From the NCBI GenBank assembly GCA_017654855.1, contig CM030338.1, forward strand, positions 434,001-498,000: a stretch of DNA of 64,000 nucleotides, in the 5' to 3' direction. The translations under genes and the position numbers were made by a program. This DNA comes from Podospora anserina. Lineage: Eukaryota. Below are positions 1 to 64,000 of this stretch, piece by piece (the stretch's first letter is position 1; every line of letters begins with the position of its first letter). The notes under the pieces were generated by a model that saw only the letters and a program-made list of their open reading frames with translations, made no database searches and had not been told where the DNA came from.

Positions 1-11700: not shown

Positions 11701-12327
11701 AGGCGGCGGCAAGCGGCGACATCGAGAACGTCAAGTTCCTGCTCCAGAACAGTGTCAACCCGTCCATCACTACCAATTACGGCTAGGCTCCACTGCACTG
11801 GGCCGCCAACAGCGGCCACACCGACTGCGTGCGTGAGCTGCTCAAGTGGAAAGTGGACCTGAACACCTTGTGGGATATCTCGACGACGCCGCTCGACATG
11901 GCCCGCCAGATGAACCAGACGCACATAATCAGGATTCTGCTCGACGCCGGCGCGAAGACAGCCGAGGAGGTTCTGAAGGAGATTTAAGGAGATAACATCC
12001 TCGACGTGGTACGCAGAGCAGAGACGGACGCAGGGGTCTCCCCCAAGGCAAACGCGTTTTTCGCTTCTTACGCCTCACTAACGGGAATCTCGACGAGTAC
12101 GACCAGGAAGCCGACCCGGAGATTCTTTGAAAAAGGGCCAGCTTGTCACGTATCGGGAGATTCGCGCCTTCGTCGCCCTCAAGCATGAGAAGTTCAAGGG
12201 CCTTGTCGAGGGCGGGTCAACAATGACACTACGGCTAAAGGTCTGCCAGAGGGCGGAGATGAGGAACATGCTAATCAATAGTATGGGCGGCAATGCGAGC
12301 ACGTATTGCAACTACGTAACTAGGTGA
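8714..12327 (+). pseudogene. NLR pseudogene: N-terminal amyloid R0 motif, NACHT, winged helix, ankyrin repeats
   Basis: R0 QGTISIESQVVDGNARVHNGNN; NACHT N-part DILNWL...GRWLIESDRFDKWRSG...LWCLGM; Walker B FIVVDALDEC; RLLVTSR; winged helix LSWIACASRPLATKELQHAL; ankyrins (AIHLAAFLG, TALHIAA, PLHWAA). In-frame stops at 8735, 10373, 11258, 11513 and 11784, plus frameshifts, a dead splice donor (TTGAGT, 9588) and no Walker A. The 3' end is approximate. Confidence 0.88.
9123..9290. mobile_element. Truncated MITE (copy B) within the NLR intron
   Basis: Shares ACCCACACCGGTTTGCTC, GGCTGGATTTTC and ACTGTAATAC...CTGGCCA with 7265-7420. It begins CAGGGTGTGGG and lacks a right TIR. Confidence 0.7.
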
Positions 12328-13441
12328 ACTTGTTAAGGTTAGGTACTCTACGAGTACACTGAATCTGAAGAATAAAAGGAAAAGAGCAAGAGAAGATTTG
12401 ACATAATGAGCCTGTGATATGGCTTCTTGATATGAGGGACGAACAACTGCCATAAATAAGTTTTCCAGGTACTTGTGTGCAAGCGGCCTCTCGTCAACAA
12501 TGGGGAAGACCACAACAGAGACACCCCTGAATGGCACACAACTGCCAGCCAGCTGTCGGCAGAATAACACCTGTTCACAGTGCTGAATACGTTCTTCATC
12601 CAGACACTTTCGGAAGCACAGCCTTGTCCGCCATTCCATAATGCTCTCCAGCCTAAATCTCAGGGTTGCTCCCATTTTAAGAGTCCCATGGTCCCCCAGT
12701 TTCATACCTCTTAAGTGGCCTTGTATTGACAGCCATACCCCGCCTTTCTAATCTCAACTGACACATGTCAACTTTGAAAATGAAATCTTTCAACATTTGC
12801 CTTGCCATTGCTGTCATCCGTTCGACAATCGTTGCAGCAATTGGTGACACTATTCCCTGCATCTGCAACTCAGGTCTACCAAAGGGCAACGGAGGCGATT
12901 GCAACCAGTGGTGCGGTGACGCCTGTTTGAAGTACCTACGGGAAGAACTCTTGATCATGGACCTAGCCCACTGCTTGGACTCGACTGTATGTCTACACGC
13001 CCTGTTGACTGGTGATGGCATCGACACATTGGCTAACTACCTACGATTCCTCCAACAGTGTGATACCGACAGCTCTGCAGAAGATAAAGCTCGAGGTGTC
13101 TGCAATTGCAGCTGCAAAAGCGTTCGCCAAGTTTCACAGGAGCCTTGAGGTGAGAAGGCCGGGACGAAAGCGAATTGATGGGAATGTAACATTCGGCGCG
13201 GAAGACCTTGGCTGGAGTTCCATCCCAGTCGAGTATTCTTCTCCGCGTTTCAACGCCGTCACGTCCATAACCACGCGCTAATCTATTTTTTCCATAAAAG
13301 CCCACGAATGAGAAGTCACAAAGAGAGATACAGACGATATGAATGCCGGTACTTGTCCATGTCGATGATTGTACATAATGAGGCCATTGCTCTGTTGTTT
13401 TAGAATAATACAGACCACCACCATTAGACTGGCCAACCATC

Positions 13442-14743
13442 ATGAAGGTATTGACTCAGGCCATCTTCTTAGCGGGGGCGTCAACACTTGTTGATGCCCT
13501 GCCTTCAGCTGGACTTGTTTCACCAAGAGCACCACCAGCCGAGTTTACAGCCAATCCAAACGTTGGCCCTGGTGGTACTAGGTGGAAAGACTCCCCCCAT
13601 TTCCGCATCTACGGCGCAACCGACAATGCCGTAGCCGACAGGACCATCGCCATGCTCGAGGCGGCATACACCTGCTTCGTGAATGACCTCGGATGGCGCA
13701 GCCCTGGACTCAGCTACAAACAAGATCACGACAATGGGCCCTGGCACAAGCTCAATGTCTACCAAGTGGAAACCCTTCCCGGAGCTGCCGCCAACACTCC
13801 CCTCGACCTCAACAGAGGACTGTCATGGCTCAACGTGGTCAAAGCATGGATGGCAGAGCCAGGTGTCGTCGTTCACGAGTTTGGGCATGCCCTGACCTAC
13901 TCGGCCGGGTGGTGGATCGACCAGTACCGCACCGGTGCTTGGTGGGAGACCGTCGCCAATTTCGTGGCGGATACCTACCTCACCTCTCCTCACTGCGCCC
14001 CAGCACGGGCAAAGTACAACCAACCTGAAGCCAACACCATAGTTGAACTCAAAAAGGTCATTGGCGACTCATATCAGGTCATCGTCGACGGCACAGTCGA
14101 CACAGCCAACCACTACCAGGCCTTCCCCTTCCTGACCTACCTCCACAGCAACCCCGATCAGATTCAGGGACTGGGCACCAGCATCTTCCCCGGGGTCTGG
14201 ACACAGTACAAGCGATACAGCGATGAGACACCGCTTCACGTGCTTGAACGCCTCATTGCACCTGGTGGCACGAAGATCCAGACTGTGGTGGCAAAATACT
14301 GGGCTCGGATGGCCTTTGTGGACATCAACCACCCCAAGGCTCAAGCCATGTGGAGGAGCCAGAGGTCGCAGATCAACTACGGCAATCTGGATAATCAGGG
14401 GAATGGGCGGTATAGAGTCAAAAGTGCGAGACGGCCTAGATATATGGGTGCGAACATCACCCCGCTCAAGACCAATGGGGCGGTGAACGTCAGTGTCACT
14501 GTGACGATTTCTGGTGCGGGGAAGTTGACGTCTTTCCTTGCGGTGAGACAGACGAGCGGGGCTGTGAGATATGTTGAGTTGGTCAATAGTAGTGGGAATG
14601 TTTCGGTTGGAAATGGAGAAGAGGCCATGCTTGTTGTGGTCAATACTCCGGCGAATCTGGTGCTGTTTGACCCGTTCAAGTTGACAGCAGAGACGAATAC
14701 CGGGGTTGACTATACCGTTCAGATCTCAGGAGCTACGGTTTAG
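13442..14743 (+). CDS. Secreted zincin-like metallopeptidase-domain protein (DUF6055-like)
   Basis: Signal peptide; VVVHEFGHALTY followed by AWWETVANF (HExxH...E); beta-rich C-terminal domain; 433-aa intronless ORF. Confidence 0.85.
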   Translation: MKVLTQAIFLAGASTLVDALPSAGLVSPRAPPAEFTANPNVGPGGTRWKDSPHFRIYGATDNAVADRTIAMLEAAYTCFVNDLGWRSPGLSYKQDHDNGPWHKLNVYQVETLPGAAANTPLDLNRGLSWLNVVKAWMAEPGVVVHEFGHALTYSAGWWIDQYRTGAWWETVANFVADTYLTSPHCAPARAKYNQPEANTIVELKKVIGDSYQVIVDGTVDTANHYQAFPFLTYLHSNPDQIQGLGTSIFPGVWTQYKRYSDETPLHVLERLIAPGGTKIQTVVAKYWARMAFVDINHPKAQAMWRSQRSQINYGNLDNQGNGRYRVKSARRPRYMGANITPLKTNGAVNVSVTVTISGAGKLTSFLAVRQTSGAVRYVELVNSSGNVSVGNGEEAMLVVVNTPANLVLFDPFKLTAETNTGVDYTVQISGATV

Positions 14744-15141
14744 GCCTATCGGAACAACATTCAGGCACCCGGTCGGCAAGGCAGCATGTGCGTCGTGTAC
14801 ATATGTTATTCGAATCGTTTTTGCCCATCTTGCATCCCTGATGTGCTTGGTGTAGGCACCATTGGCCTTACACTCTGTGGCCTTGCAGATTCTTCGGAAG
14901 CTTTCTATCTACCGGCTTTATCACTCTGGACAAATACCCTGCTGGCACACAACTTTGCGGGTAAAGGAGCATCAGCCTTCGGCTAAGCTGTGGGTGCACG
15001 TAGCTGAACTCCGCACTTTCATGGTGCTTATATGTACAACCCAGTATGCCAAGCAGACGCAATGTCTTTGCATTGAAGACCTGGCTGTTGAAACAGACAG
15101 TTGTGACCTTGAAAGACAACATCAGCAGTCTTTAGCAGGCC

Positions 15142-15861
15142 ATGGGCCCCACATACCAACTGTGGCTCGCCGTAGCCCTAATCAGCTCAACAACAGCCCA
15201 ACCACCTCCCTCAACCACAACCACCTACCCCACCACCATCACAACAACCCTCACAACAACCTACACCAACCCCTCCACCCCATCCGCCACCACCATCGAC
15301 TACATCACCCTCCTAGACCCCTGGCCTGTCTCTCCCGACTTCGAATCCATCTTCCCCTACCCCCTCACCCAAACCGAAATTCTCTCCCGCACTATCATCC
15401 ACTCCCCCTCCTCAATCTCCATCTCCCCGCCCACCAGCACAACCCTCACCTGGTCCCTATGGGCAGTCCAAGCGTTTGACATGTCCCCTTATGTCCCCCC
15501 CATCTGCCCCGGTCCAGAAGGGGAAGAAGGCTGTGCATACGGGAGCATCAAGCCTCATTATCGATGCGAGGAGTTGGGACTAGAGACGAGGTGTGCGAGG
15601 CAGTGCGAGTTGAAGAATTGGATTTGGTGGTGTAGGCTGCCGAGGGATGATGGAAAGGACTCGTTGGATGGTGGTTTGGGTGGTGCGCCGGTGGGGAGGG
15701 TTTGCGCGGATAGGGTGGATGGTCGGGGGGGGGACGGGGGAGGCGGGGGGTTGGCTTGGGTGCCGTTAGTGGAACCTTGTGATCATACTGATTTCAAGGT
15801 TGGGTGTAAGGTTTGTCGGGAGGAGGAGGAGGAGGAAGGGCGGGTGGAGTGGAGGGGCTGA
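15142..15861 (+). CDS. Secreted Thr-rich / Cys-rich protein
   Basis: Signal peptide (MGPTYQLWLAVALISSTTA), Thr-rich stretch and a C-terminal half with about 10 Cys. Confidence 0.7.
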   Translation: MGPTYQLWLAVALISSTTAQPPPSTTTTYPTTITTTLTTTYTNPSTPSATTIDYITLLDPWPVSPDFESIFPYPLTQTEILSRTIIHSPSSISISPPTSTTLTWSLWAVQAFDMSPYVPPICPGPEGEEGCAYGSIKPHYRCEELGLETRCARQCELKNWIWWCRLPRDDGKDSLDGGLGGAPVGRVCADRVDGRGGDGGGGGLAWVPLVEPCDHTDFKVGCKVCREEEEEEGRVEWRG

Positions 15862-16476
15862 TGGGAGTTAGGTTGTTTGTCTCGCATGGTGGATGGAAAG
15901 TGTTGAAAGGAAGGTTTCTCGGCGGCACCGATCGGTTGAGGGACTTTTGGGCATCGGGCCGAGTGCTGTCTGTGTAAATTGTTCAATCTTGTTTTCTGGT
16001 TGCGCTAAGCAGTTGGACAGATAGATTGTTCGGTTTGGGACTCGGGCAGAGCTGAAGGTGAATGTGGCATTGCTGTTACACCCTAGAACTTTTGGCAGCC
16101 GGTAAATGAGACACTGTCTGACAAGGCTGAAACAAATTTCAACTTACCTTAATATGGGATCCCTCCCTCCTGTCCGAGCTGTCCGAAACATGGTCCATAG
16201 TCACTATGCAGAGCTTTTGTGTGCCTACCTGAACTTGAGCACCTGGTAGGCGATTTTCAGAGCCCAGCTTGGCCCACGGTAGGCAGTCTGAGCGAGACAG
16301 TCTTCAAGTACCTATCTACTCCATCAATACACGGGTAGGTACTGTCTCGGGCTGTCACCGGAGTGTGGCAACAAATCGGGGTTGGTGGGCTGTATAAGAG
16401 CAGGTCAGACTTTCTGGCATCCAAGAACCGCAGAGCATAACTTCACCCACAAATTCTTGCAAGATTTTGATAAACA

Positions 16477-17094
16477 ATGCTCAGGCTACTGCTGATCTAC
16501 CTGGCGTATTACGCCTTGAATGTCTTCTCTGCACCTCCTTCATCTGCAGATCATCGAACGGACCATCAGAGCCAGTCCCAAGTCCTTAAACTTGGTGATG
16601 ACAAACCTTGTACTTGGGATGATACCTTCGGTGAAGTAGATTGGTAAGAGACTTCAGCTTATCCATACTCACTTTCTGTGCTCCTACTGATACCAGTCCA
16701 ACCCAGCGGGTCATTCACCATCACGTTTGGCGACGGTAGTTTCCTGGGCTGGAAACTCTACACCACCCTTCGCCTCCCAAACTTCTCGGTTCACTTCGAT
16801 CTCAACTGCACACATATGGGTGACGTTTGGACAACTGCTCCAAATGCCCCTGGGCTCCCCTACGTAATCTCGATTCACGGCGGTAACGGGTGCATCTCAA
16901 CGGACTTCTGGTGGACCGATTGGGACAACCTCTGGATCAAGTATGCAAATCAGTGGGTCGATGTGGCCAGCGATTCAAGATGCACAAGTGTGTATTGGAA
17001 TAGAAAGGGGAGAAGATGCGTTATTGAGACCAGACCCGCTGATCCACAACCCAAATCTGGTGTGGAAGTTGGCGGGGCAACGGTCAGGGGCTAG
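16477..17094 (+). CDS. Small secreted Cys/Trp-rich protein, one intron (16644-16706)
   Basis: MLRLLLIYLAYYALNVFS signal peptide. The GTAAGA...CTGAT...CAG intron joins in frame with the 16678 ORF. Confidence 0.7.
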
Positions 17095-17305
17095 GGGGGC
17101 TTGGTGGAGTCGGTAGCCATGTTCACGATTTGATGTCCCAGCGATTAGGCACGTTGTTGATCACGGTTTGCGTGTTCTTTTAACTTACACTTTCTCTATA
17201 TACTTGTTCTGATGAAACCGAAAAGGTCACGAATGTATCTATGTATCTACTCTAATTGTGAGCCGGCAATCTATGTGCAAACTTTTTACAAAAAGAAACC
17301 CTCCC

Positions 17306-18453
17306 TCAAGCCCCGTGGTAAGCAAAGAACATGTTGGCAGCACCAGCTGGCAGCACAATGGGTGCCACGCCTGACCCTGCCACCTTGGTATTTGGCCTTT
17401 TCCTGCCTTCCTCCCGACTCTCAGACCCTGGTTGGAAAAGAGAAACCAATGGATTCTGTCCCTCTACCACCACCACCTTCACCGCGTAGCCACCCTCTAC
17501 CTTGCCGGTGCATATCCCCTTCTTTGGAAAAATCTTCGGCATCATCCACCACTGGAAGGCCCGAATCTGCGTCCTGCACGCCCCCCAACCCTTGCTGTAC
17601 TCCCGCAACCCTCTGTACCTGCTGATGTCACTCATCGCCCACCTCCCCGCATCGGCAAAGTCTTCCTGCCACGACGCCCTAGAGTAAGGAGTTGGCACGG
17701 CGGTGTCGTTTCCGTAGGCGTACTTCCAATACTTTGTTCTCGAGAAGGGCGTTCCCTCGGGAAACCCTTGACTCTCGAGGAACGGGGCGAGGGCTACCAT
17801 GTCCATGATGTGGGTGATCTCATGGAATAAGACACCAAGCTTGAAGTAAGTGGGAGAGAAAACCAAAACGGAGCCGCGGGTGTAGGCCGCAGCTTGGATG
17901 GTGGAGCCCTGTCCGCCATCGATGGGGCCGGGCAGGATGACCAGGTTGGCGACGTACTGGCGCATGCCTACGGGGACTTGGCTGAGGGTCTGGTGAGATG
18001 TCAGTAATGTATCGCCAGATCATCTCTCGGCTTTTGTTTGGAAACACTGACATCCAAGATGCTATACCACTTTTCCTTTGCATCCTTGTGTCTACACACC
18101 GTCCACGGGACGCCGCAGTCTTCGAACCACACATCTCGGACTTGAAAGTCTAGAATCCAAAAGTTGTTGAACTGGGCTTCATGAACGCAGTGAATGGGGT
18201 AGTAGCCCTCTTCCCATGGTCTTGATCTCCAATGCATCCGGGGGTAGTCAAAACGTAGGTGCTTGTTTTGCGTGTCTTCGGAAAATGGCGGGTATATCGG
18301 AGGTTTGTCGAGCTCATCTCTCTTCTCAAGATCGTCTCTTCCCTCAAGCTGGTTTTTAAATGAGTGAGATGAGGCAAGGATTGCCAGGCTGTTTCCAATG
18401 AGCGGAAAGGCAATGGCTGCAAGCAGGGCGGAACAAAGGAGTGAAGCCCGCAT
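17306..18453 (-). CDS. Conidiation-specific protein 13 (con-13)-like secreted HExxH protein, one intron (~17995-18049)
   Basis: Signal peptide MRASLLCSALLAAIAFPL; VWFEDCGVPWTVCRH; VLFHEITHIMD; WKYAYGNDTAVPTPYSRASWQEDFAD. Confidence 0.75.
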
Positions 18454-19442
18454 GGTAAAGAGAATGTGAGCGTTCTTGATATTCGATCCCAACTGAGAAG
18501 CTCTGAAAAGTGGCAGGGGCTTCCTCTTTTCCCAGCCTTCCCAGCCAGAAAAAGGCAGGTACACAGAAGAAAAAAGATAGAAGCAAAAAGCCAACTTGAC
18601 GCATACACTTTAAGGTATGTGGTTGACTGTCCAGGAAACCCCTGATCATCATCACAAGCAGCCCTGCCACGGGGCAGTGAACTTGTCAGACCGTTTCTTA
18701 CCAATGCCAACCGGGCCGTTCCTAGCTTCAGCCGCCATTTTTGACATCTTTACAGGTCGACGGTGTGCTTTAGTACGGATAGCTGAGGAAAAGCATCTGA
18801 AAAACGGTCTGCAGATAGTCCCACGTTGTTGGTTGAGGGAGACGCCTGCCCCTTAAGTAGAAGCCGTGCCCAATAAGTGATCAAGATTCGTGCACTGCAA
18901 ATCGCGCCGCAAATGAGTAATAGCTTCGAAACAAGTCTGAATTTCGAGTCATAACTACCGGTTCAATCTCCTGAATCATGGATTCATGATGGTCGTGATG
19001 CTAGCTGCCGCTTACAGATAACAGTGCAATGGTTAGCTGACAACGGCCTGTCAACCGTCAAAAGTGTTGACGATTAGTAAACCGTTGGTGAGTCGAGGTT
19101 CCAACTACTGGTTGATGAGTTAACGATACTCTTCGATAAATCTCTCGGGGCATCGCGAAGTCGATTCGTCGTACCTTAGGTTGGATGTGGAGAAACTTCT
19201 AGGTTTCTTCTTAGAACTTGATGATGGTGACAATCTGAGATTGGACTTCTGGTCCACTCAAGACAGGGTGCCTAACGGCGCAAGTTGTGGAAGCATAATC
19301 CGACAAACGGCTCTGAAAAATAGGGTTTTGGGTTTTGCAGCCCTTAGCGCCACCTTTCTTGGCTGCCAGGCTGTATCTAAACATTTTTTTTGTTACACTC
19401 TGCAAGTTCCATTCTTTCTCCATGCACTCCGCCAGCTACAAG

Positions 19443-20351
19443 ATGGATCCTGAAACGAAGGAGCTCCTGGACGGCCACCCACTGACAGATTTCTTCCCAC
19501 TGATTGAGAAAAATACGTTGGTCTCCAACGGTCGCCCGACATATAGGATTCTCTACTGCGTGGTTCCATTTCACCCAGCATATCAGAGGAATGTCATGAA
19601 CAAACAGCCCTGGTGTATTTTTGGCACATACACCTGCTATCTTGATGATTTGCAAAACTTCTTGAAAAAAGGCTTCACATGGAATGCATCCAACTACATC
19701 CCGGAAATGTGCTTCAACACAGAACCCCCAACATGGATGGAACCTTCTGGCTGGAAGCACACTCGTTGCTGGAGTCTTCGACAGTTTCCGAAGCATCCCT
19801 CCAGGTCACAGTGGATGGGAAGCATCACTCGGTGCTCGACGTCACCAAAAACACTGACCAACTTCCGTTTCGACCGTTTATCGGCAGAAAATATCTGGTT
19901 TGTGACAGTGGACAACTCTTTTGGTTATGAGGGCTTCGTATTTGATCATGGCGATCCCGACAAGAACATCGACTGCATCAACAATATCGCTGTATCGCTT
20001 CCTTGGTGGGTGTGGCCGACGAAAGCATCTCGCTTCCAAGTCCTATGGACTGGGTCGACTGTTTGGAGTCACAGTGAACAGAACCGTGGTGTTCATGTTG
20101 ATTCAGTGTGTTTGGACATTGATCATAATCTTTCTCTACGATTTATACCTCTCACTTTTCCTCGGAGATTCCGCAAAACATTCTGCAGTTTGCAAGACAG
20201 AGTTGACGTGCTCGGCGATAAATGGTCCAGGGTTAGGGTGTTTATCTTATCAGAAATTCCCACCCACTCCCAAAACACCCCACCAGCAACCACTGCCTGC
20301 TGTCCCCCGGTGAAGCATGGAAACTTCAACAACTTCACTCCGGCCTCGTGA
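19443..20351 (+). CDS. Hypothetical Trp-rich protein; 3' end uncertain
   Basis: Long open frame from MDPETKELL with globular-protein composition. The 3' part may be non-coding or spliced. Confidence 0.45.
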   Translation: MDPETKELLDGHPLTDFFPLIEKNTLVSNGRPTYRILYCVVPFHPAYQRNVMNKQPWCIFGTYTCYLDDLQNFLKKGFTWNASNYIPEMCFNTEPPTWMEPSGWKHTRCWSLRQFPKHPSRSQWMGSITRCSTSPKTLTNFRFDRLSAENIWFVTVDNSFGYEGFVFDHGDPDKNIDCINNIAVSLPWWVWPTKASRFQVLWTGSTVWSHSEQNRGVHVDSVCLDIDHNLSLRFIPLTFPRRFRKTFCSLQDRVDVLGDKWSRVRVFILSEIPTHSQNTPPATTACCPPVKHGNFNNFTPAS

Positions 20352-20415
20352 CATTCCAGCACCTCATCGCCCCATCGGTATCAAGGGTGCATAAAGATAC
20401 CGGTCGAACTGCATC

Positions 20416-22269
20416 ATGGATATCACCAGCCATGCTGCTGCACGCAGCCCGCTTACCTTGGCAACGCTTCCGCCAGAGATTCTGATGGGCATCGTCGAGT
20501 GTCTCATTCCAACTCCGCCTGAAATCGGCGAGACAGGCCCTGTCGCCCTCGCGCAGATGTTTGAAGGCGAGCCATGGTATGAGTTCATTCTGTGCCGTCG
20601 CGCCCTCGCCAGTCTCTGCCTCGTCACGAGGACCTTTCGTGAAATGGCTCACCCCCTCCTCTACCGCGTCATCGCCATCACCAACCCACGAACCATGCTC
20701 CTTCTTTTCCGCACCCTGGCTGAGTTTCCACACTACGGATTACACACCCGCTTTCTCTCATGTCACATCACGCTGACCCGCAACAATGTCATCCGCGGGG
20801 TGAAAGAAGCGATGCATGAGCAGCTCGGCAGGTTCAAGCCATCCGACGCCCCCGGAGTCATTGCCCAGTACGTCCGCAACTCAATCATGCAGGCAGGTTC
20901 AGTCTGCAGTCACTGGATGCAGCCTTACTATGACGGTCTGCCTCAAAACATCTTCTCCATGGTCCTCGCCAGCTGCAAGAGGGTAGAGACGCTCCTCCTA
21001 GAGGTCCCCATCTGTGACGAGGACGGCGATTACAACATCCTGTTTCATAAAATGCACGGCGACTTACATGAGTTCGACCTGGCTCGCGACCCTAGCGTGA
21101 AAAATGAAGAGCGCCCTTACCAACACATTCATACCCTCCTCTTGCAGGGTGACACCGAAATGATCAAGCACCTCGAGATCGACGAGTGTGACTGCGACAT
21201 CCCAGACAACTACGGCGTCAAATGCAACACCTACTTCCCCCTGTTTGCGGCTCTGCCCAAGCTCGCCACGGTCGAAGTCACCTGCGACAGCGGCGACTGG
21301 ACCAACCCCATCGTCAACCTCAACCAAAACATCATGGCCAGGCTTCATGCCATACATCCTGGCTCTACCCAGTTTTACAAGACAATGGCCTCCCTCCCTC
21401 CAGACCACCCTTACCTCGGCGGCATCAAGCACATCTACCTCCACAACAGCATGGTAATGCCTCACCATCTTCACTACCTGTTGAGGTTCGCCCCTTACCT
21501 GGAGACACTGTACGTAACCCCTCGCCGGATCGAAGACGACGGGCCGGTAAGGTGGCCCCGCGTTCACGGCTCAGAGGAGGAAGACCACGAGTCGCTCAAC
21601 CTGGGCTTGCAACAATACGGCAAGAAGCACCTCAAGAACCTCGATGTCGGGTGGACGAGCCTCAAGAACATGGAGAAGCTTATCGGCCCAGAAGGGAGGA
21701 TCATTTGCCTGCCCGAGCTTAAAAACCTGGAGAAGCTGTGCATTCAGCTCGAGACGCTGTACGGAAACATGAAAAACGCGGCTGTTCTCCCTCTCCTGTC
21801 ACTGCTCCCGCCCAATTTGATGGAGCTGACGATTGAGGACTGGTGGTGGCGGTATGAGAAGCTGTACTTTGACATGAAGATGTGGAAGCCGAAAAAGAAG
21901 GTGGAGCATTACACCCGGGAAAAGGCGTATCGTCAGGCGGCCGTGGAGATGCTGATGAGGTTTGCAAAGTCGCTTGATGTGACGACCAACCGGCTGAAGA
22001 AGGTGATGCTGGTGTGCAAGATTCCGTGGACGTGGGTGCTGGAGGGGGCGGTGGAGGCTGATGAGCACTTTATGGGGGTGAAGCTCGCGTTTGAGGAGAA
22101 GGGGGTGGTGTTTGAGGTGGATTGTGACGAGGTCGAGGAGGAGGAGAAGCGGGCAAAGAGGGATGTTCCGGTGTATCAGCCTTGCCCGAGGCCTAACGCG
22201 CCAGAGTATGATGAGTATGATGAGTTTGACGAGTTTGATGAGTATCCGTATGATGATTACCCGTACTAG
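20416..22269 (+). CDS. F-box / LRR-like protein
   Basis: N-terminal F-box-like LATLPPEILMGIVECL...LASLCLVTRTFREMAHPLLYR; LxxLxL repeats; acidic (DEY)n tail. Confidence 0.85.
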   Translation: MDITSHAAARSPLTLATLPPEILMGIVECLIPTPPEIGETGPVALAQMFEGEPWYEFILCRRALASLCLVTRTFREMAHPLLYRVIAITNPRTMLLLFRTLAEFPHYGLHTRFLSCHITLTRNNVIRGVKEAMHEQLGRFKPSDAPGVIAQYVRNSIMQAGSVCSHWMQPYYDGLPQNIFSMVLASCKRVETLLLEVPICDEDGDYNILFHKMHGDLHEFDLARDPSVKNEERPYQHIHTLLLQGDTEMIKHLEIDECDCDIPDNYGVKCNTYFPLFAALPKLATVEVTCDSGDWTNPIVNLNQNIMARLHAIHPGSTQFYKTMASLPPDHPYLGGIKHIYLHNSMVMPHHLHYLLRFAPYLETLYVTPRRIEDDGPVRWPRVHGSEEEDHESLNLGLQQYGKKHLKNLDVGWTSLKNMEKLIGPEGRIICLPELKNLEKLCIQLETLYGNMKNAAVLPLLSLLPPNLMELTIEDWWWRYEKLYFDMKMWKPKKKVEHYTREKAYRQAAVEMLMRFAKSLDVTTNRLKKVMLVCKIPWTWVLEGAVEADEHFMGVKLAFEEKGVVFEVDCDEVEEEEKRAKRDVPVYQPCPRPNAPEYDEYDEFDEFDEYPYDDYPY

Positions 22270-23311
22270 TGAGAGGGGTTTGCTAGAAGATTTAGACCAT
22301 CAACGAGAGCTGTTGCAATGTCGGTTGTTATCTTTGTGTAGAGTAGTCTTTAGACAAAGGTACATCTATTGCCCACCTTCGTCGTAGTTTCTGCTGTGCC
22401 ACTTGCAATAGGCTTTGTTGCCCGACCTGCCCACGTTGCTCATGACATGGACTCTGCATGGAAAAATGGTTACCAAAAACCGCAGACACAAAGGCCTCAC
22501 GTCCACGATGAACAAGGCCAAGAGACCCCCAGGTCAAGGTAAACAGGTTTCCTGCGCCATCGTCGTCACTTCCAAGAACTTTGGCCTCGTCGACATGCAA
22601 CAAAAATCCGAACTCGGACTCAACAGCTCGAACCAACTGCAGCGAAGGAATCGACAGCCACACCTTCTTTTTGCTTGGGTCGTATCGGAAACACACCAGG
22701 TCAACTGCCGAGTTGCCGAGCGGGAGGAGGTCATCCTCTCGGGGCGCGGCGTATTCACTGCGTCGTTTTGCTGGCTGTCACGGTGTATACAGGTAGGCAG
22801 AAAGGATAGAAGAGGAATGCAATAGGCATCAACATTATTCTCTATTCTAGAACCCCCCCCCCTCTTGACACAAAAGATTCCTTCTCCTCCCAATATAGCC
22901 ATCCATCATCCAAGCTGCATTATGTTTGCTCGTGTATATACATATCTTTTGCAAAGTGTAAATAAATATGGTAGGCAAGTTTGATGTCTGGCCCGAGTGC
23001 ACTGCCAGAGGTTACTCAAGACCATAAAGAGAAGAATCGGTTGGCAGATATGATCTGATGACAAAGGAGAGTGTTCGCAACACAGACCACGTTTCACACA
23101 ACTGTGGCTGCAAATCGGAATATCCCACCCTCACATATATGTCCCGGGTATTTCTGCCTGATGATGTGTTGATGCGAAATTGGCCTCTATTTCTTCCTCT
23201 GAGCCCTCGCCCCCTGATATCTCCGGTTTTATGACCTCCCACAAATATCACATGGTATCCAAACAAAAATTCTAGAAGTGAACAAATTATTATGCTGGAT
23301 TAAACGCCCCC

Positions 23312-25000
23312 TTATGACTGGGCCTGCTTCGGCCTGTCCCCGTCGGCTGGGCTTGTGCCATTGCCGTTGAGGAGGAATCCCTTCTCGGCCAAGCCGGCCT
23401 TGCCTTCCTCGTTGTCATCGTCAAACACCTTCTTCTCCAGCCACTGGGTGGCTCTCGCGCAGGCCGTATCCACGTACTTCATCCAGGCCCAGGCGGCAAT
23501 GTACGTAAGGGTGGTGAAAACCAGAATCGAGGCCATCTTGTGGGCGCGGGACTTGGGGTGGAGGTACTCCTGCTGCTTCTGGGACCCGTCTTCGTTCTTA
23601 CCGGCGGGTTCCCAGGGCTCTCCAGTGATCCCATACACAATCCACATGCCAACAGTGCGGAGGATGGTTCCGTGGGTGAGGTAGACAGCGAAAGAGTGGT
23701 GTCCGAGCCAGATCAGAAGACGATGCGAGAGGAGCTTCTGGATGAAGGGCGAGATAAAGATGGAGATGGAGGTGCACATGATGAAAAAGGCCGATGTTCG
23801 TCGGTGGACATTGGACCCCTTAGGTACCAAGAAACTGCCCTGGTTCTGACCATCAACCGGATTCAGGAGGAACTTGTGGAGACTCATGGACCAAGGAGCC
23901 CAGTCCTCATGCTCTTGCGGGTACGAGCCGACATAGCCACCGACCAAGAGCAGGAAGGGGGCAACGACGCAGGTGAGAAGGCGCTGGTGAGAGGTGATAA
24001 AGTTTTGCGTGGGACGGTGCTGGGAGAGTTCGGCAAGAAGGGTCCCAAGCGCAAGCATTGCACCAAAGGTTTCTGTTTGTCCAAAAGATGTCAGTTTAAA
24101 ATCAGATGTATGGTCCGTGCACGGCTATGACGTACCAGTCAAGTGTCCAACATTCATCAACCAGTACGTGATCAGGAGAACATGCACCAAAACACGGTAC
24201 TTGAAACGCATCCCGATGGTGGCAGCCAACACGATATACACTTGGAAAGCTCCGATGAGCAGCGGGCGCATGGCCCACTGATGCCGGTCATAAACGTTCT
24301 CGGTGTTGGTCCATGTCGTCAAGGAGGAGCGGAAGAGTCTGCGGATGTTGTCGCCCAGTGGCATTGGGTCCGGCGCATCAAAACGCACCCAGAAAGCGTC
24401 ACAGCGGTTGGCGGCCCGGTAGGCACCGAGAACCGACATGAAGAAGCTGATCAGGGTGGCAATAAGAGCTGGAAGCATCAGGCGCGGAGGGCGCCGGAAA
24501 GCGCTCCTCGCAATCGTCTTGAGCGCAGCTGGCGCATTGCCCTGTTGGTAGGCGAGCTTTAATGGCTTATTGGCACATACAAAGCCCGTCAAGAAGGCGA
24601 AGATGGGCACGCCAATTCGTCCTTGGTATGGGATGCGCAGGTAAGGATATTGCAGCAATCTGGGAGCCTCTCCCTTAGAGTCGGCTGGCCAGAAAAGTGG
24701 AAAATCCAAAGCGCGGGCAATGTGGGTGGTGATAACGAGAGCCGATGTGACACCTCGAAGACCCTGTGGGCGTAATAAAAAAACAAACAGTCAGCACTGG
24801 AACGGGTGGAAGCTGGGGAAACCGTCGTCTATCAATCGTCACCGGACCATGCAGGACCACTCGGAGCCGGACCCGGAGGTGGCTGCAAAGGCAAAGGCGG
24901 ACACAGGCACGGGGACACCCGAGCGGTCGACAAAATCCGAGAAAATGTTGCCACGTACCTCCACCCATTTGATGTTTCGTTGATTCGGTCGAGCAGCCAT
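23312..25000 (-). CDS. Acyltransferase-3 family membrane O-acyltransferase, two introns
   Basis: Exon 1 MAARPNQRNIKWVE is spliced to GLRGVTSALVITTH (WxDGLRG motif). Also GRIGVPIFAFLTGFV, RRPPRL and LIWLGHHSFAVYLTHG. Confidence 0.88.
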
Positions 25001-28000
25001 GGTGAACTAAACAGTCGAAAAGTGCCGTCAAGGCCGGAAAAGAAGTCGGGGAAAAATCAATACAAGACAAGTCCCTATGCGATGATCCTCCCCCACAAAA
25101 CCCTGAGGTGGAGAGAAAAAAGGGGACAAGCAAGCCACAGGATGTTCGGTCGTCGCGGCTATGTGTGTGTCGCCCAAAAGAGTGTGGTGAAGACAAGTGG
25201 AGAAGCCGCAAAAATAGAGGAGCCCGAGTCGTCGGAGGTCGGGGCCGAGATGGAATGATCCAGAGGTTCCAGATGTCGGCGGAGAAACAGGAAAAAAAAG
25301 GAGAGGCTAATTATTATTGGCAGCGGAGCATCGAGAGAGAGAGAGTCGACAGAAGACAGAGCGAGGTCGTCGTCAGTGCAAGCGTAGCAAAGATAGGTTG
25401 ATTTCAGTCGGTGAAAGTTGACAGCAAGGCCCGTTGCATCTGGAGTTGCGCAGAGCTTGTCAAATTGGGCGGTCGTGAGGCTTCGTTCGCTTCTTGTCGT
25501 TGCCCCTGCGCCGTGATTGCTTCTTGTGCTCGCGTAGCACTGCTGAGGCTGGGTCGGACGTTGGCGTCGTCGGGGAATTGGGTGGTTTGGAAAGGGCAGC
25601 GGGCCTCGGAAGGGGATTCGTCGAGGGCGTCCCAAGATTATAGGTATTAAAAGGTGGTGAAAAACCAGGGCGCGGATTTGGTGGCGGACATGGAGAAGTG
25701 GAAGGGGAATTCCTGTTTTTTTTGAACCAAGAGGCGACATCAGTGCCCGGCCTATATTTTTACACGTTACAGGGAGATGGCATGGAACCGTAGCGAGCCC
25801 CCCAGCATGCCCAGAACGCCCAGCAAACCGCCAAGTCCTCCAACAACACACCACTACCACGCTTGATTGCAGGGGGCGGGCAGTGAAGAGCACAACTCTC
25901 CTTTTCCGTACAGAAGAGGGCTTCACCTCATTGCTCATTCAATTCGTCATCATCCAGCTCCAACACAAATCCTTCTCAGCCCATCAACAATTGGCTCCGA
26001 AGCTGATCAAGAAAGGCGTCACTCCTTATGGCTTCAGCCTGCACATCCCGCGCAGCCACATGCAGCCACTTGGGACAGCAAATCCATCCGGGCCCCTGGA
26101 CAGACGGTGGACTGGAGAGCCGGGATTTGGGCTGCCCCACTTCTCCGTTTTTGTTTCTAAGACAGACTGAGGGCCCAGTATCCGTGTGTATAAAAAGAGG
26201 ACGCCCACGACGACAGCGCCAGCGCCAGCGGCGGCGGCGGCAGCGACGACAGCTTACTGTCTTGGGCAGTCCTAGACAGTTGTTCTCCCTGTGCTACGAA
26301 CTCGTGGGCTCTGCGACGGGTGTGGCTGCCTTTCCTCCCGCTGTCGTGCGGTGTGGGCGTGCACCGGTGATCTGTCCCTGATTTTTCTTTTGAAGGAGCC
26401 AAGGAGCCATTCCACTTACACTGCCCGTCATCCCATCTTGATTTGAGCAGACGAAGACCCCGTCCCCCGGCCCGACTGCCTCTTCCATATCCTCCGTCAG
26501 TGAGCAGAATGCGACATCGTCTTTCCAGTCAAGTTTGTCGAATGCCCTCACACCCTCCACCATTGCGTGGACACGGCACAGATGGTCTTGGCGATTTGCC
26601 GTTTTGCCGACAAACAGGCACAAAGGTTAGACACTGTGCACCACCAAACTTCTTGGCATTTGCCGCACGTTTCAACCCCACACCCTCCAACGATGCTGCC
26701 GGGACTTTGTGTTGACCGCATCGAGATTCTCGGATTTAACTTCATGACTGACTGTTGACTGCTCCGTCGCCAGCTTCCGGCCAACCGGCCACTCCGCCCT
26801 CTTCGCCGTCAACAAACGACAGCTCCGCGTCCCGTCGCCGCCCTGGAGCACGCGACACCTCAACCACCGGGCCAGGCCCGTGGCCGGGTTTCTTAGCGCC
26901 GTCCCGGTACCCGCTGAAGAAAAGGGGGACATCGCCTAGCAGCTTGGCGATATCAACACCGCTCAGCTGTTCATCTGTTCACACATACGGATACAATACT
27001 CCGTACGGAGTTATGCAATACATAATAATCCGGTCAATGTCAACACACATGGGGGGGGGGAACAGCCTGCGGATCTCTGAAACTGCGAGATGCCAGTTGC
27101 TTTCAGGTTGTTGCTCAACTTCCATCCAAGTTCCAGGTTTCTCCATCCGTTCTGGTGGATAATAAATGTGGTATATCCACCGGGCCCCAGAGCCTCCGCA
27201 CCGAATTTGTTCTCGAACTTCTTCTGCCGCTCGCGGCCAGCGATGATCCCTCGCCCGCTCGCGCATCCGAGACTCCATGTTCGACCAGTCTTCTACCTGA
27301 CGTGTCACCAACATTGAAACATTTCCTCTCCTCTCTTCCACAAGGCCGCAACGGTTCACTGACAAGTCTCACGCGATTGACATGTTGACAGTGTCCTTGA
27401 TGGGAATCTCCGTTCTGGTGGACCTGATTGGCGGGGTATCCCTCCGAGAAAAGAGCAAGCACTAACCCAAAAAAAAAACTTTAAGTAGGCTGCTGACTTC
27501 TCTACCCCTGAAACACACGCGCTCGAGCCAGGGCAAGCATCCAACGCAAATCCACCGGCTTTCGTCTGAACAACGCCCCCATCCCTCACACCAAGCGCTG
27601 GGTCAGCTGATGGCAATCACGATGGGTTACAGGCCACAATGTCTGTCGGTGATGTTCGATGTCCGATGCCGCCAAACATATGCTCGGATGTCATCTCGCG
27701 AATTCAGGGGCTAAGAAAACGGCCACCAAGCGAAGCGGGCAATCGCGTCTTGGGTCACTTCGGATTGTGGGGGAGATTCATCATTCCGGCCCTAGCCTTC
27801 TTTCAGTGTCTCAGAGGTGACATTCAACTTTTTTTCTTCTCGAATTTTTAAATATTTTCTCGTCTGTTTTGGATGGTCCCCAAACTGACCCTTCTGTTCT
27901 TTCCATTCCGATCAAGCTGCATTGTCATCTCCGACTGTCCTGATTTTCAGGGACCAGCACCTGCATGCGCCGGAGAATGCTCCATTTGGGAGTGATAGGC

Positions 28001-28872
28001 GGCACTAGCAAGTTTAGCATTCATGTGGGAAACGGCTTTCACCGCTTTATGACTTCACACCTTTGGTCAAGATGCATCAACCACGCGTCCTTTTCATGCG
28101 TCAACCTACACACTTCAGTTGCATAACACCTACGGCCTGATGATCTCCGCTCTCTTTCTGGATGCCAAACTTCTAGGTTTATCACACCCTTGCTTCCCAG
28201 CATTGGAATGTCTTCCGTGTTGTATCCAACCTATCAAGTTAGCAGGGGCTCATGAAGACCATCGAGGCTTGACTATACCCAACTGCACACAGTGATTATA
28301 TTACTAGTCCCACCACTTACCTAATCTTTAATCCAAGTCAGAAAGCTCGCATTGTACTATCACTGCACAACATCATCGTGAATTAAACAGAACTGTACAC
28401 TAAGGGGAAAGAACCCTTTGTCCGAAAGAATACATTGTTAAGCCTCAATGTGTTGTGTTGAGCTGCTGAGGTGGCATAAAACTGGTCTACATATCAGGGA
28501 AACAAGACATGGATAAAAACGATACCATGCTTTCTCTCCTTACCTTATGTTGTCACAAGGAGGACTCAAAACCGGCCATTCATCAAGTAACCATTCAAGA
28601 GTTTGACTTCTTGTTTCTTGAGCTTGTCGTTGGGTATCATGAATGGCTGAGGCAAAGAAAAAGAGTTCAGTATAGTATTCCACGTGTGTCAATGTCTTCA
28701 AGGCAGCGCGAGTAGGCAGAGAAGGGCAACAGACTGAACAATGTGAGGAAGGTCGATGCTCCATTCTAGAAATCTCTATATAGACCTTTTGTTATAAGGG
28801 TTTCCGTCTCCAAGCACTCGCAATCGTGCCTGGTGACCATCTCTCCTCTCTCCTCCATGACATTCAGTTGTC

Positions 28873-30729
28873 ATGATGCCTCACTTTGGCTTGGTTCGTG
28901 TTGCTTCCCCTGGTGGATGGTCGCGGGAATTTATCTTTTGCGATTATTGTCTACGCCAGGAGCGAAATGAGGACACCACAGAGAGCTACTGCTCGCTTCA
29001 TCGACCTGGACGTGATCAAACACAAGCTACACCTTCTTTGAGAGAAGACCATGTCGAAAACGCCATCCAGACCACCCTGCTCGCTGCGTGTGAGGCTTCA
29101 GAAAGTGATTCCCACGCTGACAATGGGGAACCCTTGGTATTGTCAGCCGACTCGCCCCCGTCTCAACCATCTTCTTCTTCTGCCGAGAAGAAACACCAAA
29201 CCGACCGGCCCACAGAGTCCCGTTCATCATCTCCCCCAACAGACGATACTCCTGACCAAACTGAAGCATCACGGCAGTCCTCATCGCAGACAATCCCATC
29301 TACTGCCCAAACCAAGCAACCAGGTCGTAGAGGCCCTGGTCGTCGAGCCGATAACCTCCGGATCAACCTTCCCAACCCACCCCCGCTTCCAGAACCCGGA
29401 CAGCGTCCAAGCCGAGAGGTCCTCGCCCGACACGGCGTAATCGTCCCCCATATACCCCTCGTTCCAGCCCTGAGACCTTCCAAGCAACCTTCGGCGACCG
29501 CCACTGACCTGGCATGGTACAAAGCACATAGGCTGTGCACCAACTGCCACAAGGAGGTGGACGACCTCCACTTCTCCAAGTGTTCTGCCTGTCGGGCAGC
29601 CGGGCTGGAACGCGCTCGGAGATACCAAGCCAGGAAGAGGGAAGAGAAGGCGATGCAAATGAAAATGGCAAAGGAGAGCCAGGGGCGGGACGGAACCCAG
29701 TCGTCCGAGAGGCAGAGTGAACAGTCAAACGCCCGGACCTTGTGCTTGCCCAGGTTGACTACTACACCCCAACCAATCCACCTGATGCCAGACGCCAGCG
29801 CCAGAGACAGAATCTACATGACTTTTATCGACACGCTTCCAATCTACCCCCGGCGGCGCTCGATAGGTAGTGGTCAAAGGGCTGTGTTGGGCCCGAGTCG
29901 GGAACAAGACCTCTATCTCCACGCGTTGGACAGGCTGACTGACATACGCCTGTCCACAACTTTTTCCTCCCCCTCGTCATTACCAGAAGCGGCTCCCGGT
30001 CCACATCACACGTCGCCACCACCCCGTGAACGACCGCGCGGGTATTCCCCCCCGGACCCTCAAACCTCCAGGAATGAATCCAACTCTGCATGGCGCATGT
30101 CGTCAGGTTCCCTGCCCACACCTGCGCCGTCGTCCTCTCCTTTTGGACCTCAGTCCTCATCCAACGCCGCAGAACAACAGTCATCCCCTTTCAGACGCAG
30201 GGGTGAGGAAGGGGAATACCAACTCCACCCTTTACTGACAAATATCCCACCGGAGCAGTGGTCTTCGCTGCCATCATCATGGCGGCCGGAACCAGAGATG
30301 CCAGTGCGGGGTGGTTATCCATCTAACGCTGGCAACCGGGGGGTTGGTGTTGATCATGGGTGTTATAACAGACAGCAACGTGGCTTGCTGGGTGATGTGC
30401 GACAGGATTGTCCTTACCGGTATCATCACCCCAGCACTGCGGTCGCTGGAAGCGGTGAGAGACAATATGACGAAGGGTCTGGGGGCTGGGTTGACGGCCC
30501 GGTGGCAAAGAGGGTGGATATGAACGTTGTTGATCCGGCGTTGGTGAGTGTGCAGGAGGGTATGATGATGGGTGGGTTGGAGGAGGTGGACATTGAGGGG
30601 TTTGTTAGTTTGTCTGGAGCGGAGGAAGGGGTGGTGGAGAGGGTGGTAGGCGGGAGTCTGGGGAGGGTGAAGATCGAGAGGGTGGGCGGTCTTTTTGAGT
30701 TCGAGAAAGAGGGTTGCATACCTACATAG
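28873..30729 (+). CDS. Hypothetical largely disordered protein with central CxxC...CxxC zinc finger and basic coiled coil
   Basis: 618-aa ORF containing LCTNCHKEVDDLHFSKCSACRAAGLERARRYQARKR; Pro/Ser-rich. Confidence 0.7.
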   Translation: MMPHFGLVRVASPGGWSREFIFCDYCLRQERNEDTTESYCSLHRPGRDQTQATPSLREDHVENAIQTTLLAACEASESDSHADNGEPLVLSADSPPSQPSSSSAEKKHQTDRPTESRSSSPPTDDTPDQTEASRQSSSQTIPSTAQTKQPGRRGPGRRADNLRINLPNPPPLPEPGQRPSREVLARHGVIVPHIPLVPALRPSKQPSATATDLAWYKAHRLCTNCHKEVDDLHFSKCSACRAAGLERARRYQARKREEKAMQMKMAKESQGRDGTQSSERQSEQSNARTLCLPRLTTTPQPIHLMPDASARDRIYMTFIDTLPIYPRRRSIGSGQRAVLGPSREQDLYLHALDRLTDIRLSTTFSSPSSLPEAAPGPHHTSPPPRERPRGYSPPDPQTSRNESNSAWRMSSGSLPTPAPSSSPFGPQSSSNAAEQQSSPFRRRGEEGEYQLHPLLTNIPPEQWSSLPSSWRPEPEMPVRGGYPSNAGNRGVGVDHGCYNRQQRGLLGDVRQDCPYRYHHPSTAVAGSGERQYDEGSGGWVDGPVAKRVDMNVVDPALVSVQEGMMMGGLEEVDIEGFVSLSGAEEGVVERVVGGSLGRVKIERVGGLFEFEKEGCIPT

Positions 30730-30859
30730 TCACACCTGACAATTCTTTTTGGCTCAGTCCGTATTGGTCTCACAAGGTGAGCAAAAGGTAAGCGCAGTGA
30801 GCATCACCCTGAGCTGAAGTGGGTTTAAGGACCGCTCGGCTATACTTACCGCAACCAAA

Positions 30860-31140
30860 ACTAATATAACTTCCGTTTTCTCCTTACGCGTGCCAGTAGC
30901 CCATTATTAAGCCCACTAGAACCACCATTTATATTAAAATTACAACTTTATATATAAACAGACTTATCTATATTTCTAATAGAAAATGACATTTATAAAT
31001 TATATATTTATAAATATTAAGTTAAATAACTTTAATTACTATAATTTAAAGATTATGAAAAGATAGCGGGAATATATATACTAGATTACCTATCCGTTAC
31101 TCGAGGTTTAATTTTACCGTTCCTTTAGTAAAGGAATATA
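30860..31140. repeat. AT-rich, RIP-like degenerate repeat relic
   Basis: Abrupt drop in GC content with strong TpA enrichment, adjoining the LTR fragments. Confidence 0.6.
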
Positions 31141-31426
31141 TTGTCTCAATCACAACAGTCTAGATACCAACGATTGCGACTTGAATTGCATACTGCGGAA
31201 CTGTCTATCTACACCAGCCAGTTCCTCCGTATATATAGACCAGTGGATCACCATGGATCACGGTGCCAAGAATGATCCTGGATCACTCACGTCACCTTAG
31301 GACCACTTGGATCACCGCGCTCCTGGCGCTCCCCAGCGCTCCACTTCCTATTGGTTCCCGTAGCGATTGACTGGCACCTCCTGTGCCCCACATCTGTTCA
31401 TCTGGCCTGTTGGCTTAACTGTGACA
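31141..31426. mobile_element. Truncated solo LTR (same orientation as 37595-37867)
   Basis: 31141-31247 is nearly identical to 37695-37801 and the copy ends in GTGACA. Confidence 0.75.
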
Positions 31427-31530
31427 CTTTACTAGCGATCGCATCGGACTCTACCACACACTTCGGGACAGTCTTAAACTCGACATAAGTAATAGTAAGA
31501 TCAAGGAGCGCTATATATTAGAAGGCGAAC

Positions 31531-31933
31531 TGTCACAACCTTAACATCGGGAACGGTGGAGCAGTGCAAGGTCACCAGCCAATCAGAACAAGGTCGCGGC
31601 GGTCTGGGCGATCATGGGCAATAAGACTGGGAAGTGCAGTGATCACGGAAGTACAACCAATAAGGAACCAGAGAAGGATCATAGCGATCATTATAATCAT
31701 TGGGGAAGAGCGGAATGATCACCATGATCGGGAAAATCAAGGTCTATATATATGGAGGAACTGGCTGGTGTAGCTAGACAGTTCCGCAGTATGCAATTCA
31801 CAGTTGTATTCACGGCATCTTGTGTTTACATCGAGACATCTTGTTGTGCACTGTTTAGCTGCACCGAACCAATTGTCAGAAGTTACCTTCAACCCGTATC
31901 CCTTTCAGAGGTTCTGTACAGGGGTTCGTCACA
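31531..31933. mobile_element. Complete solo LTR of an LTR retrotransposon (inverted relative to the other two)
   Basis: TGTCAC...GTCACA termini with a perfect 5-bp TSD CGAAC (31526-31530 and 31934-31938). 31741-31933 is the reverse-complement homologue of 37595-37800. Confidence 0.9.
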
Positions 31934-32348
31934 CGAACTACTAGTATAGAAGGATAATTACGGAAGAATCGAGCCTTTCTATAAAATCCGCTAGTACGTA
32001 AAACGATTAGGGCGTTTTCTCGGCACTACTTATAATTTACCCGTCGACTTAAATAACTATCTTATAATTATATTTTATAATATTTTGCTCCTGGACGACA
32101 TCGTCTATATTAGAGAAAGCCATAATATAAGGCGGCGACTGCTTAAATCTGTAGTTCGCTATTCCCGGCCGTGCCGATATAGGATCCCGCGAAGTAGTCG
32201 CATTCTCGTCCTTGAATGCAGCCGAACGCCTCAGCGGAGCATTCGCTCGAGCCATTACACAGTGCTGGGAAGGATTTGTGCTGAAAGGCTGCGAGTATAG
32301 GGGTCGACGTATTAAACCCAAATGTAGGTCGCCTTCTGCAAATCCTGC

Positions 32349-34727
32349 TCAAAAAAGCTTATCATCCTCACTGAGGCACTCCGGCGGCAGCTCCTCCCCG
32401 TCTTCCGATCGCCCCAGCAACCCGAGCCGGCACGACGCCTTGGTGAGAACGGACCGCTCAAAATCAATGACCATGACTGGGTCGCTCGGCATATGACTCC
32501 ATACCAGATTCTCCCGCCGGACGTCGCCGTGTGCCACCCCTAGGGCATGGAGGCTCTGCAGGGATCGGATCACGTTTCTCCGTATCCCGACACTACTTGG
32601 TTGCTCCCGAGCTTCGCGTAGATCCCTGCCGGCCCACGAGAGGAGGAGGAAGTAAATGATGTGGACATCGGCCGCGTAGAAATAGCGCCGTCCCAGCTCC
32701 CGAAGGTCGATGGTGCCCAGAGAGACGGGGACGTAAAGGCCTTGGATCGGTTGAAGCTGCTCGTATATACGCGCTTCGTGCTCGATAAAGCGTACTGATG
32801 ACGACGTGGTCCCCTTGGCAGCCAACGTATAGCCGTGGCTGAGTAGTGTGATGCGAAATAGGGCTCCCCGAGCACCGTATCTCCCCAGGGGCATGATACC
32901 CTCGTCCAAGGTTGCGCAGAGCTGTTGGCGTAGCCGCTCTAGAAAGACGTGGATAGGTAGCGAGTGTGTCTTTTGGCAACGTAGGGATGGCGATAATGAG
33001 GACTTGATGTGTGATGATGACGACGACGACGATGATGATGATGATGATGATGATGACTGGACGTGTGGTGACGACTCGACATAGGGCCGGCGGTGGAGGG
33101 CTATGTTGGGACATGCGGGATCGAGAGCCCCCCCTCGGACAAGACCGAGTAAGCACGCATGTGTGCAGAACGGTGGTGTTTGTGGCTGGGAAGAATGTGT
33201 GCGGTTCTGTGTCTGCGTGCCACCAGGAGCAGTAGCCGCCGCCGCCGCTGTAGCTCCGGATGACTGCGTAGCGCTACGCTTCCTCTTCGACCCTCTTTGG
33301 GCGGCAGGAGGAGAGGGGTGGGAGCCAGGATTGGGGCCGGCATCGTCGTCGTCGGTCGGCGGAGGACCCTGCCCCCGGCCAAGGGATGGCGGCGGCTCAT
33401 CTGCTTGGGGACTCTTTTCCCTTCTCGGGTGGCGGAACGGGATGGGGGACCGGTCGTACCCGACGTAGGTCCGCGGTTCCCAGCAGCGCCCCGACGAAGG
33501 AGGCGTGCGAGGGGCCGGCGTGTTCCCCATCCGGGCCAAGATCTCGTCCCAGTCCTCATTCCAGGTCGAGGCACCCGATATGGCGCGGTCCCGCGCATCT
33601 TGACCCTGCGACCCGGGTCCGAGCAGCGCCATCACAGTGAAGGCCAGCAGCTGGCTGACGGCGGTGCAGTAGGGGATGAGTTCGGCTGGCTGGGCCTGGC
33701 ACTCGTGGGTGGGTTCGGCGACATGGTAGTACAGCGTGGATGGGTCGGCCCAGTCGATCTTGAGGAAGATCATGACCTCGCCTGTGGCAACAAGCCCCAT
33801 CTCGAGCCCAGCCTGGAGCATGTAATGGTAAGTCTGGGTGGCAGCTGCAGCTGAGAGCCTCCTGGCAAAGTAACGGAAGCGGTCGTCATCGTTGTTCGGG
33901 ATCTCGACGCAATTCACCACGTCCCGAACCACGTCCAGGTCTTCAATTCCTTCCCGCACATGCTGTGCCGTTAGCTTGTGGGGAGCCTTGTATTCCAGCA
34001 CGTATGCAAGCGTTCGGTCACCGTTCAAGGACCGGTACACACAGATCTGGTCAGGCCCGATGGAGATCTTATTAGTAGGTGGGACGTGTGGTGGCGGCGG
34101 CGGCGTCGATGGTGCGGCGCTTGTGGAAGGAGTTGTATCGCTATTGAGAATGTTCATGTGGTTCTCGAAGAAGATACCATCCCCCACGCCCAAAAGCGGT
34201 GGTATTGCGTCTGGGTGCTGTTGGGCATGCGTGAATTGATCGATGATGCATTGCACAGGAAGCTCGACAGCAGTGTGATGAAACCGCTCAAGGTCGCGCT
34301 CGCTACCAATTGGGGACCCAGCTGCCAGGCGGCTGCCAATACCCTGGACAAAATCACGCGATTCAAGTAATTGGAGTGTTTCGGGGAAGAAGGCGATAAC
34401 CTTGCCAAGCGCAGCCCTCTGTTCATCAAGGAAGCCATCCCACTTTGCAAGGCGGCGGGGGCAGTATTTTCCCGCCGGGTCTGTCCAGATTCCCTGGGTC
34501 GTGAACCATCGATCGGTCTGGACGCGGAATTTTGTCGACAGGTGGTCGTGGCAGAGCTGAAAGTACTCGATAAGAGTGGTCGGACGCCTTTGCTCCTGCA
34601 ACTCTACAACTTGTTGTGCTTGTTTATCGGCGCGTTGTTTCTCGGCGATGGTGTTCTGCTCCGCTTCTGCACGGAGACGCTCTGCTTCCTGGAGCTGTTT
34701 GACAAGTTCCTCATAGCTTGGATCCAT
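32349..34727 (-). CDS. Spok-family (spore killer-like) nuclease-kinase protein, 792 aa
   Basis: N-terminal coiled coil (ELVKQLQEAERLRAEAEQ...RRPTTLIEYFQLCH); PD-(D/E)xK nuclease PDQICVY...VLEYKAPHKL; QTYHYM...GEVMIFL; Cys cluster FCTHACLLGL...LDPACPNIALH; kinase GRYGARG, LAAKG, HGDVRRENL, IDFERS. This is the domain order described for SPOK proteins. Confidence 0.9.
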   Translation of the reverse strand: MDPSYEELVKQLQEAERLRAEAEQNTIAEKQRADKQAQQVVELQEQRRPTTLIEYFQLCHDHLSTKFRVQTDRWFTTQGIWTDPAGKYCPRRLAKWDGFLDEQRAALGKVIAFFPETLQLLESRDFVQGIGSRLAAGSPIGSERDLERFHHTAVELPVQCIIDQFTHAQQHPDAIPPLLGVGDGIFFENHMNILNSDTTPSTSAAPSTPPPPPHVPPTNKISIGPDQICVYRSLNGDRTLAYVLEYKAPHKLTAQHVREGIEDLDVVRDVVNCVEIPNNDDDRFRYFARRLSAAAATQTYHYMLQAGLEMGLVATGEVMIFLKIDWADPSTLYYHVAEPTHECQAQPAELIPYCTAVSQLLAFTVMALLGPGSQGQDARDRAISGASTWNEDWDEILARMGNTPAPRTPPSSGRCWEPRTYVGYDRSPIPFRHPRREKSPQADEPPPSLGRGQGPPPTDDDDAGPNPGSHPSPPAAQRGSKRKRSATQSSGATAAAAATAPGGTQTQNRTHSSQPQTPPFCTHACLLGLVRGGALDPACPNIALHRRPYVESSPHVQSSSSSSSSSSSSSSSHIKSSLSPSLRCQKTHSLPIHVFLERLRQQLCATLDEGIMPLGRYGARGALFRITLLSHGYTLAAKGTTSSSVRFIEHEARIYEQLQPIQGLYVPVSLGTIDLRELGRRYFYAADVHIIYFLLLSWAGRDLREAREQPSSVGIRRNVIRSLQSLHALGVAHGDVRRENLVWSHMPSDPVMVIDFERSVLTKASCRLGLLGRSEDGEELPPECLSEDDKLF
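33013..33056. repeat. (GAT/GAC)n trinucleotide microsatellite encoding poly-Ser within the Spok-like gene
   Basis: gatgatgacgacgacgacgatgatgat... seen directly and in frame on the minus strand. Confidence 0.9.
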
Positions 34728-35386
34728 CTTGGTGTTTTCTCGTGCTGTGTGGTGTTTGTGCTGTGTGGTGTTTCTTGTGTTGTGTAGTTGTTTTCTCGTA
34801 CGTTTGTTGCAACACACGTTATCGATAACGTCTACGCCATTGCCAAAGGCACGGACCCTTCATTGACTGTGCGAGTTATGATTGATTCACACGTCGCTGT
34901 CTCACTTCTATTGGCCATGCCATCTTTGCCCCCCCAAAACCAATGGCCTTCGTCTTGGCTGCGAACTGGAATCTCCATATCACTGAGGAAACCTCTAAGA
35001 AGTGGTCCGAATCAGTGCTCAAGCTCACGCCACAACCCCCCTCGCCTCCAAGCGGTTCAGCGCAGCGTCTTTGTAAGGAGCAGCGTAAACAATTTCAGCT
35101 GATCTACAGCTCCGCTGAGTGCCAGTCTTTGGGGTGATCTGGACGCGGCTCTTAAGCCTCGCTCGGTGCTGGCTGTTATGGAGCCGAGTCCCCCTTCGAC
35201 GTGCATTCCTGGCCGTTTTGCACCTGCATTAAGTCTCTTGCCTACACCACGCATAACCCCTCAGACACGCGGGTTCAGCACTTCTGCTGTGAGTGCTGCT
35301 TCCCATATTCTCGGAAGAAGTCGTCGATGGGCTTTGCCATGGCTTAAGCCTCTACCACATCTGCTGCTCAGGCTATTACCTCGTCT

Positions 35387-35686
35387 TTACGAGAACTCGT
35401 TGTCAGCCTCCTCGATCTGGTTCTTGATCTTGACCAGCAGCTCCGTCTTCCACTTGTCCAATCGGCTCATCTGATCGTAGGCATAGAGCTTATCCGTAAA
35501 CACCTCCTGGTTGCCCGCCTCCACAGCCTCGATCAAGTCTGACAAGAGCTGGAACTCGCGCTGACCGCCAAACGAGGGGTCCTTTTCCCTGTATCGCTCA
35601 ATTTTGCGGCAGGCGCTGTCCAGATCCTTGGTAGCCAAGATGCAAATTCCAGCCTTGAAGAAGTACTCCATAACCGAGTACTTCAC
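35387..35686 (-). pseudogene. sec17: C-terminal fragment (~100 aa) of alpha-SNAP
   Basis: KYSVMEYFFKAGICILA...DPSFGGQREFQLLSDL...DQMSRLDKWKTELLVKIKNQIEEADNEFS matches the Sec17 C-terminus. An in-frame TGA lies a few codons upstream and no N-terminal exons are recognisable. Confidence 0.85.
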
Positions 35687-36618
35687 CTCGGGATTGTTTA
35701 ATCAGCCTTGCGCGTTGGGGAATGAATGTGACTATTCGAAGTGGAAATAAGGTGGCGGAAGAGAAGTGGTCTAATATTGGTGGTAGCCGGTTTTCTGGAC
35801 TGTCTGATATGATAAGATCCCTCGCTACTACCCCCTCTCGAGCCGGAAAACGTAAAGGAGTCGATAGGGCTTAAAAGATGACTCTAAAGGCCGACAAACG
35901 CAAGTAGATGACCAGCCGGGCGCTCTCCGGAGTAGATGTAAAAACCTTATTAATAACGATCTGTTGTCCGAAACTGAAACCTAGACATTTCATTATAAAT
36001 TGCGGCTTTCATGATGTCCAGGACTCCACGGCAGAATCGAAAAGATCGGTCTCATACCTGACTCGGTTGTTGGTCAAGTCGGTTGATTTGTTTGCATGTA
36101 GTTTGATAAAGAGGATGGATTGACGCAAGAGTTGAGGGAGAGGGAGAAATGAGTTTAACTTAGTTGATCTACCTGTTCTTGCCTGGCTAACTGGGTATGT
36201 TAGCACATCTGATCCTGTCTATGGAAAGCAGCGCCTGAACTGGGACGGCAGTCATTAAATAGAAGCGCAATAAAAGCAGGAAGACATCGTCAGGTCTGCA
36301 GAAGTCACGATCAATTACCGTTCAGACTTAAAATGCTAAGGCGGCTCGGGCGGTTCATGTTATAGATGTCAAGTAGGTGGGGTTGATCAATCCGATCCAG
36401 GTAAAATGCCTCGTCAACTATTTCTCCAGAAAAAGTTGCGAGGAAATTTCGTCACGCCCAAAATACATAGCCCAAACCAAAAATTATCAGGCTGGAAATT
36501 ACCACACCTCGAGGACTCGTAGAGCCCACAATAAATATCTGGCTGGCGGAACCCAACCTCTTCACATGTATTTTACCCTTACATCTCCCCTCGCACAAGA
36601 CACACCACAACGCACACT

Positions 36619-37137
36619 ATGGACGGGCCGCTCAAGATGAACGGGGCCTTGCGGGCATTATCACTAAAGGCCTGCCGCGAGAGCGATAATTGGGATCCGG
36701 TAACAGAAGGGCACACCTTCTCATACCAAGCAAAGGGTACCAAGGCACACGAAGACCTCGTCCTTCAATTCCTCGAGGATTATGTATGTATATACTGGAT
36801 GTTACGAAATACTCTGGCTAACATATTCATTAAGCATGATGACATCCAGCACTGGGAGGCTGGCTGTGAGATCGTCAGGCGAGGACCGTTTATGTTAAAA
36901 GAAGGAGGTAGGACAAAAGCAAGCGGCATGATCATCCCTCTCTTGGAGGACGACAGCGAGCTTGGCGCAGCTGAGAAAACTCTTGTCAAACTCATCAAGC
37001 TCCCGCCGTCTAAATTCGAAAGCGATGTTTCTTTCGGGTGGCAAGGGTGTGTCTTTTTGTCCGGTCAAGATAATAGAATCAAGGTAGAGAAAGGTAGTAT
37101 AAAGTTTATCCTGTTGCACGCTGTGCCCAAGAAGTAG
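36619..37137 (+). CDS. Orphan hypothetical protein, 172 aa
   Basis: ATG-initiated ORF with balanced globular composition. No family recognised. Confidence 0.45.
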   Translation: MDGPLKMNGALRALSLKACRESDNWDPVTEGHTFSYQAKGTKAHEDLVLQFLEDYVCIYWMLRNTLANIFIKHDDIQHWEAGCEIVRRGPFMLKEGGRTKASGMIIPLLEDDSELGAAEKTLVKLIKLPPSKFESDVSFGWQGCVFLSGQDNRIKVEKGSIKFILLHAVPKK

Positions 37138-37594
37138 GATACTATGGAAAGCACCAACACTGGGGAAGGGCAGGCTGTGGGGGATATGGGCAAGTTGTAG
37201 ACGGTGGGGAAGGGGTTAGGGACCTATGAAGAAGTTCACACAGGATACAGGGTTTCCAGAAGAATTAAAATCAGTCCCAGGCAGATTGAGTACCTCGTCG
37301 GAGAACCACTGATGGCCATGATTATCAAGATCAACCTCCATAGACCCAGCCGCGCCCATCGACAAACTGAGCTGTCCGGGATATTCGAGCTCGTTTCCGG
37401 CCTCCCACAAATCCCTCGCTCTAGCCCCGTCACCTAGTTGCACCTCGCCTAGTCCCTGATAATGGATCCCCAGAAGTGGCCTCATGGCAGTGTTAGGTGG
37501 TTGGGTGCCTGTCGTCTGCCGATACCCATCCCCACCCCCTTCCACATACCGTTCCTTTAGTAAAGGAATATATATCAAAAAACAATAAGGGTAC

Positions 37595-37867
37595 TGTGAC
37601 GAACCCCTATCCAGAACCTCTGAAAGGGATACCGGTTGAAGGCTCTTCTGAACAATCCTGGTTCGGTATAGCTAAACAGTGTATAACAAATGGCTTGTCT
37701 CAATCACAACAGTCTAGATACCAACGATTGTTACTTATATTGCATACTGCGGAACTGTCTATCTACACCAGCCAGTTCCTCCGTATATATAGACCAGTGG
37801 ACCGTGGACCGTTGACTTACAGACGGTCCTCGGTCCACTCCTGATTGGCCGATACTGGACCGTGACA
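37595..37867. mobile_element. Solo LTR without matching TSD
   Basis: TGTGACGAACCCCT...CCGTGACA termini, homologous to the two LTRs at 31.1-31.9 kb. The flanks GGTAC and CTTGC differ. Confidence 0.8.
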
Positions 37868-38886
37868 CTTGCTCGCAGGCCGCACTTCACGCAGGACAAA
37901 GAAAAGACACTATGGGCTTGCAGGCCACATAATAAGCACCGGATTGGCCTGATCAGAGGGCCAGAATTTCCTGCACGCGTGCAACGCACAAAATTTGAAG
38001 AAGTAAAAGTCGATGTCTTGTCTAAAATAGAATGTGAGAACCAGATAGCTTATATACATGACCCCTGAACCCCCCGAATCCTCCGAGAGCCCCACTTCCT
38101 CACTCATACCCTCAGGCTTGTAGCCGCACCCCCAACCAATATACGGGGTAGTAAGGACACGGGGGATGGGAGAGAAGAGTCGTGTGGTAGGTGGTAGGAC
38201 GGATGGAATGGCCTCTTTATGTAGCTAGAACTAGAAGAAGAAATGTCGCGCAGTAGGCAGGTAAGGAGTGACGGATCTTTTCATGTCAAAATGGCTACCA
38301 GGACCCAGAGTCCCCTAAAACGGAGAGCAATACGCTGGTGAGTCCATTTCTCGGTCCCCGTTTTGGTGGAGGAGTTGTTTGGGGGTCCCAAAAATGAGAC
38401 CCTCCCAATCCGACCCCATTTTCGTCCCTGTAGGAGAGGGAGGCTCCAAACTTGGACTATCAGGGCGTCGCGTAAAGTTGTCGTTTTTGGAGAATGGCGA
38501 GCGTAGTGAGCGTAGGGTGAGCGGTCGTGAGCTCAAGATGAGCAGAAAGTGAGCCGAGGGCGAAGCGAGTCTGATTCTGGGCTAACCATGTTTGGACGAG
38601 ACACAAGAAGTTTTAGAGACCGACTACCTAGGTAGGTACCTAGGTTGTTTTGGTGTCGAGAACGGTTGGATCTTGGGTGAATGGTGCTTTGTTTTTACCC
38701 CATGTGGAGGGCTGGAGAAAGGGCTTGAGTGACTTGCTTGGACCAATGTCTTCGTTGTCCGTGTTTGGAGTGAGCGGTTATTTAGATCTATGTCTTAAGG
38801 TGGTGATAGTTCAAGAAGAGAGTTGTGGCGTCTATGTCTATGGTGTGCTCTGCAGCATCGTACGAATTATCGAGAAATATTGATCA

Positions 38887-40592
38887 TCAGTCCAAAACCC
38901 TCAAGCTCCCTACAAACGGCCCGACCGACAGCCCCGACTCGGCCGCCCTTCTGACCAACAGCTCCTTCACCATACCCCTCTGCTCCGCAACCCCTATTTC
39001 CCCCATCATCAGCAGCGCCTTGAGTGCAACCGTAAGCGGAAAGATGGCAATATGACTCCCTGCCATCCCAGCTCCCTTCTCGAAAAAGATGGGCGCGGTT
39101 CTCATGATGTGCTTGCTGTCTTGCGTTATTGACATCCTCAGATCGCTTCGATCGATTCTTGAGACGTCGACCTGCAAGCCAGCAAGAGATTTTCTTACTT
39201 GCAGAATAAGAAGGGTGATCTTGATCTTGGTGGACCAGTAGAGACACATCATATGAGCAGTCGAGATATCATCGGCAGAAGGAGGGTCGTGTGATGTTGG
39301 ATAAGCCAGGTTTACTGGTCGAGGGTATGTTGATGATGAGAGAAAGGCTTTCCACAAAGGAGGCGCGTGGTTGTCGTACCATGATTGCAGCTGGCTGAGG
39401 ATGTGTTTGCACTTCCTGTTCAGCATCAGCAGCGCTTGTATCCCCACACTACTTGCGATCCTCGCGGGGGTGACATGGAAATGGAAGTGGTTCGGATTCA
39501 TCTCTAAAGCAACCTCAATCCTTGTCGCGTCCTCCAGACATCCTGGCAGGAGAACAAAGATATCAAGCAGCAGGTCCCAGCCTGTTTTCTTGTGGGAGCC
39601 TGTCCAGGGAACAGTGAGCCAGTCTTCTCTTGCGAGGATAGTAGACCGGTGTACGCCCACGGCGGCGATGGTGATGCTCAGGCGACCGTCAGCCAGCATC
39701 TGGTGTGCAATGCCCTCTTTGTACATCTCTGGGGATTGTGACTCGAGCAAAGCCAGCTCGCCGAACCGGTGACGACGCCAGGCATCGGCTTGGTTATATG
39801 ACATGAAGAGCGGCTCCATGAGCCCCTGTGGCTTGACGAGGGTGGTATCAGGACATGACGACGTCGACGCGGGGGCTAAGGGGTCGCTTCCGAAGAAAAC
39901 TTCATACAAGCTTAGTATGCGAGTCGTGGCTATTGTGGTGTCGTCTGGAATTTGTTTGCTCTGAGCTTGCATGGCGATCGATTTAGCCAGCCCACCGAGG
40001 GCTTCGTTGTAGGCTTTCATGCCATTTTGGATAAGATGTTGCGCTTTGAGACGTTGGCCAACCGTACCTAAACAGATGGCGAGAAAGGAGGTCTGGAGAA
40101 GGGGGCTGCTCTGGTAGCTTTTGTCAGAATGGACTTTCCGCAGCCAGCTTGTCGTTGATATGGCGTTACCCAAGTCTCGCCGAAGGTGTGAGCTGGGATC
40201 GTACATGTCCCAGAAAAGTCCAACGTAGTTGGATTTATAAGCGGAGGAGACCAAGCCGGGCGGGAGAAGAGTTACTGCTCCAATCTTTGCCTCCAAGGGA
40301 TGATTCTTGGTTCCATTCGCCGATAGGGCTTGCCGAACTAGAGTTGTAGCGACATCCTTCTTGGTGCCAGCTGTTGCAGGGCCGGAGTGGACAAACACAG
40401 TCTTGCGCTCGTAGCCATCACATTGGAGTCCTAGACGCCTGCATTGGCCACAGGAAGGGCGCTCGAAATCGCACTGATGACCGGTCAATACCAATGCGTG
40501 GCACGTGTGTTGGGGCATGTGAAAAGTCCTACCCCTTTCCTGCGCCGGCGACAGGTGTGGCATGCCTTCGAACGGCCCGGAACCCCAACCAT
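38887..40592 (-). CDS. Zn(II)2Cys6 transcription factor, one intron
   Basis: Exon 1 MVGVPGRSKACHTCRRRRKG is spliced to CDFERPSCGQCRRLGLQCDGY, followed by a fungal TF middle region (LSLYE, WLTVPW). Confidence 0.92.
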
Positions 40593-41181
40593 GTTAGCTT
40601 CTGTCTTCGGAGAGTGGAAAAATTGAATGCTTTCTTGTTTTGAGTCGGACGGCTGGGCGCAGAATGCTTCGAGAATGGGAAGTACGAGCTGTAATACTAG
40701 GTAGTTTTATTTATCAGCTTCGGTCTGGTGAGACGTTCGTAGGAAGCTTACGTCACAATCAAGCCGCTGTTACCCCCATGGGTGTCCGAGGCTGTCCAAT
40801 GACGATGAACCGAATCCCTCGTAAGTCCCGAAATGGAAGGATTTCGCGCCAATTCTGTTGGTAGTCCTATTAGAGCTGTCCTTTTTTGGCCGCCTGAAGT
40901 CCGAGGACTACGAGTCAAGGGCGATAAATACCAGGCAACGCATGTACGCATATCGGCCGTGTAGCAACAGATGAGACTTTGCAGGATCTTGGTGATGGGG
41001 ACTTCAGGTATGCATCCAGGCTCAAAGGCTTGGAAGCTGCAGCAGGAAGTATTAAAGCAGCATTGCCCTACCCAACAGTTTAGGTGCAAGGTACTATCCT
41101 CTCACACTCTTTGGAGGCTACGTTACCATCGAAGACCTTCAGCCGCACGCACATCGCAGCACAAAGCCACCCGTATCAAAA

Positions 41182-42366
41182 ATGTCGACCAAGGAAAAGG
41201 TGGCCGACGCGGCTCGCAAAATTTACAATCCCCTTGGTTTCAAGAAATTCTACAACTTTGTTCTATTCTTCATATTCGGTGGCGCTCTCCTGGGATTCAC
41301 TCTTGCTCGCTTCCAGTACCTCTCTTTTGACCATGGGTTGTGTCCTGAAGGGGGCGGGACTCTTGACTGGTATGGATTGATGTCTACATTAGGTATCCAA
41401 AGTGTCTGATGCACTTCTGGCTGAAACATACTTTAGCTATTACTACACACCCGGATCTCTCGACAAAATCGGCATCCAAATCCATCTCAGCGCCATCCTC
41501 CCAGCCTCATTCCTAGCCGTCTTCCAGTTCGTCCCCATAATCCGCTACAAGCTACTCCTCTTCCACAGAGTGAGCGGCTACCTCATCGTCCTCCTCTCGG
41601 CCATCTCCACAGCCGGCGCCCTCATGCTTGTCCGCAACGCCCAAGGCGGCCCGATGGAAATTCAGCTCGCCATTGGCGTTATATCATTCATGTTCATTGT
41701 CAGCATCGGTCTGGCTATATACAACATCAAGCGGCTCCAGATTGAGCAGCACCGCGCTTGGATGCTGCGGGCTTGGTCCTATGCTGGTTCCATCGTTACC
41801 ATGAGACTGGCCATGATGGCGATTGCGCATGTGTTGAGCACCTATGAGCATCTAGGCAAGGGTTATAGCCATGCCATACCCTGCGTCAAGGTCACGTACT
41901 TGATGTTTGGGCAGGTAGAACGGATACTGGAGAAGTACCCTGCTTGCGCGCAGTTCTTTGATGGGTCGGTGCCGGGACAGGCTGTTTCTGTGACGGCTGA
42001 CGCGAATGGTGACTTGGCAGAGTTGACTGCGTTGTATAACATGATTTTTGGGGCGGCCTTCTGGCTGGCGTTTGCTTTGCATGCAGCTGGGGTGGAGATT
42101 TATGTGAGTTCTTCTGTGTCATTATTTCAGTAGACCGAGTTGCTGACTATAGTGTTCAACAGCTACACCTCACACCGGCTGAGGCAGATAGATTACGAAA
42201 TGTCTCTTATCAGAAACAGCTTGAGGCTGGGATGAAGAAACCAGGGAGGGCTGGGCTGACAGCTGACAAACTGGGTGACGCACCCAGGTGGATTCCAAAG
42301 AGCAGAGTCTCTGTCTCTGCTCCGGGAAGTGGTGATGCTGCATCGAATGAGCATTTGGCCAAATAG
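41182..42366 (+). CDS. DUF2306-like multi-pass membrane protein, two introns
   Basis: KIYNPLGFKKFYNF; IHLSAILPASFLAVFQFVPIIR...HRVSGY; QIEQHRAWMLRAW; HAAGVEIY|LHLTPAEADRLRNVSY. Confidence 0.85.
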
Positions 42367-44453
42367 GTGTCGGGCTAACTGCCAGTTCGAACCTGCCCCG
42401 AGTAATTGCCTTACCTATAGAGTTCAGTTTGTTGAATTTATTCCTCATACAGCAATATCATGATACACCTTGTCCCCCATATACTGTGTGATTAAATACT
42501 TCTTTTGCTAGGTAGACGAGCTGAATCATGTGGACCGTACCTCCCTTACCACATACCACGCGCAACTCAGGGGTATTTCAGGGGCGAGAGTGGGTCAAGA
42601 CCTGACTTGGACCGCCAACAAAGATTGCCTGATTGGAGTTCTTCATCCACCCGGATTTTAACCAGGCACTGAGACGGAGTGTCATCTGGCTCCTGGAGTA
42701 ATGCTTTCAAACGCGATTTGGCTTCAGCATGGCGTTTCCGCTTCGTTCATTCTCATGACGTATTTTGGGCACCACACCGAAGCCTAATGGACGGATATTC
42801 GTGTTCTGTTTATTGTTTTGATCTGTAATGAGAAGATAGCTGCCCAAGTCAAGAAAGACAACTGTCATCATCAGTGGACTCTCGTCTCAAAGGCCTCTTC
42901 ACGGCGGGGTCCTTGTGTAACGACTCATCTGATGATGGATGCCATCCGCCAAGGAATGGCGCAATGCTACACCTGATTGGAAATTGGCAAACAGGCTGCT
43001 GGATGATTCGACCAGCTTTGTTTTGAGAGACAGATATCTCGGCAATGATGAGCCTGGCAGGGGGGGGGACAACACCGAGAGTGCCTACATGAGGGATCTT
43101 TCAGTCGTGAGAAGGCCACTGGAGAGTGTTCCGGCCAACGTCTCCCTAGATATGCTTATCTCCTGTGCATCGGCGATGGTTGACCTGGTCATGCATGGTT
43201 CATGATAGATAAGCTTCCAGGGGAGGAATTCCTAGCGTTATATTGTAATTCAGCTTCCAGAATAATTCTAGCGTGGGTTTGATACTCTTCCAAATCAGTT
43301 ATGAGCTTGTTCAGGAGAGGCATGAGGAATGTGAGATGCCAGGAATACGGGTTGTCTACGACCCCTATTTTCAAGCTGAACCTGTCGAGAAACCACAGAA
43401 GCAGTCTCTGCAGCTGTGATTGCTGGTGGGTGGCACAACATACCAGGTTGCACAAAATTACCTCTTGTGTTCAAAATGTGACGCCCGAAGCCGGTTGTCC
43501 TCCTTCCGTCTCTGGTCAAAAGCTGATGAGACCATCGCATCACGTGACCCTCGCCTCGCCGACCACGGCCCACATGGCACTGGTGCAAGTGCGCCAAGAA
43601 CCTTGATGAACAGCAACTGAGAGGAGATGCAGGCGAGAGCTGTCCCCCCTGGGGAATAGGAAATGTCGAGTGGAGAGGCATGAGTGAATCTTATGGGGAT
43701 GGCTTCATGGAAAATAGCACTCTTATCTCGACTTGGCGCGGCTTCCATGGGGGTTTTGGCTGTCAAAGGGCAAGGCTTGATGCCTCGGGGTCACTAACAG
43801 CAGCAACTTTTCCCCGCAACCAAAACTTCGGGTAGTGGAGTGGCCCAGCTGAGTGACACAGTGACAAGCGATAACGCCATTCTTGGTGCAAAGCACAGCA
43901 GGGACTCCACCCAACCCGATTTCGCCATTCTTCGAGAATCTTGCAACAAACCGCATAGCATAGCACCATATCGCAAACCCCCCATCCAGAACCGCTGTGA
44001 CCGCCACGCCCAGCTAGCTACAGCTCAACTCTGTCGCTAGGGCATCTTGGTAGATCCTTTTTCGGCGATATTTTGTTCTTTTACTCACAACTGAAACTGG
44101 TACCTGACCACTGCTCAGTCATCATCACCAACAAACATCGCCACTGGAACAACAGGTCTCTGCTTCTCTCTCTGTCTCTGCCTCTGACTCTGTGGAACCT
44201 CGCCCGAGACCCTGAGATTGCGAAGCAGCTGCCGCGCATTGCGTGCCACTGTGCCGTTTGGTTTCTGACGTCCCGATCGCTTGACCGCCCCGAGTTCCGC
44301 CTGGTCTTGGGCGCAGCGCAGCCCTCCAACAGCACTCCTGGCCCAGCACGCAATTTGCCCTCAGCCTGATAGATGCTGGCAAACGAGCCCAATGCCTGCT
44401 TGTCCCATTTAACTTTCTGAAGACGCAAGGACCACCGTTTGGTCGTGCCCCCT

Positions 44454-46783
44454 ATGGACCGCTCCTCTTCTAGCACGATCGCCTATGGTCGTCCACTGCA
44501 ACCAGGCTACTCTCCCCTCCAGCGAGATGGCATTCATCTCGATCCAAATGACGCCGAACCGGCTTACCTGCCAGTAGCAGATCACGCCACAACACCAAAC
44601 AAAACCTCCGCTCCTCCCCCCGTCGACCTCGACCAAGACGAGGATCCCCAACCTACCGACGCCGACACCGTGACCCCAGACACTGCCAAAAGCTGCGATC
44701 GTCTGCGGCCCGAGGAGGAAGAGAGGCTCCGTCCTCGAGACAGCATGACGAACATGTCGTCGTTATTAATAGGAAAGACGGTCACCCCCTTTCTCAGAGA
44801 ACACATCCCCAGTCTCTATGCTCCCATCGGCAAGCCAAACAATGAAGAGACGGCTCGGGCCAAGAACCCCAACACCAGATACTGCTACCGCCACCGGCCA
44901 GACTCCAAGTGTCGACGAGCTGCCGACGAAGCCAAGATGATTATGATCCAGAACGAGCTCGACAAGCTCACACCAGCAGTATGTCCTGACCTTTTTTTGT
45001 CGTTGTCCATTTTAAAGTTGCGGCTTATGGTTGGTCGTTATGATGGTCACCCAAATACTGACGAAAAGGGTATAGGATCAACAAGCCATCACCCACGTGT
45101 GGTCTCTGTTCTCTGCGGCCCCTGCCCGCCATCGCGAGCTCATGCTGCAAGGTGTCTTGTCACAGCTCTGCTTCCCCCAGCTTTCCCTCATCTCGAGAGA
45201 GGTCAACGAGGCCCTCAAGATCGACTTCATCACCGCCCTCCCCGTCGAGCTATCCCAGAAAATTTTGTGCTACCTCGACACCGTCAGCCTCACCAAGGCT
45301 GCTCAAGTCAGCCAGCGATGGCGCCAACTAGCCGATTCGGATGCTGTCTGGGTTTACATGTGCGAGCAACACGTGAACAGGAAATGCACCAAGTGCGGTT
45401 GGGGTCTACCTCTCCTGGAGCGCAAACGATTGCGCAACTATACCAGACAACGCCAAATGGCCAAGGACAATTCGAATGGCAGAATCGAGGAGATCCATGA
45501 TTCGGAAAACAGCGTCGTTACCCAGAACGGTAAGCGACTAGCCGACTCGTCTGACGATGAGCCAGATGGAAAGCGCCGCCGCGTCGACGAGTCCGAGTTC
45601 AAGCAGCGCAAGTGGAAGGATGTGTACAAGGATCGGTGGGAAGTTGGCTACAACTGGAAGGTTGGACGTTGCACCGTGCATACTCTGAGAGGTCACACCA
45701 ATGGCGTTACCTGTCTTCAACTGGATGACCATATCCTGGCGACTGGTTCCTACGACGCCACCATCAAGATCTGTATGTCGAGCTGTCTTCTTTGGTTGGT
45801 CTCACATGTATTAACAAGCTGCAGGGAATATCGAAACCGGGGAAGAAATTCGAACGCTTCGAGGGCACACACGGGGCATCCGCGCCTTGCAGTTTGACGA
45901 CTCCAAGCTGATCAGCGGCAGTTTGGACAATACTATCAAGATCTGGAACTGGCACACGGGCGAGTGCATCTCTACCTTGGCAGGCCATACCGACGGCGTT
46001 GTCAGCTTGCATTTCGAAGGCCAGCTGTTGGCGAGCGGCTCCATCGACAAGAGCGTCAAGATCTTCGACTTCAACTCGAAGGAGGCCTTCTGTCTCAAGG
46101 GCCACACCGACTGGGTCAACTGCACCCGGCTTGACACGGCTAGCAGGACAGTCATGTCGGCATCGGACGATACCACCATCAAACTATGGGATCTCGACAC
46201 ACGGCGGGTTATCCGGACGTTTGAAGGACATGTTGGCCATGTCCAGCAAGTCCTTCTCCTCCCGCCAGAATATGAACCTGATGATGAGCTGCTGAACGGG
46301 CTTAGTGGTCCCGGCGACAACTCGGATTCGGTGTCCGTTTCCAGCGGCCGTAGCGGGACTCCCACAGTTTCCTTCGTCCACACGGATCGCCCTACCAGCT
46401 CACCTGCGCGTGATGACGAACTTAGGGCACTCTATGGCGCTGGCTTCGAGTCTGAGACGACGCGCCCATTACCGGCCCGTTACTTCCTCTCGGGTGGCTT
46501 GGACAGCACCATCCGGCTGTGGGATAGCGCAACGGGCAGGTGTTTAAAAACAATGTTTGGCCATTTGGAGGGTATTTGGGCGCTGGCCGGCGACACGATT
46601 CGCGTCATTAGTGGGGCCAACGACGGCATGGTCAAGTGCTGGGAGCCGCGGAGCGGAAAGTGCGACGCCACCTATACGGGGCATAGGGGTCCAGTAACGT
46701 GTGTGGGTCTCAACGACAGCCTCCTGGCGAGCGGGAGCGAAGACGGTGAAGTGCGCCTTTATTCCTTCAAGGCTCCAAATTAG
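44454..46783 (+). CDS. scon-2: F-box/WD40 sulfur controller (SCON-2/SconB/Met30), two introns
   Basis: [18 protein letters not shown]-box [40 protein letters not shown]; multiple GH...WD repeats. Confidence 0.95.
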
Positions 46784-47708
46784 ACGGCGTTTTCAACAGC
46801 CACGCCACGGCCGCTTAGCGACAAGGCGACGGCGGGGTTTTTTTTTTGGTTTTTTTTGTTTTTTTATACTTTTTGGGAGGAGGGGCACACCGAAAAGGCG
46901 TTATCCTTGGTCTACTTTGGATGATACATATTACTTTTCTCTTTGTTTCTGTTTGCTCTGTGAAGCAAGTAGTGGGCATGCTTTGCGAGCCCTTCTTGCA
47001 GATGCGCGCATCAGAAAGCATCATTGTTGTGTGATGGGGAACGGGGACAGGATAGCACGGTTGGCTATGGGCATGTTTCCTGGGCGTATATTTTGTTTTG
47101 TTTACTTTGCGCGCATGGGCTCTGGGAAAAAGGGACACAAAAGCACTTTAGAAAGAGGCTTATTGGCATTTTCCACATCATCAGGCATGGGATGGATGGT
47201 AGGACGGAGTTTAGCTTGCTTTGCTTGTTTCGTTCATTCAGAGTTCAATACCCTCTACAGAAGAATCATATTATTATCGATTTTGAAAATATCTACACTA
47301 CCGGTATTATCGGGACTCGGAACGGTGTTAAAGCTGAAGGCCGGAGCGGTTCACAGCTGAGTCATGTGGTCCCCCGGGTTCTGCGGCGGCATTTCAGTGG
47401 GATGGCAGGGCAATGGCAAGGCAATGGCAGGGCAGGGCATGGCAGAGATGGCATGGCAGCAGCATGATGGCAGCGGGTTCGGCACAGACGCCCAATGACC
47501 TCGGCATTGCGCTGGTTGCAGACGTCGAGGGCGATCCCGGAAGCGTCCGAGTCTGCGGTTGAAAGAGTGTGGAGGGATTGTGGGGACTGCTTGCACCCCT
47601 CGCTGCAGCAAGCTTCCCCGCAGTATCACAAGCTCGGCTTGGAGTCGGTTATGGTAAATACGTCACTGGTAGATCACAAGCCAGTTCGGACTTTTGGGAC
47701 TGGGGGAG

Positions 47709-47903
47709 CACCCTTGCCACAAAATAATTGAGACACTGAAGTAGGTAATTTTGCCTTTGAAGATAATTTATAGGCCTTCAATGACAGTTAACAGGCTCTT
47801 AAAAGATTGTTCAAAGGCCTATTAACTTACTTTTTAAGGTATAGTTCATAGCATAATCTGGGTTAACTTACTTTAGTGTCTCAATTATTTTGTGGGCAGG
47901 GTG
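47709..47903. mobile_element. 195-bp MITE with CAC...GTG ends and 5-bp TSD
   Basis: TIRs CACCCTTGCCACAAAATAATTGAGACACT and AGTGTCTCAATTATTTTGTGGGCAGGGTG; direct repeat GGGAG at 47704-47708 and 47904-47908. Confidence 0.85.
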
Positions 47904-49435
47904 GGGAGCTGGTGCTGGTCGCCGTTGACCCTGAACGCAGCAGGACGTCACGAGGAAGAGGGGAAATTTCACAATTGATGATGATGTTGCCAGCCATTGA
48001 TCCAACGTCCAGCCGCCTTCAGTGATGTTCACTTCTTCCTGTCCAGCTCGTCACTGTCAGGGGTAAACAACACAGAATGGCGGGCCACTCATCACCCTCC
48101 AATTTCCAGGAGAAAAGCTGTCAAAATGCTGTATATATCAATCAGCAGCACAGAATACATATTCCTACGCGTAACCACGGGGTTAAGGATGAAATACAAG
48201 CAACACAATACAGAATTATATACACACAAACATGGACAGGGAAAACGGCAGAGCCTCGAACCAAAGGAAAGCTCCGCTGCGCCGATGGGACGAAGGGGCC
48301 AATCACAGCCCCAATTGGCCCCTCGACAACCCCACCATCCACGTTCAACGCTCCCCGTGTGCCTGTGCCCGGCATGTTTTTGGACGCTTTCCACGCTCCT
48401 CAATCCGTCACATCCCGTCATGGCCCTTGCAGATCTCTCAGTCTTTTTTTCTGCTCTGCCTCTTGGAGGTACAGTAGTGTACATTTCAACAGCAAAATAC
48501 GCTGCAACATGTTCTACGGTTCCCTGGCCAAATCACGGGTAAAAAGTCGGTTGTCCCAGCAAGGGGACTGGGAATCATCGTCTTCTGACACAACCCACAA
48601 CCGTGGTGGGGATCTCGTTCTTGTCCCTCGTTTCGTTACAAGCCGAAAGAGAGAAAGGGTCGGGTCTTTCGGTCTTGTAAACACCATGTACCGGCTACAA
48701 GTGTACTGGTGCCTGGGCCTTGCTCGGTTTTCCTGCCTCTTCGGCTCGGCCCCCGTCATTACATCCGATCTGGCGGTTGTTGCTCGCTCCCAGGGCTCGA
48801 GATCATCCAGAGGATATTTGGAGTCATTGTCCTGCTGTCTCGCCAACTCGTCTTTTCCTCTCTCTCTTTCTTTGTTCCAGGTCTCCGTCCAACTGCCCCG
48901 CCATTCCGTCCCCGTTAGCCGGCTTCCCCCCGTATTTTTTACATTGTTCTTCCACATTCCCAGTTGCGGAGGTGGATCCCGTGCTATTTTCCCGGTGTTG
49001 TTCAGCTCCATAACCCGTCCCCAGTCTTGGGACCTCTTGACTCGTGTCAAGCCCCGGCCGGCCGTAACTCGCTGTTAAGAGATTTTCGATCAGAAATTAC
49101 ACATAGGCCTACTTTTTCCCACTCGCCTGGACACTCGACCGTTGAGCTCGTTATCCATCCAACGCTCTCACGAAACAACGGACTTCTTGCTGTTTGGCGA
49201 GCCTCCTTCCCCCTTCCTCCCCTCCCTCTCCGCGAAAAGCCGGTGCATACGACCAAACACAATAACGGATACCCCACGAGCTTTTTTTTTTTTTTTTTGG
49301 ATACCAGATCTTTGTTAACCGGACTTACTGCGGAGGACGAAAGACGAAGACACAAGGCATAGCCAGCCAGTAGGAGACACCGGTTTCGAACCACCACACA
49401 CCTCTCTTTCCTCACACACAGAAAACATCGCAAAG

Positions 49436-50537
49436 ATGGCCACAAAAGTATCAGGCGGCAAGGATGGCCAGAAGAAGCCTGCCACCGCCGCGACCAACTT
49501 GATTGGTGAGCTCAAGCCTTGCGACAAAAAGATATCGGGGACAAGGAATGCTGATGAAAGGAAACAGCTGGTGGTGGTGCTGGTATGATGGAGGCCTTGG
49601 TCTGCCATCCTCTTGACACCATCAAGGTGCGCATGCAGCTTTCCAAGCGCGGCAGAGTACCGGGCCAGGCCAAGCGCGGCTTCATCCGCACTGGTGTCGA
49701 GATCGTTCAGAAGGAGACCGCCCTTGGTCTGTACAAGGGTCTCGGTGCCGTGCTCACTGGTATCGTTCCCAAGATGGCCATCCGCTTCACCTCGTTCGAG
49801 TGGTACAAGCAGCTCCTCGCCAACAAGGAGACCGGTGTTGTTTCCGGCCAGGCCCTCTTCCTTGCCGGTCTCTCTGCCGGTGTGACCGAGGCCGTTGCCG
49901 TCGTCACTCCCATGGAGGTCATCAAGATTCGTCTCCAGGCGCAACACCACTCCATGGCCGATCCCCTCGATGTGCCCAAGTACCGCAACGCCGCCCACGC
50001 TCTCTACACCGTCGTCAAAGAGGAGGGGTTCAGTGCGCTCTACAGAGGTGTCTCGCTCACCGCGCTCAGACAGGGCAGCAACCAGGCCGTGAACTTCACT
50101 GCCTACACCTACTTCAAGGAGTGGTTGTACCAGTACCAGCCCGAGTACGTCGGCGGCAACCTCCCCAGCTACCAGACCACTCTCATCGGTCTCGTGTCCG
50201 GTGCCATGGGTCCTCTGAGCAACGCCCCCATCGATACCATCAAGACCAGACTCCAGAAGATGAAGGCCGAGCCCGGCACCTCCGCCCTCCAGAGAATCAC
50301 CAAGATTGCTGGCGAGATGTTCAAGTAGGTCCACTTCTTTGTCTCGCTCCACAAAACGCCACTAACCCGATAAACAACAGGCAAGAAGGATTCCACGCCT
50401 TCTACAAGGGCATCACCCCCAGAATCATGCGTGTCGCCCCCGGCCAGGCCGTCACTTTCACCGTCTACGAGTTCCTTAAGGAGAAGCTCGAGAAGAGCGG
50501 CCCATCAGTCATCACTGGGGGAAGGTACGAAGAATAA
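49436..50537 (+). CDS. sfc1: Mitochondrial succinate/fumarate carrier, two introns
   Basis: NLI|AGGGAGMMEALVCHPLDTIKVRMQL; three Px[DE]xxKxR motifs; QHHSMADPLDVPKYRNAAHA; FYKGITPRIMRVAPGQAVTF. Confidence 0.93.
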
Positions 50538-52385
50538 TTCCTCCCCATCATCACAGCCGTCACACCCATATCCTGGACCCCTCCGGACCCAACTCCCCTG
50601 GACCACCTGGACCCTCCCTGGATTTTGTTTCATATTCCCGCATCTGGCCTTTTGTTTTTTTGTATTGTTTTTTCAAGGAGTTGGAAGCTGATCAAAAACT
50701 GCTGTTTTGCTTTTTTGTTTGGGATAGTCGCGACAAGGAATTTGATAGCATGAAGGCCAAGGCTGCTTGAATGAATTGAGTTCGAGCAGTTTTTGATTTT
50801 TTGTCTCTTCCTCTCATCTTTTTTGTTCTTTTTACGAAAAAAAAAAGGAGCAAGAGATGCGACAGCGACACGGGAAAATAGAAGCGCAAGGGCTTTCAGA
50901 TCACCGTGTTACCATCGAGGACGGTAATTCACCAACGCCGCCCGAGTCAAGGATACCACTTTGTTTGGATACGTCGATATGGAACCGGATTGGATAGGTA
51001 CATAAAGGGACAGACGGACGGGAAAGGGATGGCGGTCTGGTGTGCTGTGATCTTCTTGAGGTGGGGGAAGAAGAGGAGGGTTTTGGAAAGGGAAGTGTTG
51101 GATGGAAGGGAATGGGCATTGCGAAAAGTCACTTTGTTCTCCAAAAGCATGGCAATTACATGTTTGGTAGAGAAGGCATGCATTGCATTGGGTGGCGCGA
51201 TTTTGTTTATACGAGCAAGACCTTTTTTTCTTTTTTTTTTTGGGTACCTTGTAAGATGGAGGTGGTGTATATATCCGAGGAATTTAGATGAATTGTACTT
51301 GATGCATGATGGGCTTGGTGTTTTTGACTTCTATTGTTTGGGTCATGTGCTGGTAGTTGACGATGCAGGTTCAGATGGCTGCATGGAACATGAGCTGAGG
51401 ATGGTACACTTGCAGCTGTGTGGTGTATAGGTGTGGTTAAAATGAACATCTCGCCACAATGCATCTTGGTCATGAAAGTCTATGCTGACCTCACCGCTGA
51501 GTCCTCTTGTTAAGCCCCGATCTCGTACACAGTCCCTGTTAGTTATTCAACTCCAATCAGCATGCCCTTCGCCGTCTGCATCTCTCTGCCATGATACCTG
51601 AAACTGCCACATTTCCAGATCTACTAGGTTCGGTTGGTGGTGGTGATGCAAATTTGGCCATGGAGATTCGGTTATGAATGAGGATGAGGATTTAGTTATC
51701 CAGGATTGGCTCTGGAATTTTATTGGGAACAGGAGTATAGTCATGAGCAGCCTAACATTTGGGGGTTCAATGTTGAGTGATGATTTGGGTTGTGGTTTAC
51801 TCCATAGGTTACATCAAAGTCATGTGAGAGCACCAATAAGCCTCAATGACCTTTGTCTTATTATTCGGAAGTAATGTAGGAGATACTTATCTGAAGAGCT
51901 TGGGGTGTGGAACGCCCAGAGTGAAAAGTGATGATTTTGGTGATGAACTGAGAAAATTAATAAAGACTCAAAAGCCATGTGCCTCAAGCCCTAAGAGCAA
52001 CCTGCTCACCATTCACATCCCACATGTGGTGAGGTTGCGCCTGAAAGGCAGAAAAGAGGTGTGGGCACAGATGCTCTCGTGTGTTCTTTGTATCTGACCG
52101 TTTTTAGAAGCGGGAAAATCTATGTAGTGAATATGAATGGAAGCACCAGCTGAGTCATCACTTCCAAAACTCGTGAAGGAGCAGGCGGAATGAAAGCAAC
52201 ACCACAGCTCCGTATTGATACCACACCCCGTTTTGCTCCCACCAGTTTCGTTTTTCTTCTGCCAGTCTCTCAGGCCCAACACTGCAATCTATCTACCTGC
52301 CACGCGCCTTAGCGATCACCAAAAAATCAGCAAACATGGCAGGCCCTGACGCGGATCAGGATTTGATGAGGATTTCGATACGGAG

Positions 52386-53713
52386 ATGTTTGGCCCAATT
52401 CTGAGAATCTCAGAAGAAGCCCTTGTCCGCCTTACTTACAACATGGCAATTCGACATGCACCAGTCTTGAAAACCCTGGATGGTCGTGTGGTCCGGAAAC
52501 TTTCCGGAGGATTCAATTTCATCTTCATTATCGCTTACGGAGATTTCAAACTCGTGGTCCGCGTACCTGCTTTCTGGGGCAAGAGATGGACCGAGGAGGC
52601 GGCGCTATCCATGAGGTCAGAGGTCGCTACCCTCAAAATTATCCGCGAGAGAACCACCGTTCCCGTTCCGGAGGTTTACAGATTCGACTTGACCTTCGGC
52701 AACGACAATCGCCAACCGTACATCTGCACCAGCTTCTTGATTGGGACTCCCGTATCACACGCTTGGTACGACAAGGAGGGGGCCCAAGGATATGTTCGAA
52801 TACTTCCGGCTCAGGGTCCTTTCCAGCATGGCCAAAACTATGGCTCAACTCGCCACCTTGCCTTCCTTTGACAATATTGGGTGCATTCAAGAGGACCCAG
52901 GCACTCCGGGCAAGTACATGGTTGGTCCCGTGTGCCATCGAGACGTGATGGTGGAGAAGGAAGATCCAAGGGTTGAGGCTACTGGCCCTTTCGACACTGC
53001 CGCCGAGTACCTCGCGATGCACACAAATGTGCCTGATGGAGGGTGGGGTACCTCGTGGACAATGGCAACTGGCAGACTTCTCCCGGTGCTCGTCACATAT
53101 TTGCCGCAGGATGACGGCTGGTTCGTGCTCGAGCTCCCTGGATTCGACTCTTCAAACATCTTGGTGGACGCCAGCGGCAGGGTGACTGGGATTACCGACT
53201 GTGATCTCGCCCAGACAGTACCCGGTTATGTCGGTTACGCCAGGTATCCGGGGTGGATAACTCGTGACTGGGACCCGGTCTGGTACCGGCCTGACTCGGA
53301 GCATGAGGTCTCCCCAATGGAACTGAATGCGTATCGAGATTATTACGCCACCGAGCTGGAGCGCTCTTGTCAGAAGAGACGATCTTGTCTGTGCCTTTGT
53401 GAAGCACACTTGGAGACCTCACAGGTACGAGGCTATCTGGATTGCCCTGCATAGCAAGCCGACTCGCACCGAAATCGTCCGCAAGTTTCTTCAACTGGCG
53501 TTGCCCAAACATGAAAACTCGTATCATCATATGATCTGGATTGGGGAGGATAGATATGAGGATGAAGAGCGGGAGGAGCTGAAGGAAGGGTTCGACTGGC
53601 TGTTCCACTCAGATGATTCGGCGGCACTTAACCCACTGGCCGAGAGACCGCCCATTGTAGTTTCAGACTCGGACGAGTCGGAAGCTGGAGATGAAGCTGC
53701 AGCTGAAGCATAA
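52386..53713 (+). pseudogene. Aminoglycoside-phosphotransferase (APH)/kinase-like gene, frameshifted
   Basis: GGFN, VVRVP, SEVATLKIIRERTTVPVPEVY, GPFDT, NILVD...VTGITDCD and YPGWITRDWDP are split over three frames (shifts near 52780 and 53375). The catalytic HxD is replaced by LPG. Confidence 0.75.
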
Positions 53714-53815
53714 AGTGCTTGAATAGAACATGCTATCTCCCACGCTTACCATCTGACAAACTGATATCAGCTTGGTATCAAGCGCCTAAATAAGCAGCAG
53801 TGGCTAGGGAAAATA

Positions 53816-53843
53816 CTACCTACCTACCTACCTACCTACCTAC
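53816..53843. repeat. (CTAC)n microsatellite
   Basis: Seen directly. Confidence 0.9.
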
Positions 53844-54429
53844 TTAGATCTACCATCGTACCTTAGGTATTGAGAGCATACCTTATTCAAAATTCTAAAG
53901 CTGCTTACTGTGCTGCAAGGTCCCAGAGTGCCCACCTAACATGAGGGTAGCCAGCCAATACGCAGTTTTACTCAGACGGTATCACCACACTTTGTGAGTG
54001 AAAGGTCTTTGTTCTCAGCACTACCACTTTGTACTGTTGATAGCTCTGCCCGTGACAGTTCCGTAAATGTTCCAAACTGCGAGACTGCACCCGGGCTGCA
54101 TGTCGAGCCTTTAGGATCCGCAGACATTGAAATGCGAGCTGATCAAAGGGCTGGACTGGGAGTCGAACAGAGGGGAATAATGGAGATCTATCGAAGGTAG
54201 AATAAAGACTCTCCCAAACCTAGAGGCCTTGACCAGTGTTGGATACTAGCCGGTTCGCCATAGTACTATCTATTCACTGCAGCACCTCACAACGTTCAGG
54301 GCCTCGTTAGCCATTCAAGAGACAACTCGAGTTGATCATTTCGTCAGTCTCTGACGTTTCGGTAACAACATCAGCGGGAAATCTACTTTAAGTTGGCCCC
54401 AATCAGAGCTAGCCGTGGCTCCAGCTGAC

Positions 54430-54757
54430 ATGATGCCGGGATCATATACTCATCATTGGTTCGTACACCCTTATGTTCTGAGTGAAACCCCCAGCACGGC
54501 TCACACTTCACCTGCCATGTAGCCCCGTATGCCACAAATCGCCAGATAGTCGCTGCAAGAATCAGGGGCACGTAAAGTGGTGTGGCGTCTGTTTGGAACA
54601 CCATGTCGGACGAGTTCCTGAGTGTAGTCACTGTCTTCAGAAGCGGGAGGCCGAGGCTGCGCGGTTGCAAAGAGAGGCGGAAAAGGCGGAAAAGAAGAAA
54701 AACAAGACACCAAACAAACCGAAGAAACCGAAGCCAGAGGAGGAAAAGGAGACATAA
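54430..54757 (+). CDS. Small Cys/His-rich, Lys-rich protein, one predicted intron
   Basis: A GTTCGT...GCTCAC...TAG intron yields MMPGSYTHHCPVCHKSPDSRCKNQGHVKWCGVCLEHHVGRVPECSHC plus a basic coiled-coil tail. Confidence 0.6.
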
Positions 54758-55302
54758 ACCCTGAGATGGAAGAAGCAAGATGCATAAAAGGTATCGTCTC
54801 TGGTGAAGGGCGCGGGGAAACGGACGATCTGACAAGCCGCATCAGCGGGGGTGTCACTTGGCTCGCTTGGTGATTCAATCCACCAGGAAACCAAGGTTGA
54901 TTTGCTGGTGTCAAATCACAGCTGTGGACAATATGATTACGACGATGTACTGGAAGCAACTGGATATATACCTGCGGTATCTACTTTAAACGAAATGTCG
55001 GCGTTGGTGCTACGAAGAACACCTATGTTTGTTGTACCAGGTACCTACCCCTGAGATTTGCACACTGTGAGGATCTGGTTTGGGAGATGGAGGCTTCACT
55101 TGGCAAGGATCCTCGCTGCTGGCGAGTATCGCGGTTCAGAGAGTGACAACAAATGAGCATTAAACAGCAAGTCTATCGAACCATTTCATAACAGGAACAA
55201 TCCTTCGCTTATATATCTCCCCACCATCAAAAGTCCCTTGATTCATTAACCCATTACTTCATAACAAAACCCCCCCTAAAACCCCTCCAACATGTCAGGC
55301 AC

Positions 55303-55746
55303 TCAAGCCAAAGTCTGGGGAGCGTAGCTCTTATCAGGCACAACAGCCTTCCCGTTGACCAACTCCCAGTCAGCATAAGCAGGCCAGACAATCTGCTTCT
55401 TGCTCCAGTCGACCAGAGACCAGGTGGTGAAGCCGTTGCCCTCGCCGAACTGGCCGCTCCAGGACGAGCTGAGGGTGTAAGGGCCGCAGGTGACGCCGTT
55501 GGTCGGGGCGCGGCTGGCGGGGGCGCCGGTGACGGTGTAGGAGCAGTTGGTCACGGCAGCACCGGTCTGGGTGTCGACGCCAAAGGTGACCTTGCACGAG
55601 GTGTCGGCCTTGTTGCAGGTGCGGGTGAAGGACTTGACGACCCATTGGGGGGTGGCGGCCATGGCGGAGACGGCGTCGCGAGCCTCGAGAGCGGGAGCGG
55701 CGAGGGCGGTGCCGGCGAGGCCGAGGAGGACGGTGGTGAGCTGCAT
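55303..55746 (-). CDS. Small secreted 4-Cys protein (surface protein 1-like)
   Basis: Signal peptide MQLTTVLLGLAGTALA, LEAR propeptide, SWSGQFGEGNGFTT and strong codon bias. TATAAAA lies upstream (~55879). Confidence 0.88.
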   Translation of the reverse strand: MQLTTVLLGLAGTALAAPALEARDAVSAMAATPQWVVKSFTRTCNKADTSCKVTFGVDTQTGAAVTNCSYTVTGAPASRAPTNGVTCGPYTLSSSWSGQFGEGNGFTTWSLVDWSKKQIVWPAYADWELVNGKAVVPDKSYAPQTLA

Positions 55747-56835
55747 TTTGAAATTTGGTTGTTTTGTTTGAGTGTGGTAGAGTAGACTCGAGCGTGACTG
55801 TGACTGCAAGACTGGATGCTGGTGATGGTGATGAGGAAGTAAATTGGACCAAGACTGAAGACATTCAACTCCTTTTATACCTATTTACTCGCATACAATT
55901 CAACATGTTGACCTCTCCTGACATAAACATGATCTGACATAAGACCCTTCCAGGATTCCCCGGATGGCCACTGCCGAATACATGCTATGCGAAGCATCTC
56001 CAAGCCGCAACACGAGAATCATAGTTCCATTGGGGCTTGGTCCGCAGCTCGTCCGGCATAGTTGGAGCCACGGTGAGGAGTTATAGTGGGTAAGCAGATG
56101 CTGCGACGTTACTTCGTGTCCTTCGTATTCCCCCAACTCAGTCGCTCACCTGACCGCTCGGTGAATTCGTATCCTTCTTTTCTTGTGCCACCTCATCTCT
56201 GGGTCCTCTATGATTTGGTGGCTATTTACAGCCCTGAACTAACTGCATAGAATCCTTCGCTGTTGTCAAAGTGTTACGAGAAAAAGCCTCTGCTATTGAC
56301 ATGATTGTTTTGTTTCCGGTACTGCTGCAGAAAAACAAAAAGTCCGAGCGTTATTCCCGAGTAGGCCGGGCTGAGGACGTAAAAGGTGGATGACAGGTGA
56401 AGATCAGTTCAAGAACGAGCATCGGCTATGCCCGGATGGGCCGGAGAGGCATCTACTGACGATTCGAACTATGTAATGGCTCCACAGGGTCGAACTGCCG
56501 GGAGCTGAATATCAAGCTTGGCCTTGAACTTCAATCCTTTTTAACTTTTGAATATTACTGACCATCTGACAGTCCTTTTATCATATTTGTGCATTGAATA
56601 CATTATTATACAAGTTTGCGTTCTTGTTGCTTCATAACTCGTCAAGGCTGCTCAAAGTGTTCCCCCATCGCAGCCATTACCCCAGACGGGCCAGCTCCTC
56701 GCTTGGCCCTACTACTCTCCTCCAAATAATCCGTCAACGCTTTCCAGGATACAATGTTATCAGGCTTGTGTTCCATCATTCAGATGACAAGCGTGCGAGA
56801 CAAAAACACACAAAACAAAAGCCAGTGCTCAACCA

Positions 56836-57125
56836 TCAGGGCTTACTGCTTGGTTGTCCCAGCGAACTCTTGCCCGTCTCTGTCTGCCCAGTATGCGCCG
56901 TGTTGTTGAAGTGTATATCGGTTCCGCCAACCATGCTTGGCTGATGGGCTTGGGCGGGGTATGTGGTGTTGAGAGCATGGTGCTTCTTCTCGGGAGCCGC
57001 TATACGAAGGGTCCAGGTCAGTCACTGGAGAACCTTGACAAAGAAACAAGGAATGACATACGCTCTTCGTTGATCTTCGTCGCCTGCTCGAATCCCTTGC
57101 GCATTGTGTCCTTGACTTTGTCCAT
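56836..57125 (-). CDS. Small hydrophilic hypothetical protein (~75 aa), one intron
   Basis: MDKVKDTMRKGFEQATKINEE, then a GTATGT...CTGAC...TAG intron, then PAPEKKHHALNTTY...; ACAATG start context. Confidence 0.5.
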
Positions 57126-57402
57126 TGTGATGAAGGTTTTCCGTTGTGTTTTGTTATGTTTTTGTAAAGATGAACTGTAGTTTTGCCGAGGACAAGTCGA
57201 TAACCTATACACCAGACCTACTCTGGATTTTAAGTTCTGTCGTTCAGCTGGACTGATGCAATCATCGTCATGTCATCATCGTCTCGACTTCACGATGGTG
57301 CCAAGATCCAAACGCTTGGCTGATATCATCAAAACCCAACGATCAGATGAAGTGGGGCATTCCGACGGCAGATCTCAGGGGCAGTGCACCCGTAGAGAAA
57401 CC

Positions 57403-59223
57403 TCACGAACCCCAACGAGCGATGAGCTCATCCTTCTTTGCGCTTCTGGCCCTGAGTTTGGCCATGCTGTTGTTGAGCCCTTCCTTCTCTTGGCGAATCT
57501 TTTCCAGTTCCTGAGAGAGCACATCGATCGAACTCTCGATCTCGGGGTCCACCAGTCGAACATGTCCAAAGGGGCTCTCCGCCAGGATCGAGTCACGAAT
57601 GAGTTGGATGGCAACCTTTCCATCAGCAATCTGTCTGGTGGCCGTGTAATCGAACGATTCTTGTACGTTCTTGGCAATATCCTCAGTCTTGCTGCGCCTT
57701 TCGGCGAGAATACTGGCCAACTCCCTTGCCCGAGCTGGGAAGTCAGGTGTCCCCTCTTCCTCGTGGGGTAAACTGATAGCAAGCGATCGCAATATCTCGT
57801 TCAGTGGCGACTCTTCCATAGCACCGCCCATCCCAGAAGAGCGTCGCGCATGTCTGGGCCGAGGACGAACGGGAGAATCCATCACACCGCGTTGACTAAC
57901 GGTCGGACGACGTGAACGCGGTGTTGCGAGTGCGACCTTGGTGGCAACCTCTGACTGGGCTATCTCGAGGAGAGAATCGGCCGCGAGTTGGTAAGCCTTG
58001 AACGCCTCTAGGCGTGCGCTTAAATCTTGCACATGATCGAGGAGGTAGTCGAGACAGTCGTGAACCTAACCCGCGGTTAGCCCGAGGACCCCTACTGCTG
58101 TGTCCAAGCCACCCACATATCCAGTTGCCTGTTTCGACTTTGCTTGCTCCTGGGCATTCTTGGCCTCCACCTTCTTCAGCGCCGGCTCGAGAAACTGCTG
58201 CTCGACAGACATCTGTGCAACAGGCAGGATCTCGGAGTAGAGGGATTCGACCTCTTCCTGCAGGGAAGAGACTTCTCCAGGTGAGACTCGGCTGCTGGAC
58301 CCTGAATTCTTCTCCTCCAAGGTCTCAAGATAGATACGATCGAGTCTCGTCCGGACGCCCTCCACAGTACACTTGATCAGCCTGCCCTCGCGTGAGTCCC
58401 TGAATCGAGAAGGAAAACAATGGGGGATAAGGGTCCGCACCTCGCACATGTTTCACGCAGCATGACGACATGATTTTGCTCTTCAGGGTCTTTTGTATCC
58501 AGTTCCCATCCCAGTTTCTGGAGGCTTGCCAGGAGCTTATCGTCTGAGCGGAACAGGGTGTCGACGGTTTGCTGGATGGCCGGGCCGGCCCCTGTGGTTT
58601 GCTGTTCCAACTCGAGAAGTTGAGAATCCAGGGACTGAGACAGCTCTTCAACCTGAACACCTTGTTATTACCAAGCTCGCAAGGGTCGAGATAGGAGGGG
58701 ACGTGTGTGTTTCTGAACGCACAGCCAGAGTAAGATCCCTACGTTGGGACTCATATTTTCGGTCCTGCTCCGACTCAAACACCCGTCTTTCCTGGCGAGT
58801 CTGGCGATCCGCAGCCACGAGGCGGTCAAGGGCCTCACGCTGCTGCTTCAGGGTCTCGGTCTGCTTGGTGATGGCTTGGGTAGACCTGTCCAGCTGTTCG
58901 ATGGCGTCTCTGACATTCTCATCCGTGAGCCCCTGAACAGCAGCCAGATCCGAGGATGATGCCAGCTTGTCGACAATGCCGGCCTTCTCCAGTGCAGCAT
59001 ATCTCGTAAAGAGTTAGTATGAGAGGGAATATACAAGGACGACGACGATGACCTACTGGGCAAACTCGTCCGGGGTGAGGAGAGTGTCCGGGGTGAGATG
59101 GGATGTTGCCCACTGCACAAACTGGTTGCCCGTGGATGAGCCGTTGAAGGCGGCCCTCACCGCCGCTGCATCGAATGACGCGTCGTACGCCCTCAGCAAT
59201 TTGACGAGAAATTCAGGGTCCAT
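57403..59223 (-). CDS. Conserved multi-exon coiled-coil protein (possibly HAUS3/augmin subunit-like)
   Basis: Exons MDPEFLVKLL...TLLTPDEFAQ|YAALEKAG..., DDKLLASLQKLG, VRTRLDRIYLE...LYSEILPVAQMSVEQQFLEP, LAESPFGHVRLVDPE...IARWGS, with canonical introns. The family call is from memory only. Confidence 0.8.
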
Positions 59224-61488
59224 CGGGACAGGGATGGGTTTGCGGGCAGAGAGACACAGCAGCAGCTCAAAGCAAAATCCTGCATCCACGAGTCGAGTCG
59301 TGGTGATATGTGGCGTTTTGGTGTTTCTGTTGACTTTACAGCGCATCCCCTTCTGTTGTTTTTGGGCCCTCACACCCCTAACCCCGCTCCAATGTGGCCT
59401 GTGCACCACTGCCCTGGACACGCCAAGGTTCGGGGAAGGCTTCCGCTCCAACATCTCCTCCTCATGTGTTCCCCAGATTTCAGATCTTATCTCAACGACA
59501 GCTCAACTCATGCCTTATGCCTCCTGCCTCCCTTTTCATCTCTTACGCCCGTAGCTTTCTGGATGGCATTTCTATCTCCAACAGCATAAAGCACACACAA
59601 CACACACCATGAAATATCTGACTGCGGTGTGCCGAAATTGACCAGCGAGCGCGCGACGGCCAGCCACTTTCTTGCCCAACATGACTGAACGAGTCCCTGC
59701 ATATCTCTCCCTCGGTGACCCATGCGGAGAATATGGATGATACCTGTCCAGACCGTGCTTGACGCCGCCCACCTTCTCTCAACCGCCCGGTCTACCCTCG
59801 ATCCCCCCGATCGCCTTCCAAGGTTCCCAGCCGCCGGTGACACACGCTCTCTGCCAACATTTCCATGGCTGGCGGCCCCTCCCCCCAAACCGGGGCCTGG
59901 AATGGCCCTGTCAACCGGCCTTCTCGAAGAATCGCAGAGGACCTTCTCCAGTTTGGCAAATCTAACCGAGAAAGCGGAATCCCGGTCGACCGGCCTTTGC
60001 CAGTCCGATTTTCTCTCGTACTCTGATCGGAGAGGGCGATCTAAGGGAAGAGGATGTTTCCTTCCATCGAAAGTCAATGATCCGGCCTTCGAGAATCGAC
60101 ACTGCCCTGATACGGGTTCGTGTCCACACCCGAAACTGGGACGGGGGAAACAAAAAGCAGCGGGTGCGCCTGCCCATTCTCGACCGCGGGCATCATTCGG
60201 AGCTTTCGTCGTGAGGCTTATTCGGAAGACGTAGACTCGGACCCGACCTGTCCAGCGGGCTAATCACGGCGGTTTTTGCACCAGAACTGGTCGCAGCAGC
60301 GTGATGCACAGCGTGTTGATTGGGCTAGCTCATGCGTGCTCGACAGGAGCGTCAGCCTTGTGGTGATGCCAACACAGCGAGTCCCAGGCTCTCTCTTTCC
60401 CCTTCTTGTCGCGATCCAGTCGTACAGCATGGCGCGACTGCAGTGGTTGCAACGAAAATGGACACGCTTGACGCTCAAAGGCCGACCGACAGCAGCATGC
60501 GCCCAGGATGTCGCCGATCGTGGGGAACAGCCATCTCGCAGCCCAAACTAAGGTGCCGTTGGAGGATGAAAATAGGAAGCAGGAAGACGCTCAGCTATTC
60601 AGGGCCTCGACCACGGTTTTCGAAGACGATCGTCTGAATTAGCTTCTCCGCGCAGCACAAGCACAAGCCGTTGTGGACAGGAGACGTACGACGGCTGGAC
60701 CACCTTCTCCGATGTCCCTCGCCATTACATCCATCTTCCCCACGAACCAACCCAATCGCACCAGCACCAGTACACGACACAGACCACGGAGACCACCCAG
60801 CGTACCAAGCACACCACACCAACCACCCGGTCACCGCACGCTCCCCTCTACTTTTACGATGCGCATGCGTTGTACCTGCTGTGCTCTCAGTGAAAACATC
60901 GCTGATTATCACGCTTGGGCCAGAGGGCGGCTCGAGCCGCAGGAAACCGTTGTTTCGGGGCGGAAAGGTGCAGATTTACCGCCACATCCCCGAGCTCATA
61001 CTACTTCATGACTGGACTGCTCTTGATGCTTTCGTTTGAGGCCCGAAAAAAGATACGACGTCTTGGCTTCTCGGTTTGTCATGGTGTCCCGATTGGGCTT
61101 CAGTGGACGCTTGTTGATAGCCCCCTGGTTCGCACCCTCTACGCCCGCAGCCACCACGGAAGCATCCGGACGCTGGCGCTTGTCAGATCTGACATGGCTC
61201 CTGTCTCTAGCCTAACGCAGCCCTGAGGATGATAGCTTGATTGCTTGCGGTCGTTTGGATGACTGGCAGCCACACCGGCATCTTGTTTGCGGGGCGTTGC
61301 AGTGGCTTGATATCCATGTATCGGGTAGCCTATGCGGCTTCGGCCCCCCTTCCCGGGCTCTGTGAGAGGGGCCTCCTGTCCGTCATTTTCATGACATGAC
61401 AGTCAAGACAAGACCCCTCGCTTGGATGCGTGTTTGGGCGGTACGTGGCTGCGAGCAGGGGTGCGTGGGTTGCTGGACTGAACCTCGG

Positions 61489-61509
61489 GTGTGTGTGTGT
61501 GTGTGTGTG
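61489..61509. repeat. (GT)n microsatellite
   Basis: Seen directly. Confidence 0.9.
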
Positions 61510-62736
61510 CCTGCGTGTGAGAGAGTAACAGTTCTGTAGGCACTAACTCGTTATGTGCCTGCTCCCAGTTGAGTTATGCCAGGGTCCTTACGCACCCCGG
61601 CCGTGTAAAACGAGAACGTCACCCCTCGAGCCAACCGTTCGGTGCTGGGATGGCGATATTGCAATAGGGCCTGGTTCCCGGCGGCACAGAACTCCTGCCG
61701 TTCCGGTTGCTTGGAGACTCAAAGCACAAACACTCGATCTCCCAAGATGTTCCCGGCTTCCCAGATACCCTTTGTGTGCCGCTTCTGTTTGATGACCCAA
61801 GCATGCAGGTCATCGCGGGCCGTACAGGTAGAGGGAAGAAAGGGACTCCAGGAGATGGGTAGCCTACACCGACAAGTTGACGTGTCGTCCTATTACATCA
61901 CCTACCACCAACCGCCATGCTGTGAAGCCCAGCCGGCAAACACACCACGGAACCACCACGGCCACCACGGCCTGGGCGTCGTGTCTATTTTCTCGATCTC
62001 TGGGTTGGATGTGGGTGGACTGGGGAGAAAGTTCCGGTGGCACTGGGCCACAAGCCTGCTCGAGTATCGAATCACAGTCGAAGCATACCGAAATACTCCT
62101 GATCAGCAAGAGCACAGCGTTTGGTTGCGGGGCAGCACCCTCCCCCTCCCTTTTTGTCTCCTTTTTGTGCCCAGTCCTCGGTGGCTCTCGGGTGCGGGCG
62201 GAAGCAAGGAAAGGGTGACCTTCACCTCCGGCCGAGCGAAAGCTTGGGAGTAGACTTTTGCTTCCCAACCGACCCCTTGACCGCTTCGCTTCCCACAGCA
62301 CCAGACTGGGCACAAGGAACAAGGTCAAACTCCACTCCATGCCATGACTGATACTGATTCGCATTTCCACATGGGCGCCGGGGAATACAAACGCGAGGCC
62401 GGCTGCAGTGTGTGTCCCAGACACCACGAGGTTCTGACAAAAAGCAGACTTGCCAATGCAGTCCCCTTTAAGTGCGACTATCGCCATCCTCTTTTCTCGT
62501 CTGCTGCTCCCGTCTCTACCGTCTTCTCGGATATCCTTCACGGCCGGCCTTGTCTCACTGCTTTGGCATATGTACGGCTTTGTGTGAGAAGCAAACACTA
62601 CTGTCACTACTGTTGTCCTATCCTCTGATCCCGAAGAAAGTCGTTTCGGCCTTCTCTTGGTTTCTTCTTGATACTACACTAGTCCTCTCGGATCCGAGCA
62701 CCGCTACCGTGGTGCTGGGTCTCGCTACATACTGCA

Positions 62737-64000
62737 ATGGCTTCACAAGCAACCGTTCCAACGCCTCTCGCATCTACTTCCACAGTCATGAACACCGACT
62801 CAGGCCGGTTACTTGTATCGCCACCCCAGAACTCTGAAACGGCACCCCCACGGCGGTATCAGGAGCTATTATCCCGAGTTTTGGATGGTGGGATTGCTGT
62901 TGGGATTGCGGTGGTGGCTCAGTTGTTGATGGCTGGAATCCAGGGGGTGTTGAACGTCAACAGCAACAAGGTCGAATTTCCTCCATCAGTTGTAGCAATG
63001 GCGGCTATCTTTGGGCTGTTTTGTGCGTGCGGGTGTATCTTCCCAGGTGCAGAGGACTTTTACCGGAACCACCTCAAGAGACCGGTAAGACTTGTTTTCG
63101 TTGACAGTTGAGTGGAGGTATGCCACAACACGAGGCTAACAAGCGATCACAAGGCCGACCTCCTCAACCGGCACATGTCTATTGGTTTCACGATTCCATT
63201 TCTTATGATCTGCAAGGGCTCGCTCACAGATGTCTGGGTTATTGGGCCGATTATTGGTTGCTTTGGTAGGACGTCCTTCCCCATGCAAAGAGACCGGGAA
63301 GACTGACCAGCCTAGTCCTCACCGGCCTTTTCAACACAGTTTTGTCCTATGTGCTAGCTCTTCCACTTCAATGCCTCATGGTGCGGTGGGACTCTGGCAG
63401 CTGGTCTTCGTCAGACATCGAAAAGGGGTCACCAACAACTGAAAAAGAGAGACAGAACCCCAAACTTCGTTCACCAGTCAAATCAGTATGCGATTCCATG
63501 GACACAGAGGAGTTTTCTTTGGGTGTCACCCCGCCTGAATCGATGACCCCTGATTCCAAGGCCTCGCCAACTCACCCTGTATCGTTTTCAACATCAGCTA
63601 AGCTCTGGTGTCTTGCAAACCCAATGCTCCTTCTCATGTGGACCTTAACTCTCACCATTGGCCTACCTCTCCGCGTCTGCCTTGCTCTCGATACACCACT
63701 ATCCACCTTACTGCTATTCGCCCTTTGGCTTTCAACTTTAGCCATTCAATCATCGCTCAAAACCTCCCCTTACCTCCGCCCATTCGCCCGCACACTCCTC
63801 TCAGGCCTCTTCAACGCCGTCCTCTGGACCTCCCTCACAATGGCAGCCTACCTCCTCCTCGACGGCCACCTCTCCTCCCGCCCCCTCCAAGCCATGCTCA
63901 CAACCCTCGAAAGCCACAACCCTTTCTCCAGCGCGCTCCTCAACAGCTTTTCCGTCCCCCTCACAGCAGGGGACGTCGCCCTCTCCATCCTCAACGCCGG
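62737..64000 (+). CDS. LrgB-like multi-pass membrane protein, runs off the window end
   Basis: FPPSVVAM, LKRP|ADLLNRHMSIGFTIP, SGLFNAVLWT and TAGDVALSILNAG, with introns at ~63084-63152 and ~63266-63314. Confidence 0.75.

Follow-up and report, generated by a model that had tools for sequence, protein, structure and literature searches.

An intact, apparently fixed Spok-family gene from an old Sordariales branch in Podospora anserina

A complete gene of the Spok family was found on the reverse strand of the analysed window, a stretch of 64,000 nucleotides of Podospora anserina DNA. Homology, motifs and predicted folds established the open reading frame (ORF) at 32349-34727 as a real member of the family. 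Among single-gene meiotic drivers, those of the Spok family are understood best. On balance, our analysis leaned towards an intact Spok gene of an old branch, apparently fixed in the species and possibly a former driver, which by its family relationship would be a self-neutralising toxin-antidote element. The label of candidate meiotic driver that the initial annotation had attached to it has family membership as its sole ground, and current segregating drive by the gene appears unlikely. In its present state, the finding amounts to a well-supported annotation rather than to new biology.

The ORF ran from ATG to stop over 792 codons without interruption, within a stop-to-stop extent of 836 codons. 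Stop codons were expected at about 3.5% at its base composition by our own arithmetic, and 792 open codons are far beyond chance. The GC content of the ORF was 0.537-0.690 in 300-bp windows, compared with about 0.52 in most 1-kb windows of the region, and both the ORF calling and this composition confirmed the uninterrupted, GC-rich frame described initially. Spok-family genes have no introns in their coding sequence, and the same held here, as the contigs of four runs, which were guessed to be RNA, showed no splice joint. The contigs of all four runs carried one non-synonymous difference, E338Q, relative to the window ORF. A single copy of the family was present in the 64-kb window. By exact-sequence look-up, the exact 792-aa protein was absent from a collection of 15 billion proteins.

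All 118 matches listed for the ORF protein in a word-index protein search carried PF27653, and its membership was read from these matches rather than from a score of the protein itself against the PF27653 model. At E<=1e-30, 610 cluster representatives matched the protein. In an alignment of 225 family proteins, the nuclease residues D226 (221/225), E245 (222/225), K247 (223/225), Q298 (222/225) and Y302 (221/225), the cluster residues C521, C525, C539 (215-216/225) and H545 (214/225), and the kinase residues K638 (221/225), H733 (211/225), D735 (212/225), N740 (210/225) and D755 (212/225) each stood on a near-invariant column, and all of them were intact in the window protein. The retained motifs noted before were recovered as P225-D226...E245-Y246-K247 for the nuclease, C521-x3-C525-x13-C539-x5-H545 for the cluster, and H733-G-D735...N740 with D755-F-E757 for the kinase. 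The family Cys pattern is C-x3-C-x13-C-x5-H-x7-H; the window protein followed it exactly through C-x5-H, with the last His not at +8. Its H555 lay at +10 on a non-conserved column, and the next family-conserved His was residue 588, beyond a lineage-specific insert. The kinase half scored 23.7 bits against Pfam APH, compared with a cut-off of 23.2. Judged by sequence, the toxin-antidote architecture is conserved in the window protein, and its putative activities are assigned from this conservation only.

The complete coding sequence (792 aa plus stop) was divided into parts, all on the reverse strand. An N-terminal coiled coil (aa 1-47, 34587-34727) with the heptad repeat AERLRAE was modelled by AF2 as a helix over residues 3-47 with a pLDDT of about 95. 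The copy number of this heptad varied between species, and the P. pseudocomata protein was longer by 14 residues, which is two more heptads. A conserved domain 1 (aa 48-193, 34149-34586) followed with high pLDDT, in which K87, W96, F99, L146, E155 and F187 were invariant in 60 sequences. Linker 1 (aa 194-223, 34059-34148), rich in Pro, Ser and Thr and apparently disordered, led to the PD-(D/E)XK nuclease-like domain (aa 224-400, 33528-34058), which was defined by D226/E245/K247 and Q298-x3-Y302 and by structural matches. Linker 2 (aa 401-517, 33177-33527) was rich in Pro, Ser, Gly and Ala and had the highest GC content (0.66-0.69). The Cys/His cluster (33093-33176) was modelled with pLDDT 91-97 and was succeeded by a low-confidence, lineage-specific insert (aa 546-590, 32958-33092), recognised from the family alignment, the model and the sequence. 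The insert contained a Ser15 tract (residues 558-572) encoded by a TCA/TCG microsatellite at 33012-33056. The long Pro/Ser linkers of the initial annotation were found to be real, with pLDDT below 50 over residues 194-223 and averages of 50-73 in 10-residue blocks at about 545-584 of the AlphaFold models. An atypical small kinase domain (aa 591-765, 32433-32957), assigned by Foldseek, Pfam APH and motif counts, followed the insert.

Both halves were modelled confidently, with a pLDDT of 87.8 for residues 1-400 and 82.8 for residues 505-792. The best VIA-align match of the N-terminal model was the nuclease part of BpuSI (3s1s_A; Z 10.2, rmsd 3.9, 159 aligned), followed for the nuclease-like domain by HsdR 3h1t_A (Z 7.6), DrdV 7lo5_A (Z 7.6) and EcoR124I HsdR 2w00_A (Z 6.6); since a Z below 8 can mean a common arrangement, only the BpuSI row was clearly above this level. 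By title, restriction-endonuclease entries made up 6 of the 10 top VIA-align rows. For the model of the N-terminal half, Foldseek found nothing at E<=0.001, and its fold was assigned through VIA-align only. Residues 505-792 matched CaMKII 7uis_A (E 1.4e-8, prob 1.00) and Rio2 1zar (E 1.6e-7) in the Foldseek search against pdb. A sequence search of solved structures with the ORF protein returned weak kinase matches alone, at E 0.22 or worse.

The phylogenetic position was determined through a proxy. SPOK1-4 and any P. anserina or P. comata protein were not among the matches listed in the word-index searches with the ORF protein (P0001), P0068 and P0137, and the trees were built without SPOK1-4 themselves, so that the place of Clade II was read from P0137, the Polytolypa hystricis protein AJ80_09569, which was called closely related to SPOK1-4 in Vogan 2019 (PMC6660238). 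The identity of the window protein to this proxy was 38.7% over 783 columns, with query residues 6-735 aligned. In a FastTree analysis of 225 rows, the window protein fell into a clade of 9 rows with support 100. In an IQ-TREE analysis of 44 rows, the same clade had SH-aLRT 100 and a stem length of 0.58, and was placed apart from a group of 26 rows that held the Clade II proxy. By this proxy tree, then, the window protein was found in a separate clade and not with Spok1-4 (Clade II of Vogan 2019), and the divergence from that group suggested at the outset was borne out. The 7 named members of the clade were all Sordariales (Podospora, Cercophora, Lasiosphaeria and Lasiosphaeris), with stepwise identities of 95, 77, 76, 74, 69, 62 and 59%, and Lasiosphaeris hirsuta held two divergent copies in the tree. 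Among 1.84 billion representatives at 50% identity, the best were P0002 (95%) and P0009 (67%), and the next reached 44%. As far as sequence comparison can place it, the gene belongs to an old, divergent Spok branch outside the Spok1-4 group, whose named members are all Sordariales.

The surroundings of the gene were ordinary. Only 3 of the 255 500-bp windows of the whole 64 kb had a GC content below 0.42 and none had a composite RIP index above 0.5; the picture of a gene amid RIP-like AT-rich debris found no support in these values or in the ordinary neighbours, and the RIP reading was rejected for the surroundings. The only AT-rich patch near the gene was short (30850-31149, GC 0.263) and lay about 1.2 kb beyond the stop; the window at 30751-31250 had a GC content of 0.352 and a composite RIP index of 0.44. 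Self-blastn and alignment revealed a dispersed repeat of about 200 bp. Two inverted copies of it (31115-31247 and 31741-31935), separated by 499 bp and with inverted arms of 60 nt that were 97% complementary, were located 0.4-1.2 kb past the stop codon of the ORF, and a third copy occupied 37547-37801. At the repeat edge at 31930-31936, the contig depth in the four runs guessed to be RNA was very high, and loose ends of many different kinds occurred there. The neighbouring housekeeping gene, on the reverse strand, was represented by the last exon of an alpha-SNAP/Sec17 homologue (35387-35671; Pfam SNAP, E 8.2e-34). The neighbour ORFs were assigned by Pfam to SNAP, a Zn-cluster factor, DUF2306, an acyltransferase, F-box proteins and a mitochondrial carrier. 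Of the 30 window ORFs that reach 220 aa or more, 28 were scanned in Pfam, and none contained a transposase, reverse transcriptase or Starship-type domain. The Spok1-4 genes lie in the Spok block or Enterprise Starship, or at the Spok2 locus with large TEs on its flanks. Around the window gene, no TE or captain-type Pfam domain was seen in the 28 scanned ORFs and only the repeats of about 200 bp were nearby, although the gene could still lie within an element larger than the window. The WD40 ORFs at 45-47 kb were considered as a het-type NLR and rejected, as they encode an F-box/WD40 protein.

The stretch of the ORF was contained in 20 of the 24 listed runs, which were all labelled as organism A and stemmed from 9 studies. 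In 14 of the 24, at least 0.98 of the sampled words were recovered, and 6 of these 14 may be the source sample. Every listed DNA-type run of organism A carried the gene. Thus the gene appears to be carried by all sampled isolates, with the reservation that the runs were found because they hold the ORF sequence, that isolates lacking it would not be listed, and that fixation is accordingly deduced. Contig pieces of the four runs guessed to be RNA, a guess since no listed run is on record as RNA, covered the ORF in two stretches, 32040-32091 to 33001-33004 in each of the four and 33064 to 34793/34795 in two of them (X15 and X16); they broke at 33005-33063, over the Ser15 microsatellite. As a weak hint, the contig ends at 34793/34795 and 32040-32091 may be transcript ends, giving a possible transcript at 32040-34795 on the reverse strand, whose 5' and 3' UTRs would measure about 66 nt and 260-310 nt. 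No ATG occurred upstream of the start codon between 34795 and 34728. In the same four runs, contigs were absent over 35882-37500, from which nothing was concluded.

The orthologue model of P. pseudocomata (P0002) lost its frame after about residue 480, within the equivalent of linker 2, and skipped the Cys cluster and the kinase N-lobe. Its residues 491-510 corresponded to a different frame of the window DNA at 33298, and an error of assembly may lie behind the frameshift. In the aligned domains, the two proteins differed at about 3% of amino acids (460/495 with a 14-residue gap, and 157/162). The Cys/His cluster was also damaged in other clade members, the first Cys being missing in P0004 and R standing at the His position in P0006. 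A truncation of SPOK3 to residues 1-490 was reported as toxic (PMC6660238). That such a truncated P. pseudocomata allele is tolerated would suggest that its nuclease half is either not strongly toxic alone or not expressed.

Under the reading preferred here, the nuclease-like domain would, as in the family, be the part that can kill, and its activity would be cancelled by the kinase domain within the one protein. The single copy, the ordinary neighbours and the presence of the gene in every listed DNA-type run point to a lack of the heterozygotes that drive requires. Segregation distortion would be impossible at present, because every nucleus of the species would carry the gene, and if the gene acts at all, its only target would be a genome without a working copy, such as that of a deletion strain or of a species with a broken allele. 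The initial annotation proposed the gene as a candidate meiotic driver; an active driver would be polymorphic in natural populations and kill spores left without it, in the way of Spok2, Spok3 and Spok4. Such a driver agrees with the full set of Spok parts and their intact nuclease and kinase residues, with the TE fragments close to the gene and with the variation of coiled-coil repeat length between species, which was reported for Spok genes (PMC6660238). It also agrees with the broken sister-species allele, as such alleles should arise if drivers decay once they are fixed. Against it stand the at least 98% of sampled words in 14 of the 24 listed runs and the occurrence of the gene once, between ordinary genes, with the 28 scanned of 30 long ORFs giving no Pfam match to TE proteins or Starship-type domains. 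The Psk killer types have moreover been explained by combinations of Spok2, Spok3 and Spok4 in Vogan 2019 (PMC6660238), and the further Spok-like genes of Grognet 2014 were reported to have the same positions in S and T, two strains (PMC4022471). We regard active drive as very improbable. A still-armed element that is fixed and latent, and that would kill non-inheriting spores in crosses to a partner without a working copy (a deletion strain or P. pseudocomata), is an improbable case in our estimation.

Two further explanations assign the gene no present part in drive. A domesticated host gene, kept by descent in Sordariales, would behave in no selfish way and its nuclease-kinase pair would be useful to the cell, for instance in DNA metabolism, in responses to stress or in warding off foreign DNA. 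The exclusively Sordariales membership of the 7 named relatives, with identities falling stepwise from 95 to 59%, the catalytic residues kept by most of them and the ordinary genomic setting would suit this, and clades with a single orthologous copy were considered probably not drivers in Vogan 2019 (PMC6660238). The frameshifted P. pseudocomata allele and the damaged clusters of P0004 and P0006 argue the opposite, as do the two divergent copies in Lasiosphaeris hirsuta and the small size of the branch, with only P0002 and P0009 above 44% among the 1.84 billion representatives, where an essential function would be expected to be wider; we hold domestication to be unlikely, while granting it some weight. 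A decaying relic, in which the ORF is open with both activities lost and drifts towards a pseudogene state like that of P. pseudocomata, would account for the frameshift in the sister species, for E338Q in the contigs of four runs and for the insert with the Ser15 microsatellite, specific to the lineage, that separates the Cys cluster from the kinase. The protein difference of about 3% from P. pseudocomata, set against a genome-wide divergence of less than 2% reported for the species (PMC10936905), would also agree with decay. However, 792 codons are open, every family-invariant catalytic residue is intact, both halves model confidently, and the ORF is covered from end to end, apart from the repeat, by contigs of the four runs guessed to be RNA, and decay seems to us a doubtful explanation. 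The intact and apparently fixed gene, possibly a former driver, was kept as the preferred reading.

The fate of a Spok-type driver after fixation is an open question, and this locus allows a direct test of it in a species where Spok genetics works. The material would be an intact, apparently fixed paralogue of an old Sordariales branch and a sibling species whose allele is naturally broken. If the element were armed and latent, it would be the fifth functional spore killer in Podospora, drawn from another and far older branch of the family, and a ready-made hybrid-incompatibility factor between sibling species. Should the gene still kill and protect, drivers could stay armed after fixation and contribute to species barriers. 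If it did neither despite perfect motifs, conserved catalytic residues would be a poor predictor of drive, which would matter for the hundreds of homologues now counted in plant-pathogenic fungi.

Compared with restriction enzymes and kinases, the two catalytic halves of the window protein have the same predicted fold as the nuclease domains of BpuSI, HsdR and DrdV and as Rio2/CaMK-type kinases. The likeness is at fold level only (10-20% identity), and the helicase, methylase and target-recognition parts of restriction enzymes are absent from the window protein. The HsdR of Vibrio vulnificus (3h1t) was also the best HHpred match given for SPOK3 in Vogan 2019 (PMC6660238). The Fusarium homologues share the family and the conserved catalytic residues with the window protein. 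Two of the six tested (FuSpoks) were active in yeast, by which toxin-antidote activity was shown to extend outside Podospora, and the other four, including NECHADRAFT_82228, were reported to have no effect (PMC12693581); intact motifs therefore do not guarantee activity. FuSpoks and NECHADRAFT_82228 fall in a large group away from the clade of the window protein, and FuSpoks are often multi-copy and placed on accessory chromosomes or Starships, whereas the window gene is a single copy in the window. Nearer at hand, Grognet 2014 described three further Spok-like genes in P. anserina, Pa_7_3950, Pa_4_4000 and Pa_1_5015, with TEs nearby, and gives neither sequence features nor function for them (PMC4022471). 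Within the literature searched, they were named only there. Like the window gene, which is apparently fixed, they are Spok relatives at a fixed locus with TE fragments near, and the nearby TEs fit the repeat copies at 31115-31935 and 37547-37801. The window gene is probably one of the three, with which the guess of a distant homologue already noted in the literature agrees.

For SPOK3, killing was mapped to the nuclease domain, and the kinase was found to confer resistance (PMC6660238), and SPOK1 was reported to kill by targeting DNA (PMC9972908). Linker 2 has about 117 residues in the window protein compared with about 90 reported for SPOK3, and a further difference from SPOK1-4 is the Ser15-bearing insert of about 45 residues that follows the Cys cluster. 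The window gene also differs from them as a single copy without a TE-protein or Starship-type domain in the scanned ORFs of the window. The order of the parts, from coiled coil and domain 1 through the PD-(D/E)XK nuclease and the Cys cluster to the kinase, is shared with SPOK1-4, together with the catalytic residues, whose SPOK3 counterparts are K240 and D667, and an intron-free coding sequence with a variable N-terminal repeat.

The Spok-family gene was located on the minus strand at 32349-34727, where the ORF scan gave 792 codons from ATG to stop (836 codons measured stop to stop), and GC content of 300-bp windows across it ranged from 0.54 to 0.69, in agreement with the open, GC-rich frame described in the initial annotation. 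The RIP-like, AT-rich debris said to surround it was not borne out, as only 3 of the 255 500-bp windows of the 64 kb fell below 0.42 GC and the composite RIP index exceeded 0.5 in none. Close to the gene, AT-rich sequence was confined to one patch of about 300 bp with a GC content of 0.263 (30850-31149). A 622-codon open frame without a Pfam match (28861-30729, plus strand) ended shortly before this patch, and its GC skew swung from -0.37 to +0.54 in 300-bp windows. On the 3' side, between the patch and the stop codon of the gene, two copies of a repeat of about 200 bp (31115-31247 and 31741-31935) were inverted around 499 bp, and a third copy was found at 37547-37801. In the aligned sequencing runs the repeat reached a depth of about 2800, with many differing flanks and loose ends at 31930-31936, so it was considered dispersed and multi-copy in the genome and represented in abundant contigs. 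One of its ends resembled an LTR or MITE terminus.

The window contained a single Spok-family copy. The 64-kb window has 30 ORFs of 220 aa or more; 28 of them, along with three shorter ones, were matched against Pfam, and none contained a transposase, reverse transcriptase or Starship-type domain. Neighbouring genes identified by Pfam were an alpha-SNAP exon (35387-35671), a Zn-cluster factor, DUF2306, an acyltransferase, a mitochondrial carrier, HSP20, and F-box and F-box/WD40 proteins. Adjoining ORFs at 9635-11260 (plus strand) encoded a GPI inositol-deacylase winged-helix domain and ankyrin repeats, a pairing known from some fungal NLR-like proteins.

The product of the gene was recognized correctly as a Spok-family protein. 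PF27653 was present, by precomputed annotation, in all 118 proteins retrieved by word-index search, one of which is named "Meiotic driver SPOK2-like", and the listed matches were 438-1242 residues long. When 1.84 billion cluster representatives were searched exhaustively with phmmer, there were 2239 matches at E<=1e-3, 1454 at E<=1e-10 and 610 at E<=1e-30, while the kinase signal APH was marginal in the local Pfam copy (23.7 bits against a cut-off of 23.2). All the motifs named initially were found intact, including P225-D226, E245-Y246-K247, C521-x3-C525-x13-C539-x5-H545, H733-G-D735...N740 and D755-F-E757. In the MAFFT alignment of all 225 collected family proteins, the catalytic and structural residues occupied near-invariant columns: D226 (221/225), E245 (222/225), K247 (223/225), Q298 (222/225), Y302 (221/225), C521, C525 and C539 (215-216/225), H545 (214/225), K638 (221/225), H733 (211/225), D735 (212/225), N740 (210/225) and D755 (212/225). 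These results indicated that the window gene is a real, intact Spok-family gene. Within its own clade, P0004 lacked the first Cys of the Cys/His cluster and P0006 had Arg in place of the cluster His. A tract of 15 serines that follows the Cys cluster and precedes the kinase, encoded by the microsatellite (TCA)8(TCG)4(TCA)3 at 33012-33056, was absent from the other clade members in the alignment.

The closest protein was QC762_0050250 of Podospora pseudocomata, identical at 460 of 495 positions in the first alignment block (with a 14-residue gap inside) and at 157 of 162 in the kinase block, which places the source of the window within the P. anserina species complex. It was followed by an unnamed Logan protein (77%), proteins of Cercophora sp. 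(76%) and Lasiosphaeria hispida (74%), two of Lasiosphaeris hirsuta (69% and 62%) and one of Podospora aff. communis (59%), and the remaining matches had at most 44% identity. FastTree analysis of all 225 rows placed the window protein in a nine-row clade with support of 100 and a stem of 0.44. An IQ-TREE analysis (LG+C20, quick search) restricted to 44 selected rows recovered this nine-row clade, with an SH-aLRT value of 100 and a stem length of 0.58. The sister row P0034 had a long branch flagged by the tool and was given no weight. The clade was separate from the 26-row group of the IQ-TREE tree holding P0137, the Polytolypa hystricis protein used as a stand-in for the Spok1-4 group, to which the window ORF was 38.7% identical over 783 columns. 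Since SPOK1-4 never appeared among the matches of the protein searches queried with the window protein (P0001), P0068 and P0137, and so are not in the tree, the proposed divergence from Spok1-4 was upheld by proxy. The branch of the gene is distinct and small, with all named members from Sordariales. Lasiosphaeris hirsuta carries two members, P0006 (69%) and P0007 (62%), the latter branching earliest in the clade, which points to an old duplication or transfer within it.

The available text of Grognet 2014 (PMC4022471) lists three Spok-like genes, all with transposable elements close by and at the same loci in S and T; it was the only paper in the literature library searched with those gene names or with "Spok-like" beside Podospora, and "Spok5" gave no match there. 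The window gene is likely one of these three and has probably been listed already but never studied. In the sections of Vogan 2019 (PMC6660238) available, no closely related homologues besides the Spok genes are reported from Sordariales genomes, which agrees with the window gene being distant, and the accessible part of the paper on four new species-complex genomes (PMC10936905) mentions Spok only briefly.

In the P. pseudocomata model, agreement with the window protein ended near residue 480. Residues 491-510 of the model matched exactly a different window reading frame at 33298, and it was back in frame at the kinase (HGYTLAAKG), so that it lacked the Cys cluster and the N-lobe of the kinase. 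The frame switch was gapless, the pattern that a one-base indel would leave, followed by an annotator-drawn intron. Predicted introns in Spok homologues are described as mostly masking pseudogenising mutations, and at times sequencing errors (PMC12693581). The model also passed the window stop in another frame, adding 12 residues (residues 672-684; window 32315-32353), which may be an annotation effect.

The 2.9-kb gene stretch was present in 20 of the 24 listed runs (one organism label, 9 studies) in a search that lists only sequence holders, where isolates without the gene would not show. Of the listed runs, 14 contained 0.98 or more of the sampled words, and 6 of these are possibly the source sample. 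In this organism the gene appears to be fixed. Contigs of four runs from four studies, guessed to be RNA, were aligned to the region. In X15 and X16 the ORF was covered by two jointless pieces (32040-32091 to 33004, and 33064 to 34793/34795) that broke only at the serine-coding microsatellite; X19 and X20 covered the gene in shorter pieces, and a piece from 32040-32091 to 33001-33004 was common to all four. No ATG lay between 34795 and the start codon. These contigs hint at an unspliced transcript. All four runs differed from the window at two sites. At 33716, C>G replaces E338 with Q in the nuclease domain's conserved "AEP" stretch, where P. pseudocomata has E as in the window; the second site, 32131, lies downstream of the stop codon.

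Given that the gene looks fixed, that Spok2/3/4 account for the Psk killer types and that clades with a single orthologous copy are suggested to be improbable drivers (both in the portions of Vogan 2019 available, PMC6660238), the evidence leans against current drive, and the term "candidate meiotic driver" overstates it. The most interesting possibility is that the gene is a fixed but latent toxin-antidote gene, which would show itself only when paired with an allele that is null or broken. P. pseudocomata appears to tolerate a kinase-less allele, which would be unexpected for an expressed and strongly toxic N-terminal half. The toxin-antidote reading is further limited by the Fusarium homologues, 4 of 6 of which, including NECHADRAFT_82228, were inactive in yeast despite conserved residues (PMC12693581, in part).

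AlphaFold2 models of two halves, with a 60-sequence alignment each, were confident. In the model of residues 1-400 (pLDDT 87.8), residues 3-47 formed a long helix and 194-223 were disordered, and that of residues 505-792 (pLDDT 82.8) had blocks of low confidence at about 545-584 and in the tail (mean pLDDT 50-73). The C-terminal model resembled protein kinases and Rio2 (7uis_A, E 1.4e-8; 1zar, E 1.6e-7). Foldseek returned nothing at E<=0.001 for the N-terminal model; VIA-align matched it best to the nuclease part of BpuSI, a type IIG restriction enzyme (Z 10.2, rmsd 3.9, 159 residues), with DrdV and Vibrio vulnificus HsdR (both Z 7.6), EcoR124I HsdR (Z 6.6) and two "restriction endonuclease-like" entries also among the best. 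V. vulnificus HsdR is the top HHpred hit for SPOK3, according to the parts of Vogan 2019 available (PMC6660238, also for the SPOK3 data below). The part order of SPOK3, namely coiled coil, domain 1, nuclease, Cys cluster and kinase, was repeated in the window protein, and both share a PD-(D/E)XK nuclease with QxxxY. In SPOK3, killing requires K240 of the nuclease domain, resistance requires kinase D667 and the Cys cluster, and fragment 1-490 is toxic and rescued by the wild type; DNA is the target of SPOK1 killing (PMC9972908, in part). Judging from parts and key residues alike in both, the window protein most likely works like SPOK1 and SPOK3, and would act as a nuclease-type toxin curbed by its own kinase.
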